The position numbers and the translations under genes were made by a program. The notes beneath the pieces are model-generated. The model searched no databases. It was not told the origin of the DNA and saw only the letters and a list, made by a program, of their open reading frames with translations. From Nautiliaceae bacterium (GTDB lineage: Bacteria > Campylobacterota > Campylobacteria > Campylobacterales > Nautiliaceae), in assembly GCA_039831155.1 (NCBI GenBank), contig JBDONT010000029.1:27071-91070 (forward strand): a stretch of 64,000 nt of DNA, given 5' to 3'. How positions within the stretch are numbered: the stretch's first letter is position 1; each line of letters begins with the position of its first letter. Positions 1 to 64,000 of this stretch are shown piece after piece.

Positions 1-131
1 AAAGCCACTCTAATTTCATTATTAATCTCTAAAAGCCAAATGTCATTATTCAAATTACCTTCAATCAGCTCAAATTCTTTACATCGTACGATAGTGTTTT
101 TACCTATTTTTTTTGCTATCTTTTCAACCAA
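1..131 (-). CDS. Partial ORF downstream of argF, runs off window; possibly DUF2603 family
   Basis: Open frame from TTG at 131 ([27 protein letters not shown]...) overlapping the argF stop; family guess from synteny only. Confidence 0.4.
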
Positions 132-1045
132 ACCATCAATCCTTTCTGTGCGTGAAGTCTGTTTTCAGCTTCTGTAAATACCTCTTCACTGTGGGATTCA
201 AAAACATCTTCGCTAACTTCATATCCTCTGTAAGCCGGAAGACAGTGAAGAAAAATCGCTTCTTTTTTTGCAAGTTTCATTAATTCGTCATTTACTTCAA
301 AACCTTTAAAATCTTTTATTCTCTTTTCTTTTTCATCCTCTTGTCCCATACTAACCCACGTATCGGTAGTTACTACATCCGCTTCTTTTACTGCCTCTTT
401 CGGGTCGTTTAAAAAGTTTATTTTAGCACCGCTTATTTTGGCAAACTCCAAAGCTTTGTTTTTTATATTTTCATCAATTTCATACCCTTTAGGAGTTGCT
501 ATATTTAGTTTAAACCCAAGTTTACTAGCAAGAATAGCCCACGAATTAGCCATATTATTACCATCTCCCACATATGCGACAAGAGTTTTTTGAGGATTAT
601 TAAAATCAAATTTACCAAATTCAATCATCGTCATCAAATCCGCTAAAAGCTGGACCGGATGGCATAAATCCGTAAGTCCGTTAATTACCGGTACTTTTGA
701 ATATTTGGCAAACTCTTCAAGCCTCTCTTGCCCGAAAGTCCTAATCATTACCAAATCAACCATTCTGGTTATTACTCTTGCAGTGTCTTTTAAAGGTTCT
801 CCTCTTCCGAGCTGAATATCTCTGCTACTTAAAAAAAGTGCATCCCCACCTAATTGATTCATACCGACCTCAAAAGAAACCCTTGTACGAGTAGAGCTTT
901 TTTCAAAAATCATAGCAAGCTGCATATTTTTCAAATAGGGTTTAAAAATTCCGGCTTTTGTCTCTTTTTTTATCTGAAAACCTAAATCGATTATTTCTTT
1001 TATTTCCTCTTTTGTATAATCACATAACCATAAAAAATGTCTCAA
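116..1045 (-). CDS. argF: Ornithine carbamoyltransferase
   Basis: [24 protein letters not shown] and FLHCLP motifs. Confidence 0.97.
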
Positions 1046-1121
1046 TTTTAATCCTTATTCTTTTTTTAATGCACTTTGGGTTTTTATTTAAGATATAATT
1101 TTATCAAAAAAAGGAGATTTT

Positions 1122-1679
1122 TTGAAAATTTCAGAAGTCGCAAATTTACCCACACAATACGGAAATTTTAAAATACAGTCCTTTAAAGAAGGAAATAAAG
1201 AGCATTTAGCTATTTTCACCTCAATAATGCCGAAAGTTCCTTTTGTAAGAATTCACAGTGAATGTTTAACGGGAGACGCTTTAAAAAGTTTAAAATGCGA
1301 TTGTGGGGAGCAGTTGGAGTTTGCCTTAAAAACAATAGCAAAAGAGGGAGGAATACTTTTATATTTAAGACAGGAAGGAAGAGGCATAGGACTTTTTAAC
1401 AAAGTAAACGCATACGCACTTCAAGATAAAGGCTTGGATACGGTAGAAGCAAATCATCAGTTAGGTTTTGAAGCAGATATGAGAGATTTTTCAATAGTGG
1501 AAAAAATTTTAAAACATTTCGGAATAAATAAAATAAATCTCCTTACAAACAATCCAAAAAAAGAATTCGCTTTTAAAGAAATAGAAGTTGTAAAAAGAAT
1601 ACCTATTATAATAAAACCAAATCCGTATAATGAAAACTATCTGAAAACAAAAAAGGAAAAATTAGGTCATAAATTATAA
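1122..1679 (+). CDS. ribA: GTP cyclohydrolase II
   Basis: VRIHSECLTGD, CDCGEQL, RQEGRGIGL, LLTNNP. Confidence 0.97.
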   Translation: MKISEVANLPTQYGNFKIQSFKEGNKEHLAIFTSIMPKVPFVRIHSECLTGDALKSLKCDCGEQLEFALKTIAKEGGILLYLRQEGRGIGLFNKVNAYALQDKGLDTVEANHQLGFEADMRDFSIVEKILKHFGINKINLLTNNPKKEFAFKEIEVVKRIPIIIKPNPYNENYLKTKKEKLGHKL

Positions 1680-1705
1680 ACCGGACCTTTAAATAAAGGA
1701 AAAAG

Positions 1706-2239
1706 ATGGATAAATTTGAAATTTTTACAAATGAACTTTTAAAATGGAATAAAGTCCACAAACTTACAAATTACAAAACAAAAGAAGAGATAAAAGCCCA
1801 AATAGAAGACTCTTTATATCCATTAGAAAAAATCAAACATTTAAGTACAGCCCTTGATATAGGTACGGGTGCCGGATTTCCGGGACTTATTTTGGCAATT
1901 GCTATGCCTAATACCAAATGGTACCTAGTAGAACCTCTTAAAAAAAGATATTCGTTTTTAAATTATATGAAAATAAAGCTGGGATTAAAAAACACTTCCG
2001 TAATACCTTCAAGATTGGAAAACACCGACATTAAACCGGTAGAACTTATAACGACAAGAGCCGTAATGCCTACAAGGGAAATTTTACAAATTGCCCTTCC
2101 TTACCTGAAAAAAAATGGTACAATACTTTTATACAAAGGTTCCGGTATTTCAGAGGAATTACAAAAAATTCCGTATAAAGCCGAAATTATTCAAAAAGGA
2201 ACCAGAAATTACGTATTTTTAAAGGATTTAAATGGGTAA
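1706..2239 (+). CDS. rsmG: 16S rRNA m7G527 methyltransferase
   Basis: LLKWNKVHKLT, LDIGTGAGFPG, TRAV. Confidence 0.95.
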   Translation: MDKFEIFTNELLKWNKVHKLTNYKTKEEIKAQIEDSLYPLEKIKHLSTALDIGTGAGFPGLILAIAMPNTKWYLVEPLKKRYSFLNYMKIKLGLKNTSVIPSRLENTDIKPVELITTRAVMPTREILQIALPYLKKNGTILLYKGSGISEELQKIPYKAEIIQKGTRNYVFLKDLNG

Positions 2240-2426
2240 AATTATTTTATTATTATTAATTATAGGTGGAATTTACTTTTTCTTTATAAAAAAGACTCTT
2301 CAAAAAACAGAAGAAGAGGAAAACGAATTTCAACAATGCGACAAATGTAAAACATTTGTTTTAAAAAAAGAATTAAAAGAAAAAAACGGTCAACTTTTAT
2401 GCAAGGACTGTTATGCTAATTCTTGA
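2232..2426 (+). CDS. PP0621-family small membrane-anchored zinc-ribbon protein
   Basis: N-terminal TM helix, CDKC...CKDC. Confidence 0.7.
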   Translation: MGKIILLLLIIGGIYFFFIKKTLQKTEEEENEFQQCDKCKTFVLKKELKEKNGQLLCKDCYANS

Positions 2427-2790
2427 AAAGCCGTTTTGTGAAGAAGAGTTTTTATACGTAAAAACGCTAGAAGATATAAAAAACTCAAAACCGAATACCA
2501 CTCTTATTTTTCATTACTGCGATTCCTCTCTTGAACTGTTTAATTTTTGTAAGCTAAACAATATCGAATACGGAGTTATCGTAAATTCTGTAAAAGAGCT
2601 GATATTTTGTGCCAATTTAAATGCCAAATATCTTTTTTGCGAAAATTTAAAAAAAGCAAAAGAATTTCAAAAAATTGCCGATAATTATTTACTAGATTCG
2701 AAAATAGTATTTTTAGCGGATTCTCTAAATGAGATAGAAGAGATATCAAAATACACAATTGATGCAATAAAATTAAAGGGGAACAAATGA
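2413..2790 (+). CDS. Hypothetical protein
   Basis: Overlaps neighbours in operon, AGGA SD upstream. Confidence 0.75.
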   Translation: MLILEKPFCEEEFLYVKTLEDIKNSKPNTTLIFHYCDSSLELFNFCKLNNIEYGVIVNSVKELIFCANLNAKYLFCENLKKAKEFQKIADNYLLDSKIVFLADSLNEIEEISKYTIDAIKLKGNK

Positions 2791-3320
2791 GAAAACCTAA
2801 AGTAACGCCTACAAATAAAGAAGTTGTTTTAAAAGAAGAAGATTTTATCATCTCAAAAACCGATTTAAAAAGTAAAATTATTTACGGAAACCAGATTTTT
2901 ATCCAAATGAGCGGATACTCCGAAAAAGAACTCTTAGGCAAACCTCATAACATCTTAAGACATCCGGATATGCCAAGATGTGCTTTTAAAGTATTATACG
3001 ACCACATAGAAAACGGAAAAGAGTGGTTCGGATATGTTAAAAACCTAAGAAAAGACGGAGGGTATTATTGGGTGTTTGCAAACATCTCTCCTACATACGA
3101 CACAAACGGAAACTTAATAGGTTATTATTCAGTAAGAAGAAAACCAAGAGACGGCTTTAAATCAATAATAGAACCTCTTTATCAATCTTTAATAAGCATA
3201 GAAGCATCCGGTGGAATGGAAGCTTCTTTAAATGAAGTTGAAAACCTTTTAAAAAAGTATAATATGACTTTTAATGAAGTAATGCTAAAAATACAAAAAG
3301 GAATTATCAATGAACTATAA
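2787..3320 (+). CDS. Stand-alone PAS sensor, Aer/CetB type
   Basis: [35 protein letters not shown]. Confidence 0.92.
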
Positions 3321-4743
3321 CAAAATAGCACAAATAAGCTCAAGTGTTTTATTTTTGGTTATAACAGGATACGGTGTTTACACTCAAAGCTACTTAATAG
3401 CCGCAATAGCTTTTATCGGGTTTATAATAACTTTAATTCCGATTTTCACTCAAAAATCAAACCAAGATTTATTAGACCCTCTTGCAAAAGAGATTGAAGA
3501 GGTGTTAATTACGGCATCAAACGGAAACTTTGAAAAAAGAATTACCAATATAGACTTGCAAAATCCTTTCGCAAAATCGGCATGGGCGTTAAACGACCTT
3601 TTAGACCAGCTAGAAGCGTTTGAAAGAGACATTAAAGAATCTATAGAAGCAGCTAAAAACGGAATCGATTATCGCGATATCGCCCCTCAAGGATACAAAG
3701 GAATCTTTAGAAGAACGGTTATTATGCTAAATGAAGCTATTGACGCAATTTCAACCTCCCTAAAAGAACAAGCAAGAAGCGAACTTGCAATGATCCTTAA
3801 CAACTTAGGTGGAGGTATGAAAAAACAAATTAACGACATAAAAATCTCTCTTGATACGAAACTAAAAGAATTTATGATAAAAATAGACAATTTATCAGGC
3901 GAAATATATGAAGGTGCGGATGCAAGTGCGGTTAAAGTAGAAAACCTCACAATGGTATTAAACGAGTTAATAGACTTCATATCTCATACAAACGAAGCTA
4001 TTAATATGCTATCTCAAAGAACTGATGAAATCGGAAAAATCGTAGAATTAATCACCGATATCGCAGACCAGACAAATCTACTTGCCCTAAACGCGGCAAT
4101 TGAAGCTGCTCGTGCCGGAGAACACGGACGCGGTTTTGCAGTAGTTGCGGATGAAGTTAGAAAACTGGCGGAACGCACTCAAAAAGCTACAAGTGAAATT
4201 TCAATCACAATTAAAACATTGCAACAAGAAACAAGCGATATCCAGGCAAATTCCGATAAAATAACCGAAATGGCGGTAACCTCAAGAGAAGACATAGAAT
4301 CAGTACAAGAGATAATAGTAGGCTTTAGAGACAAATCTTTAGAAAATAGAAAAAATGTTGATTTTGCATTAACAAGAATGCTTATGGACTTAGCAAAAAT
4401 CTCTCACTTACTATACAAACTTAACGCTCACGAAGCTATTATAGAAGAAAAAGAGATAAAAATAGCAAATGAAAATGAATGTGACTTCGGCAGATGGCTA
4501 CAAAACCAAGAAACAATCCAAAAAATAGGATGTTTCAGTGAATATAAAACAATAAAAGATAATCTTCATAAGAAAGTCCATCAAGAAGTAACCAATGCTC
4601 TTGAATGCGTAAAAGATAAAAGCTGTATAAAAAACAAAGACAAAACTATAGAAAAATTCGAAGAAATTGAACAAATTTCACAACAATTATCTTCGACATT
4701 AGATAATTTATTTGAAAAATATATAAAAGAGTCTTGTAAATGA
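3310..4743 (+). CDS. Methyl-accepting chemotaxis protein, CetA-like, with C-terminal CZB domain
   Basis: Two adjacent N-terminal TMs; [43 protein letters not shown]...CDFGRW...HKKVH. Confidence 0.93.
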
Positions 4744-5810
4744 CGAAACATTTTAATTATTTTTTAATTTTTCTTCTTCCTTTTATGGCGATAAGTCTAT
4801 TTCTAGTAAACGAAATTTCTCATAAGCTTTTTATTAAAGAATTAATATACATCTTTATAGGTATAATCGCTTTTTTTGTAACATATCTTTTACCTATAAG
4901 AAAACTTTTATGGATTATACCTTTCATCTATCTTTTTAACCTCATTCTTTTAGGATTAGTGGATATTGTAGGTGTAAAAATATTAGGAGCTCAAAGATGG
5001 CTTAAAATCCCTATTTTAAATATAACCATCCAACCGTCAGAATTTATGAAAACCACCCTGCTTTTAATGCTAGGTTACTCTATTTATAAATACCCTCCAA
5101 GACCTGTTTATAATTTTAAAGAATTCATAAAACTCTCCTTAATTATTGTAGTTCCTTTTTTACTAATAGCAAAAGAACCGGACTTAGGAACTGCACTTAT
5201 TACTCTTATAATAGGATTTGGAGTACTATTTATAGTAGGAGTGGACAAAAAAATCTGGATATCATTAGGTATTTTTGCAATCCTCTTTACACCGGTTGCT
5301 TACAAATTTTTATTAAAAGATTATCAAAAAAAAAGAATAGAAAATTTTCTAAATAAACCTAGCTATCACGTAAAACAATCAATAATAGCCATAGGAAGTG
5401 GCGGTTTATACGGAAAAAGCAAAGATGAAGCTACCCAAACCCAGCTAAAATTTCTTCCGATTGCCAGCAGTGATTTTATCTTTGCTTATTTAGTAGAAAG
5501 ATTTGGATTTATAGGAGCTAGCAGTTTAATAACTCTTTATTTTATTCTTATCTATTATCTTTTCTCCATTGCAAAAAAACTAAAAGAAGACTATTTTGCC
5601 AAAGTAATGTTTAGTGGAGTGGCTCTTATGATTTTTATCTACTCTTACATCAACATCTCAATGACTATGAATTTGGCTCCGGTTGTAGGTGTGCCTCTTC
5701 CCCTTGTAAGTCACGGAGGAACAAGTTTTATTAACTTTATGATACTTTTTGGGATACTAGAAAATTTAATTAGCAAAAAAGAGTTTATAAACACATACGG
5801 AGTAAAATAA
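4740..5810 (+). CDS. rodA: SEDS-family peptidoglycan glycosyltransferase, RodA-like
   Basis: [32 protein letters not shown]. Confidence 0.88.
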
Positions 5811-5902
5811 TATAGTAATTCAATATAAAGTTTGAGCCGATTTAAACTAGCAAAAAAATTAAATGAATTTATATAAGAAGTAACCAGAAAGTTTTGAATA
5901 AG

Positions 5903-5978
5903 TGGTGCCCAGGGACGGAATCGAACCGCCGACACAGGGATTTTCAGTCCCTTGCTCTACCGACTGAGCTACCTGGGC
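5903..5978 (-). tRNA. tRNA-Phe (GAA)
   Basis: GCCCAGGTAGCTCAG...CTGAAAA...GGTTCGATTCC...GGGCACCA, 76 nt, encoded CCA. Confidence 0.97.
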
Positions 5979-5983
5979 AAAAG

Positions 5984-6060
5984 TGGTGGACTCGGCAGGA
6001 CTCGAACCTGCGACCAACCGGTTATGAGCCGGTTGCTCTAACCAACTGAGCTACGAGTCC
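5984..6060 (-). tRNA. tRNA with CAT anticodon, probably tRNA-Ile2 (lysidine) rather than Met
   Basis: GGACTCGTAGCTCAGTTGG...CCGGCTCATAACCGG...GTCCACCA; paired G1-C72, so not initiator; resembles Ile2 tRNAs. Confidence 0.9.
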
Positions 6061-6117
6061 ACTTCTATGTGGATTGAAATTATATCTACTATAAGAAAAA
6101 AAATCAAGAGAAAAAAG

Positions 6118-8238
6118 TTAAAATTTCAAAAATTTATTAATTTCCTCTTTTAAATTATCTTTTAATCTCTTTTTCAATTCATTTTCGGATAACTTCTTAA
6201 GCTCTTTTTTCAAAGAATTCATATCTAAATTTAAAAAGTCGGTATTCTCAAATTTCAAAGAACCTATTTGAGACGTTAACAGTTTTTTAGCTTTTTTCTT
6301 CTCTTTTTCTATCTCTTCATTTACACCTCTTTTAACTACAGAAGATAACACCCTATCAAGATTTGAATGAATTCTTAATTTTAAATTTTCCATTTTACCC
6401 AACACTTCTATGTCAAATTCCAGTTTTTTAACATTTTTCAAAAGATTAGTAACTTTTTTTGAATTTAAAAACTCTATAATTGAATTGTCACTAAAAGCTT
6501 TAATATTCAGTTTTAAAAATTTATCTTTTAAAATACCTTGAAATCTCACATCAAAATCAGCACTTAAAATTTTTAAAGGACCTATAAAATAATCTTTAAC
6601 TTTTAATCTATCTACTTTTCCAAAAAGTTTAAACTCATTTAAATATTCAATTTTTATGAATGCAAAATCAAAATATCCGCTTTTTGAATCAACTTTTAAA
6701 ATCGCACTTTTACTTAAAAGTTTTTGATTAGAGGATATATTATAACCGTTCACGACAAAACTTGCGTTTTTTAATATTACATTAGAGTAGAAATGTTCCA
6801 ATACACAATCCGGATAAACGTTTTTATCCTTAAACTTAATATAAACTCCCTTAAATCTGCTTTTTTCTTCCTTAGAAGATGATTTTAAATAAGGTTTTAC
6901 TCTCTCATACCAATATAAAGCTTTATTAATATATTCGCTTATTTGAGGTTTCAAAAAACTCTCCACAAAAGATAAATACTCTTTATTTTTCAGCATATCA
7001 TATCTTTTTTCTATATTCAAATAATCCTCATTAACAGCTTCTTTAAAGGCTTTTAAATCTTTCTTTACTTTTTCTTTTGCTTTTAAAACTTCTTTTTTAT
7101 CGCTTTTAATTAAAGAATCTATTTTAGAAATTTCATTATCAAGATTTTTTACTTTTTGAATTATGTCACTAATGTTATTGGCATTAGGTTTTGTGTTTTT
7201 TAAAGAGTCTATTTGAAGCTTTATAGAATTTAACTTTTCTTTAGCGATTTTTGCGTCTTGCTTTGATTTATTAACTATTTTTAAGAAACTTTCATAATCT
7301 TTTTTCAAAACTTCCAACTCTTTTTTACTTTTTAATTCATAATTAGCCAATACCTTAGAAACATCCGGAATTTTTATATTTAATTTAAAATCAGCAGTTT
7401 TTGAAGGTTTTGAAGAGACGTTTTTAACCTTTACAATCTCTTCTATATTTTTATTTGAATAAACTTTAGAAATAACAAGTTTTTCAATATCACATTTCTT
7501 CCACATCAACTCTTTAAAAGAAAACTTTATTAAAATAGTATCAATCTTAACATCTCCTACATAAACCCCTTTTAAATCAACTTTTAAATTTCCAAAAGAA
7601 ACATCAACTTTTTTTACTTTGACCGGTTTACGGGTAATTTTAGATACTGAAACTTCAAAAGCCTTTTTTATAATAAAAGGAGTGGTAACATAAATAAATC
7701 CACTAATTAAACCTACAACCCCTACAAAAGCAATCAAACCACTTAATCTAAAAACACCTTTTTTCTCCTCCTTAGGTACAAGCCACTTTAAAAGTTTGTA
7801 TTTACTAAAAAAAGGAAACAGCTTTTTTCTATAAACTTCTATCGAACGGTTTAATAAAATATAAACCCCAACACCTAAAACGACTCCCCAAACAAACGAA
7901 CCCAAAACAACCGTATTATTAAAATCACTCCACCTAAAATAAGGAATATTATAAAGCCACTCCCATAAAGGCTCCAAAAATTTAAAATGCAAAAGTTCCC
8001 ACCCCGTGTAAGCAAAAACAGGATCCAAAACAAAAGCTATAATCTCAAAAAAACTCCAAGAAGCAAAATAAAGTCCCAAAGGTATTCTAAATACAAACAC
8101 AAAAAACAAAATCAAAAAAGTTATTAAATTAATCCCCGGCAAAAACCCACTTACAAGCCCAAGCACAATCGCCAAAGAGATAAATTTCTGTGAATCCGCA
8201 CTGTTTAGTTCTCTTAAAAACTTAATCAAAAATTCCAT
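6118..8238 (-). CDS. Fused TIGR03546/TIGR03545-family membrane protein
   Basis: N-terminal TM block with FNNTVVLGS, then a TM anchor and long coiled-coil/beta-rich region. Confidence 0.7.
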   Translation of the reverse strand: MEFLIKFLRELNSADSQKFISLAIVLGLVSGFLPGINLITFLILFFVFVFRIPLGLYFASWSFFEIIAFVLDPVFAYTGWELLHFKFLEPLWEWLYNIPYFRWSDFNNTVVLGSFVWGVVLGVGVYILLNRSIEVYRKKLFPFFSKYKLLKWLVPKEEKKGVFRLSGLIAFVGVVGLISGFIYVTTPFIIKKAFEVSVSKITRKPVKVKKVDVSFGNLKVDLKGVYVGDVKIDTILIKFSFKELMWKKCDIEKLVISKVYSNKNIEEIVKVKNVSSKPSKTADFKLNIKIPDVSKVLANYELKSKKELEVLKKDYESFLKIVNKSKQDAKIAKEKLNSIKLQIDSLKNTKPNANNISDIIQKVKNLDNEISKIDSLIKSDKKEVLKAKEKVKKDLKAFKEAVNEDYLNIEKRYDMLKNKEYLSFVESFLKPQISEYINKALYWYERVKPYLKSSSKEEKSRFKGVYIKFKDKNVYPDCVLEHFYSNVILKNASFVVNGYNISSNQKLLSKSAILKVDSKSGYFDFAFIKIEYLNEFKLFGKVDRLKVKDYFIGPLKILSADFDVRFQGILKDKFLKLNIKAFSDNSIIEFLNSKKVTNLLKNVKKLEFDIEVLGKMENLKLRIHSNLDRVLSSVVKRGVNEEIEKEKKKAKKLLTSQIGSLKFENTDFLNLDMNSLKKELKKLSENELKKRLKDNLKEEINKFLKF

Positions 8239-8240
8239 CT

Positions 8241-8531
8241 TTATCCTTTTATTTTTTCTATAAATTTTGCAATCTCTTCAAAATCTTTATCAATTCTATA
8301 ATACGGCTTATATTTTTCAAAATTCCTCCAGGGAATATAAGCACTGTTTCTGCCTCTTTTTTCAAGTTCCATTGCAACTGCGGCATTTATAAGACCTTTA
8401 TAAGCAAATTGAATTTTATCGTCTCCTTTTCTTAAACCTTGCCAAACTTCTTCTAATACTTCGTGGGCTTCATAAAATTCACCTTTTAAAATAAGTTTTT
8501 TAAACTCCTCTAACTCTTTTCTCAAAACCAC
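8241..8531 (-). CDS. DUF309 domain protein
   Basis: FYEAHEVLEEVW...YKGLINAAVA. Confidence 0.85.
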   Translation of the reverse strand: MVLRKELEEFKKLILKGEFYEAHEVLEEVWQGLRKGDDKIQFAYKGLINAAVAMELEKRGRNSAYIPWRNFEKYKPYYRIDKDFEEIAKFIEKIKG

Positions 8532-8563
8532 TCCTTATATTATAATTTCAAAAAAGGCTTTAA

Positions 8564-9283
8564 ATGTTAAACATCGTAACGGCTTTAAGTATAGAGGCAA
8601 AACCTATAATAAAACATTTCAATCTAAAAGCCAAAAACGAAATATATCAAAATAATTATTTAAATTTAACAATAACCGGCAGTGGTAAACTAAAATCGGC
8701 AATAAACACCACTATTTTACTTACGAAATATCAATTCCCGACTCTTAATATAGGAATTGCAGGAAGTAACGAACATCAGATAAACCAAGGTTTTTTTATT
8801 CACAAAATCATAGACACCGACTCCAACCTAAAATACTATCCCGATTTTTTCCAAGACAACAGCGAAACTTTACATACCGTATCCCAAATAAAAACATACT
8901 ACCCTCTTGTAGATATGGAAGGAAGTGGCTTTTTTGAAGCTTGTTACAAATTTTTAAGTGTAGAGGAAATTATTCTTTATAAAATAGTAAGCGATACTCC
9001 ATTAAGAGAGCCTAAAAAAGATTTAATCCCTTCTCTTATCAAAAACCATATCCACGTTATAGAAAACCTCCTAGACTCACTTCCTAAAAAAGAAGAGTTT
9101 TTCAAAGAGATAAACGAAGCCTTAAAAGAAGCCTCTTTAAAAATGCATTTAACCAAAACCCAATACAATCAACTAAAAAACATCTTAACTTATTACAAGC
9201 TAATAAACAAACCTTTTCCAAAATTTTATAAAATAAGAAAAAAAGAAGATGTTAAGAAGTTTATTACCAGTTTAACTTCTTAA
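8564..9283 (+). CDS. Nucleoside phosphorylase/MTA-SAH nucleosidase-fold protein
   Basis: IVTALSIEA, TGSGK, NIGIAG, VDMEG, KIVSD. Confidence 0.8.
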   Translation: MLNIVTALSIEAKPIIKHFNLKAKNEIYQNNYLNLTITGSGKLKSAINTTILLTKYQFPTLNIGIAGSNEHQINQGFFIHKIIDTDSNLKYYPDFFQDNSETLHTVSQIKTYYPLVDMEGSGFFEACYKFLSVEEIILYKIVSDTPLREPKKDLIPSLIKNHIHVIENLLDSLPKKEEFFKEINEALKEASLKMHLTKTQYNQLKNILTYYKLINKPFPKFYKIRKKEDVKKFITSLTS

Positions 9284-12113
9284 CTTGAGATTTTGTAACG
9301 TTTTCTTCATTCGGAGTAATATTTACATCAACCGTGCGATTAGTTTCATTAAACTTTTCATTCGATATCGATTTAACCCCGCTCCATCCTTTCGAACTCA
9401 TTAAAAAATCAACTTTAACACAAGGATGAGTAAAACAACTTTCATCTTCACTAGGGTCTTTATATATTGTAGCTAAAGGATGATACCACAACCAAGAATT
9501 AATTCCCAAATGGATTTTTACACTATAAGGAAGAATATGTATAGTTTTAAAAGTCACATTCTCTTCACCGTTTACAACCGAATTTAATTCCACCGTAACA
9601 TCATTCGGTTTAACAACCGAAGTTATATTTCCATCATTATTATTATGGTCTTTATTTAAAACCCACTCATCATTATTCCAGTAAAAATAAGTAAATTTAC
9701 CATTTAATTCATTTCCATAACCTGCTACATTTGTAGCTTTTATACGTCCGTATCTGTAAGTTGCTTTGGAATAAGTCGGATTGATTACGCTTATATCCGC
9801 ACTTCCGAATGTAGAATTTTCATCGCTCACATTTACATCTCTTAGCGTTACGTTAAATTCATTTACCGGATAAGAATATTTTTTAGTAAATCCTATTAAA
9901 AGATGAATTATAGCACTTCCGTTCGTATCGATTGAGAAGAAATTTTTATTAACATCTCTCAATTCCAATACTTGATTTAAAGAAACATTATTTTCTTCTC
10001 CCGTTTGGTTTATTTCATAACTAACTTTTTGGTCAATCGGAAAATTATTAACATCCAAATATTTATAAGAAACATTCAAATCGAAATTTTTAGCATAACA
10101 TAACGCATTATAATTTTTAGCTATCGAATTTTTCGTATAAGCTGTAATATTTAATTCGGCAAAAGCGGACATCTTTAAAGTATTAGAAATATAAGTAAAC
10201 TTACCTTTGTTAAAATTATAAAAACCTCCGTTAATTACGAATTTATAAGGAACGAAAAGTTTAAACGTTCCGTATCCCGGTGAAATAAGCAAAATATCGT
10301 CACTTATTCCGCTATCATTTTCATCAACACTAGCAAATTCGTGAGTATCTTTAATTTCTCTTACGCTAGCGTTAATTTCTCCGACTTCATTATAAGCTAC
10401 GCTAACGTGAGCCACTCCGTTTACAAAATTAGCATTATAAAACTCATTTGCAAATTTACCTCCGAGACAAGATGCTTTTAAATCTTTAGCACTCAACCCT
10501 ATATCATCGTTAAAATTAGCATTCGAAATCAAATTACCGTTATAATCTAAAGCTTCTAACGTAATATTAAACTCATCTCCGGCTTTTATAACCGAATCTA
10601 TATTTGATAATTTATATTTAGCCGGTCTTATGGAAAAATCGTCTCTACTACAAACTTTATTGGAATAATTATCAAATACACACTGTAAACATTCGTCACT
10701 AGGGACATCTCCGCCTCCGTAAGTTCTGTTTCTTTTATAGTTACAAACTTGTGCACACGGTACGTCACAATAATCCGAATCTATATTTCCCGTCGGACAA
10801 GCATCTCCGTATCTAGCCGTTGCTATTTGAGTTAATAATCCCCACACGCAATTATTAGTTCTATCGACACACGCATTATCATTATCCGCTATCATATTAC
10901 CTTGAGCGTCAGTCAAATATCTAACCCTAAATCTAGCATCTTTCAACACTCCGGAATAAATTATATTATTTATTTCCTTTACGCTTTCTTGATTAAAAAA
11001 CAAAAAATACCTATTAAGAGTCGGATTCGTATCGCATTCATATTGATTGGAAGGATTTTTAATCAAATCAACCTCCACAACTCCCGAATAATTTTCTAAG
11101 GTTTGATAATCTTTATTTAACTTTAAAACCTTTACCGAAAAAGGTTTATTCGCTATTTTTGTAAAGATTTGATTTAAAGAGTTTTCCGGGTCTATAGGAT
11201 CGGTATCGGAATCAAAACTACTTTCAACTACATTGAAAGTTCCTGTTACCAAAGAGACTTGAGAATGTTCCGTACAATTAAACATATCTCCTATCGAACC
11301 GTCATATATAAAAATTCCGTTATTTCCGTTTATATTTCGTTCGGCAGTTAAAGCTCCGTACAAAATTATAGGTAAATTCGCTCTAAATTCACCTTTTACA
11401 TAAAGATACGCTCTTACTACCGATACTCTATCCACTTCTATACTTCCTCCACTATAGATAAACAAATTATGAGAATCTCCGTTTCTATTTATATCTCCCA
11501 TTATTTTAAAATCATTTTTCACAAAAATTCTAACATCTCCCCCTTCCGGCAATATAATTTTAGTATCGCTGTTAATTATTAAAGAATTAAAATAATAATC
11601 CCCCGGATAAAATTCAAGAGTAAAAGTTCTGTTTTGTAAAGTAATATCACCAAACGTCATACATTTTTGATTTGTATCGTAAGGACAAGTTTCATTAGCA
11701 TCAAAAATTAAAGTCGAAGGAGTCATATTGTTAAAATTATTAGTATTGGAAGTATAATCGGTATGTGTAAAATTACACTCATTAGGATATTTACAATCGT
11801 TATCAACACTATAAGTTAAAGCCGAAGTCAATAATACCGGTGTAAATGTAGGAGCGTTTAAAGATTTTATATCACAAGTCACATTCGATAAACACTCTTT
11901 ATCCGTATAACATTTCACACTTTGCAACGTATTTGTTTTATCCGAATAAATCGAACTACTACCACAGATTTTAGAATTTGAAAATTGAACCGTAGAATAC
12001 CCGTACACCGAACTTGGAAACACATCACATATATTAGCGAATCTATCTCCTATAGTAGCGGTATCCGCCCTTAACAAAGTAAAAAATATAAAAAAGAAAA
12101 ACAATCCTCTCAT
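9264..12113 (-). CDS. Large secreted Cys-rich protein, MshQ/DUF6701-like
   Basis: Signal peptide, PGDYYFNSL beta-helix-like region, CSRDDFSIRP, YNEVGEIN, C-terminal W. Confidence 0.6.
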   Translation of the reverse strand: MRGLFFFFIFFTLLRADTATIGDRFANICDVFPSSVYGYSTVQFSNSKICGSSSIYSDKTNTLQSVKCYTDKECLSNVTCDIKSLNAPTFTPVLLTSALTYSVDNDCKYPNECNFTHTDYTSNTNNFNNMTPSTLIFDANETCPYDTNQKCMTFGDITLQNRTFTLEFYPGDYYFNSLIINSDTKIILPEGGDVRIFVKNDFKIMGDINRNGDSHNLFIYSGGSIEVDRVSVVRAYLYVKGEFRANLPIILYGALTAERNINGNNGIFIYDGSIGDMFNCTEHSQVSLVTGTFNVVESSFDSDTDPIDPENSLNQIFTKIANKPFSVKVLKLNKDYQTLENYSGVVEVDLIKNPSNQYECDTNPTLNRYFLFFNQESVKEINNIIYSGVLKDARFRVRYLTDAQGNMIADNDNACVDRTNNCVWGLLTQIATARYGDACPTGNIDSDYCDVPCAQVCNYKRNRTYGGGDVPSDECLQCVFDNYSNKVCSRDDFSIRPAKYKLSNIDSVIKAGDEFNITLEALDYNGNLISNANFNDDIGLSAKDLKASCLGGKFANEFYNANFVNGVAHVSVAYNEVGEINASVREIKDTHEFASVDENDSGISDDILLISPGYGTFKLFVPYKFVINGGFYNFNKGKFTYISNTLKMSAFAELNITAYTKNSIAKNYNALCYAKNFDLNVSYKYLDVNNFPIDQKVSYEINQTGEENNVSLNQVLELRDVNKNFFSIDTNGSAIIHLLIGFTKKYSYPVNEFNVTLRDVNVSDENSTFGSADISVINPTYSKATYRYGRIKATNVAGYGNELNGKFTYFYWNNDEWVLNKDHNNNDGNITSVVKPNDVTVELNSVVNGEENVTFKTIHILPYSVKIHLGINSWLWYHPLATIYKDPSEDESCFTHPCVKVDFLMSSKGWSGVKSISNEKFNETNRTVDVNITPNEENVTKSQVKKLNW

Positions 12114-12192
12114 TTTAAAACCTTTTTGTTTTAATCCTATTTTAATTATACAACTTTTTTATAAAATTTACAAATTTAATACCAAAGTCAAA

Positions 12193-12216
12193 AAAGTGAA
12201 AAACAACTTTCACTTT
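12193..12216. promoter_or_regulatory. 9-bp inverted repeat in divergent promoter region
   Basis: AAAGTGAAA-AACAAC-TTTCACTTT just upstream of TGATACACT (extended -10-like). Confidence 0.4.
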
Positions 12217-12248
12217 ATTTTGATACACTTTCAAAAAAAGGTTAAGAG

Positions 12249-13172
12249 TTGATTTGTTATATAGAAAAAGAAATTTTAAATGAAGCTTTAATACAAAAAA
12301 TTATAAACAAATTCAATCCCAAAATAATAGAAATAGACCATTATAAAGATATCTTTAACCGTTCTCATCAAAATTTTAACTATCAAAAACAAAAAAACGT
12401 ACTCATCCTGGCAAAAAAAGAAAAAAACTTTTTATATAAAGGAAGCAGCTTTTGTAATAATAGAGGCTATCAAAATTTTTTTTATTCAACTCAAATTTTA
12501 GGATGTATTTATAACTGTCATTACTGTTATTTAGCCGGAATGTACCCGTGTGGATATCCGGTGATTTTTGTAAATGAAGATGATTTTATAAAAGAGAGCG
12601 AAAAACTCTCAAACACTTATATAGCAATTAGCTACGAAACCGACCTTTTAGCATTTGAGGGAATTTATCCTTTCCATAAAAAATGGATAGAACTTGCCAA
12701 AAAAAGAAAAGATTTATTTATAGAAAGTAGAACGAAATCGGCAAATACCCACAAGCTACCAAACAATCCTCCTAAAAATTTTCTACTTAGCTTCTCATTA
12801 TCACCTATAGAAATAAATAAATTTGAAGAAAAAGCCCCTACTCTTGAAAAAAGAATAAAAGCAATAAAAATCGCTCAAGAAAAAAATTACAATATAGAAA
12901 TAGCAATAGACCCTATTTTAAAAGTAGAAAATCATGAAGAAATATACAAAAACTTTATAGCTTATCTCAAAAAGCAATTGGACTTAAAATATATAAACCT
13001 GGAAATAGGAGCTTTTAGAATGAATAAAGGATTTTTAAAAAATTTAAGAAAAACTCATTTAAGTCCTATAAGCTGGTATCCATATGAAATAAAAAATAAC
13101 GAAGCAAGATATGAAGATGAAAAAAAGATAATTGAAAATATAAAAAAAATAATAAAGGAAGAAGGAAATTAG
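12249..13172 (+). CDS. Spore photoproduct lyase (SplB)-like radical SAM protein
   Basis: GCIYNCHYCYL, IFVN, ESRTKS, SFSLSP, EEKAPTLEKRI. Confidence 0.85.
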   Translation: MICYIEKEILNEALIQKIINKFNPKIIEIDHYKDIFNRSHQNFNYQKQKNVLILAKKEKNFLYKGSSFCNNRGYQNFFYSTQILGCIYNCHYCYLAGMYPCGYPVIFVNEDDFIKESEKLSNTYIAISYETDLLAFEGIYPFHKKWIELAKKRKDLFIESRTKSANTHKLPNNPPKNFLLSFSLSPIEINKFEEKAPTLEKRIKAIKIAQEKNYNIEIAIDPILKVENHEEIYKNFIAYLKKQLDLKYINLEIGAFRMNKGFLKNLRKTHLSPISWYPYEIKNNEARYEDEKKIIENIKKIIKEEGN

Positions 13173-14293
13173 AATTTATAGTTTCCTTCAAATCTGAATT
13201 CTTTATTATCGCTAGTGTTAACTTTAAAATCAGCTACATCATAAGCTGCTGCAAATGAAAGTTTTTTATTAACTGCATATTTCGCACCTAACGTGTATTC
13301 ATTTAGGTCATTGTTTGCAGAAGTTTTGTCATTTTGATGTTGATATGCTACATATACGCTTGTAGCGTTGTCTACATTGTATCCAACTTTTGCATATAGA
13401 GCAGTTCTATCGCTTTTATCAGCAATTGAATAGTTGTTTACAGTTGGAATAACCTTTGCAATTGGTGCATCTATTGAAGTTGTTACAAGGCTGTTTCCGT
13501 CGTTTACATAAGCGTAACCGGCTTTTACGCAGAATGCATCTTGAGCATATTTAGCTGAAATATTGTAATAAGTTGTAGATTTTACATTTGAACCTTCGTT
13601 TTTACCGTTTGCAAAGTCAACGTGTACGTCTACATCTTTTACCGGAGTAGCATCTAATGATAAAGTTACTAAGTGTTTAACTGTATTTGTTATTTGATAA
13701 TACCAAGCGTTACCTTTTACCATATCAGTGTTGAATAGTGCAGCTATTGCATATACGTCAGCTGTATTTGCCACTACTGTTTTTCCGTTTTTAAGTGCAT
13801 CAATCCAAGCTGCCGCTACTGTTAAGTTTTTGTTTACAGTATAAGTAGCAATAGCACCCGCACCATGTCCTGGAGCGAAGTAATCAGCACTTGTAATTGA
13901 AGTAGCTACAGGAATTTTACCTAAAATAGCACTTACATTATCTTTTTTATATTGGATAAATAGTAAGTTGTTTAAGATATTACTATCAACACTTGTAGTT
14001 CCACCAGCTTGAGTATCTGTAAGACTATCATCGTCAGTGTATACGTTTGATTCTACAGAGTTTCTCATTACAATGCTGAATCCAGTATCACCGATTGGAT
14101 TTTTGAATACGAATACGGCGTTTGTTCTCCATCTATTGTAAGAGTTTTGATCTTTTGGCATTTCATGGTAAAGTCTTACTCTAATTTTTCCACTTAAATC
14201 TACATTTTTAATTGCGTCAGATAATGAAGTAGCACTTGCTACACTCATTGAACCCATTGCTATTAAAGCTGCTAAAGATAATTTTTTTAGCAT
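13169..14293 (-). CDS. porA: Major outer membrane protein (Campylobacterota MOMP porin)
   Basis: KLSLAA signal, SLSDAIKNVDLSG, C-terminal YKF. Confidence 0.9.
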   Translation of the reverse strand: MLKKLSLAALIAMGSMSVASATSLSDAIKNVDLSGKIRVRLYHEMPKDQNSYNRWRTNAVFVFKNPIGDTGFSIVMRNSVESNVYTDDDSLTDTQAGGTTSVDSNILNNLLFIQYKKDNVSAILGKIPVATSITSADYFAPGHGAGAIATYTVNKNLTVAAAWIDALKNGKTVVANTADVYAIAALFNTDMVKGNAWYYQITNTVKHLVTLSLDATPVKDVDVHVDFANGKNEGSNVKSTTYYNISAKYAQDAFCVKAGYAYVNDGNSLVTTSIDAPIAKVIPTVNNYSIADKSDRTALYAKVGYNVDNATSVYVAYQHQNDKTSANNDLNEYTLGAKYAVNKKLSFAAAYDVADFKVNTSDNKEFRFEGNYKF

Positions 14294-14393
14294 TCTCTCT
14301 CCTTTTTTTTAATATTGTCTCATAATTATATCGTCAAATTCACTAAAAATCAAATGTTTTTTTGTTATTTTTTTAAAAATTTTTAAAAACTCG

Positions 14394-15173
<780 letters not shown>

Positions 15174-15857
15174 TTACATCTCCTTTGCTATATTTATCAT
15201 TTCTTTAAAAACCTCAATATCCAAACTGGCACTTCCCACCAAAACACCGTTTACATTTTCTATACTTAAAATATCTCTAATATTATTAAGTTTCACGCTT
15301 CCGCCGTATAAAATAGGTCTATTAGTAAGGTTTCTTATTCTTTGATGAGTCTCTTTTATCTCTTTCACACTCGCACTAACACCCGTACCGATAGCCCAAA
15401 CCGGCTCATATGCAATAATTAACCTCTCATACTCTAAATCAATTCCTCTAAACTGTTCTTTTAAATATTCAATCACTGCACTAATTCCCTCTTTTCTAAC
15501 TTCAAGAGGTTCGCCTATACAATACATAATTTCAAAACCGTGTTCTTTAAAAAACCTAAATTTTTCTGCTATAAACTCTTGAGACTCTTTTAAAATATGT
15601 CTTCTCTCACTATGACCCAAAATAATTTTATCTATATCAAACTCTTTTAACTGCTCAAGCCCTACTTCTCCTGTAAAAGCTCCGTTAAATGTAGGATAAG
15701 CGTTTTGAGCCCCTACAATCTTTTCTTCAAAAAGAGCAGTAAGAGGAGGATAAACCCTAACTTCAACCCCTCCGAAATCCATCTCTTTTAATTTTGCAAG
15801 ATACTCTTTTGTCTCTTTTCTTGTTTTGTTTGTTTTAAAATTCGCCGCTACTATCAT
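15174..15857 (-). CDS. tpiA: Triosephosphate isomerase
   Basis: ANFK, GHSERR, AYEPVWAIGTG, YGGSV. Confidence 0.97.
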   Translation of the reverse strand: MIVAANFKTNKTRKETKEYLAKLKEMDFGGVEVRVYPPLTALFEEKIVGAQNAYPTFNGAFTGEVGLEQLKEFDIDKIILGHSERRHILKESQEFIAEKFRFFKEHGFEIMYCIGEPLEVRKEGISAVIEYLKEQFRGIDLEYERLIIAYEPVWAIGTGVSASVKEIKETHQRIRNLTNRPILYGGSVKLNNIRDILSIENVNGVLVGSASLDIEVFKEMINIAKEM

Positions 15858-15859
15858 AT

Positions 15860-17059
15860 CTATTCCTCAACCTCTAATGCCGCAATTCCCGGAAGTTTTT
15901 TACCTTCAAGAAGTTCAAGACTAGCTCCTCCACCGGTTGAGATAAAGGTCATCTCTTCGTCATCTCCTGCTCTTTGCACTGCATCGGCGGTATCTCCTCC
16001 ACCTACAACCTTAATCCCGTGGCTTCTTGCGATTTCGTGAGAAATTTTAAAGGTACCTCTAGAAAATTTATCCATCTCATATACACCCATAGGACCGTTC
16101 CAAAGAATTGTTTGAGCATCCCATAAAACTTCTCCAAAAAGTCTGACACTAGCCGGTCCTATATCAAGCCCCATCCATTCATCCGGAATTTCTTGAGCCG
16201 TTACGTATTTTATCATAGCGTCTTCACTAAATTTTTCAGCTACGACAATATCTACCGGTAAGTAAAACTTAACTCCAAGTCTTTTAGCTTCAGCCATAAT
16301 TTTCAAAGCTTCATCAATCAAATCATCCTCCACTAAACTTTTACCCACTTCATAACCGATAGCTTTAAGAAAAGTAAAAGCCATGCCCCCACCGATAATA
16401 ATTTTATCCACTTTTTGAATTAAATTCATTAACGCTTGAAGTTTGCCGCTAACTTTACTTCCTCCTACAACCGCAACGAAAGGTCTTACCGGATTTTCAA
16501 GCAATTTATGGAAAAAGTTAATTTCTTTAAGAAGTAAAAATCCGGCCGCTTTATGGTATTTATCGTAAAATCTCGTAATAGCTTCCACACTTGCGTGAGC
16601 TCTGTGAGATACCCCAAAAGCGTCATTTATATAAAACTCTCCAAATTCACTTAACTCTTTTGCAAATCCTTCGTCATTTTTCGTTTCTCTAGAATCAAAT
16701 CTCACATTTTCCAAAAGTAAAATTTCCCCGTTTTTTAACTCCGAAGCCTTACTTTTAGCATCTTCTCCTACTACATCTTTAGCCATAATTACATCTTGCT
16801 TTAATAAATGAGAAAGTCTCTTCGCAACCGGTTTTAAAGAATATTTTTCGTTAAATTCCCCTTTAGGACGACCCAAATGGGAAGCTATCACAATTTTACA
16901 ATCGTTATCAAGAAGATATTTTATAGTAGGTATAGCCATTCTTATTCTTCTATCGTCGGTAATATTTCCGAATTCGTCCAAAGGTACGTTAAAATCACAT
17001 CTTAAAAACACTCTGCTTCCGGGTTTAAATTCCAAATCTTTAGGTGAATAAAGTTTCAT
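15860..17059 (-). CDS. pgk: Phosphoglycerate kinase; start moved to ATG at 17059
   Basis: [40 protein letters not shown] before the ATG. Confidence 0.97.
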
Positions 17060-17152
17060 ATCACTCCTTTTTTTCAAAATTATACCGAATTAATCTTCAC
17101 TTCAGAAAAAAATTCGATTTAAGTAAAATCAAACGAACTTAAAAGTAACAAT

Positions 17153-18130
17153 TTAATATTTAATAACAAATTCCGCCATCTCTATCATTCTATTGGAATA
17201 TCCCCACTCATTATCATACCAGGAAAAAATTTTTACCAAATCTTTATTCGCTTGAGTTAAATCCTTAGCTACTATACTGCTTGCCGGATTTGAATTTATA
17301 TCACTGCTTACCTTATAGTCGTTGTCAATTTCCAAAATCCCTCTTAAATCCGTTTTAGAATGAAACTCTAAAAGTTCGTTTATTTCATCCGCACTAACTT
17401 CACAAGAAAGTTCCAAAACCAAATCCATCAAAGAAACGTTTGCAACCGGTACCCTTATGCTTCTTCCGTCAAGCTTTCCTTTTAAATTAGGAAGTACTTT
17501 ATAAATAGCCTTAGCCGCCCCCGTAAAAGTAGGTATTATATTAACAGCAGCCGCACGAGAGCGTCTTATGTCTCTGTAATTCGGAGAATCCAAGAGTTTT
17601 TGGTCCATCGTATAACTGTGAATAGTTGTCATAAACCCTCTTTTTATCCCGAACTTCTCATCAATTACCTTAGCTATAGGAGCCAAACAGTTTGTAGTGC
17701 AAGAAGCGTTTGAAATAACACTTTCTCCTTTGTAATCTTTATGATTCACACCAAGTACGTAAGTAGGGGTATCGTCATTTGCAGGAGCTGAAATAATAAC
17801 CTTTTTTACATTCCCTTTTATATGTGGCGTAACCTCTTTAGCGGTTAAAAACTTCCCACTGCATTCAAGCACTACATCAGCTTCTTTAAAATCGGTCTCT
17901 TTAGGAGACGATACACTAGAATAAGAAACAATATTTTTGCCTATTCTTAAAGTCTTTTCATCTAAAACCTCAACATCCAAAGCTCCTCTTACAGTATCGA
18001 ATTTAAGCAAATAGACTGCGTGATTTATATCCATAATATCGTTTATAGCTACAATTTCGACATTTTTTAACATTGCAGCTCTTATTATATTTCTTCCTAT
18101 TCTTCCAAGTCCGTTAATAGCTATTTTCAT
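17153..18130 (-). CDS. gap: Type I glyceraldehyde-3-phosphate dehydrogenase
   Basis: INGLGRIGR, SNASCTTNCLAP, WYDNEWGYS. Confidence 0.97.
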   Translation of the reverse strand: MKIAINGLGRIGRNIIRAAMLKNVEIVAINDIMDINHAVYLLKFDTVRGALDVEVLDEKTLRIGKNIVSYSSVSSPKETDFKEADVVLECSGKFLTAKEVTPHIKGNVKKVIISAPANDDTPTYVLGVNHKDYKGESVISNASCTTNCLAPIAKVIDEKFGIKRGFMTTIHSYTMDQKLLDSPNYRDIRRSRAAAVNIIPTFTGAAKAIYKVLPNLKGKLDGRSIRVPVANVSLMDLVLELSCEVSADEINELLEFHSKTDLRGILEIDNDYKVSSDINSNPASSIVAKDLTQANKDLVKIFSWYDNEWGYSNRMIEMAEFVIKY

Positions 18131-18185
18131 TCCTAGCCTTTTAAAGTTTTTGAAATTATATTATAATTAGTAAAAAAGGGGTGTT

Positions 18186-18743
18186 TTGAAAAAAGAAAAA
18201 AAATCGGCTCTTTTTGGTGGAAGTTTTGACCCCGTCCATTTAGGACATATACAAATAGCTAAAAAGGCTTTAAATTTTGCAGATGAAGTAATTATAATGC
18301 CAAACTACTTAAACCCTTTAAAACACTCTTTTTCAGCCCCTCCTAATTTAAGATATAAATGGCTAAAAAAAGTCTTTAAAAATTTCAAAAACATAAAAGT
18401 AAGCACATGGGAAACAGAAAAACAAAGACCGGTTTATTCAATAGAAACGATTAAACATTTTAGACCGGATTTTTTTATAATAGGAAGCGACAACCTAAAA
18501 GGCTTAGATAAATGGTATAAAATAGACGAAATTTTAAATTTAACGGAGTTTATCGTAGCTACTCGCGGTGAGGTTGATAAAAATCTCTTAAAAAAGTATA
18601 ATATCACCAAACTTATAGAAATTGATATCACTATCAGTTCCACTGAAATTCGAAATTGTAATTTCAAATATATCCCGAAAGAAATAGAAAAAGAAATAAA
18701 GGAGTTTTATGGACAGAATTGCAAGAATAAAAGAGTTACTTGA
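18186..18743 (+). CDS. nadD: Nicotinate-nucleotide adenylyltransferase
   Basis: GGSFDPVHLGH, IGSDNL, ISSTEIR. Confidence 0.95.
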   Translation: MKKEKKSALFGGSFDPVHLGHIQIAKKALNFADEVIIMPNYLNPLKHSFSAPPNLRYKWLKKVFKNFKNIKVSTWETEKQRPVYSIETIKHFRPDFFIIGSDNLKGLDKWYKIDEILNLTEFIVATRGEVDKNLLKKYNITKLIEIDITISSTEIRNCNFKYIPKEIEKEIKEFYGQNCKNKRVT

Positions 18744-19038
18744 AGAAAAAAAAGCTCTTGATGTAATGGATTACGATTTAAAGAAAAGTGATTATTTTGT
18801 AGATTATGTAATAGTAGCTACAACTATGGCAGACAAACACGCCCAAGCACTGCTTGATTATTTAAAAAAAACACTAAAACCTATGGGTGAGAGTTTTTTA
18901 GGTGTTGATTCCAGTGACGATTGGACGGTAATTGATTTAGGAGATATTTTAATTCATTTAATGAGTGAAGAGTATAGAGCGAAATACCAAATGGATAAAT
19001 TTTTAGAAGAGATAAAAGCAAGACTTAAAAGAGATTAA
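18709..19038 (+). CDS. rsfS: Ribosome silencing factor
   Basis: EKKA, WTVIDLGDILIHL, follows nadD. Confidence 0.92.
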   Translation: MDRIARIKELLEEKKALDVMDYDLKKSDYFVDYVIVATTMADKHAQALLDYLKKTLKPMGESFLGVDSSDDWTVIDLGDILIHLMSEEYRAKYQMDKFLEEIKARLKRD

Positions 19039-19052
19039 TATCTCTTTTTATT
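19027..19052 (+). terminator. Probable intrinsic terminator overlapping the rsfS stop
   Basis: AAAAGAGAT-TAAT-ATCTCTTTT followed by T-rich sequence. Confidence 0.55.
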
Positions 19053-19166
19053 CCAATTACTTTCTTTTTTCAATCTCTCTTGCAAATATGTTAAAATTCC
19101 GATTTCTAAAAGAAAAAATTTTGTAATTATTTAGTAAAATTTTATAAACTCTGAAAAGGATGATAA

Positions 19167-19949
19167 TTGAACTCTTTTAAAAGTCATATCACTCTTATTT
19201 TAGCTCTCGTTTCCATTTTGACAAGCATTTTTTTATATAGATTATTTCGTACCGTCTTAAACGAATATCAACATACTATTTTAAATAATTATTCAATAGT
19301 GATAGTCAGCACTAAAAAAATAGAACATATAGATTATCCTCTAATATCAAGTATTTCTCAAATAGATATTTCGTCTAAAATAAAAAAATTGAAAAAAAAA
19401 TTCGAAAATATAAATTTGGAAGATATTTCTTTACCTTTTTTTTATAAACTTAAATTAAAAACCTTGCCCTCTCCGACGGAATTAAAAAATTTAGAAGAGT
19501 TCTTAAAAAGTTTTCCTTATATAAAAAGAGTTTTGACTTATAGCTCGTCCCAAACAAAAATTTACAATCTTTTAACTCTTTTAAAACTAATCTCCAATAT
19601 ATTTATGTTGGCAATTTCCGCTTTAGGATTTTTATTAATAGTAAAACAGCTGGAAGTATGGAAACTTCAACACTCTCAAAGAATGTATATTATGGAACTG
19701 TTCGGAGCTCCTTTTTGGTTTAAAGGAGCGGTACTTTTTAAAATAGCTTTCTTAGACTCTTTAATAGCTATTATTTTAAGTACCATATCGATAATTTTTA
19801 TAAAAAACTCTTCTCTTTTTAATATGATTGTAAATGACTTAAAAATAAATTTACATATCAACTACTTTAAAGAAATATTGTTACTATTAACAATTAGTTT
19901 AACCATTTCTTTAATAAGCTCGATTTTGGTAATTATAGGAAAAAAATGA
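19167..19949 (+). CDS. ftsX: Cell division permease FtsX-like
   Basis: TM-periplasmic-3TM topology, LPFFY, RMYIMELFGAP, upstream of envC-like gene. Confidence 0.82.
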   Translation: MNSFKSHITLILALVSILTSIFLYRLFRTVLNEYQHTILNNYSIVIVSTKKIEHIDYPLISSISQIDISSKIKKLKKKFENINLEDISLPFFYKLKLKTLPSPTELKNLEEFLKSFPYIKRVLTYSSSQTKIYNLLTLLKLISNIFMLAISALGFLLIVKQLEVWKLQHSQRMYIMELFGAPFWFKGAVLFKIAFLDSLIAIILSTISIIFIKNSSLFNMIVNDLKINLHINYFKEILLLLTISLTISLISSILVIIGKK

Positions 19950-21061
19950 GGTTTTTTGCTATTTTATTTATTATCTTAAACTTTAATCTTATAAATGCAA
20001 ACAATATAAAAAACACAAAAAAAGCTTTAAAATATACATCTTATAAAATAAGCAAAATGAATGCTAAATTGGATTATTTAGCAAAAAACATTTTAAAAAG
20101 AGAAAATGAAATAAACCTATTATCAAAACAAGAAAACACTATTCGTCATCAAATAAAAACTCTTCAAGAAGAATTAAAAAATTCAAATAAAGATTTAAAC
20201 GAATTACAAACAACACTAAAAACATTACAAGCAAAAAAAGAAAGCATATCGGACGAAATTATAAAATTTATTTCTCAAAATTACTACCTAGACACTCAAA
20301 AAATCAATTCGTTAAACGACTTGATTTATAGTGAAATAAACAAAAAAATATTAAATATTTATGCTAAAAAAATAGCTCTTCTTAGTAAAGCCTTAAAAAA
20401 TATAAATAAAAACATTTCCGAAATATCACAAAAAATATCCTCCATTTTAAGTAAAAAATTAATGCTTCAGCAAAAACAACAAGAACTTGCAAAATTAAAA
20501 AATAAAAAACTTTTGGAACTTAAAAAACTTAAAAAACAAAAAGAATTTTATAAAGAAAAACTAGTAGCAATGCTTAAAAAACAAGAAAGATTAAGAAAAA
20601 AACTTCAAGAATTAAAAATAGTAACAAAAAGAATTCACGTAAAAACATTTAATCCTAATTACAAAATAAAAACCGCTTCTTATAAAGGAACTAAAACCAT
20701 TTCTCCGGTAAGAGGAAAAATTATAAAAAAATTCGGAAGTTACATAGACCCTATATATAAAATTAGAATTTACAACGATTCCATAACTATTAAAACAAAA
20801 CCGAACGCCATTATTAGAGCGATAAAAAGCGGAAAAGTGGTTTATATAGGAAAAGCTAACGATAAATACGTAATTTTCATAAAACATAAAGGCAATCTTT
20901 TCAGCATTTATGCAAATTTAGAAAAAGTATCTCCTCTTTTAAAAAAAGGTTCGTATGTAAAAAAAGGACAAATAATAGCAAGAGTAAAAGAAAAACTTGA
21001 ATTTGAAGTTACTTATAAAGATAAACCGATAAACCCTTTGAAGGTAATTAAACTATACTAA
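19946..21061 (+). CDS. envC: Murein hydrolase activator EnvC-like (coiled coil + degenerate M23)
   Basis: Long coiled coil; LytM domain lacks HxxxD/HxH zinc ligands (YNDSITI, LEFEV). Confidence 0.8.
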   Translation: MRFFAILFIILNFNLINANNIKNTKKALKYTSYKISKMNAKLDYLAKNILKRENEINLLSKQENTIRHQIKTLQEELKNSNKDLNELQTTLKTLQAKKESISDEIIKFISQNYYLDTQKINSLNDLIYSEINKKILNIYAKKIALLSKALKNINKNISEISQKISSILSKKLMLQQKQQELAKLKNKKLLELKKLKKQKEFYKEKLVAMLKKQERLRKKLQELKIVTKRIHVKTFNPNYKIKTASYKGTKTISPVRGKIIKKFGSYIDPIYKIRIYNDSITIKTKPNAIIRAIKSGKVVYIGKANDKYVIFIKHKGNLFSIYANLEKVSPLLKKGSYVKKGQIIARVKEKLEFEVTYKDKPINPLKVIKLY

Positions 21062-21079
21062 AAAAGGATTTTTTGATAA

Positions 21080-21823
<744 letters not shown>

Positions 21824-21832
21824 AGGAGAATC

Positions 21833-22036
21833 ATGAGAATAGAACAAATTAACGCAAAAGCTTTAGAAAAAGTAAATTACGACAGATACTTATTATCTCA
21901 AGCAATTGCAAAAAGAGTAAACGAACTAATAAACGGAGCAAAACCTCTAATCGAACTTCCTAAAAAAAATATGCAACTTACGGAAATAGCAACTCTTGAA
22001 ATTGCCGAAGGTCTTATAAAGGTTAAAGAGATTTGA
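21833..22036 (+). CDS. rpoZ: RNA polymerase omega subunit
   Basis: DRYLL...AKRV...IATLEIAEG, between pyrH and spoT. Confidence 0.92.
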   Translation: MRIEQINAKALEKVNYDRYLLSQAIAKRVNELINGAKPLIELPKKNMQLTEIATLEIAEGLIKVKEI

Positions 22037-24147
22037 GAGAAGATTTCGAAAAATTAATCCGACAAATTACTTTCGTTAAAACTACAAAAGAAGCTAAAGA
22101 GCTTCTTTTAAATCAAATAAACACTCCCTTTATTCAAAAAGCAATAGACTTTGCTATAAAAGCCCACGAAGGCCAAAAAAGAAAAAGCGGAGAAGATTAT
22201 GTCATTCATCCACTATTAGTAGCCACTATAACAAGTTATTTCAATAATGACGAAGAAGTGGTGGTAGCCGCAATTTTACACGATGTCGTAGAAGATACTC
22301 CTTATTCGATAGAATATATAAGCGAACATTTTTCTTTAAGCGTAGCACATTTAGTAGAGGGATTAACTAAAATAGTTGAAATAAGACAGAATTCTTTAAT
22401 CCCCTCTTCTTCCAATGAAAAACTTACTAAATCCGCTATGACATTTAGAAAAATGCTTTTAGCTTCCATTAAAGATATAAGAGTATTGGTAATAAAATTA
22501 TGCGATAGACTTCATAATATGTTAACCTTAGACCCTCTTCCACCACACAAACAAAAAAGAATAGCGGAAGAGACTCTAGTTGTATATACCCCAATCGCCC
22601 ACAGACTCGGAATAGCCACTTTAAAAAATTATCTAGAGGATTTGGCTTTTAAATACCTATTACCCGACGAATATCAAAAAATAGACTCTTACATAAGAAA
22701 AAACAGAGAAAAATTTACTCTAAAACTTAATGAATTCACTCAAAAAGTAACCTCTCTTTTACAAAAAGAGGGAATAAAAGATTTTGAAATAAAAAGCAGA
22801 ATAAAACACTATTATTCCATTTTTCTTAAAATGCAAAGAAAAGGCATCTCAATTGAAGAGATTTTAGACCTGCTAGCTATAAGAATAATAGTAAAAGAAC
22901 CTATCGAATGCTATAAAACCTTAGGAATAGTTCATTTAAATTTCAGACCCCTTATAAGCAGGTTTAAAGACTATATAGCAATTCCTAAAGATAACGGTTA
23001 TCAAACACTTCACACAACCGTTTACGCAAAAGATTCGATTATAGAAGTTCAAATAAGAACGTTCGATATGGATAAAAACGCGGAATTCGGAATTGCGGCT
23101 CATTGGAAATATAAACTCAATACGCAAATGCCGAATATCAAATGGCTAGAAGATATGAAATTTGACGAAAATATAGAAGATTTTTACGAACTTGCAAAAA
23201 ACGATTTATTTAGCGAAGACATAGTCGTATATTCTCCTAAATTCGATACGTTTACGCTTCCGCTAGGAGCTACCGCTCTTGATTTTGCATATGCAATTCA
23301 TACGGATGTAGGAAACAAAGCTATAAAAGCTTACGTAAACAAAGAAGAAGTCCCTCTTCTTCATCAGTTAAAAACGGGAGATATCGTAAGAATCGTAACG
23401 GGAGATGAGATTATCCCTAGATGCAGCTGGATAGAATCTTTAAAAACAAGTAAAGCCAAATACGAACAGAAAAAACTATGCCGTGCAAAAGAAAAAGAGA
23501 TTAACAAAAAACTTGCAATTGCCATTTTAAAAACAATTTTTGACATAAACGAAAGAAAAATAAAAGCTTTGTTGAAAGTCAACCGCTTATGCGAAATAAC
23601 GGAAAAGATACCGGAAGATAAAAATCTCTTAAAAGAAAACGTAAAAAAAATTTACGATACCTTAAAAAAGAAGAATCTTTTATATTTTAAAAAAACGAAA
23701 CTAAAAGAGTACGTTTTCGGTAACATAAGAATCATAAGCAACAAACCTATAAACGAAATAAGTTTCAGTTACTGTTGTCATCCTAAATTCGGAGACAAAA
23801 TAATAGGACTTTTAAATAAAAAAGAAGTTGAAATTCATCACAGATTTTGTAATAATGCCGAACATCAAATTAAAAACGCCGTATTTATCGAATGGATTGA
23901 AAATAACCAAAATAAATATTTCTTAACGGTAAATCTACCGAACAAAAAAGGAGAACTTGCAAAATTTATTAATTTTTTAACTAAACTTGACATTTTCATT
24001 CATTATATTACTCTGGGAAAAGAGTCAAGTAACTGTAAACTTGAAATTGAGTTTGATTCAAAAAAATTTGAAAAAATCAAAGAAAAAATTCAAAAAGAAT
24101 ACAACATAATCGAATTTATCTCAACAAAGGACGCATATAATGGATAA
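22033..24147 (+). CDS. spoT: Bifunctional (p)ppGpp synthetase/hydrolase
   Basis: [37 protein letters not shown] domain. Confidence 0.96.
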
Positions 24148-25363
24148 ACTTACAAAACATCCTAAACTAGACGAGGCAATGGCCGAAATTCAAAGAGGAA
24201 GTAGCGAAATAATAGGCCTTGAAAAGATTGAAAAACTGGTAAACAAATTCCTACATACGGGTGAGAGATTTACAATAAAAGCAGGATTTGACCCGACAGC
24301 TCCAGATTTGCACCTAGGTCATACCGTACTTTTACAAAAATTAAAAACCTTTCAAAAATACGGAGCTAAAGTTCAGTTTTTAATAGGAGACTTTACGGCT
24401 CAAATAGGAGACCCAACAGGAAAAAGTGCAACCCGTAAAATGTTAACTCCGGATGAAGTTAAACAAAACGCACAAACTTACAAAACACAGGTATTTAAAA
24501 TCTTAGATAAAGATTTAACCGATGTAGTGTTTAACAGCGAATGGCTAAACGCATTAGGGGCTAGTGGAATTGTAGAACTTACCACAACTTATACGGTGGC
24601 AAGAATGCTAGAAAGAGATGATTTTGAGAAAAGATACAAATCAAACACCCCTATAGCAATAAGTGAATTTATATATCCTCTACTTCAAGGATATGACAGT
24701 GTTGCATTAAAAAGCGACATAGAAATAGGAGGAACGGACCAGAAATTTAACCTCTTAATGGGAAGACATCTTCAAAAAGTCTATAACGTAGGAAAAGAAC
24801 AATCGGTTATTATGATGCCTCTACTTGTAGGGCTTGACGGTGTTAATAAAATGAGTAAATCCCTTGGAAATTATATAGGAATAACGGAAGACCCAAATAC
24901 GATTTTCGCAAAAGTTTTAAGTATTTCCGATGAGCTTATGTGGGAGTGGTATGAACTATTAAGCGAAAAATCCATTAAAGAAATAGAAGAGCTTAAACAA
25001 AAAGTAAAAGAAGGAATGAACCCTAAAATCGCAAAAGAGATGCTCGCTATTGAAATAGTAGATAGATTCCACGGAAAAGGTACAGGACTCAAAGCAAAAG
25101 AACACTTCGACAAAGTACACAAACAAGGTCAAATTCCGGATGATATTAAAATTTTTGAACTAGAACCTACTAATATAGTAGACGCTCTTGTAGCTACAAA
25201 ACTAGCTTCATCCAAAAGTGAAGCAAGACGTCATATAAAAGGTGGGGCGATTAGAATAAATCAGGAAAAAATAAGCGACCAAAATATAAACTTAGAACCG
25301 AACAAAGATTACATTTTACAAATCGGTAAAAGAAAATTCGCAAAAGTAAAAGTGAAAGGATGA
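24140..25363 (+). CDS. tyrS: Tyrosine--tRNA ligase
   Basis: [19 protein letters not shown]4 domain. Confidence 0.97.
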
Positions 25364-26451
25364 ATATGAAACCTCTAAAAATAGGAAAACACACAATAAA
25401 GCACCCTATTATTCAAGGGGGAATGGGGCTTGGAATCAGTTGGGATAAACTAGCGGGAAGCGTAAGCCGTGAAGGTGGTTTGGGAGTTATTAGTGCAGTT
25501 GGTACGGGATATTACGAAAATAAAAAATACGTAAAAAAACTTGTAGAGGGAAGGCCTCTTCTTGAGAGCGATTTTTACAACAGAGACGCTCTTTTTAAAA
25601 TTTTTGAAAACGCAAGAAAAATTTGTGGCGACGCCCCACTTGGGTGTAATGTTTTATATGCGATAAACGATTACGGAAGAGTTGTAAGAGACGCTTGTGA
25701 AGCCGGAGCAAATATCATAATAACAGGTGCCGGACTTACTATGGATATGCCGGAATTTACAAAAGATTTTCCGGAGGTTGCACTTGTACCTATCGTATCT
25801 ACGGGAAGGGCTTTTAGACTTATTACCAGAAGATGGGAAAAAAGATACGGAAGAATTCCGGATGCCGTAATTGTGGAAGGTCCTCTAAGTGGTGGACATC
25901 AAGGATTTAAATATGAAGAGTGCTTTAAAGAAGAAAACCAACTTGAAAATTTAATCCCGGATGTTAGAGAAGAAGTGGATAAATGGGATAAAAACATTCC
26001 GGTAATTGCAGCCGGTGGAATTTGGACTCACGAAGATATAGTTAAATTCTTAAATTTAGGTGCAAACGGAGTCCAGCTAGGTACTAGATTTGCCCTAACT
26101 TATGAATGCGACGCAAGTGATGAATTTAAAGAAACTCTACTTAACGCAAAAAAAGAAGACATTATCTTAATGAAATCTCCGGTAGGATACCCGGCAAGAG
26201 GTGTTAAAACAAAACTTATAGAAAAAGTGGAAAAAAAAGAAGGTCCTATTATCAAATGTATTTCAAATTGTGTCTCTCCTTGTAATAGAGGTGAAGAAGC
26301 TAGAAAAGTAGGTTATTGTATTGCCGACAGACTTGCCGACGCATACGAAGGAGACCTTGAAAACGGACTTTATTTCAGTGGAGCTTATGCATACAGAGCC
26401 GATAAACTTCTAAGCGTTAAAGAACTTATGAAAGAGTTATTAGGAGAATAA
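25360..26451 (+). CDS. Nitronate monooxygenase family flavoprotein
   Basis: [31 protein letters not shown]. Confidence 0.9.
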
Positions 26452-27725
26452 TGAGGTTTTTATTACTTCTTTTCTCTTTTATATTTATCTTTGCTTGTAA
26501 TACTTCATCAATAAATAAAGCATATACCGAATATTATAATTATCAAAAAAAATATATTTCGGCTCTTTTAGATAACAATAAACAAGCCCAAATAAAATAT
26601 TTAAAAGAGATGATAGAGTGCGGAGAATTTTTACATTTAAATATTACCGATTATAAAAAAAAGTTACAAAGTTTATCAAAAACATATAAACCGGTTAAAA
26701 ATTATCCGACACTTTCAAAACATATTAAAATACTCTCTTATAATCCTATAAAAATCAAACTTCCTTCAAACCAAGTTACTTTTTTTACTTCCGAATATAA
26801 ACTCTATAAAAAAGTCTTTGACATCAAAAATGCCGCTATACATAAATTTATAACAAAAAAACTTAAAAGTAATATTATTCTAAAAATCGCCCAATTTAAT
26901 AAAAATACGGTAAGAATCGTTTTATATTCGAAATATAAATTCAGAATTAAGTACCGAATAAAAAATAATTTACTTACTATTTCCATCATATCCTATCAAA
27001 AAAACTTACCCGGCCAACTTTCCGCCGTATCTTTTAAACCTATAAAAAAGCATAAAAAAGTAATCGTAATAGACCCGGGACACGGCGGAAAAGATGCTGG
27101 AGGAGTAGGAATTAAACATAGAATGGAAAAAGAAGCCGTTTTAAAAATAGCGAAATATTTAAAAATTTATCTTCAAAGCCAAGGATATATAGTATATCTC
27201 ACAAGAAAAGGAGATTATTTTATTCCTTTAAAAAAAAGAACTCATTTCGCAAATATAAAAAAAGCGGATTTATTTATATCCATTCACTGCAATATAGCTC
27301 CTAGACATTATAAAAAACCTCACGGAATAGAAACTTACTTTTTATCTCCTACTAGAAACGAAAGAGCTATTCAAGTAGCCAGAACGGAAAACAAAGAGAT
27401 AAAAGGTCTAAATTATTTAGACCAAAGAGTAATTTTAAATTTTTTAAATAGAGACAGAATGATTAATTCAAACAAACTAGCGATAGACATTCAAAAAGGT
27501 ATGTTACTGTCTTTAAGAAAAAAATATTCTCGAATAAAAGACGGAGGAGTAAGACCAGCTCCCTTTTGGGTACTAGTTGGTACTCAAATGCCGGCTATTT
27601 TAATAGAAACGGGTTACCTTACAAACCCTTTAGAATCAAAAAGACTTTTTAATCCCGAATATCAAAAAAACTTAGCTAAAGGAATAGCCGAGGGTATAAA
27701 AAGCTATTTTAAAAAAAACCCTTAA
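26451..27725 (+). CDS. amiA: N-acetylmuramoyl-L-alanine amidase
   Basis: IDPGHGGKD, EK, FISIHCN, PAILIETGY. Confidence 0.92.
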   Translation: MRFLLLLFSFIFIFACNTSSINKAYTEYYNYQKKYISALLDNNKQAQIKYLKEMIECGEFLHLNITDYKKKLQSLSKTYKPVKNYPTLSKHIKILSYNPIKIKLPSNQVTFFTSEYKLYKKVFDIKNAAIHKFITKKLKSNIILKIAQFNKNTVRIVLYSKYKFRIKYRIKNNLLTISIISYQKNLPGQLSAVSFKPIKKHKKVIVIDPGHGGKDAGGVGIKHRMEKEAVLKIAKYLKIYLQSQGYIVYLTRKGDYFIPLKKRTHFANIKKADLFISIHCNIAPRHYKKPHGIETYFLSPTRNERAIQVARTENKEIKGLNYLDQRVILNFLNRDRMINSNKLAIDIQKGMLLSLRKKYSRIKDGGVRPAPFWVLVGTQMPAILIETGYLTNPLESKRLFNPEYQKNLAKGIAEGIKSYFKKNP

Positions 27726-27726
27726 T

Positions 27727-28497
27727 TTAAACTTTCATAAGCCTCCATATAAAAAACACAAACGGCACTTCAAATATGAGAGATATCCCTATAGCTTTAA
27801 TGGTCCCGTAAGGGTCGTCGGTATAAGGAAGTCCTCCCGTATTCATACCGAAAAACCCGGTAATTAACGTAAGAGGTAAAAAGATGGCAGATAAAATAGT
27901 CAAAATAAACATAATATTATTCATTTTTTCATCTTGTTTAGCTTTAAAAAACTCATATAAATAATCAAGTTTTTCAATGGCGTTTTTTGAAAATCTAAAA
28001 GCCCTCTCAATATGCTCCGCTAAATCCCTAAAAGCAAACTCATCAAGTTTTGATTTATAATATTTTAAAAACCTTTCAAAAGCTATTTGAGAATGCCCCA
28101 TAAGTCTTTCTATCAAAACAAGCTCTTTCTTATATTTAAGCCATTGATTAGAAAAATCATAAGGCATATCGTTTTCGTAAAGTTCATCTTCTATTTTTGC
28201 AATAGCTATATGTAGTTTGGAGATTTTTCCCAAAATCTCATCTATTCTAACATCCAAATAATCGTGTAAATCATCAAAACTACCAAGAAACTCAAACTCT
28301 TTTGTTTTTCTATCATATTTATAAACTTTATCGTCTTTAATCAAAAACGCATAAGAAACAACCCCTACTCCTCCTTCTTCATTAATAAAAGGAAGTCTTA
28401 AAATCAAAATAGAATATTCACTCGTAACCTCAAAATCACTCGGATGGTCTTTATTTTCGATATCGTCAATTAAATATTTATTAATTTTAAATTTCAT
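27727..28497 (-). CDS. CorA-family divalent cation transporter
   Basis: FLPLTLITGFFGMN. Confidence 0.9.
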   Translation of the reverse strand: MKFKINKYLIDDIENKDHPSDFEVTSEYSILILRLPFINEEGGVGVVSYAFLIKDDKVYKYDRKTKEFEFLGSFDDLHDYLDVRIDEILGKISKLHIAIAKIEDELYENDMPYDFSNQWLKYKKELVLIERLMGHSQIAFERFLKYYKSKLDEFAFRDLAEHIERAFRFSKNAIEKLDYLYEFFKAKQDEKMNNIMFILTILSAIFLPLTLITGFFGMNTGGLPYTDDPYGTIKAIGISLIFEVPFVFFIWRLMKV

Positions 28498-30185
28498 AAA
28501 AATTCCTTTTTTAAAAATCTACTAAAAAGATAAAGCGTCCACAAATGCTGCTTATACCTTTTATGCCCGGTTTTTATAATCTCTTTCAAATACTCTTCAT
28601 TAAAAATTTTGGTTTTTCTGTTTACATCTATAATCACTCTTAGCTCATTTTCCTCTTTAAGCCACTCTAAAAACGGATAAGCAAAACCTTTTTTTCTTCT
28701 GTTTACAATTTCGTTTGGTAAATATTTTTTTGCTATCTCTTTTACTATCCACTTATTAGCACCTCTTACCTCCTCTTTTAAAGAGAAAACGAAGTTTACC
28801 AAATTTTTATCCAAAAAAGGACTCCTAGCCTCAATTCCATACGCCATAAACATCTTATCAAGCTTCATTAAAAGCACTTCCCCTATCCAAACCTTTAAAT
28901 CAAAATAAGTAAAATCAAAGCTCCCCCACCCTTTTACAAAACGTTTATAATCAACTTCTTTAGCTCTTTTTTTTAAAACCTTATTAATCTGTCTTTGATA
29001 AAAAGTTTCGTTAATACCCCTAAAAACCACCTCATCTGCAAAAAACCTCCTAAAAATTTCCCACTCTTTTATATCTTCAGGGTATCTTTCAAGATACTTT
29101 TTAAGCCACTTTTTATTAGGAAGATACGCTTTAAAAAAGCCCAAATATTCGTTATACCTTCTATATCCTAAAAAAAGCTCGTCGCTCCCCTCTCCACTTA
29201 AAACAACTTTTAAAGGAATTTTTGAAGCCAAAAAATTAGCCGGAAAAAAACTACTATCCGCAATAGGCTCGTCCATATCGTTTAAAACTTTTTCAAAAGA
29301 ATCAAAAAAATCCTTTTTGGTATAGTTTATTTCATAATGAGTAGAATTAATATGATTCTCTACAATCTTAGCGTATTTCCTCTCATCATAATTCTCATAC
29401 CCCTCATACCCAATACTAAAGGTTTTTATCTCTCTCTCTTGAGATAAAAGAGCACAAATCAAACTGCTATCCACTCCCCCACTTAAAAGAGCCCCTATCT
29501 CCACATCTCCCATCAATCTTTTTTTTATGCTTTGTCTTAAAAGATTTTCCACTTCTACAATAACATTCCCCTCATCCCTCTCCTCTCTTTTAAAATCAAA
29601 CCATCTTTTTATCTCTCCGTCAAAATAACACCCACTAGGAAGCTTATAAATTCCTTCATAAATAGTATTAGGTGCCAAACTTGAATTAAGTGCCAAATAT
29701 TCACTCAAAGCGTTAAAATTCAACTCTTTTTTCACAAAAGGCAAAATAGCTTTTATTTCACTTGCAAATATACCGTTTTTAGTAAAATAAAGAGGTTTTT
29801 TACCAAACTCATCCCTAAAAAGATAAAGTTTTTTATCATAAACGGCAATCGCAAACATCCCGTCAAACAACTTAACAAAATCAATCCCAAACCTAACCCA
29901 CAATTCATACAAAACTTCCACTTCAGTTATAGCATTTAAAGAAAACCTCTTTATAAGTTCTTTGTAGTTATAAATTTCACCGTTAAACAAAACAACCACC
30001 CCATTTTTAAAAAAGGGCTGATTATTTACGTTTATATTTTCTATCGCAAGCCTGTTAAAACCGAACATCCCAAAAGAAGTTTTCAAAACAGATTGAAAAT
30101 CTAACCCCCTATGAGAGATTAAGTCAAGAGCGTATTTAAACTTTTTTTCATCAACTTTTCCTATTATTCCCAATATAGCACACAA
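28494..30185 (-). CDS. asnB: Asparagine synthase (glutamine-hydrolysing) family amidotransferase
   Basis: N-terminal Cys2, FNGEIYNY, LSGGVDSS, SGEGSDELF, EARSPFLD. Confidence 0.92.
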   Translation of the reverse strand: MCAILGIIGKVDEKKFKYALDLISHRGLDFQSVLKTSFGMFGFNRLAIENINVNNQPFFKNGVVVLFNGEIYNYKELIKRFSLNAITEVEVLYELWVRFGIDFVKLFDGMFAIAVYDKKLYLFRDEFGKKPLYFTKNGIFASEIKAILPFVKKELNFNALSEYLALNSSLAPNTIYEGIYKLPSGCYFDGEIKRWFDFKREERDEGNVIVEVENLLRQSIKKRLMGDVEIGALLSGGVDSSLICALLSQEREIKTFSIGYEGYENYDERKYAKIVENHINSTHYEINYTKKDFFDSFEKVLNDMDEPIADSSFFPANFLASKIPLKVVLSGEGSDELFLGYRRYNEYLGFFKAYLPNKKWLKKYLERYPEDIKEWEIFRRFFADEVVFRGINETFYQRQINKVLKKRAKEVDYKRFVKGWGSFDFTYFDLKVWIGEVLLMKLDKMFMAYGIEARSPFLDKNLVNFVFSLKEEVRGANKWIVKEIAKKYLPNEIVNRRKKGFAYPFLEWLKEENELRVIIDVNRKTKIFNEEYLKEIIKTGHKRYKQHLWTLYLFSRFLKKEFL

Positions 30186-30226
30186 AGTAAACCTTTTTTG
30201 TTAAAATTCTACCAAAAAGGAAAACA

Positions 30227-31015
30227 ATGAAAGACGTTTTTAAATATACATTCCTAACAATTGCAGATATTAAAAAGTTTCTATTTATAGTACTTTTAAT
30301 TTCTACTTTCACTTTACTTGAGAGTATCCCGTTTATTAAGACAATAGCTTTTCTTTTTGAAAAATTACTCTATTTAAGCATAGGCGTTCTTCTAATTCAC
30401 ATCTTAAAAAGAACCCCTAATGAAAATAAATTTTTCGAAATTTTAACATACCAACCTTTCTCTACCTTTACCCTCCATTTTATACCGAGTGCCAGTGGGA
30501 TTTTAATGGGAATAATTATAATCCTAACTCTTTTTATCTCATTTTTTATATTCATACTGCAATTTACATCATCTCTTTTTATTCTTCAAAACCCTCACGA
30601 GGTTTTAATCGCCCTTTCAAAAGCACCTTATATTACTAAAGTATTATTAGGATTCTATTCTGTGTATCTACTCTTTTTTTCTTATATATTCTTAGGAAAA
30701 TTCGGAGAAGCCTTAACAAAAGAAAATTTCAAAGACGCTTTTTTAGCCACCTTATCTTCTGTAGTAGATTTTAAATTTTGGATAAACAGTTTTAATTTAA
30801 AATATATGGGAATTTATTTTATTTGGAGTTTAATAATTTCTTTTTTCTACGTTATCATAACTTTTAGTTACATATTTTACGTTTATCCTATTGTTCTTAA
30901 AAATCCGGATTTCTCTTTAATCATAATCCCTATTTTATCTTCTTGCACCGCAATACTACTTTATTTTACTTTTTTTAGTGCTTATTTCTCATACAAAACT
31001 ACAACTTCTTTTTAA
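30227..31015 (+). CDS. Hypothetical polytopic membrane protein
   Basis: About six hydrophobic segments, AGGA SD. Confidence 0.75.
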   Translation: MKDVFKYTFLTIADIKKFLFIVLLISTFTLLESIPFIKTIAFLFEKLLYLSIGVLLIHILKRTPNENKFFEILTYQPFSTFTLHFIPSASGILMGIIIILTLFISFFIFILQFTSSLFILQNPHEVLIALSKAPYITKVLLGFYSVYLLFFSYIFLGKFGEALTKENFKDAFLATLSSVVDFKFWINSFNLKYMGIYFIWSLIISFFYVIITFSYIFYVYPIVLKNPDFSLIIIPILSSCTAILLYFTFFSAYFSYKTTTSF

Positions 31016-31509
31016 TTCTTTTTTTTTATCAAAAAAAGATATCCCAAAGCCACTGCCGGTACTACACTAACCCCAAATAAAAAACTTAAATAATCAAAGA
31101 TATTATTCTTAGTAAGCCAAATAAACCCAGATATTAAACTTGCATATCCCCCTATTCTAAGAAGATTAAATCCACCCTTAAAATAAAACAAAATAGCTTC
31201 ATACCATTTAAGCTTCTTTTCTTTTAATTTTTTAAGCTCTTCTTTTTTTATCTCATCCTCTTCATCGTCAAGATTATAAGGGTCTTCATATTTTTTTAAA
31301 ATATCTTCTCCTACGTTACCGTTTTTAATCTGTGCTTTTACCATATTAGAATACCCTATAAAACTTCCCAAAATTATCAAACTCACACTAAAAAACGCTA
31401 TTTGAGTATTATAAAGCCAAATCATATTATCTTCCAAATAACAAAAAACGACAATTCCTACATCAATAGCAATTAAAATCCTTAACACGTTAAAAAATTC
31501 TCTCATCAA
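31012..31509 (-). CDS. Hypothetical membrane protein
   Basis: Four TMs with an acidic loop (EDPYNLDDE); last gene of the asd operon. Confidence 0.75.
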   Translation of the reverse strand: MMREFFNVLRILIAIDVGIVVFCYLEDNMIWLYNTQIAFFSVSLIILGSFIGYSNMVKAQIKNGNVGEDILKKYEDPYNLDDEEDEIKKEELKKLKEKKLKWYEAILFYFKGGFNLLRIGGYASLISGFIWLTKNNIFDYLSFLFGVSVVPAVALGYLFLIKKKN

Positions 31510-31515
31510 TTCTCC

Positions 31516-32412
31516 TTAAATTATAGCCTTATAAAACTTAACCCCTCCTACAAACACCTCTTCTATTAAATTTTCCTTTAATAAATCGTTAAAAACCTTT
31601 TGAGTATGCTCGTCAAAAATATGCTCAACGTCAGAATCGCTAAAAGGCCTCTTTTTAAGAGTTGTCAAAAGCTCCTCTTTTGTTAAATTCTCGATTTGAA
31701 ATTTCAGTTTTTCCCTGGTCGGAATAAAAATATGCTGATTTTCAATTTTTCTAGACAACTCAAAAAGGTTTTTTACACTAACTCCTTTAACGTTATAAGC
31801 AGGAGGTCTGTCAATTGTTGAAATATCAACTCTGTTTGGTTTTATCTCTTTTAAAACTTCATTTAGTTTTTCAAACTCTTCTTCTTTATCATTAATCCCC
31901 TTAACAACCAAAATCTCGATAATAAGCTCTTTATTGTAAATTTTTCTAAACTCTTTAATTCCTCTAACAATATCTTCTATTTTTATATCTTTATGAGGTC
32001 TGTCTATTTTCTTGAAGATTTTAGGAGTTACGGCATCAAGAGAAAGTTTTACTATGTCAAACTTTAAAAGAGTATTTTGAATCTCTTTTTTAAAAATCGT
32101 AGAAGAGTTACTCAAAATAAGCAGTTTTTGATTTTTAATTTTACTTACAAGTTCATCCAAATAAGGATATAAAGTCGGCTCCCCGTTACTTGTAATAGTC
32201 AAAACATCAAAATTAAACTTATCTATAGCTTCATTTATCTCTTTTAAAATTTCATCTACACTAGGGGGATTAGCATATTCATTAACCGGCTTTGCCGGGT
32301 CAAGTTCGCAGTATATACAATCAAAATTACATCTTTTTTTATCGGGAGAGAGGTCGACTCCAAGACTCATCCCAAAACGTCTTGAAGCCACCGGACCGAA
32401 TATATATTTCAT
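31516..32412 (-). CDS. Radical SAM protein (COG0731-like)
   Basis: FGPVASRRFGMSLGVD, CNFDCIYC, GEPTL. Confidence 0.9.
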   Translation of the reverse strand: MKYIFGPVASRRFGMSLGVDLSPDKKRCNFDCIYCELDPAKPVNEYANPPSVDEILKEINEAIDKFNFDVLTITSNGEPTLYPYLDELVSKIKNQKLLILSNSSTIFKKEIQNTLLKFDIVKLSLDAVTPKIFKKIDRPHKDIKIEDIVRGIKEFRKIYNKELIIEILVVKGINDKEEEFEKLNEVLKEIKPNRVDISTIDRPPAYNVKGVSVKNLFELSRKIENQHIFIPTREKLKFQIENLTKEELLTTLKKRPFSDSDVEHIFDEHTQKVFNDLLKENLIEEVFVGGVKFYKAII

Positions 32413-32427
32413 AATTTCACCTTAAAA

Positions 32428-32952
32428 TTAATGTTCGCCTTTATGCATATAATATAAAGCCAAAGCAAGTGCTAAAATACTTCCGGCAAGATACAACATC
32501 TCAAGTGGACTTGCAAACTCCATATGCATAACTCTTTTAAAAAATCCGACGATTAAAACCATTACAACAACTTTACCAAGTTTGTCTTTAAGCTCATCCA
32601 AACTGTGAATAGCTAAAATTTTACTTCCGACTTCACTATTTTCCGCATCATCAATTTCGCTAATAAAAAGCTCATAAATACCGAATGAAAAAATAAGCAA
32701 CACAACGGCTATAAGATATAAATCCACAGCCCCTATTATTTTACCTATTAACATTTCGTGGAAATTATCCGGATGATAGTGAGAAAAGAAAAAGAGATAA
32801 GTTTTCTTAGCCACCATCACTATATCGTAACTGGCTACCAAAAATAGAACTATAGCTCCTATCATCCCGAAAATAACTGCCAAAACGGCAATTATCCTAC
32901 TTCTCCAAAGCGTACCTTCAAATATTGCTTCTAAAAAACCTCTATTTTCCAT
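32428..32952 (-). CDS. YqhA/UPF0114 membrane protein
   Basis: VDLYLI, GIYELFIS, SLDELKDKL. Confidence 0.88.
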   Translation of the reverse strand: MENRGFLEAIFEGTLWRSRIIAVLAVIFGMIGAIVLFLVASYDIVMVAKKTYLFFFSHYHPDNFHEMLIGKIIGAVDLYLIAVVLLIFSFGIYELFISEIDDAENSEVGSKILAIHSLDELKDKLGKVVVMVLIVGFFKRVMHMEFASPLEMLYLAGSILALALALYYMHKGEH

Positions 32953-33986
32953 TATTTAGCCTCCGTTTCTATCCATTTTTCAGCAATTCTCACTGCATTT
33001 GTAGCAGCACCTACTCTAATTTGGTCTGCAACGTTAAAGAAATGTAAAACTTTCGGGTCATATAAATCTTTTCTGATTCTACCCACATACACATAATCGG
33101 TATCGGTTGCAATTATAGGCATAGGGTATTCGTTTTTTTCAGGATTATCTATAACTTTTACATCTTCAAAATTTGCAAGCACTTCTCTTGCCCTCTCAAC
33201 CGAAACCTCTTTTTCACAATAAATAGTAATAGCCTCACTATGGCTTCTAAGTACCGGTACCCTTACGCAAGTCGGTGCCACTTGAATGTTTGAGTGCATA
33301 ATTTTATTTGTTTCATTTACCATCTTCATCTCTTCTTTCGTAAATCCGTTATCCATAAATTTATCGATATGAGGAATTACGTTTAAAGCGATTTGATGTT
33401 GAAAAACTTCTCTCTCTTCCACTTTTTTATCAAGCTTAAAATTAAATAAAGCTCTCATCTGCTCAAAAAGTTCTTCCATTCCTTTTTTCCCGGCACCACT
33501 TACGGCTTGATAAGTAGCCACGTCAACTCTTTTGATTCCGAACTCTTTATGAAGAGGTGCTAAAGAAATAACCATCTGAATCGTAGAACAGTTCGGATTT
33601 GCAATAATTCCCTTTTTCTTCCACAAAGCTATATCCTCCGGGTTTACTTCCGGTACCACAAGAGGAACGTCAGGGTCCATCCTAAAATGACTCGTATTAT
33701 CAATTACAACCGCCCCGGCTTCTGCTGCACAAGGAGCAAACTTCGCACTCACACTCCCTCCGGCACTAAAAAACGCAATATCAATCTCTTCTTCCTTAAA
33801 TACATCACAGGTAAGTTCTTTTACTTTTAAAGTCTCACCTTTAAACTCAACTTCTCTTCCCACACTTCTTGCACTCGCAAGAGGAACCAATTTTTTAACG
33901 GGAAAATTTCTCTCTTCAAGTATTCTTAATAACTCTTCTCCAACCGCTCCGGTTGCTCCGGCAATCGCTACGTTATACATATTCAC
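32952..33986 (-). CDS. asd: Aspartate-semialdehyde dehydrogenase
   Basis: GATGAVG, ANPNCSTIQM, YQAVSGAG, CVRVPV. Confidence 0.97.
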   Translation of the reverse strand: MNMYNVAIAGATGAVGEELLRILEERNFPVKKLVPLASARSVGREVEFKGETLKVKELTCDVFKEEEIDIAFFSAGGSVSAKFAPCAAEAGAVVIDNTSHFRMDPDVPLVVPEVNPEDIALWKKKGIIANPNCSTIQMVISLAPLHKEFGIKRVDVATYQAVSGAGKKGMEELFEQMRALFNFKLDKKVEEREVFQHQIALNVIPHIDKFMDNGFTKEEMKMVNETNKIMHSNIQVAPTCVRVPVLRSHSEAITIYCEKEVSVERAREVLANFEDVKVIDNPEKNEYPMPIIATDTDYVYVGRIRKDLYDPKVLHFFNVADQIRVGAATNAVRIAEKWIETEAK

Positions 33987-33990
33987 TCCT

Positions 33991-35109
33991 TTATATAAAA
34001 ATCAAATCTTCTTTTTTTATTTCTCTATTTTCGCTTAAAATAGCAGCTCTTTCTATTACGTTTATAAGCTCCCTTATATTCCCCGGATAATCATACTCAA
34101 GCAACGCCTTTTTAGCTTCTTCACTCAAAACCTTCTCTTTTAGAGAGTATTCTTTTATAGTTTTTTTAAGTATATTTTCAGCAATTGGAATTATATCGTT
34201 TTTTCTCTCTCTTAAAGGTGGTATTTTAATAGGAATGGTATTTAAACGATAATACAAATCTTCTCTGAATTTATTATTTTTTATCATCTCTTCAACGTTT
34301 TGATTTGTCGCACTTATAATTCTCACATCAAGCTTTATAGGTTTGGTACCTCCTAAACGGTAAAACTCTCTCTCTTGTAAAACCCTTAGTAATTTTGCTT
34401 GAAGATTATAAGGCATTTCCCCTATTTCATCCAAAAACAGCGTCCCACCCTGGGCAAGTTCAAAAAGTCCGGTTTTATTGGAAGTCGCATCGGTAAAAGC
34501 ACCCTTTTCATACCCAAACAACTCACTCTCAATTAAATTTTCAGGAATAGCACCCATATTAATAGCTACAAATTTACCGTTTCTGCCACTATTTTCGTGA
34601 ATAAACTTGGCAAACTCCTCTTTTCCAACTCCACTCTCTCCCAAAAGCATCACGTTTGCCATTGTAGGAGCCACTTTTTTAGCCATTTCAAGGACTTTTT
34701 TTGTATTTTCGTCGTTTGCTATGAAAGCCGGTTTAAACTCTACTTTTTTTCCTTTTGTTTTTTCTTTGACTCTTCTTTTTCTCTCAATTGCAGCTATTAA
34801 ATCCTCTATTTCAAAAGGTTTTGTCAAGAAATCTTTAACTCCTAGTCTAAGTGCTTCTATCGCTTTATTTAAAGTGGCGTTTCCGGTAATTAAAATAACC
34901 TCATACTTCCCTTTTAACTCTTTTACAAACTCAATTCCGTCTATTTTCGGCATAGTAATATCGCTCACTATAACATCCACATCATCAGTTAACTTCTTTA
35001 ACGCATCAATAGCGTTTCTAAATTCGACAACCTCATAACCTTCGCTTTTAAGGGCAAGTGAGAGAGATTTTCTCATATTTATGTCATCTTCTACAATAGC
35101 AACTTTCAT
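33991..35109 (-). CDS. flgR: Sigma54-dependent flagellar response regulator (REC + AAA+, no HTH)
   Basis: VEDD/D/K receiver, GESGVGKE, ESELFG, GAFTDA; gyrA-flgPQ-flgR-asd synteny. Confidence 0.88.
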   Translation of the reverse strand: MKVAIVEDDINMRKSLSLALKSEGYEVVEFRNAIDALKKLTDDVDVIVSDITMPKIDGIEFVKELKGKYEVILITGNATLNKAIEALRLGVKDFLTKPFEIEDLIAAIERKRRVKEKTKGKKVEFKPAFIANDENTKKVLEMAKKVAPTMANVMLLGESGVGKEEFAKFIHENSGRNGKFVAINMGAIPENLIESELFGYEKGAFTDATSNKTGLFELAQGGTLFLDEIGEMPYNLQAKLLRVLQEREFYRLGGTKPIKLDVRIISATNQNVEEMIKNNKFREDLYYRLNTIPIKIPPLRERKNDIIPIAENILKKTIKEYSLKEKVLSEEAKKALLEYDYPGNIRELINVIERAAILSENREIKKEDLIFI

Positions 35110-35474
35110 TCATCACCTTTTAAATAGAAATAAGCAATTCCGTTTTTTATAATGATATCAAATCTTTGAGGTAAAAAAGTAAGAGTAGAGATATTACTAA
35201 GAGAAAAATTATCAACCTTATCCCTGGAATAAAGAATGACGTTTTTTAATAAAAAATCCATAATTTCATTTTTATGTTTATAGCAACATTTAATTACGGA
35301 AGAATCACAAGGCAAAGAGAAGAGAAACCTTCTTTTGGAATCGACCTTGCTAAGAGCTTTTGAGCAGTTGAATTTAAAATAACTAAGCTTATAATTACTA
35401 ACCCTATACTGAAAAGAGATAAAATAATCCCCCCACAGATTAATAGTTATTAACAACAGTAGGATAATTCTCAA
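35106..35474 (-). CDS. flgQ: Small exported protein, positional FlgQ homologue
   Basis: Signal peptide, DYFISF, NCSKAL; lies between flgP and flgR. Confidence 0.55.
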   Translation of the reverse strand: MRIILLLLITINLWGDYFISFQYRVSNYKLSYFKFNCSKALSKVDSKRRFLFSLPCDSSVIKCCYKHKNEIMDFLLKNVILYSRDKVDNFSLSNISTLTFLPQRFDIIIKNGIAYFYLKGDE

Positions 35475-35985
35475 TATATCTGTTCCACTCTTGAGGATTT
35501 AATTTAACAGACAACACAACGCTATAAACACCGTTTTTAAAATCTTCTTCTTCTATTTGTGCCCCTCTTATAAGACCGTAAACATAAGCACGAAGTTGAG
35601 AGTTTTGTAAAATCATATTTTTTACCGTATCCCTTCCGTTTACTTGAATTCCGTACATTTTTTCCGCCAAGGCTTTATACGCATCAACAATAGCCGCACG
35701 CCTTGCCATTACCATCGCTTGAGCAGTAGAACAGGTCCCATTACAAGGAGGAACTCCAACACCTTTGGCTTCAAGTCTTAAAATACATTCTCCGGTTGTT
35801 TTATTAGTTAAAATACAAGTGTTTTTTTTATTTACCGGTTTTAAAGTAGTAGCAGAATTAGAAATACTTTTTCCCGTTACCGAATTAGGAGTTGTACAAT
35901 TAACGGTTAAAGAAGCGGGTTGAGCGGATTTTGATACGCAACCCGTTAACAATAATCCTCCTGCCAATAAAAATAATTTTTTCAC
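35440..35985 (-). CDS. flgP: LPP20-family lipoprotein, FlgP paralogue (downstream copy)
   Basis: Lipobox LLTGC; ARRAAIVDAYKALAEKMYGIQVNGRDTVKNM. Confidence 0.85.
   Translation of the reverse strand: MKKLFLLAGGLLLTGCVSKSAQPASLTVNCTTPNSVTGKSISNSATTLKPVNKKNTCILTNKTTGECILRLEAKGVGVPPCNGTCSTAQAMVMARRAAIVDAYKALAEKMYGIQVNGRDTVKNMILQNSQLRAYVYGLIRGAQIEEEDFKNGVYSVVLSVKLNPQEWNRYIENYPTVVNNY
35581..35655. repeat. 75-bp exact direct repeat, copy 1
   Basis: AACATAAGCACG...GAATTCCGTA identical to 36169-36243. Confidence 0.9.
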
Positions 35986-36007
35986 TTCTTCTCCTTTTTA
36001 AAAGAAG

Positions 36008-36025
36008 AAGCAAAGAACGTTCCGA
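36008..36025 (-). promoter_or_regulatory. Sigma54 (-24/-12) promoter
   Basis: TCGGAACGTTCTTTGCTT: GG-N10-GC, directly upstream of the AAGGAG SD of the downstream flgP. Confidence 0.8.
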
Positions 36026-36027
36026 AA

Positions 36028-36585
36028 CTATTGTCTAGCTATATAATTCGGTCTGGTTTCTAATATTTCATTCCATTTATTTACATCAAGTTTTACGCTC
36101 ATACTTACCGTATAAATCCCGTTTTTAAAATCTTCTTCTTCTACTCTAGCACCTTTTACAACACCTTCAACATAAGCACGAAGTTGAGAGTTTTGTAAAA
36201 TCATATTTTTTACCGTATCCCTTCCGTTTACTTGAATTCCGTATATTTTTTCCGCCAACGCTTTATATGCATCAAGCACTGCAGCACGTCTTGCCATCGC
36301 TCTTGCTTGAGCTTCCGAACAAGTCCCATCACACGGAGGAACACCCACACCTTTTGCTTCTAGTAAAATAATACAAGATTTTTTAATCCCGTTTTCAATT
36401 ATACACTCTTGATTACCGTATTTTACGGTTTGTATAAGCGGTTTTTGAGGTTTAGGAACGACAATAGGTTTAATAACAGGTTTAGAAGTAACTGAGGACG
36501 TAGTGTTACAATCAACTAATTCTAATCTCTTACAACATCCGGTAAATAATAAAATACCACCTATCGCTAACGCAACTTTTCTCAT
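36028..36585 (-). CDS. flgP: LPP20-family lipoprotein, FlgP paralogue (upstream copy)
   Basis: Lipobox LFTGC; ARRAAVLDAYKALAEKIYGIQVNGRDTVKNM. Confidence 0.85.
   Translation of the reverse strand: MRKVALAIGGILLFTGCCKRLELVDCNTTSSVTSKPVIKPIVVPKPQKPLIQTVKYGNQECIIENGIKKSCIILLEAKGVGVPPCDGTCSEAQARAMARRAAVLDAYKALAEKIYGIQVNGRDTVKNMILQNSQLRAYVEGVVKGARVEEEDFKNGIYTVSMSVKLDVNKWNEILETRPNYIARQ
36169..36243. repeat. 75-bp exact direct repeat, copy 2
   Basis: Identical to 35581-35655. Confidence 0.9.
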
Positions 36586-36588
36586 CTA

Positions 36589-36633
36589 TTCTCCTTTTAC
36601 TTTATAATTACCTAATTATCGGCAAAAGGAGAA
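36589..36633 (-). promoter_or_regulatory. SD-sequestering hairpin
   Basis: TTCTCCTTTT...AAAAGGAGAA perfect 10-bp IR plus inner ATAATT/AATTAT stem. Confidence 0.7.
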
Positions 36634-36642
36634 AAAATTTAA
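36616..36642 (-). promoter_or_regulatory. Sigma28 (FliA)-type promoter
   Basis: TTAAA-N14-GCCGATAA in the gyrA-flgP intergenic region. Confidence 0.75.
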
Positions 36643-36649
36643 CAAAAAA

Positions 36650-39079
36650 TTAAATTAATTCCTCTTTTTGCGACGGAGTTTTAGCGATTGAAACTACTTT
36701 ATTATCGTTATCAAGTTTCACAACTCTTACACCTTGAGTGTTTTTACCGGTTTTAGAAATTGAATCAATTGAAACTCTTATCATTTTTCCACTGCTTGTT
36801 AAGACCATTAAATCGTGATTTTCTTCAGTAGCCACAACACCTACTAAATCTCCGGTTTTTGAAGTAAGTTTCATAGCAATTACACCCTTGCCTCCACGAT
36901 TTGTAAGCCTATAAAGATTAGCTTCGGTTCTTTTTCCAAACCCTTTTTCGCTAACAGTTAAAATCTCTTGATTTTCATCTTTTAAACTTAAAGCTCCTAC
37001 AACCTCATCGCCTTCGATTTTAAATTTAATTCCACTAACCCCTCTTGCACTTCTTCCCATCTCTCTTACGGTATCAACCGGAAATCTTATAGCCATACCC
37101 TTTTTAGTAACGATAAACAATTCTTTATCTTCCGGTTTTACGATTTTAGCAGTTACAAGTTCGTCATTTTCATCTATCGTAATTGCTCTAACTCCGGTAC
37201 TTCTTATGTTTTTAAATTCACTTAAATTCGTTCTTTTTACTATTCCGTTTTTTGTAAAGAATGCAAGAGATTTACTCTCATCAAAATCACTTGTTTTAAT
37301 AATAGTCTGAATTTTTTCGTCTTTATCGAGGTTTATTAAATTTACAATCGCCTTACCTTTACTTGTTCTACTGCCTTCAGGGATTTTATATACTTTTAAC
37401 CAATGCAGCTGACCTTTATCGGTAATAATCATTAAAGTATCGTGAGCTTTTGCCACATAAAAATCTTCAATAAAATCATCTTCATATGTAGTTAAAGCTT
37501 TTTTACCTTTACCACCTCTATTTTGTCTTTCGTAAGTTTTAAGAGGCACTCTTTTTACATAACCTCTATGGGTTATGGTCACTACCATCTCTTCATTTGG
37601 AATCAAATCTTCAATATCTATAGCTTCATAATCCTCTTCTATATTTGTAAGTCTAGGAGTCGGATATTTTTTCTTAATCTCAAGAAGTTCTTCTTTAATT
37701 ACACAGTTTAAGATATTTTCATCTTTTAAGATAGAGTTTAAATACTCTATTTTTTCCATAAGCTCGTTATACTCTTTTTCAAGCTTTTCAACTTCAAGAG
37801 AAGTTAACCTTGCAAGTCTCATATCAAGAATGGCTTGAGCTTGAATATCTGTTAATTTAAATCTGTTAAGAAGATTTTCTTTAGCTTCTTTTGTATCTGC
37901 AGATTTTTTTATAGTTTCTACAACTTCATCGATATTCGCAAGAGCGATTAAAAGACCTTTTAAAATATGAGCTCTTTTTTTAGCCTCTTCAAGTTCATAA
38001 ATAGTTCTTCTGATAACTACCGTTTTTCTGTGTTTGATAAAGATATCAAGAAGCTCGAAAAGATTAAACAGTTTTGGCTGTTTATCGTAAATCCCAAGCA
38101 TATTAATACCAAAACTTACCTGCATTTGAGTATGTTTATAAAGGTTATTTAAAATAATTTCACTCATTGCATCTTTTTTAAGTTCAATCACAACTCTTAT
38201 TCCCTCTCTGTCACTCTCATCCCTAACTTCACTAATTCCCTCAAGTACCTTATCTTTTACCAAGTCGCTAATTTTTTCAATTAGTTTTGCTTTATTCACC
38301 TGAAAAGGAAGTTCGTCTATTACTATTACTTCTTTATTGCCTTTATGTTCTATATGGTGTTTTGCTCTTATTTTTATACTTCCTTTTCCCGTTTTATAAG
38401 CTTCTATTATTCCGCTTTTACCGAAAATCGTACCACCCGTAGGAAAATCCGGACCTTTTACAAACTTTAAGATATCCTCAAGCGTTGCGTCTTTATTGTC
38501 AATCATATAAATTAAAGCGTCAATCAACTCTTCAAGATTATGAGGAGGTATGTTTGTAGCCATACCAACGGCAATCCCAGTGCTTCCGTTTACCAAAAGA
38601 TTCGGAAATCTTGCCGGAAGTACTACCGGTTCTCTTTCGGTTCCGTCATAGTTTGGTACAAAATCAACCGTATCTTTTTCTATATCCTTTAAAAGCTCTT
38701 CTGCAATTTTTGTAAGTCTGGCTTCCGTATACCTCATTGCAGCCGCATTATCACCGTCAATACTACCGAAGTTCCCTTGTCCGTCAATTAGAGGCATTCT
38801 CATTGAAAAATCTTGAGCCATTCTAACAAGAGCTTCATAAACGGCAGAATCCCCGTGAGGATGATATTTACCTATCACATCCCCGACAATTCTTGCAGAT
38901 TTTTTATAAGGGCTGTTTGCCGTAATTCCCATTTTATGCATAGCGTATAATATTCTTCTATGAACGGGCTTTAACCCGTCTCTCACATCCGGAAGAGCAC
39001 GCCCCACAATTACGCTCATAGAATATTCCAAATAACTCTTCGCAAGAGTCTCTTCAATGCTAACCGGTATAACTTGCAT
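36650..39079 (-). CDS. gyrA: DNA gyrase subunit A
   Basis: [30 protein letters not shown], GyrA box QNRGGKG. Confidence 0.98.
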
Positions 39080-39113
39080 TCAAATCCTTTTTTTTAAGTA
39101 GATTATACCAAAA

Positions 39114-39668
39114 TTATCCCTTTAAATTAGCCAATACAACGCTTAATACCACATTTACGCCGTATTTACTTAAAAGAGCCTTCGCTTCATTTAACGTAGT
39201 CTTTGTAGTTAAAACGTCATCAACCAAAATCACATCTATATTTTTAGGACCGGTATATTTAAAATTTCTGGGATTGTTTAATCTGAATTCCAAAGATTTA
39301 CCGGCATATGTTATATCGTTTGTAGCGTGAAGAGTAGAAAAAAGAGGAGTTAAAAAAGTGCTTTTCATAGAGTTTGCCAAAATAGCCGTATGAGAATAGC
39401 CTCTTTTTACCCTATCGTCAACCGGCAACACAAAAGCTTTATAAGTATAGTTTTTAGCAAAAACTTTAAAAGAATTTTCAGCCAAAACCTTAAAAACCCT
39501 GCTTCCAAATTTATGATACTTAAACTTTATCAAATGTTCTATATTCTCATAATCGTAAAAGCTCAAAACATCATCTTTTAAAATAGGAGTCGGTTTTAAA
39601 AACTCTTTTTGACATCTTTTACAAATTACATTAAAACTAAACTCCCCGCATATTATACAACTAAAAAT
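39114..39668 (-). CDS. comF: ComF-family protein (zinc ribbon + phosphoribosyltransferase); extended to a probable ATT start
   Basis: In-frame CIIC...CKRC upstream of the TTG at 39566; RGYSH, LVDDVLTT. Confidence 0.75.
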   Translation of the reverse strand: MFSCIICGEFSFNVICKRCQKEFLKPTPILKDDVLSFYDYENIEHLIKFKYHKFGSRVFKVLAENSFKVFAKNYTYKAFVLPVDDRVKRGYSHTAILANSMKSTFLTPLFSTLHATNDITYAGKSLEFRLNNPRNFKYTGPKNIDVILVDDVLTTKTTLNEAKALLSKYGVNVVLSVVLANLKG

Positions 39669-39873
39669 CTTTATCCTTCTTTCCGTATTTTAAAAGTAAA
39701 TACAAAGCAACCCCGGCACCTATAGAAAACAAAAACGCACCTAAATAAAACACCTTATCATTCCCAGCAGCCGTACCCCCCATAATCATACCTATAGCAA
39801 TAAACATAATAAAAGCGGCACTAACTCCGGCAAGTTCCGGTTTTGTTAATTTTCTGTCTTTATAATCCTGCAT
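39661..39873 (-). CDS. Small two-TM membrane protein
   Basis: AAGGAG SD, two hydrophobic helices. Confidence 0.75.
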   Translation of the reverse strand: MQDYKDRKLTKPELAGVSAAFIMFIAIGMIMGGTAAGNDKVFYLGAFLFSIGAGVALYLLLKYGKKDKDF

Positions 39874-40415
39874 TACTCTCCTTTGAAATGTTTTAAATAG
39901 TTATATTTTAAAATTTCTATCTCACTCTCACACTCAATAATGGAAATGGACTTCGTATCGTTATAAAAAATAGAATGCTGGTCAAACTTTAAAGCTATAT
40001 TTAAAGCCTCTTCTTTTTCGATATCATACACTATAAACGATTGTTCGGAATAATCAAAAAGTTCCCCTATACTTAAATAACTCTCATATCCAAACGCCTT
40101 AATTACACTTTCAAGTTCGGTGTTTCTTAAAAAATTCAAAAAGTCGTTATAAATCATTCCTTTTGGATTATGAGCCGTAATAATTGCAAATTTTCTTTTT
40201 AAAACTTCTCTATTTTTAGGCAAAAACTGAAAACTAATCCACTCCCTGCCGTTTAGAGAGTTTATCAAAAATTTAGTATACCTTAAATAGTCTTTATATT
40301 TTTTCTTAAAATCAAGTACAACTTCATTATCCACCATCAAAGCGTCTTCTGCCTCGTCATAAACACAATTTCCCAAATAATCTCCTATTCCGATTACTTC
40401 AAATCTCAACTTCAT
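39873..40415 (-). CDS. DUF3293 domain protein
   Basis: FAIITAHNP...EQSF...FDQHSIF. Confidence 0.75.
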   Translation of the reverse strand: MKLRFEVIGIGDYLGNCVYDEAEDALMVDNEVVLDFKKKYKDYLRYTKFLINSLNGREWISFQFLPKNREVLKRKFAIITAHNPKGMIYNDFLNFLRNTELESVIKAFGYESYLSIGELFDYSEQSFIVYDIEKEEALNIALKFDQHSIFYNDTKSISIIECESEIEILKYNYLKHFKGE

Positions 40416-40454
40416 CCTTTTATTTTGTTATAATTTAAGCAAAAAAGGTTTATA

Positions 40455-40898
40455 ATGAAAAAACTTCTTTTAATAATCTTCCTGCTATTTAGCGGCTGTA
40501 GCATCAAAAAAGCGCTAAAAAAAGACCCAATTTACGAAAAAACTCTAATCTACACCAAAAGAGGACAAATTATAAATTCTCTTGAAACAAAAGCCCTAAT
40601 AGACACTGTCTATTTAAATCCACTTTATAAAGAGATAAACTCATCAACCCCGACATTTTTAATAGGAGTATACAATGATTTTGACAACATCCTTCAAAAT
40701 GAAGAATTCAACTTAACATTAAACAACCAGCCTCCACTAAAAATTTCTCAAAAAATTCCTAAATTTATTTTATACAAAAATTTCCCGTTTTACAACACCT
40801 GGATGAGTTATTATATCGTAGAATTCAATACAACCAAAAAACCTCTAAAATTAAAATACCAAAGCAAACATTGGGGAAGCGTAAGTTTTACTTATTAA
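40455..40898 (+). CDS. Lipoprotein, hypothetical
   Basis: Lipobox FSGC, YLNP. Confidence 0.8.
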   Translation: MKKLLLIIFLLFSGCSIKKALKKDPIYEKTLIYTKRGQIINSLETKALIDTVYLNPLYKEINSSTPTFLIGVYNDFDNILQNEEFNLTLNNQPPLKISQKIPKFILYKNFPFYNTWMSYYIVEFNTTKKPLKLKYQSKHWGSVSFTY

Positions 40899-42369
40899 TA
40901 AGCTTATGCAAATTCTCTTCTCCCCCGAACATTTGATGATAAATAACATAATTAGCAATAACTTTCTTACCATACTCCCTGCTCTCGTCATAAGGCACAA
41001 GCTCCATACTCAAAAAAGGTTCAAACTCTCCTTTATAATGAAAATAAGGAATAACTTTTCTACTAACAAACCCTATACCTCCATTGTATGCATACGCCAC
41101 CATCAAAGGGTCTTTTAATTTTGAAAAAAGCCATTTAAGATGTTTTACTCCGAGTTTTATATTTTGAGTATAATCAAACTGCCTAAATACATCCCCTTTA
41201 TAGTGTTTTATTAAAAACGGCATTATTTGCATAGTACCCAAAGCATAACTTCTACTGACACTTGCCGGAATAAAACGCGACTCCTGCCTTGCAATAGCAT
41301 AAACAAACGCTTTAAAAGAAGCGTTTTTATCTTCATACATTTTCGGCGTAATAAAAAAATTCTGTTTATAATGAAACGCTTTATCAAGTACCAAAGCCTT
41401 TAAAGCCATAGATTTATTATTATCAAGCTGCTTTGCAAAAGAAAACAAATCTTTAGTTTTTTTAAATTCATCAAAAAACTTCAAAACATCCCAGGGATTC
41501 CTCTGGTCGTATTTAGGTTCTGAAGTGTTATAGATAATTTTTCTTCTTATAAAAAAGTCTTTGTTAGCCTCTTCGTGGGCATAAAGCGTATAAAAATCAA
41601 CTCTAGGATTCTTTACTAAGTTTTCAAATCCTTTTTTATCCCCTAATTGCCACTTCCAAAAATCTATTCTTGAAGATTTGGCTTTTATTGAATACAAAAC
41701 TCTCTTTGCCAAATCATATTTTTTTAAACTCATAGCATTTAAAAAAAGCCACCATTTAACTTTATCGTTAAAATCTTTAAAATCAAGCTTTAAAAGAGAG
41801 TTTTGAATTTTTACCAAACGGTTTACAACCGCACTTTTAACAAAAAGATGAAAATAACCATCTTCAAAAATAGAAAAATCTTTTATACTCTGGTCTATCT
41901 CTTTTTTCGGATAGTTTAAGATAAAATAATACCCCAAATCCCTATCTAAAAAAACAGAACTAAAATCGTTACTTAAAAATACATTAACAGCTTTTTTTTC
42001 TTTAGAATCCGGCAAATTATTATAAAGATAAACCAAATCTTTTAAAGGAAGTTTTGAAATACTCCTTAAAGAAAGTCCGTTATTTAAAATACAAGCAATA
42101 TCGACATCCCTTAAATAAGAAGGCTTAACATTTACACATCTGTAAATCTCACTAAAAAAAACGGACTTTTTAGCTAAAATCCTAAGATGTTTAAACGGCT
42201 TTTTCCTATACATAGAATTATAAGCTTTATAAGCTAAAATAGTAGAATTTGTTTCTCCCATAAATTGAGTTAAATAAAAATCCCTAACATAACTTTTAGG
42301 ATAAGTTAAAATTTCCGATAAATTAAGAGAAAAAAGAAAAAAAGGAAAAAAAAGAAGCAAAAATCTCAT
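40888..42369 (-). CDS. slt: Soluble lytic murein transglycosylase
   Basis: AIARQESRF, ALGTMQIMP, AYNGG, ESREYGKKV. Confidence 0.9.
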   Translation of the reverse strand: MRFLLLFFPFFLFSLNLSEILTYPKSYVRDFYLTQFMGETNSTILAYKAYNSMYRKKPFKHLRILAKKSVFFSEIYRCVNVKPSYLRDVDIACILNNGLSLRSISKLPLKDLVYLYNNLPDSKEKKAVNVFLSNDFSSVFLDRDLGYYFILNYPKKEIDQSIKDFSIFEDGYFHLFVKSAVVNRLVKIQNSLLKLDFKDFNDKVKWWLFLNAMSLKKYDLAKRVLYSIKAKSSRIDFWKWQLGDKKGFENLVKNPRVDFYTLYAHEEANKDFFIRRKIIYNTSEPKYDQRNPWDVLKFFDEFKKTKDLFSFAKQLDNNKSMALKALVLDKAFHYKQNFFITPKMYEDKNASFKAFVYAIARQESRFIPASVSRSYALGTMQIMPFLIKHYKGDVFRQFDYTQNIKLGVKHLKWLFSKLKDPLMVAYAYNGGIGFVSRKVIPYFHYKGEFEPFLSMELVPYDESREYGKKVIANYVIYHQMFGGEENLHKLINK

Positions 42370-42641
42370 AACGAAGCGATAATATTAGTAATTAAAATCT
42401 GTAAAAACTGCAAAGCCAAAATCAAAATAATAGGAGCTATATCAAACCCACCGAATGTAGTAGGAATATAGCGTCTTATATATCTATAAACCGGTTCGGT
42501 TACGTTCCATAAAAATCTCACTATCGGATTATAAGGATTCGGTTGCACCCACGTAATAAGTGCGGCAATAATTACAACCCAGATATAAAGGCCTACAATA
42601 AGATTAATAAACTGTAAAATACTTATGAGTAACGTATTCAT
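42366..42641 (-). CDS. YggT family membrane protein
   Basis: TWVQPNPYNPIV, TEP, DIAPI. Confidence 0.92.
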   Translation of the reverse strand: MNTLLISILQFINLIVGLYIWVVIIAALITWVQPNPYNPIVRFLWNVTEPVYRYIRRYIPTTFGGFDIAPIILILALQFLQILITNIIASL

Positions 42642-42692
42642 TTTCCCTCCATTTTTAAAATATTATACAAGCTCACAAACTCCTATAATTTA

Positions 42693-43994
42693 TTATCTGT
42701 TTTTGATTATCTCTTTTAAATACCCTCTCATAGCCTCATATAAATCTTTAATTTCAGCCCCATGTTTTTGATTAATTAAAAGTTCTCTAAGAGGCATAAA
42801 AAGATTTTTACCTTTTAATCCGGTATTTTTCATAATACGCTTTTTAAATTCATTATAATCATCTTCAAGTTCGTTTTTAAGTATCTCTTCTTTTAAAATC
42901 TCTCTTTGTTCTTTAAATTCATCATCCAAAGCTTTTTTAAAAACCAAATCAAATTTATCCTGAATTTCATTAATAGTAATACTCTCATCTCTAAAAATTC
43001 TCAAAAGCTCTTCATATCTTTTATCATATCCGAAATATTCGGCTAGATTTTCAATTCTTTTTAGATGTTCTTTATTTAAAAATTTAAGTTTTTCTATATC
43101 GAATTTAGCCGGTGAGCGAGAAATCTTTTTGATATCGAAAAATTCTATAGCCTCTTGTAAAGTAAAAACCTCTTTTTCAAAACTGTTTCCAAGTAAAATT
43201 AAATAATTGGCAATTGCATCCGGTAAAAAGCCTTGTTCTAAAAGCCACTTAACAGAACTTACATTCTCTCTTTTGCTCATTTTTTTACCGTCTTCGTTAA
43301 GAATAATCGGTAAATGGGCATATTTTATCTCTTTATCGTATCCCAAAGCTTTTCTTATAGCTATTTGTTTTGGAGTATTGCTTAAGTGGTCTTCCCCTCT
43401 TATTACAAGAGTTATATCATAAATCATATCGTCAATACTGCAAGCAAAATTATAAGTAGGCGTAAAATCCTTTCTCATAATAATAAAACTGTCCACTTCA
43501 AACGAAGAAAAATCAAACTCACCTTTGATTAAATCGTTAAATTTAATATTTTCTTTCGGTTTTTTCAGTCTTATTACAAACTCTTTTTTCTCTTTTAAAA
43601 GTTTTTCGACTTCTGCTTTTGATAAATTCTCACACTTACCACTATATCTGTAAGGTCTTTTTTCTATTTTGGCTTTTTCTCTTTGGAAATTAATCTCCTC
43701 CTCATCACAAAAGCAGACAAAAGCTTCTTTTTTTTCTAAAAGTTTTCTTGCCATCTCTTGATGAATGTGAAAATTACTGGACTGATACACAACATTGTCA
43801 TACTCAATATCAAAAAGTTTTAAAAGTTCTAAAATCTCTTTATCTTTTCCTTCAATGTTTCTCTCTTTATCGGTATCTTCAATTCTTATTAAAAGTTTAT
43901 CGTTGTTTTGTTTTGCCACTATATAATTAAAAATAGCTACTCTTAAATTTCCTATATGCATATCTCCTGTGGGACTTGGTGCAAATCTTAACAT
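42693..43994 (-). CDS. gltX: Glutamate--tRNA ligase, GluRS2-type paralogue
   Basis: RFAPSPTGDMHIGN, IRGEDH, KMSKR; N-terminus resembles Helicobacter GluRS2. Confidence 0.92.
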   Translation of the reverse strand: MLRFAPSPTGDMHIGNLRVAIFNYIVAKQNNDKLLIRIEDTDKERNIEGKDKEILELLKLFDIEYDNVVYQSSNFHIHQEMARKLLEKKEAFVCFCDEEEINFQREKAKIEKRPYRYSGKCENLSKAEVEKLLKEKKEFVIRLKKPKENIKFNDLIKGEFDFSSFEVDSFIIMRKDFTPTYNFACSIDDMIYDITLVIRGEDHLSNTPKQIAIRKALGYDKEIKYAHLPIILNEDGKKMSKRENVSSVKWLLEQGFLPDAIANYLILLGNSFEKEVFTLQEAIEFFDIKKISRSPAKFDIEKLKFLNKEHLKRIENLAEYFGYDKRYEELLRIFRDESITINEIQDKFDLVFKKALDDEFKEQREILKEEILKNELEDDYNEFKKRIMKNTGLKGKNLFMPLRELLINQKHGAEIKDLYEAMRGYLKEIIKNR

Positions 43995-43995
43995 A

Positions 43996-45468
43996 CTACT
44001 CCTTAGATTTTTCTAATAATAAAGGTACTAAATTGTTTTGTGTCGCATATTCGGCAACAGCGTCCAATTCCTGGAATGTAAGTTTAGCATATTTTTCAAG
44101 TTCTACAAGTTTTTCATAATACAAATTAGGATTATCTTTAGTAACTCCCTCTTTTTGGACTCTCAATAAAATCTCTTTTCCTATTTCATGTATTTTTTTA
44201 TGATTCTCTAAAAGAGGCTTATATTTAGGATATTTACTTAATATAGAAACTATATCGGGTTTTATAAGCCATTTTCCGAGTTTACAGCTTTTTTCATTAA
44301 GTTCAAGAAGTTCTTTTTCAACACTCTCTCTTGTTATTGAAGAGTATATATTCGATTTATAGATAATATGGTCTATTTTAAAAGTAATAAAAATAAGTCT
44401 TAAAGTATTTTTATCGGAAATAAAACTAACATCCGTCAACTCTTTTTTCAATACGTCTAATACCTGTTCGAAATTAAGCAGAGTTTCATAAGACTTTTCA
44501 CCTATTACCACAACTTGATTGGTATTTTCCTCAATCCCGTTAAACTGCTGCTGAAGAGTTTGAATCGTCATCGCTATTTCGTTTGTAGCTTTTTGGGTTC
44601 TTTCCGCCAAATCCCTTATGTTATCCGCAACCACTGCAAACCCACGTCCGTGTTCCCCGGCACGTGCCGCTTCAATTGCGGCATTTAGTGCAAGAAGATT
44701 CGTTTGGTCCGCAATATCTTTAATAAGCTCTACAATATTTGAAATGGATTTAATATTTTCCGCCATTTGAGAAATTTCACTGGAAGTCTCTTCAACTTTT
44801 TCGTTAAGCATATTAAAATCGTTCTTACTCTCTTGCATTAAAGCGTAGGTTTTATCGGCTTGAGCGGTTAAGTCTTTCACTTTTGAAGTTATCTCTTTAA
44901 AAGCGTTATCAATAGTAAAAATTTCTTGACCTATTCTTTCTAAATTGGCACTTATTCCTCCGTCTATTTGAACGAAACGTTTGGATAAAGAACTTATTCT
45001 TTCGACTTTTTTAGATACTTTCAAAGAATCTATAGCCTTTTCAAACTCTTCCGCTACATTTCTAAATTCTCCGTGAAGTCCTACTGGCATTACATATCTA
45101 TAATCCTCTCCCCTTATTACCGCCTGAATAGTATTTTTAGATTCTCTAAGCAAATCTTCAATTTGATCCAACATTTCATTGATATTCCAAGCTATTTTTT
45201 CTTCCAAGCTCTCTTCCCCGTCTATTATTACTCTTGAAGAAAGTTTTCCGTTATAAGCGTTATTAACGGTAAAATTTATTTTTTCAAAAATTTCATTAGA
45301 AGAAAACAAAATCTTATTTTTCGTCGAAGGTAAAAAATGAGCCAAAGCTACAAATACCGTATAAAGAGTAACCGCTATATATTCGCCTTTATACAAAAGA
45401 TAAATCAATAATAAAAAATTAATACATATTATCCCCAAAAGTCTTAACGTTAAAAAATTTTTTTTCAT
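43996..45468 (-). CDS. Methyl-accepting chemotaxis protein, CetA-like, with CZB domain
   Basis: Two N-terminal TMs; MCP hairpin motif; HIIYK...CKLGKW...HKKIH. Confidence 0.93.
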
Positions 45469-45471
45469 TTA

Positions 45472-46047
45472 TCATCCTTTTTGCAAATTAAAAACAAGCT
45501 CATGATATTTATCCACCACATTATCGTCATTTGCGTTCAAAACTTCTTTTAAAAGCTCGTAACTAGCATTAATACCCCCTATTCTTTCCGCTTCCACCAA
45601 TTGTAAATATATCGGTTCCAACGTTTCAATACCTCTTCTTGAAGGTTTTTTTCTAAAAGAGGTATATCCTATAATATTTCCATTTAAATCCAAATCCGGA
45701 GTAATATAAGCAAGCACCCAGTAATACCCTCCGTCTTTTCTTAAATTTTTAACAAATCCGAAAAACTCTTTTTTTGCCTGAATCAAATCCCATAAAATCT
45801 TAAAAGCGATTTTTGGCATATGAGGATGACGGATAATATTATGATTGGCACCTATAAGCTCTCGTCTGCTCCATCCGGCCATATCAACAAAAATTCTATT
45901 ACAATAAGTAATATACCCTTTCGTATCCGTTTTTGAAACGATAAAATCATTATCCCCTAACACTTTTTCTTTATTTGTTATATTTTTAGGAGCATCAAGC
46001 TTTGAGAGTCTTTTTCCTTTTTTTAATTTTTCTTCTATTCTTCCCAT
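45472..46047 (-). CDS. Stand-alone PAS sensor, Aer/CetB type
   Basis: [35 protein letters not shown]. Confidence 0.92.
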   Translation of the reverse strand: MGRIEEKLKKGKRLSKLDAPKNITNKEKVLGDNDFIVSKTDTKGYITYCNRIFVDMAGWSRRELIGANHNIIRHPHMPKIAFKILWDLIQAKKEFFGFVKNLRKDGGYYWVLAYITPDLDLNGNIIGYTSFRKKPSRRGIETLEPIYLQLVEAERIGGINASYELLKEVLNANDDNVVDKYHELVFNLQKG

Positions 46048-46056
46048 ACTTTTCCT

Positions 46057-46416
46057 TTAAAACGGTCTCAAAAGAGTTAAAACATACATCAAAACGAACA
46101 TACAAACAACACTCCAATATAAAATACCGGCTTTCTTTTCAGTTAATGTTTTACCTTTAAAAGAAAACACTAATAAATATATATTCACTATCATTGCAAT
46201 GATATCAAATGAAAGCTTTACGTGAAGCCAAATACCAGATTTTGCAATTGACGGAAACATAAGCATAATCTTAGTACCTACTCCCAAAACAATCAACATA
46301 AACAAAAAACTAACGATAGCAAAAACTTTAGAAGAACGATATTTTAATTCGTTTATAGCGGTAATTAAAAAAATCGCCCACAAAAATACCGCTATCATAT
46401 GAAATTGAATTAGCAT
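46057..46416 (-). CDS. Four-TM protein, HemJ/CopD-like
   Basis: FHMIAV, WLHVKL, C-terminal LRPF. Confidence 0.6.
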   Translation of the reverse strand: MLIQFHMIAVFLWAIFLITAINELKYRSSKVFAIVSFLFMLIVLGVGTKIMLMFPSIAKSGIWLHVKLSFDIIAMIVNIYLLVFSFKGKTLTEKKAGILYWSVVCMFVLMYVLTLLRPF

Positions 46417-46562
46417 ACAAAACCTTTTCCCCGTTTAAATATTCAAATAATTATATAAATATTTATTAATCAAAGTCAACAAAAAATCATTAAAAGCACT
46501 TTTTTAACACTATATACTCAGTGTTTGACCCTAAATATATCCAAAAAAAGAAAAACAAGAGA

Positions 46563-49163
46563 CTATCTAGGGTCTCTTGCCACCTCAACTCCGTTAACTT
46601 TAATAATGATATTGTTATCATCCGCATCAAATTCAACTTTATCGCCGTCTTTAACTTTTCCTTCAAGAATAAGTTCTGCAAGTCTATCTTCAATAATTTC
46701 TGCCATAGCTCTTTTTAGTGGTCTTGCCCCAAAGATTGGGTCAAATCCAACTTCAGCTATCACATCTTTAACCCTGTCAGTCAGTACAAGTTCAATATCT
46801 CTTTCTTTAAGTCTTTGAGTAATTTTTCTAAGCAAGATATCAACAATTTGTTTAACTTGCTCTTTACCTAGTGGATTAAATACCACCACATCATCAAGTC
46901 TGTTTAAGAATTCCGGTTTCATTCTTCTTTTAAGTTCAGCCCAAACCTCTTCTTTTCTAGCTTCTGGGTCTTTAATTTCCATAATGATATCACTTGCGAT
47001 ATTACTTGTTAAGATAATAATTGTGTTTTTAAAATCAACCGTTACACCTTTATTATCTGTAAGTCTCCCGTCATCAAGCACTTGAAGTAAGATGTTAAAT
47101 ACATCCGGATGTGCTTTTTCGATTTCATCGAACAAAATTACGCTATACGGTTTTCTTCTTACAGCTTCTGTAAGTTGTCCACCCTCTTCATATCCTACAT
47201 ATCCAGGTGCCGCACCGATAAGTTTTGATACGCTTATTTTATCCATATATTCACTCATATCAAATCTAATTAAAGCTTTTTCATCATCAAACAAAAATCT
47301 TGCAAGAGTTTTTGCCGTTTCAGTTTTACCGACCCCTGTCGGTCCTAAGAACATAAAACTACCGATTGGTCTATTAGGATCTCCAAGACCTGCTTTATTT
47401 CTTTTAATTGCTCTTGCCACTGCTTTAATGGCTTCATCTTGTCCGACTACCCATTTTTTAAGTTCGTCTTCAATATGCAAGATTTTTTCAAGCTCGCTTT
47501 GCAACATTTTATTAACCGGAATTCCCGTCCATTTACTTACAACATCCGCAACCGCTTCTTCATCAACGGCGTTTTTAAGAAGAGTACCCTCTTTTAACAT
47601 TTTCTCCCATTTTTTCTCAAGCTCTTCAAGTTTTTTACTAAGTTCAACTATTTTTCCGTATTCAATTTCAGCCGCTTTATGGAAATTTCCTTCTCTTTTT
47701 GCGATATCGGCTTGAACTTTTAGTTCTTCAATTTGTTGTTTAAGTTCTGCTATTTCTTTAAGTACTCTTTTTTCTTCTTCAAATTTAGCTTCAAGTCTTC
47801 TTTTCTCTTCTTCTAAATTTGCAAGTTCTTTTTCGATTTCCGCAAGTCTTTTTTTAGATTTTTCACTCTCGCCTTCCATTTGAAGAGCCTCTTTTTCAAC
47901 CATTAACTGCTCGATTTCTCTTTTAATTTTAGCAAGCTCGAACGGTTCGGATTCGATTTGCATTTTAATTTCAGCCGCAGCTTCGTCAATTGCGTCAATT
48001 GCTTTATCCGGTAAAAATCTATCACTTATATATCTGTCAGTTAATTTTGCCGCCGCTACAATAGCTTCGTCTAAAATTTTTACTTTATGGTGTGCTTCAA
48101 GTCTCTCTTTAAGTCCTCTTAAGATTCTAATCGCTTCATTAACACTCGGTTCGTTTACCATTACCGGTTGGAATCTTCTTTGAAGAGCCGCGTCTTTTTC
48201 GAAATATTTTCTGTATTCTTTTAAAGTTGTTGCACCTATTGTTCTTAGCTCACCTCTTGCAAGTGCCGGTTTTAAGATGTTTGCGGCGTCCATACTGCCT
48301 TCACTCGCCCCCGCACCTACGATTGTGTGAATTTCGTCGATGAATAAAATAATATTAGGGTTTTGTTTTACTTCATCAACAACGGCTTTTAATCTGTCTT
48401 CAAACTCACCTCTATATTTTGCACCGGCAATAAGTGCCGTCATATCAAGTGCTACGATTTGTTTGTTTTGTAAACTTACCGGTACCTCTTTTTTAACAAT
48501 TCTTTGAGCAAGTCCTTCCACTAACGCCGTTTTACCAACCCCTGGTTCACCTAGCAAAATCGGATTATTTTTTGTTTTTCTAATTAAGATTTGCATCATT
48601 CTGTTGATTTCTTCATCTCTTCCGATTACCGGGTCAAGTTTACCTTCTCTAGCTTTTGCCGTTAAATCAATTCCATATTTATTAAGTGCGTCAAGTGTTT
48701 CATCCGCACTTTTAGATTCTATTTTTTTATCTCCTCTTATAGCTTCAAGAGTTTTTTTAAGTTCAAATAAATCAACATATTTTCCTAACGTATCTTTAAA
48801 CAAATCAAGGTTTGCAATAAGCCAAGTATCAACTGCAATATACTTATCTCCAAGTTTTGTAGCAAGTCCTTCCGCTCTTTCAAGTGATTGGATAAGCTCT
48901 CTTCCTATTTTAATAGACTCTTTTGTAATATTGTCAACTTTCGGAAGTCTGTCCACTGCACTTTTAAGCTCAAGCTCAATTGCAACCTTATCAATTCCCA
49001 TTTTATTTAAAGCTTGATTTAATACCGTATTTGTATTAGTTACAAGCCCCCATAAAATATGCAATGGATGTACTTCCGGGTTTTTGTTATGAAGTGCTAA
49101 ACTAAGCCCGCTTTCCAAAGCTTCCATCATTTGGTTTGTCAATTTTTCGAATATTCTATCCAT
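46563..49163 (-). CDS. clpB: ATP-dependent disaggregase
   Basis: Two AAA+ modules ([16 protein letters not shown]) with coiled-coil M domain. Confidence 0.97.
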
Positions 49164-49193
49164 TTTTCCTCCTTAAAAGTTTTAGTTGGTATA

Positions 49194-49223
49194 ATTATAC
49201 ATCTTTAGTCAATCTATGTCAAT
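49194..49223 (-). promoter_or_regulatory. Consensus sigma70 promoter of clpB overlapped by a HAIR-like (HspR) operator
   Basis: TTGACA-N17-TATAAT; CTTTAGT-N7-TGTCAAT at 49203-49223 versus HAIR CTTGAGT-N7-ACTCAAG. Confidence 0.75.
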
Positions 49224-49344
49224 ATTTTTGATAATTTTTTCTTAAAGTTTTTTTATATTTTAATTGTAACAAATTCTTTTACCAAAAGCAACTTGATTTT
49301 AAACCCCATTTATACTAGAATTTCAAAAACTCCAAGGAGAATAA

Positions 49345-50592
49345 TTGAAAAAAATATTAGCCCTAATACTGATAATATCTTCACTATTTGCAGAAACCCC
49401 TCAAACAAGATTGGCTGCATATGAGAAATTCGTAAAAGTTGTCAACATTATAGAAGCCTACTACGTAGAAGAGCTTAACACGTCAACTATAATTAATAAA
49501 GCCCTAAAAGGTCTTCTGCCAAACCTGGACGCTCACTCAAGCTATCTAGATAAAAAAGCCTACAAAGAACTACAAGTCCAAACAACGGGCGAATTCGGAG
49601 GACTTGGAATTGTTGTAGGTATGAAAAACGGAGTTTTAACTGTTATATCTCCAATAGATGACACTCCGGCTTACAAAGCCGGAATTAAAACCGGAGATAT
49701 TATCTTAAAAATTAACGATAAAGCTACAATAGATATGACCCTTGATGAAGCCGTAAATTTAATGAGAGGAAAACCCGGAACTAAAATCACACTTACAATT
49801 GTAAGAAAAGATCAAGAACCTTTTACAGTCACAATTACAAGAGGCATTATCAAAATCAAATCCGTAAAAGCAAAAGATTTAGAAAACTATCCTGAAATTA
49901 AATATGTAAGAATCTCTTCTTTTGACAAAAACGTTGTTCCAAACATTAAAAAAATAGTGAAAAATCTAAAAAAAGAACATAAAAAAGGCATCATTATAGA
50001 TTTAAGAAATAATCCCGGAGGTCTTCTAAATCAAGCGGTAGGAACACTTGATTTATTTATAAACAAAGGCATACTGGTATCTCAAAAAGGTAGAATCAAA
50101 AGTGAAAATATAGTCTTTTACGCACATTCAAAAGATACTTACAAAAACATTCCTATCGTAGTTTTAGTAAACGGAGGAAGTGCAAGTGCTAGTGAAATTG
50201 TAAGTGGAGGACTTCAAGACCATAAACGTGCAATAATCGTAGGAGAAAAAACATTCGGAAAAGGAAGCGTACAAGCAATTATTCCTATTACAAAAGACGA
50301 AGCCATAAGACTAACCGTAGCTAGATATTATTTACCAAGTGGAAGGACTATCCAGGCTAAAGGCGTTACACCGGATATTATAATTCATCCGGGAAAAGTA
50401 GAAGAAAATAATTTAAGCGAAACTCAAATTAAAGAAGCCAATCTAAAAGCTCACTTAAGAGCGGAATTAAATAAAATAGAAAAGAAAAAAACAGAAAAAA
50501 ACAATAGCAAAAACACAAAAAAAATAGACGGAGATTTGCAACTATTAACAGGTGCCAATATTTTAAAAGCTTTAATCATAACCAAACAATAA
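49345..50592 (+). CDS. ctpA: S41 carboxyl-terminal protease
   Basis: PDZ, DLRNNPGG, SASASEI, TFGKGSVQ. Confidence 0.93.
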   Translation: MKKILALILIISSLFAETPQTRLAAYEKFVKVVNIIEAYYVEELNTSTIINKALKGLLPNLDAHSSYLDKKAYKELQVQTTGEFGGLGIVVGMKNGVLTVISPIDDTPAYKAGIKTGDIILKINDKATIDMTLDEAVNLMRGKPGTKITLTIVRKDQEPFTVTITRGIIKIKSVKAKDLENYPEIKYVRISSFDKNVVPNIKKIVKNLKKEHKKGIIIDLRNNPGGLLNQAVGTLDLFINKGILVSQKGRIKSENIVFYAHSKDTYKNIPIVVLVNGGSASASEIVSGGLQDHKRAIIVGEKTFGKGSVQAIIPITKDEAIRLTVARYYLPSGRTIQAKGVTPDIIIHPGKVEENNLSETQIKEANLKAHLRAELNKIEKKKTEKNNSKNTKKIDGDLQLLTGANILKALIITKQ

Positions 50593-50601
50593 AGGAGAGA
50601 T

Positions 50602-51309
50602 ATGAAACTTTTATACGAAGGTAAGGCAAAAAGAATTTACGAAACCGAAAATCCAAACGAAGTAATTTGTGAATTTAAAGATTCATTAACTGCATTTAAC
50701 GGTGAAAAAGCAGACGAAGAAAGCGGAAAAGGTGCCCTAAACTGTGCTATTACAACTTTAATTTTCGAAGCACTTAAAAAAGAGGGAATTCCGACTCATT
50801 TAATAAAACAGATAGACGAAACTAAACAACTTGTAAAAAAAGTCGATATTATTTTAATAGAAGTGGTTGTAAGAAATATTGTAGCGGGAAGCCTTGCTAA
50901 AAGACTGGGACTAAAAGAAGGAACTAAACTTCCTTTTACGATAGTTGAATTTTATTATAAAAACGACAAATTAAACGACCCTTTAATCAACAACGACCAT
51001 GCAATGGTTTTAGGACTTGTAAAAACAAGAGAGGAACTTGATTTATTAAGAGAATACGGACTTAAAGTAAACGACTTTTTAACTAAATTTTTTGACAAAG
51101 TGGGTCTTACTTTGGTAGACTTTAAAATTGAATTCGGAAGAGACGAAAACGGAAATATTATATTAGCAGATGAAATAACGCCTGATTCTTGCAGACTTTG
51201 GGATAAAGAAACAGGTAAAAAACTAGATAAAGACTTATTTAGATTCAACCTAGGAAACATTAAAGAAGCTTATACGGAAGTACTAAACAGATTAAAGGAT
51301 GTAAAATGA
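50602..51309 (+). CDS. purC: SAICAR synthetase
   Basis: LYEGKAK, LVDFKIEFG, DEITPDSCRLWD. Confidence 0.97.
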   Translation: MKLLYEGKAKRIYETENPNEVICEFKDSLTAFNGEKADEESGKGALNCAITTLIFEALKKEGIPTHLIKQIDETKQLVKKVDIILIEVVVRNIVAGSLAKRLGLKEGTKLPFTIVEFYYKNDKLNDPLINNDHAMVLGLVKTREELDLLREYGLKVNDFLTKFFDKVGLTLVDFKIEFGRDENGNIILADEITPDSCRLWDKETGKKLDKDLFRFNLGNIKEAYTEVLNRLKDVK

Positions 51310-51545
51310 TAGTAGCAGTAAACGTTCATTTAAAAAAAGGTGTTCTTGACCCTCAAGGAAAAGCCGTACAACACGCACTTGAAACTTTAGGATTTAAAGA
51401 AGTAAAAAACGTAAGAACAGGTAAACAGATTTTACTCGATATTGACACTGACGATAAAGAAAAAGCGATAGAACTTGCAAAAGAGGCAGCAAGTGAACTT
51501 TTAGCCAATCCGGTTATAGAAAATTACGAAATAGAGGTAAAATAA
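51306..51545 (+). CDS. purS: FGAM synthase subunit PurS
   Basis: VLDPQGKA, LLANPVIE. Confidence 0.95.
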   Translation: MIVAVNVHLKKGVLDPQGKAVQHALETLGFKEVKNVRTGKQILLDIDTDDKEKAIELAKEAASELLANPVIENYEIEVK

Positions 51546-52213
51546 TGAAAGTTTCAGTAATAGTTTTTCCGGGAACTAATTGTGATAGAGACACAAAGTG
51601 GGCTTTTGAAAAAATAGGTGCAGAGGTTGAATTCGTATGGCATAACGAACACGACCTAAAAAACCCGGATTTGGTTGTCCTTCCCGGCGGGTTTAGTTAC
51701 GGGGATTACTTAAGAAGCGGAGCAATTGCCAGATTTTCCCCTATTATGAAAGAGATACAAGAGTTTGCTAAAAAAGGTGGTTACGTTTTTGGAATTTGTA
51801 ACGGATTTCAAATTCTACTTGAATCACATCTACTGCCCGGTGGAATGACAAGAAACGAAAATTTGCATTTTATTTCAAAATTTCATCATCTAAAAGTAAT
51901 AGACAACAATAATAAATTCCTTCAAAATCTAAACATAGGAGATATTGTAAATATTCCTATAGCTCACGCAGAAGGAAATTATAAAGTTGACGAAGAAACT
52001 CTTAAAAAAATGTATGATAACGGACAAGTTATCTTAAAATACTGTGATGAAAACGGAAACGAACTAAACCCAAACGGCAGTGTCGATAGTATAGCCGGAA
52101 TTTGTAACGAAACTAAAAACGTATTCGGACTTATGCCGCATCCCGAAAGAGCTATGGATAGTATTCTTGGAGGAAGTGACGGAATTAAAATGATAGAAGG
52201 ATTTATTAAGTGA
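51545..52213 (+). CDS. purQ: FGAM synthase glutaminase subunit
   Basis: [30 protein letters not shown]. Confidence 0.97.
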
Positions 52214-53307
52214 AAAAATTTCTTTTTTTACTTTTTCCTTTTTTGCTTTTTGCGTATAGAGTAGATATTGTTACGTGGAGTAAAAAAGACACTTTTTACG
52301 GATTTCTAAAACAAAATTCACTCCCTCTTAGTATCTATTATAATCTTTCTCCTAAAATTAAAAGATATGTAAGAACTATCCCTATCGGAGAAGACGTCTT
52401 TATTCTAAGAGACAACAATAAAATTAAACAAGCCCTAATCCCTTTAAACTCTAAAATACAACTGCAAATTATAAATAAAAACAACCGATATATAACGAAA
52501 GTTATTCCGATTACATACGAAACTCAAACAAAAAGAGCGTCTATTACTATTAACAATTACTTAAGCTATGACGTATATAAAGCTACTAAGTTACGCTCTT
52601 TAACTTCAAAAATTATAAATATATTTTCAGATAGAGTAAACTTTAAAGCTATTCCAAAAGGTACAAAACTAGAACTGATTTACGAAGAAAAACTAAAATA
52701 CGGAAAAATAAAAGACGTTAAAATTTTATACGCAAAAATAGATAACAAATACTACACTATAAACGCTTTTTTAAATCCTTTAGACAACAGATACTACGAT
52801 TCTCACGCAAGAAGTTTAAAAGGAATGTTTTTAGCGGCTCCTCTTAGATACAAAAGAATATCATCATATTTTGGAATGAGATTTCATCCTATTCTTCATA
52901 AATGGAGAATGCACGACGGTATTGATTACGTAAATAGAATCGGTACTCCTATTCATACTGTAGCCGACGGAAAAGTAATTTATAAAGGATGGATTAGAGG
53001 TTACGGTAAAACCATAAAAATTAAACATAAAAACGGCTATATAACAATGTACGCTCATCTACACTCTTTTGCAAGAGGACTGTATGTAGGTAAATGGGTA
53101 AGACAAGGTCAGACAATAGCCTATTTAGGAAACACCGGATTATCTACCGGTCCTCATTTACATTTCGGAGTACTTTATCACAACAGATGGATAAACCCTC
53201 TAAAAATCAAACGCTCTGCAAAAATTACCCTATGGGGTAAACAAAGAAGAGAGTTTTTTACTTACATAGAACAATTCGAAAAAAACTACGACATAGCACT
53301 TAAATGA
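52210..53307 (+). CDS. M23 peptidoglycan DD-metallopeptidase, Csd3-like
   Basis: [23 protein letters not shown]. Confidence 0.9.
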
Positions 53308-54272
53308 GACTGCTGATAGTTTTTTTCTCCTCTTTACTTTTTGCATCGAATTTAATTATTCAATATCCGAACCTAAAAAAATACTATTATCAAAACCAAA
53401 TTATAAATTTAAAAATAAAAATAATAACTCCTACCGATAAAAACTTATCAATAATAACCCCTCAAAACATAGAATACAACCAATCCCAAAAAAACAGAGT
53501 TATCCATATATTAAACTTAAAATACAAAAACGACCTATCTTCCAAAAAAATTTTTATAATAGGCAACAACATTTACAAAGAAATAAATTTAAATAAACTC
53601 TATAAAACCAAAGAATTGGAAAACATTCCCCGATTTTCACATCTGTTAGCTCAAAATCTAAAAATATTAAATCCTATTTCATCTAAATTTAACAACCAAA
53701 AAAATATGGTCTCTTTCACTATAATAGCTAAAAATGCCAATTTAGAAGACTTTAAACTAGATAACGTTTCAGACCAAAATTTAAGCATAGTATCCCCTAC
53801 AAAAGCTACCTTTTTTGGATATATAAACAAAAACTTTCATAAACTGACATTTTATTACTTTAACACCAAAAGCGAAAATTTTAAAAAAATTTCCATCCCT
53901 ATAAAAATTAAAGAAGATACAATAAGCACTCAAACCGAATTAAATCCGGAAGAAGGTAAATTTTTTACTCCGCTTAATATTTTAATATTACTTATAATAG
54001 CTTTAGGATTAAGCATTTTTTTTATTTATCAAAAAATCATTCTTTTAATACCACCTCTGTTTTTAATAGCTTATCTAGGATATAAAAATCTTCCTAAAGG
54101 AGAAATAACTCTTAAACCGGGTACGAAAGTTTATATACTACCTACGAAAAATTCAACCGTATTTTATAAAATAAAAGTAACCACAAAAGTAAAAATACTA
54201 AAAAAATTAAAAGAATATACAAAAGTAAAAATAAATAACAAAATAGGATGGGTAAAAAATGAAGATAATTGA
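53304..54272 (+). CDS. Exported/membrane protein with C-terminal SH3-like domain
   Basis: ISTQTELNP, YILPTKNST, KIGWV. Confidence 0.75.
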   Translation: MRLLIVFFSSLLFASNLIIQYPNLKKYYYQNQIINLKIKIITPTDKNLSIITPQNIEYNQSQKNRVIHILNLKYKNDLSSKKIFIIGNNIYKEINLNKLYKTKELENIPRFSHLLAQNLKILNPISSKFNNQKNMVSFTIIAKNANLEDFKLDNVSDQNLSIVSPTKATFFGYINKNFHKLTFYYFNTKSENFKKISIPIKIKEDTISTQTELNPEEGKFFTPLNILILLIIALGLSIFFIYQKIILLIPPLFLIAYLGYKNLPKGEITLKPGTKVYILPTKNSTVFYKIKVTTKVKILKKLKEYTKVKINNKIGWVKNEDN

Positions 54273-54966
54273 GAGTATTATTAGTATTTTTAAATTAGCT
54301 GCCGGAGGAGTATGTGTATTTATTACCGGAGCTTTATGCGGAATAAATCCGAAAAACGAACTAAAATACAGAAAATGTTGTTCTAGGTTTTTAATGTCAC
54401 TTGTAGCTGAAGATATTATTGTTGAAGGAGAGTTTGACAAAAATACAAATCTATTAATCGGAAACCACACTACGAATCTAGATATCGCCCTAATGGAGAC
54501 AATAATAAACGAAAAAATAATATGGGTTGCAAAAAAGGAACTAGGAGAAATTCCTATCATCAAATATATGGTTACAAAAAGTGATATGATTTTGGTAGAC
54601 AGAAGCAATAAACGTTCAATTTTAAAAATGCTAAAAGAGATAAAAGACAGAACAAATAGAGGATATAAAGTAATTCTATTCCCGGAAGGCACAAGAAACA
54701 AAATAAATCCTAAAAAAATGATTACGTGGAAAAACGGTCCAAAAGCGGTCGCAGAAAAATTAAATCTAAAAGTCCAACCTTTTGTTATAATAAATTTACC
54801 TTTTGTTTTTCAAAAAAATCCTTTTAGAATCAAAAAACAAAAAATCAAAGTAATATTCCTACCTACCGTAAATCCAAAAGACGACCCACAATGGTTCGAA
54901 AAAACAAAAGAAAAAATGCAAGAAATTTTAGATAAAGAATATAAAGGAGAAAAAAATGAAATTTGA
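54259..54966 (+). CDS. plsC: 1-acyl-sn-glycerol-3-phosphate acyltransferase
   Basis: NHTTNLD, FPEGTR. Confidence 0.9.
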   Translation: MKIIESIISIFKLAAGGVCVFITGALCGINPKNELKYRKCCSRFLMSLVAEDIIVEGEFDKNTNLLIGNHTTNLDIALMETIINEKIIWVAKKELGEIPIIKYMVTKSDMILVDRSNKRSILKMLKEIKDRTNRGYKVILFPEGTRNKINPKKMITWKNGPKAVAEKLNLKVQPFVIINLPFVFQKNPFRIKKQKIKVIFLPTVNPKDDPQWFEKTKEKMQEILDKEYKGEKNEI

Positions 54967-55342
54967 TACAATACTTGCTATAGGAATCGGTGGATTTATA
55001 GGAGCTATCCTTAGGGCTTATACGGCAGGAGTTGTAAACAATGCTGTAAAACACTCTATTCCTTTCGGTACGCTAAGCGTTAACCTAATAGGTAGTCTGC
55101 TTCTTGGAATTTTTATAGGTGCAATTCAATACGGAGCTATTCAAAACCCTTATTTAAAATCTCTTTTAACTACTGGTATGATGGGAGCTTTTACCACATT
55201 TTCAACATTTGCGATTGAGAGCTTTTTTTTATTTAAAAACACTTTATATTTTGAAGCTTTTTCTTATATTTTATTAAACGTAATAGGCAGTATCTTACTT
55301 GCAGCAGCCGGATTTAAAGGGATTGAAGCTATCTTAAAATGA
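54956..55342 (+). CDS. crcB: Fluoride efflux channel
   Basis: GGFIGAILR, GTLSVN, GAFTTFSTF. Confidence 0.95.
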   Translation: MKFDTILAIGIGGFIGAILRAYTAGVVNNAVKHSIPFGTLSVNLIGSLLLGIFIGAIQYGAIQNPYLKSLLTTGMMGAFTTFSTFAIESFFLFKNTLYFEAFSYILLNVIGSILLAAAGFKGIEAILK

Positions 55343-56109
55343 ATCTTTTACTAATTTTATGGGGACTTTTTTTTCTCTTTCTTTTTGTTTTAGCAGTTAA
55401 ACACTTAGTATATCTTAAATGGTTAAAAAAGATAAAATCAGCTCCCATAACTTCCAAAAAGTTAACAATTTTAAACCGATTTCCCGAATACAAATGTTTA
55501 AACGAAACTCAAAAAAAGATTCTACTTTTTAAAATAAGACGATTTATTAAAGAAAAAAACTTCATAGGAATAAAAATCGATATAACCTCTCAAATCAAAT
55601 ACACAATAAGCTTTTACGCTTGTTTAATTACTCTAGGATATGAAATGTTTTGCTATCCTTCATTGGGAAACATCTACGTATATCCTCATACCATAAAAAA
55701 AGAAGAGCTTTTAATAAGTGGGGAAGCTACAAAAGACAGCGTAGTTATAGCGTGGGATGAAGCAAAAAAAGATATTCATAAATCACAAGTAACTATTCAC
55801 GAATTTGCTCACGAACTTGATTTTGAAGAGGGAAACATCAACGGCATACCCCCTATTCCTAAAAGTTCATACTCCCAATGGAATAAAATTATGATAAAAG
55901 AGTTTAAAAAATTTCAACAAAAAATTATAAAAAACAGATTCCTGGGAAAATACTCTCTAATAGATAAATACGCAGCTACAAACGAAGGAGAATTTTTTGC
56001 GGTATTAAGTGAATATTATTTTAAAAAACCTAAACTTCTAAAAAAACATTTTCCAAAGATTTACGAAGAAATGAAAAAATTTTATAAGGTGAGTTTTGAT
56101 GTTTGTTAA
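55339..56109 (+). CDS. M90 (MtfA-like) zinc peptidase
   Basis: IHEFAHELD, YAATNEGEFFAV. Confidence 0.88.
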   Translation: MNLLLILWGLFFLFLFVLAVKHLVYLKWLKKIKSAPITSKKLTILNRFPEYKCLNETQKKILLFKIRRFIKEKNFIGIKIDITSQIKYTISFYACLITLGYEMFCYPSLGNIYVYPHTIKKEELLISGEATKDSVVIAWDEAKKDIHKSQVTIHEFAHELDFEEGNINGIPPIPKSSYSQWNKIMIKEFKKFQQKIIKNRFLGKYSLIDKYAATNEGEFFAVLSEYYFKKPKLLKKHFPKIYEEMKKFYKVSFDVC

Positions 56110-56647
56110 TATAAAACATTTAGAACTAATAAAATTCAATTACTGTCAAGAGTGCGACGAATGCTGTAAAAATAAGTTATTAGCACCTTTAATATTGGAA
56201 GATTTTGAAAAAGTCTACGAATACTTTCCGATAGTAATAGCCAAACTTGATACTTTAAGAATAGTAATGCTGCTTAGTAACGAAAAATGCCCGTATTTGA
56301 AAAACTCGAAATGCTCAATATACGAAAAACGACCTCCGGCTTGCAGAATTTACCCTTATTCCCCGTGGTATGGAGAAATTTTACTTGATATATCTTGTCC
56401 GGGAATAGGAATAAAAGGAGAAAAAATCCCTCTAAATAAAGAAGAGTTTTTAAAATCGCCATTTTACGACGAAAGGTTTGAAAATATTTCGGAAAAACTG
56501 AAAAATTCCTTTTTATGGCTTAAAACACATAAATTAAAATTTTTAACTACCCATAAAGGTATCAAGCTATATACCTTAAAAAACGGAAAAGATAAGTTTT
56601 TTAAAATGCATCAAAAATCTCTCACTCATCTTCATTATTATTTATAA
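56096..56647 (+). CDS. YkgJ-family cysteine-cluster protein
   Basis: CQECDECC, CPYL, CSIYEKRPPACRIYP. Confidence 0.88.
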   Translation: MMFVNIKHLELIKFNYCQECDECCKNKLLAPLILEDFEKVYEYFPIVIAKLDTLRIVMLLSNEKCPYLKNSKCSIYEKRPPACRIYPYSPWYGEILLDISCPGIGIKGEKIPLNKEEFLKSPFYDERFENISEKLKNSFLWLKTHKLKFLTTHKGIKLYTLKNGKDKFFKMHQKSLTHLHYYL

Positions 56648-57068
56648 GTTCTTTAATATTCTCTTTAAAATTACATAAAAACATCGGAAACTCCTCATCA
56701 ACTTTCGCCAAATCTACATATTTTTTAAAAAATTCATCAATATTAACTCCGGCCTGCATTCCAAGAGAATACCCCTTAAACATCTCTTTAAGTTTAGGTG
56801 AATCTACAAGTTCCACCATACTTTCCGCAAAAGCTATCCCCTCATCCAACATTCCCTCTTTCCAAAACCCTATCATATTGTCAAATAAAGTTACAACGGC
56901 AAAAAGTTCTTCTTCGTTGCTTAAATCAAACTTTTCATTATTTGTAAGTTTTATTTGATAAAGCCCGAAAGCCTCCTCAAAAGCTTTTTCAAACGCTTCT
57001 TGTGCTTTTTGAGATTCCCCTTTAGAAAAGGCATTTCTAAAATCAATATAATGCTTTTTTACTTCCAT
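56622..57068 (-). CDS. Hypothetical acidic helical protein
   Basis: 148-aa ORF with AAGGA SD, divergent from the RRM gene. Confidence 0.75.
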   Translation of the reverse strand: MEVKKHYIDFRNAFSKGESQKAQEAFEKAFEEAFGLYQIKLTNNEKFDLSNEEELFAVVTLFDNMIGFWKEGMLDEGIAFAESMVELVDSPKLKEMFKGYSLGMQAGVNIDEFFKKYVDLAKVDEEFPMFLCNFKENIKELINNNEDE

Positions 57069-57101
57069 AAAAATCCTTTTTTTTATAATTTTATCATTTA
57101 T

Positions 57102-57181
57102 TTGCTTTTTAATACAAATAGTGATACAATATCAATTGAAAATTAGCTCCTCTTAAGATTCTCTCTTTAGAAGAACTAATT
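57102..57181 (+). promoter_or_regulatory. Sigma70 promoter and 5' leader hairpin of the RRM gene
   Basis: TTGCTT-N17-TACAAT with TG extension; imperfect stem at 57141-57181. Confidence 0.55.
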
Positions 57182-57208
57182 CAAATTTCACAAATTAGGA
57201 AAAATCAC

Positions 57209-57463
57209 ATGAAAACAATTTACGTAGGAAATATTAACTATCAAGCAACTGAAGAAGACTTAAAACCGTTATTCTCAGAATATGGTGAAGTACTTTCAGT
57301 TAAAATAATAAACGACAGAGAAACAGGAAGAAGCAAAGGTTTCGGATTTATCGAAATGGAAAGTGGAGCTGAAACTGCTATTGAAGAACTTGACGGAAAA
57401 GAGTTCCAAGGCAGAAGACTTAGAGTTAACGAAGCAAGACCAAGAGCTCCTAGAGAATTTTAA
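57209..57463 (+). CDS. RRM-type RNA-binding protein
   Basis: RNP2 IYVGNI, RNP1 KGFGFIEM, LRVNEARPR. Confidence 0.95.
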   Translation: MKTIYVGNINYQATEEDLKPLFSEYGEVLSVKIINDRETGRSKGFGFIEMESGAETAIEELDGKEFQGRRLRVNEARPRAPREF

Positions 57464-57473
57464 TTCTCTTTTT
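57452..57473 (+). terminator. Probable intrinsic terminator
   Basis: AGAGAAT-TTTA-ATTCTCT then TTTT, overlapping the stop codon. Confidence 0.5.
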
Positions 57474-57478
57474 ATTTC

Positions 57479-57820
57479 TTATTTCATAATACCGGTTAAA
57501 ACACAATCCACTTTTATATAACTCATAGAATTATCAGTGGTAGTCACTACTAAAATATCACTCTCATTACTTGTAATGTTTTTATAAACTTTACCTAAAA
57601 AAGAATCAAACTCAAACAAAGAAATATCATCACTCACTTCAAAATGAAGTAAAAAACCTCTTGCAATATGATGAAAATTACTAAAAAGTTTTTCATACGC
57701 CTCTTCAAAATCCTCTGCTTTAACACTCTTTATAAAAGCAAAACCTTCGTATTTTAAAATTAAATTAACATCCTCTAACGTTAAATTAGAATTTTTTTGC
57801 AAAATAGAAATCAAATCCAA
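57479..57820 (-). CDS. Stand-alone FtsZ C-terminal-domain-like protein
   Basis: NLTLEDV, ARGFLLHF, SLFE, TTTDNSM and VDCVLTGI are collinear with FtsZ CTD motifs. Confidence 0.65.
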   Translation of the reverse strand: MDLISILQKNSNLTLEDVNLILKYEGFAFIKSVKAEDFEEAYEKLFSNFHHIARGFLLHFEVSDDISLFEFDSFLGKVYKNITSNESDILVVTTTDNSMSYIKVDCVLTGIMK

Positions 57821-57887
57821 AGAGAAACCTTTTTTTACGAATTTTATAATAATTATTAAAAAAAATAAATCTCTCTAAGGAAAACTA

Positions 57888-58507
57888 TCAATTTATAAGC
57901 TCAAACTTATTTTTTCTTTATTGTAGTTATAAACTTCTCCACTCTCTATTACGTAATACCACCCTATCAAATTAAGTTTTCCACTTTTAACCCTCTCTTT
58001 TACAAAAGGATAAGTCATTAGATTATCAAGCTGCTTTACTATATTTAACTGTTCGGCTTTCCAACTTCTCAATTTAATATCTTTTATATCAATTACGGCC
58101 TCTTTTACATCATACACAAGTTCAAGCCATTTTTTAACAAAAGGAAGTGCGTTTAATTTTTCTTCCGGATAAAAAAGAGCCTTTAAGCCTCCACAATTAC
58201 TATGCCCACACACCAATATGTTCTCAACCTCCAAATACTTAACTGCACATTCAAGAATAGAAGCACTACACTTATAAGTACCGTCATTAATCTCATAAGG
58301 AGGAATAATATTTGCAATGTTTCTTAATACGAACACTTCTCCCGGCATTGTGTTAGTAATTAAATTAGGCACAATTCTGCTATCACTGCAACCTATATAA
58401 AAAGTATGCGGCTTTTGACCTTCTTTAAGTTCTTCAAACAACTCTCTGTTTTTTTCAAAATCTTCATTTTAAAAATCAATTACCCCTTTAAAAAGTTTTT
58501 CATTCAT
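57888..58507 (-). pseudogene. Beta-class carbonic anhydrase, disrupted
   Basis: GCSDSR, RNIAN, GHSNCGG intact; in-frame TAA at codon 13 (58469-58471); probable 1-nt loss in the A6 run at 57910-57915. Confidence 0.75.
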
Positions 58508-59687
58508 TTTCAATCCTTTTAATCAGATTCTCAATAGCATTTAAAATTTTTTCAATAGATGGTAAATAAACCTTTTCGTAAATTGAATGAGGATTATAAA
58601 TAGTAGGACCTATAGAAGCCATAGCGATATGAGGAAATTTATTTTTTAAAACTCCACACTCAAGTCCGGCGTGAATAACTTTATATTCGCTTTTTGTAAT
58701 ATCTTTTAATATTTCGGCCAATTTAGAAATTTCCGGTTTCCACGCCGGATACTCACTATCAAATCCTATTTTAGCCCCATACGTTTTTTCTTTGATATAC
58801 TCTTTTAACTCCTCCAATTTTTCATTTGAATTAGCCCTGATTGAGAGAGTGATTTTTTCATTATCGACCATAGCCAAATTAACCGATTTGCTAACTACCC
58901 TAAACTCAAAATCCCACTCCAAAACGCCGTGAGGAAGTTTTCTTAAAAACTCAAGATAATCATCTTCAATCACATCAACCTCATCTGCATATTCGTTTTC
59001 ATAAAATTCCCCGGCTTTTGCAAACACCGGAATTGAATTTCTTCTCTCTCCACCTCTTAAAAAACTTAATTTATTAACCCTCTTTAAAAGCTCCACAATT
59101 GCATTGGGATGATTTTTATCTATATCTACTCCACTGTGGCCTCCAGGCAATTTATCTATACTAATTTCTCCTATTACCCCTCTTTTTTTCTCAAAATTTA
59201 TAGGATATTCTATTAATACGTCAACCCCACCGGCACATCCGATATAAATATTTTCATCTTCACTGTCCAAATTAAGAAGATATTTAGATTTTAAATCAAG
59301 CTCTAAGTTAAAAGCCCCTATTAAGCCTATTTCTTCATCGTTTGTAAATAAAAACTCAAGATTGTCATACCTTTTCATCAAATAAAGCATAATAGCCAAA
59401 CCGATACCATTATCAGCCCCTAGCGAAGAGTTTTTAGCTTTTAAATAATTTTTTTCATAAATCAGTTCGATATTCGGAGCTTCTCCTACACACACCATAT
59501 CATAATGACTCTGAAGTGCCAAGAGAGGTTCTTTTTTAAAAGCCAAAATATTTCCGGCTTTATCGACTTTATAACTATATCCGCTTTTTTTAATAAAATC
59601 TATAATAAAATTTCTTAACTTATCGGTATTTCCACTACAATGAGGAATTTTCGCAATCTCTTCAAAAATTCTTAAAACCTCTTTCAT
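58500..59687 (-). CDS. pepD: M20 aminoacyl-histidine dipeptidase family
   Basis: LQSHYDMV, LGADNGIG, DEEIG, NLDSE, HAGLECG, PHS. Confidence 0.88.
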   Translation of the reverse strand: MKEVLRIFEEIAKIPHCSGNTDKLRNFIIDFIKKSGYSYKVDKAGNILAFKKEPLLALQSHYDMVCVGEAPNIELIYEKNYLKAKNSSLGADNGIGLAIMLYLMKRYDNLEFLFTNDEEIGLIGAFNLELDLKSKYLLNLDSEDENIYIGCAGGVDVLIEYPINFEKKRGVIGEISIDKLPGGHSGVDIDKNHPNAIVELLKRVNKLSFLRGGERRNSIPVFAKAGEFYENEYADEVDVIEDDYLEFLRKLPHGVLEWDFEFRVVSKSVNLAMVDNEKITLSIRANSNEKLEELKEYIKEKTYGAKIGFDSEYPAWKPEISKLAEILKDITKSEYKVIHAGLECGVLKNKFPHIAMASIGPTIYNPHSIYEKVYLPSIEKILNAIENLIKRIENE

Positions 59688-59752
59688 TTTACCCTCCTTT
59701 TAAAACTTCACAACTCCCTCCCCTTTTAGATATAATTAAAAAAAGGCTTTAA

Positions 59753-59944
59753 ATGAAAAGCATTTTAATTATAATACCACTTTTTTTCATAGGTTGCGTA
59801 AATAAAAAGGGAATTTCTTTTAATTATTACCCGGAATGTAAAGAATATTACGATTTATACGGAGTCTATAAAGAAAAATGTGAAAACAACGTTTATAATT
59901 TTTCACACAAAAAAAGCCCACCTCTTTGTTTAAGATGCAGATAA
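59753..59944 (+). CDS. Small lipoprotein
   Basis: Lipobox FIGC, CKEYYDLYGVY. Confidence 0.7.
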   Translation: MKSILIIIPLFFIGCVNKKGISFNYYPECKEYYDLYGVYKEKCENNVYNFSHKKSPPLCLRCR

Positions 59945-59953
59945 AGGAGCAAA

Positions 59954-60832
59954 ATGATTAACAAAATACTAAAAGAACGCCAAAAATGGTTTGAATGGAA
60001 AAATATAAAACCGATAAAAGAAGAACTTAACACCCTTACAATAGACAAAGCCTCTTATAAACTTGGAGACGTTATAGAGATAAATACAAATCCTTCTTTA
60101 ATGCCTCAAATAAAAAAAATAGCAAAAATGCTAAAACCATGGAGAAAAGGACCTTTTAAAATAAACGACCTTTTTATAGACACCGAATGGAGAAGTTATA
60201 TAAAATGGAACATCATAAAGCCTCACTTAAACCTAAAAGAAAAAGAAATTTTGGATGTAGGGGGCAATAACGGATATTACGCTTTTAGAATGCTTGAGAT
60301 GAACCCAAAAAGTGTAGAAATATGGGACCCTAGTGCTTTATTTAATCTGCAGTTTGAATTTATAAACAAGTTTATAAAAAGTAACATCCAATATAAACTT
60401 CTAGGAGTTGAGCATATACCTATGTCGGATAAAAAATTTGACGTTATTTTCTGTCTTGGGGTCTTATACCATCGCCCGGACCCCGTAACTATGCTAAAAG
60501 AACTAAAACAAGGCCTAAAAGAAAAAGGGGAAGTAATACTTGATACGTTAATAATCGAAGGTGAAGATGAAATAGCCCTAAGCCCAATTAGATATCAAAA
60601 AATGAAAAACGTCTATTTTATCCCTACTCTTAAAGCTCTTTACAACTGGATAGAGAAAGCCAAATTTAAAGAGGTTGAATTTTTAGGTAAAAGATACACT
60701 AAAACGGACGAACAACGCAAAACCAACTGGATTGAGGGAGAAAGTTTGGATAGTTTCTTAAATGAAGACCAAACAAAAACGATAGAGGGGTATCCACCAC
60801 CTCTTCGGGTTTACCTGAAGCTGAAAAATTAA
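59954..60832 (+). CDS. cmoB: tRNA U34 carboxymethyltransferase
   Basis: PWRKGPF, IDTEWRS, DVGGNNGYY, GVLYHR, TIEGYP. Confidence 0.95.
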   Translation: MINKILKERQKWFEWKNIKPIKEELNTLTIDKASYKLGDVIEINTNPSLMPQIKKIAKMLKPWRKGPFKINDLFIDTEWRSYIKWNIIKPHLNLKEKEILDVGGNNGYYAFRMLEMNPKSVEIWDPSALFNLQFEFINKFIKSNIQYKLLGVEHIPMSDKKFDVIFCLGVLYHRPDPVTMLKELKQGLKEKGEVILDTLIIEGEDEIALSPIRYQKMKNVYFIPTLKALYNWIEKAKFKEVEFLGKRYTKTDEQRKTNWIEGESLDSFLNEDQTKTIEGYPPPLRVYLKLKN

Positions 60833-60927
60833 GCTTCAGCTCCTGCATTCATCATAAAATAATAAGTTAGCCCGATAAACACAAAAGTTGTAATAAATGC
60901 TGATGCTAAGACTGTTCCGAATCCCAT
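60829..60927 (-). CDS. 32-aa single-TM small protein
   Basis: MGFGTVLASAFITTFVFIGLTYYFMMNAGAEA; AAGGAG SD at 60934-60939; TATAAT at 60959-60964. Confidence 0.65.
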   Translation of the reverse strand: MGFGTVLASAFITTFVFIGLTYYFMMNAGAEA

Positions 60928-60979
60928 TTTGTTCTCCTTTTTTTTGAAATATAGTAAAATTATACAAAAAAGGAAGTAA

Positions 60980-61852
60980 ATGTCAAAACATTTAACCCAT
61001 ACGAAAGATTTAACAAAAGAAGAGATATTACAAATATTCTCATACGCAAAAGAATATCTTGATGAGAAAAAAAGAGACGATTTAAAAGGTAAACTTGTAA
61101 TTAATATATTTTTTGAAAACTCAACCCGTACCAGAAGTTCTTTTGAAATTGCAGCTAAAAGACTTGGTGCGAATGTTGTAAACTTAGATGTGGCAAGAAG
61201 CTCGACAAGCAAAGGAGAAACACTATTTGATACGGCGGCAAACTTAGACGCAATGGGACCGGATGCAATTATAGTAAGACACAACCGTGCAGGAGTGCCT
61301 AAAATTTTATCTAAATACGTAAAATCATCCATTATAAACGCCGGAGACGGAGCCCATCAACACCCGACCCAAGGTTTACTTGATTTATTTACCTTAATGC
61401 AGGAATGGGGAAGTGTTGAAGGAAAAAAAATAGCCATTATAGGAGACATCAGAAACTCAAGAGTTGCAAACAGCGATATAGAACTTTTTAAAAGATTTAA
61501 TGCAAAAGTTCTACTAGTAGCTCCACCTCACTTTCTTCCTAAAACAAACCTTCCCACAACACACAACATAAAAGAAGCTATAGATTTTGCAGATGCTATT
61601 ATCTCCCTTAGAACCCAAACCGAAAGACACAAACACCCTACTTTTTCGTCACTTCAAGATTACGCCCAAAACTTTAAAATTACAAAAGAGCTTATAAAAG
61701 ATAAAAACATTTTAATTATGCACCCGGGTCCCGTACATAGAAATATAGACCTAGACGATGATGTAATGAGCGATAAGAGATGTTTAGTGTTAAAACAAGT
61801 AAAAAACGGTGTTGCCGTTAGAATGGCGATACTTAAACATTTAATAGGTTAA
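60980..61852 (+). CDS. pyrB: Aspartate carbamoyltransferase catalytic subunit
   Basis: [30 protein letters not shown]. Confidence 0.97.
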
Positions 61853-61853
61853 A

Positions 61854-62762
61854 ATGAAGTTTTTTTTAATAGATTTTAACAAAAACTTCTATATAGAAGA
61901 TATCGCTAACTTAAAAGATATTTTCTTTTCTTTTCCGACATTTTCAAACCATAACTTAAAACCCGACAAAAAGTGCAAAATAACATCAAAAAAAACTATT
62001 AATTTTCAAACATATAAAAAAGCTTTTACCGAAGTGATAGAAGAGATAAAAAAAGGAAACACATACCTTTTAAACCTAACTTTTCCAACCCAAATAGAGA
62101 CAAACTGCTCACTTCTTGAAATATTTGCAACAAGTAAAGCTCCTTTTAAACTATATTTTAAAAATAAATTCGTATGCTTCTCTCCCGAAAGATTCGTAAA
62201 AATCCAAAACAACAAAATCTACACCTACCCTATGAAAGGAACAATTGAGGCTTCAATTCCTAATGCAAAAGAGAAAATCCTCTCTTGCACAAAAGAGATG
62301 GCCGAACATACTATGGTAGTCGATTTACTAAGAAACGACCTTGGAATAATAGGAAAAGAAGTTAAAGTAAATAAATTCAGATATATAGACAAAATAAAAG
62401 CCGGTGAAAAAGAACTCCTGCAAGTAAGCAGTGAAATAGAAGCCACCCTTCCTAACAACTGGTATAAAGACTGGATGAATATATTAAAGCAAATGTTACC
62501 GGCCGGTTCAATTTCCGGTACTCCTAAAAAAAAGACAATAGAAATCATAAAAAAAGTAGAAAACTATAAAAGAGGATTTTATACCGGAATTTTCGGAATA
62601 ACAGACGAAAAAACCTTCTTAGACAGTGCAGTGATTATAAGATACATAGAAAAAGAAAATAGTAAATTTATATACAAAAGCGGAGGAGGAATTACAATAG
62701 ACAGCGACATACAAAAAGAGTATGAAGAGATGATAAAAAAAGTTTACATTCCTACTCTATAA
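61854..62762 (+). CDS. pabB: Aminodeoxychorismate synthase component I
   Basis: SPERF, PMKGT, EHTMVVDLLRNDL, PAGSISGTPK, GGGIT. Confidence 0.9.
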   Translation: MKFFLIDFNKNFYIEDIANLKDIFFSFPTFSNHNLKPDKKCKITSKKTINFQTYKKAFTEVIEEIKKGNTYLLNLTFPTQIETNCSLLEIFATSKAPFKLYFKNKFVCFSPERFVKIQNNKIYTYPMKGTIEASIPNAKEKILSCTKEMAEHTMVVDLLRNDLGIIGKEVKVNKFRYIDKIKAGEKELLQVSSEIEATLPNNWYKDWMNILKQMLPAGSISGTPKKKTIEIIKKVENYKRGFYTGIFGITDEKTFLDSAVIIRYIEKENSKFIYKSGGGITIDSDIQKEYEEMIKKVYIPTL

Positions 62763-63942
62763 CAGTTCTATTTCTTCCGTTTTTTTTAGCTTTATAAAGT
62801 CTCTCGTCCGCCAATTTTATCATCATAGAAAGAGTTTCGCCCTCATCCGCAATTCCGGCGGAAAAAGTATATTTAATATTCTTAAAAGCTTGTAAAGAAC
62901 GTCTGATTTTCTCCACTACAAATAAAGCTTCTTTTTTAGAAGTATTCGGCATATAAATCAAAAACTCTTCCCCTCCGTATCTCACTATATAATCCGCTTT
63001 TCTAATGTTTTGTTTAATCGTTTTTACAAAATGTTTTAAAATAGAATCTCCTACTTGATGTCCGTAAGTATCATTTATTTTCTTAAAATAATCGATATCT
63101 AACATAACTACGCTTTTTAAATCATGTAAATTAAACATATTATCCAAATAATTTTCTAAAAACAGTCTGTTATAAGCGGAAGTCAAAGGGTCAATTTGAG
63201 CCTGCTTTTTAATTTTCATCACATTTTCATAGATTTCAAATAAATTATTTACCCTTAAAATAAACTCTTCTTTTAAAAATGGTTTTTTAATATAATCGTT
63301 TGCTCCATATTTTAAAGCTCTTAAAAATTTTTTAGTATTATCATATTCCGAAATAACTATAACCGGCAATTCGCTCATACTATGCTTATCCCTTATATTT
63401 AAAAGCAATTCACAACCGTCCATTACCGGCATATCCAAATCACTAATTACCATATTTATTTCATACTTATCCAGCATTTTCAAAGCTTCATAACCATTTG
63501 TTGCTAAAAACACATTAAAAAACACTTTTTCAAGTAAATTCTTTTTATATTCAAGCATCATAATAGAATCGTCAACAACCAATACATTTAAAGATTTGTT
63601 TTTATGAAGACGCTTAATAAAATTAATTAAATATTCGATAGTGCGATAGTCATCTTTTTCTATAGATTCTATAATTTCACTTTTAATCTCAATTCCCTGA
63701 AAATCATCGTTAGTTAAAATAATAATATTTTTCGTTTTATTCAAAAGATAATGAATATGTTCGGCATTTAAAGCATCCGGTAAAAAACAGTCACATAAAT
63801 ATAAATCGTAACTATCGGAAATATGAAGAAGTTCTTTAAATGAATGAATAGTATCACACTCTGCAAAAACCAAATATTTATTGATACTTTTTTTCAAAAG
63901 CTTAGCATAAATATCATTACTTTCCACAATTAAAATTCTCAT
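62752..63942 (-). CDS. REC-REC-GGDEF diguanylate cyclase response regulator
   Basis: Two receiver domains; DIDYFKKINDTYGH, RKAD I-site, GGEEF. Confidence 0.92.
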   Translation of the reverse strand: MRILIVESNDIYAKLLKKSINKYLVFAECDTIHSFKELLHISDSYDLYLCDCFLPDALNAEHIHYLLNKTKNIIILTNDDFQGIEIKSEIIESIEKDDYRTIEYLINFIKRLHKNKSLNVLVVDDSIMMLEYKKNLLEKVFFNVFLATNGYEALKMLDKYEINMVISDLDMPVMDGCELLLNIRDKHSMSELPVIVISEYDNTKKFLRALKYGANDYIKKPFLKEEFILRVNNLFEIYENVMKIKKQAQIDPLTSAYNRLFLENYLDNMFNLHDLKSVVMLDIDYFKKINDTYGHQVGDSILKHFVKTIKQNIRKADYIVRYGGEEFLIYMPNTSKKEALFVVEKIRRSLQAFKNIKYTFSAGIADEGETLSMMIKLADERLYKAKKNGRNRTVIE

Positions 63943-64000
63943 AATAAATTCCCCTTTTAATACAGATTATTATATCACAAAAAGAAAAAAAAGGGGGGGG

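Follow-up and report, generated by a model that had tools for sequence, protein, structure and literature searches.

A stand-alone homologue of the FtsZ T7 loop and C-terminal subdomain in Nautiliaceae

The window analysed here, 64,000 nucleotides (positions 27071-91070) of the Nautiliaceae contig JBDONT010000029.1, contains a 113-aa open reading frame (ORF) that, judged by sequence comparison and by a predicted fold, is a true homologue of the T7 loop and C-terminal subdomain of FtsZ. The ORF encodes a protein that is under purifying selection and is predicted to fold. It is a diverged solo member, located after a carbonic-anhydrase gene, of a rare accessory family of hydrothermal-vent Campylobacterota, which is turning over and is maintained in the window lineage. 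As an FtsZ-family paralogue with an inverted truncation, it is new relative to truncated paralogues that keep the GTPase part. We tentatively propose, at a little less than an even chance and from sequence features, that this FtsZ-derived paralogue docks on the nucleotide face of FtsZ and sequesters monomers or caps filaments, which would damp Z-ring assembly.

The two halves of FtsZ have long been viewed as independent modules, and a natural, selected stand-alone C-domain is a tool for asking whether half of the longitudinal interface can cap, sequester or activate FtsZ. Such a protein also bears on the polarity of FtsZ treadmilling. The defence-island cassettes in which relatives are found, with their WYL-type regulators, link the division machinery to conflict with phages and plasmids; to our knowledge, Campylobacterota have no classical SOS/SulA checkpoint. 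If the binding proposed here is true, this would make the protein the first inhibitor to be derived from FtsZ. A full-text literature search, supplements aside, found no earlier description of stand-alone FtsZ C-domain proteins.

The Gene and Its Surroundings

The features of the locus are as follows.

57479..57820 (stop codon included), minus strand: ORF of 113 aa, stand-alone FtsZ T7 loop and C-terminal subdomain (ORF listing, Pfam, NCBIfam, AlphaFold2, Foldseek, VIA-align)
57828..57832, minus strand: Shine-Dalgarno-like AAAGG, 7 nt 5' of the TTG start (sequence reading)
57770..57787, minus strand: T7-loop equivalent N-L-T-L-E-D, codons 12-17, corresponding to FtsZ N-x-D-x-x-D (alignments to E. 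coli-type FtsZ chains and to the FtsZ of the same genome)
57488..57745, minus strand: C-terminal subdomain, codons 26-111, four strands and two helices, S7-H9-S8-H10-S9-S10 (DSSP on the model; Pfam, residues 52-111)
57862..57891, minus strand: weak sigma-70-like promoter match between the carbonic-anhydrase gene and the ORF (consensus scan, 9/12 positions)

The source genome is a 1.53-Mb assembly in 43 contigs and is 96.7% complete. The ORF begins with a TTG codon, and an intact orthologue in G005, a genome of the same genus, has the same start and the same AAAGG, so that the ribosome-binding site of its own that an earlier note on this DNA had pointed out is conserved between two species. On the same strand the ORF is preceded by pepD and a beta-carbonic-anhydrase gene, the latter carrying an early TAA in the window, and it converges with a gene for an RRM RNA-binding protein; the same note had remarked on the lack of an ftsA or ddl context, and this holds for these neighbours. 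The promoter consensus scan gave 9 sites in the region against 6.6 +/- 2.4 in shuffles, which is not evidence of function. In a vent metatranscriptome, contigs from two runs of one sample extend across the convergent RRM gene to positions 57618 and 57625, their strand being indeterminable. In these two runs, therefore, the cover extends over the last ~147 nt of the ORF only, and positions 57626-57820 have none.

The G005 orthologue is 93% identical and lies in the same context, between pepD-carbonic anhydrase and the RRM gene. The two genes differ by 11.5 synonymous and 8.5 non-synonymous changes, giving a dN/dS of 0.155, a rough value from a single pair; the two flanking genes have values of 0.10-0.13. 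The window gene is missing from both complete genomes of the genus (G001 and G004), and in G001 an amidase gene follows the carbonic-anhydrase gene in its place.

A second stand-alone copy is present on another contig of the source genome (C13). This paralogue of 116 aa is 34% identical to the window copy, scores 30.5 bits with Pfam FtsZ_C and has a full N-L-D-F-N-D loop. The corresponding locus in G005 retains the C-terminal half only, behind stop codons, and is a pseudogene. The tubulin-type GTPase domain (PF00091) has a single match in the source genome, the real ftsZ, which means that the window protein is not one half of a split FtsZ; this idea was rejected, as the genome offers no N-domain-only partner. 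LexA has no match at the family cut-off in the source genome, and MinC is present.

Homology to FtsZ

The protein matches Pfam FtsZ_C (PF12327) over residues 52-111 with an E-value of 8.1e-5 and 23.3 bits, a score that falls short of the gathering score of 27 bits. With the NCBIfam model ftsZ (TIGR00065), residues 7-111 match positions 208-324 of 353 (E 4.3e-5), and the 23 bits obtained against a cut-off of 295.2 mean that the protein does not qualify as FtsZ proper. In a six-frame search of 61 related genomes, residues 4-112 matched the FtsZ of the protein's own genome (E 1.9e-8, 37% identity), and 40 of 112 aligned positions carry the same residue (36-37%). This FtsZ has 368 aa and its gene adjoins ftsA. 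A profile of the short family scores 78-92 bits with FtsZ C-domains. The protein thus has significant collinear similarity to a bona fide FtsZ C-domain.

Database searches with the single sequence are less productive. A word-index search returned only the protein's own cluster, and phmmer against 1.84 billion representatives gave five proteins at E <= 0.001, including P0004, a protein of 2031 aa with five matching stretches. In a phmmer search of the PDB, FtsZ chains appear at E 0.7-0.9 beneath an unrelated top match and have alignment value only.

A three-way alignment with the FtsZ of the same genome puts the N-terminus of the window protein at the end of helix H7 and its C-terminus at the beginning of the FtsZ linker, which leaves it with no GTPase domain and no C-terminal tail. 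It ends 3 residues past the last strand, where its own FtsZ continues for ~45 residues, and it is devoid of the disordered linker and the conserved C-terminal peptide. It is homologous to the FtsZ C-terminal domain of PF12327, has the same fold and is collinear with it from H7 (end of the helix) through the last strand, but it is a separate protein of 113 aa in which the middle aspartate of the T7 loop is a threonine.

The stretch N12-L-T-L-E-D17 aligns with N-x-D-F-x-D of FtsZ, the asparagine and the last aspartate being kept; with T14, the window copy does not have the full motif N-x-D-x-x-D with both aspartates. Across the 40 rows of the family alignment, column 12 is asparagine in 31, column 14 is aspartate in 28 (threonine in 4) and column 17 is aspartate in all 40. 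Column 68, a leucine in the window protein, is leucine in 29 of 40 rows and aligns with the second leucine of the D-L-R-L-D-E-F stretch of E. coli FtsZ, which we take to be L272, a bottom-face polymerisation residue. An FtsZ construct with L178E/L272E is listed in PMC7010359.

These results agree with what the earlier note had read from the letters: motifs collinear with the second half of FtsZ, a T7 loop with the asparagine and last aspartate kept and the middle one replaced by threonine, and neither a GTP-binding domain nor a tail. The Pfam search and the alignment with the genome's own FtsZ, together with the NCBIfam match, bear out each of these points, the Pfam score being below its gathering threshold, and sequence, profile and fold concur with the description as a stand-alone FtsZ C-terminal (GTPase-activating) domain.

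Predicted Fold

An AlphaFold2 model built from the 40-row family alignment has a pLDDT of 89.4 and a pTM of 0.82, with the elements in the order H-H-E-H-E-H-E-E. DSSP assigns strands to residues 29-35, 55-62, 88-95 and 102-109 and helices to residues 38-46 and 68-81 of the model, which has the fold of the tubulin/FtsZ C-domain (H8, S7, H9, S8, H10, S9, S10).

Foldseek returned 110 PDB matches at E <= 0.001, and FtsZ accounts for all 50 among the matches listed, where the best E-value is 7.6e-8 and TM-scores normalised to the query are 0.63-0.79. VIA-align, an independent all-against-all comparison, ranks FtsZ first with a Z-score of 11.7 (109 residues aligned, rmsd 2.7), followed by CetZ (10.5 and 10.1), Pseudomonas FtsZ (9.6) and TubZ (8.2). 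Tubulins reach 5.6-7.6, human gamma-tubulin 4.7 and Rid/YjgF-type chains at most 6.1. The confident model, and FtsZ at the top of both comparisons, answer the earlier note's suggestion that the homology would fall if no profile or structural match to the FtsZ/tubulin C-domain were found.

The alpha/beta arrangement of the tubulin C-domain is also that of the Rid/YjgF small-molecule binders, so the fold may have been re-used, independently of FtsZ, to bind a ligand or another protein. Chains of the Rid/YjgF type and their relatives at Z 5-6, the structure 3c8l at Z 4.8 and the long branch of the window lineage are consistent with this, but tubulin-family rows stand at Z 8.2-11.7 against 6.1 or less, the identity of 36-37% to the genome's own FtsZ persists, and the last T7 aspartate is invariant in 40 of 40 rows. 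We know of no role for this aspartate outside the FtsZ interface, and re-use of the fold is distinctly improbable. PDB 3c8l is a 119-aa protein of Nostoc punctiforme, annotated as an 'FtsZ-like protein of unknown function', which is likewise small and stand-alone with a related alpha/beta arrangement; its identity is only 5%, however, and its Z of 4.8 over 82 residues lies within the range of common arrangements. In full-length FtsZ one face of the beta-sheet packs on H7, and in the window protein this face would be unshielded and could receive another partner.

Family, Distribution and Origin

Of 2776 candidates, 35 clusters match a profile made from nine short proteins at E <= 0.001; the members have about 115 aa, typically 109-126 aa. 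Most of these clusters carry a precomputed PF12327 match. The few named members are called 'hypothetical protein' or 'FtsZ family protein' (in Caminibacter pacificus and Nautilia lithotrophica), and an ESM Atlas cluster of 90 members is also unnamed. Short frames occur in five of 30 species genomes of the same family, namely G000 (twice), G005, G011, G020 and G023, while FtsZ itself is found in 28 of 30, the two misses being genomes that are 55% and 70% complete. This restricted distribution and the sister-paralogue pseudogene in G005 indicate that the function is dispensable. In answer to the earlier note, which had proposed looking at distribution and dN/dS and had allowed for a decaying fragment with no intact orthologues, the family thus extends over 35 clusters and five of 30 genomes, and the window gene has a selected orthologue in G005.

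A maximum-likelihood tree was calculated from 38 distinct short proteins and 23 distinct FtsZ C-domains, with duplicates removed; it left out the window protein's own cluster, the cluster of the paralogue, a 70-aa fragment and P0004. FtsZ and the short proteins are split with a support of 94/92, and 37 of the short rows form one clade (100/97), P0005 (174 aa) being placed beside FtsZ. A long branch, 1.13 changes per column, leads to the window/G005 pair. The short clade is not placed inside any FtsZ subgroup. The short-family profile scores 65-76 bits with the FtsZ C-domains of its own taxonomic family (20 of 20) and 50-60 bits with those of other families (3 of 3), and an AU test in which the three other-family FtsZs were kept in one group gave p = 0.087. 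On the simplest reading of these sequences, the family probably has a single origin in a Nautiliaceae-type ftsZ that lost its GTPase domain.

A second and longer kind of short FtsZ_C protein (142-198 aa) is present in Sulfurimonas-like bacteria. In one of these a glycine-box stub is joined directly to the T7 loop, which points to an internal deletion of the GTPase domain. Other matches from the Sulfurimonas-type search resemble FtsZ fragments on short contigs.

Genomic Context of the Relatives

The surroundings of the relatives were surveyed at 17 metagenome loci and several genome loci, and the family often lies in defence islands. At eight loci (L057, L064, L065, L068, L070, L071, L073 and L075), a PcfJ-like protein of ~395 aa (Pfam PcfJ, E 1.1e-6) is encoded directly upstream of the short FtsZ_C gene, with overlapping stop and start codons. 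At seven (L063-L069), a calcineurin-like phosphoesterase of 182 aa follows directly downstream and matches the PADLOC candidate PDC-S10 (E 5.5e-16). For most relatives the cassette reads PcfJ-like, FtsZ_C-like, metallophosphoesterase. A literature search for PcfJ matched only C. elegans pCFJ plasmids.

Further neighbours include HTH-WYL-WCX regulators in seven family loci, divergent from and abutting the gene in three; PD-(D/E)XK nucleases matching PADLOC PDC-S26 (E 2e-48) in four; GmrSD-like pairs in three, among them the locus of the second paralogue of the source genome; and a patatin-like (phospholipase) effector. At one locus, genes for a RecA/DnaB-like ATPase and a YAcAr SLOG protein precede the family gene. 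The island of G011 adjoins a tRNA cluster, and the frames of two family proteins extend into a tRNA gene. In Sulfurimonas, a 169-aa FtsZ_C protein begins at the stop codon of a 701-aa IetA-like AAA+ ATPase (E 1.2e-44); a 438-aa AAA+ ATPase and, downstream as well, an ORF of 430 aa follow, presumably McrB/McrC-like. Some of the family loci are near-copies of one another (L057/L070, L077/L078), and the counts accordingly overstate independence.

The window copy has none of these cassette partners, and the source genome has no PcfJ-like match. Like the window copy, the G023 copy is found among housekeeping genes. In the source genome the phosphoesterase and its 199-aa neighbour lack the cassette and are found behind dnaE on a different contig; when the PcfJ/FtsZ_C pair was examined as an insertion between dnaE and the phosphoesterase gene, the upstream gene at L064 proved not to be dnaE. 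A comparison of the WYL-adjacent intergenic regions with the region upstream of the window gene, made in search of a shared operator, gave only A-rich 8-9-mers and the ribosome-binding site.

Proposed Action on FtsZ

Within an FtsZ filament, neighbouring subunits meet where the GTP-bearing top face of one receives the T7 face of the other, whose C-domain, T7 loop included, serves as 'GAP' for its neighbour. The invariant D17 and the mostly conserved equivalent of the bottom-face leucine make the nucleotide face of FtsZ the most likely docking site for the T7 face of the window protein, which, having no nucleotide domain of its own, would offer no site for a next subunit. PMC11157280 describes the N- and C-domains of FtsZ as independent and able to reconstitute non-covalently, and states that FtsZ elongates at the end that exposes the C-terminal domain. 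[quoted passage not shown] Z-ring assembly would be damped or arrested as a result. The filament cap suggested in the earlier note would on this argument become chiefly monomer sequestration together with capping of the non-growing end.

In most relatives, the gene would be co-transcribed within island cassettes beside WYL-type regulators, an arrangement that suggests triggering by stress, phage or DNA damage. The window copy would since have moved out of this cassette. The replacement of the middle T7 aspartate by T14 may allow the window copy to bind without stimulating GTP hydrolysis. The same replacement, taken together with the long branch and the sub-threshold Pfam score, suggests that the window copy may have drifted from the ancestral role.

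Several observations go against a role as division regulator: the genome already has MinC, the window copy has neither the cassette partners nor, beyond the ribosome-binding site, a motif in common with the WYL-adjacent regions, the family is surrounded by genes of defence or mobile elements, and its function is dispensable.

Alternative Explanations

The usual home of the family in defence-island cassettes opens a second explanation, in which the protein is part of a conflict system. It would be either a decoy or sensor that mimics the bottom face and C-domain of FtsZ and so intercepts phage or plasmid proteins aimed at FtsZ, or an adaptor or effector serving other products of the operon, the PcfJ-like protein and the metallophosphoesterase or, in Sulfurimonas, the IetA-like ATPase; the window copy would be an orphan that retains the decoy role or has been re-used. 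Neighbours that belong to defence and mobile elements rather than to division fit such a role without any inhibition of host FtsZ. The PcfJ-like gene upstream at eight loci, the phosphoesterase downstream at seven, the PDC-S26 nucleases, WYL regulators, GmrSD-like pairs and patatin-like effector, and the IetA-like ATPase beside the Sulfurimonas protein all favour this explanation, as does the patchy distribution over five of 30 genomes with some members abutting tRNA genes. A precedent is described in PMC13423816, in which a defence protein senses a phage inhibitor only when this is complexed with FtsZ.

Several results weigh against it. PADLOC-DB 2.0 returned no family for the window protein, its paralogue, the G011 and Sulfurimonas proteins or the PcfJ-like proteins, and its matches are confined to neighbours (PDC-S26, PDC-S10, IetA, WYL and the phospholipase effector). 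Among viral contigs, none of 96 pattern stretches was confirmed as a relative, and PHROG has no match to the window protein. The near-copy loci inflate the counts, the phosphoesterase and the 199-aa protein occur cassette-free in the source genome, and the window and G023 copies stand among housekeeping genes. On balance, membership in a conflict system is somewhat unlikely.

A broader version, which we consider unlikely, is that Campylobacterota have repeatedly cut FtsZ down to its T7/C-domain half within immune or mobile cassettes, where it serves as effector or decoy, and that the window gene is a domesticated division regulator. The product, a mimic of the FtsZ polymer interface taken from the cell's own FtsZ, would be an abortive-infection-style effector that freezes division through the GTP face of FtsZ, which it occupies, or a decoy for FtsZ-directed phage proteins, which it traps or senses. 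The cassettes take two forms, PcfJ-like, FtsZ_C and phosphoesterase near a WYL gene, and an IetA-like ATPase followed by FtsZ_C.

There is a very small chance that the frame has no function and merely stays open after a partial duplication of ftsZ or the decay of an island: the sister paralogue in G005 has lost its N-terminal half, the upstream carbonic-anhydrase gene has an early TAA and the gene is absent from G001 and G004, but 11.5 synonymous changes at a dN/dS of 0.155, a frame, start and Shine-Dalgarno sequence intact in two species, a confidently predicted fold and the constant length of the family (109-126 aa) speak against decay.

Comparison with Known Systems

The nearest published proteins are FtsZ1 and FtsZ3 of Agrobacterium, truncated paralogues of the Hyphomicrobiales that keep the GTPase part; overexpression of FtsZ1 inhibits division, according to the preprint (bioRxiv 10.1101/2025.09.29.679267). 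They resemble the window protein in being extra, non-essential FtsZ-derived paralogues that are thought to tune division, whereas the window protein represents the reverse truncation, in which only the non-GTPase half is kept.

A WYL-type regulator beside a small candidate division inhibitor, as seen at seven family loci, recalls the pair DriD-didA, although the window copy has no adjacent WYL gene. DidA is a membrane protein without kinship to this family, and its targets are late divisome proteins. In Caulobacter, the WYL activator DriD drives this division inhibitor, as described in PMC9186387 and PMC4211646.

With SulA, MciZ and T7 Gp0.4, the window protein would share the proposed outcome, a small protein on the longitudinal face of FtsZ that blocks assembly. 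SulA and MciZ bind the bottom face of FtsZ or the side of its C-domain. In contrast, the window protein, which has no kinship in sequence or fold with these three inhibitors, is proposed to bind the top (nucleotide) face through the interface of FtsZ itself. Gp0.4 of phage T7 is described as an FtsZ inhibitor in PMC13423816. The SulA:FtsZ complex 1ofu is among the Foldseek matches listed for the window protein.

Conserved cassette with a PcfJ-like protein and a phosphoesterase

Relatives of the FtsZ_C-like protein occur in a conserved cassette with the gene order PcfJ-like, FtsZ_C-like and calcineurin-like phosphoesterase, in which stops and starts overlap. This cassette is present at loci L064, L065, L068, L070, L071, L073, L075 and L057, the last belonging to a genome of the same family (G011). 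Its PcfJ-like protein comprises approximately 395 aa and has a zinc-ribbon at its N-terminus, while HTH-WYL-WCX regulators and PD-(D/E)XK nucleases (PDC-S26) are often found close by. In a search against the PADLOC models, the phosphoesterase matched the candidate defence model PDC-S10, and no match was obtained for the other two genes of the cassette, PcfJ-like and FtsZ_C-like.

A Sulfurimonas gene group with AAA+ ATPases

A further gene group combines FtsZ_C and AAA+ genes:

L084 2896-8888, Sulfurimonas sp. genome contig: FtsZ_C / AAA+ gene group

The FtsZ_C protein of this locus carries an N-terminal extension (169 aa in total), and the start of its gene falls at the stop codon of the gene for a 701-aa double-AAA+ protein, which matches PADLOC IetA (E 1.2e-44). 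Downstream of the FtsZ_C gene are a 438-aa AAA+ ATPase, with weak matches to the PADLOC models REase_II and IetA, and a 430-aa ORF with no match in PADLOC; these two may be McrB/McrC-like. The FtsZ_C arrangement at this locus may represent a two-gene conflict module of a separate kind.

A second paralogue and a possible origin of the short forms

The source genome of the window (G000) encodes a second stand-alone FtsZ C-domain:

G000 contig C13:6489-6839 (locus L021 2990-3340), plus strand, outside the window: paralogue of 116 aa

It contains a complete T7 loop, N-L-D-F-N-D, and scores 30.5 bits against Pfam FtsZ_C. The gene is flanked by glyS and an ion-channel gene, and a GmrSD-like pair adjoins. 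At the orthologous locus of the same-genus genome G005, the C-terminal half alone is left, behind stop codons.

In the metagenomic protein P0117 (198 aa), a remaining stub of the glycine box of FtsZ is fused almost directly to the T7 loop and C-domain. P0117 looks like an FtsZ that has lost most of its GTPase domain by internal deletion, and it is possibly an intermediate in the rise of the short FtsZ_C forms.

PDB entry 3c8l aligns with the AlphaFold2 model of the 113-aa window protein at Z 4.8 (VIA-align, rank 37) and is likewise a small, stand-alone protein of this arrangement. The entry is a 119-aa protein from Nostoc punctiforme, deposited under the title 'FtsZ-like protein of unknown function'.

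Neighbouring genes in the window

Two genes adjoin the FtsZ_C-like ORF:

57893-58500, minus strand: beta-carbonic-anhydrase gene, upstream
57209-57463, plus strand: RRM RNA-binding protein gene (84 aa), convergent

Approximately 14 codons into the orthologous frame, the beta-carbonic-anhydrase gene has an in-frame TAA, whereas G005 has AAA, and an A-run near its 3' end is one base shorter, which alters the final residues. Either the gene is broken or these are assembly errors. The RRM gene is covered at high word depth by hydrothermal-vent metatranscriptome contigs (three runs, two samples). These contigs continue for approximately 150 nt after the RRM stop codon and thereby reach into the 3' end of the convergent FtsZ_C-like ORF.
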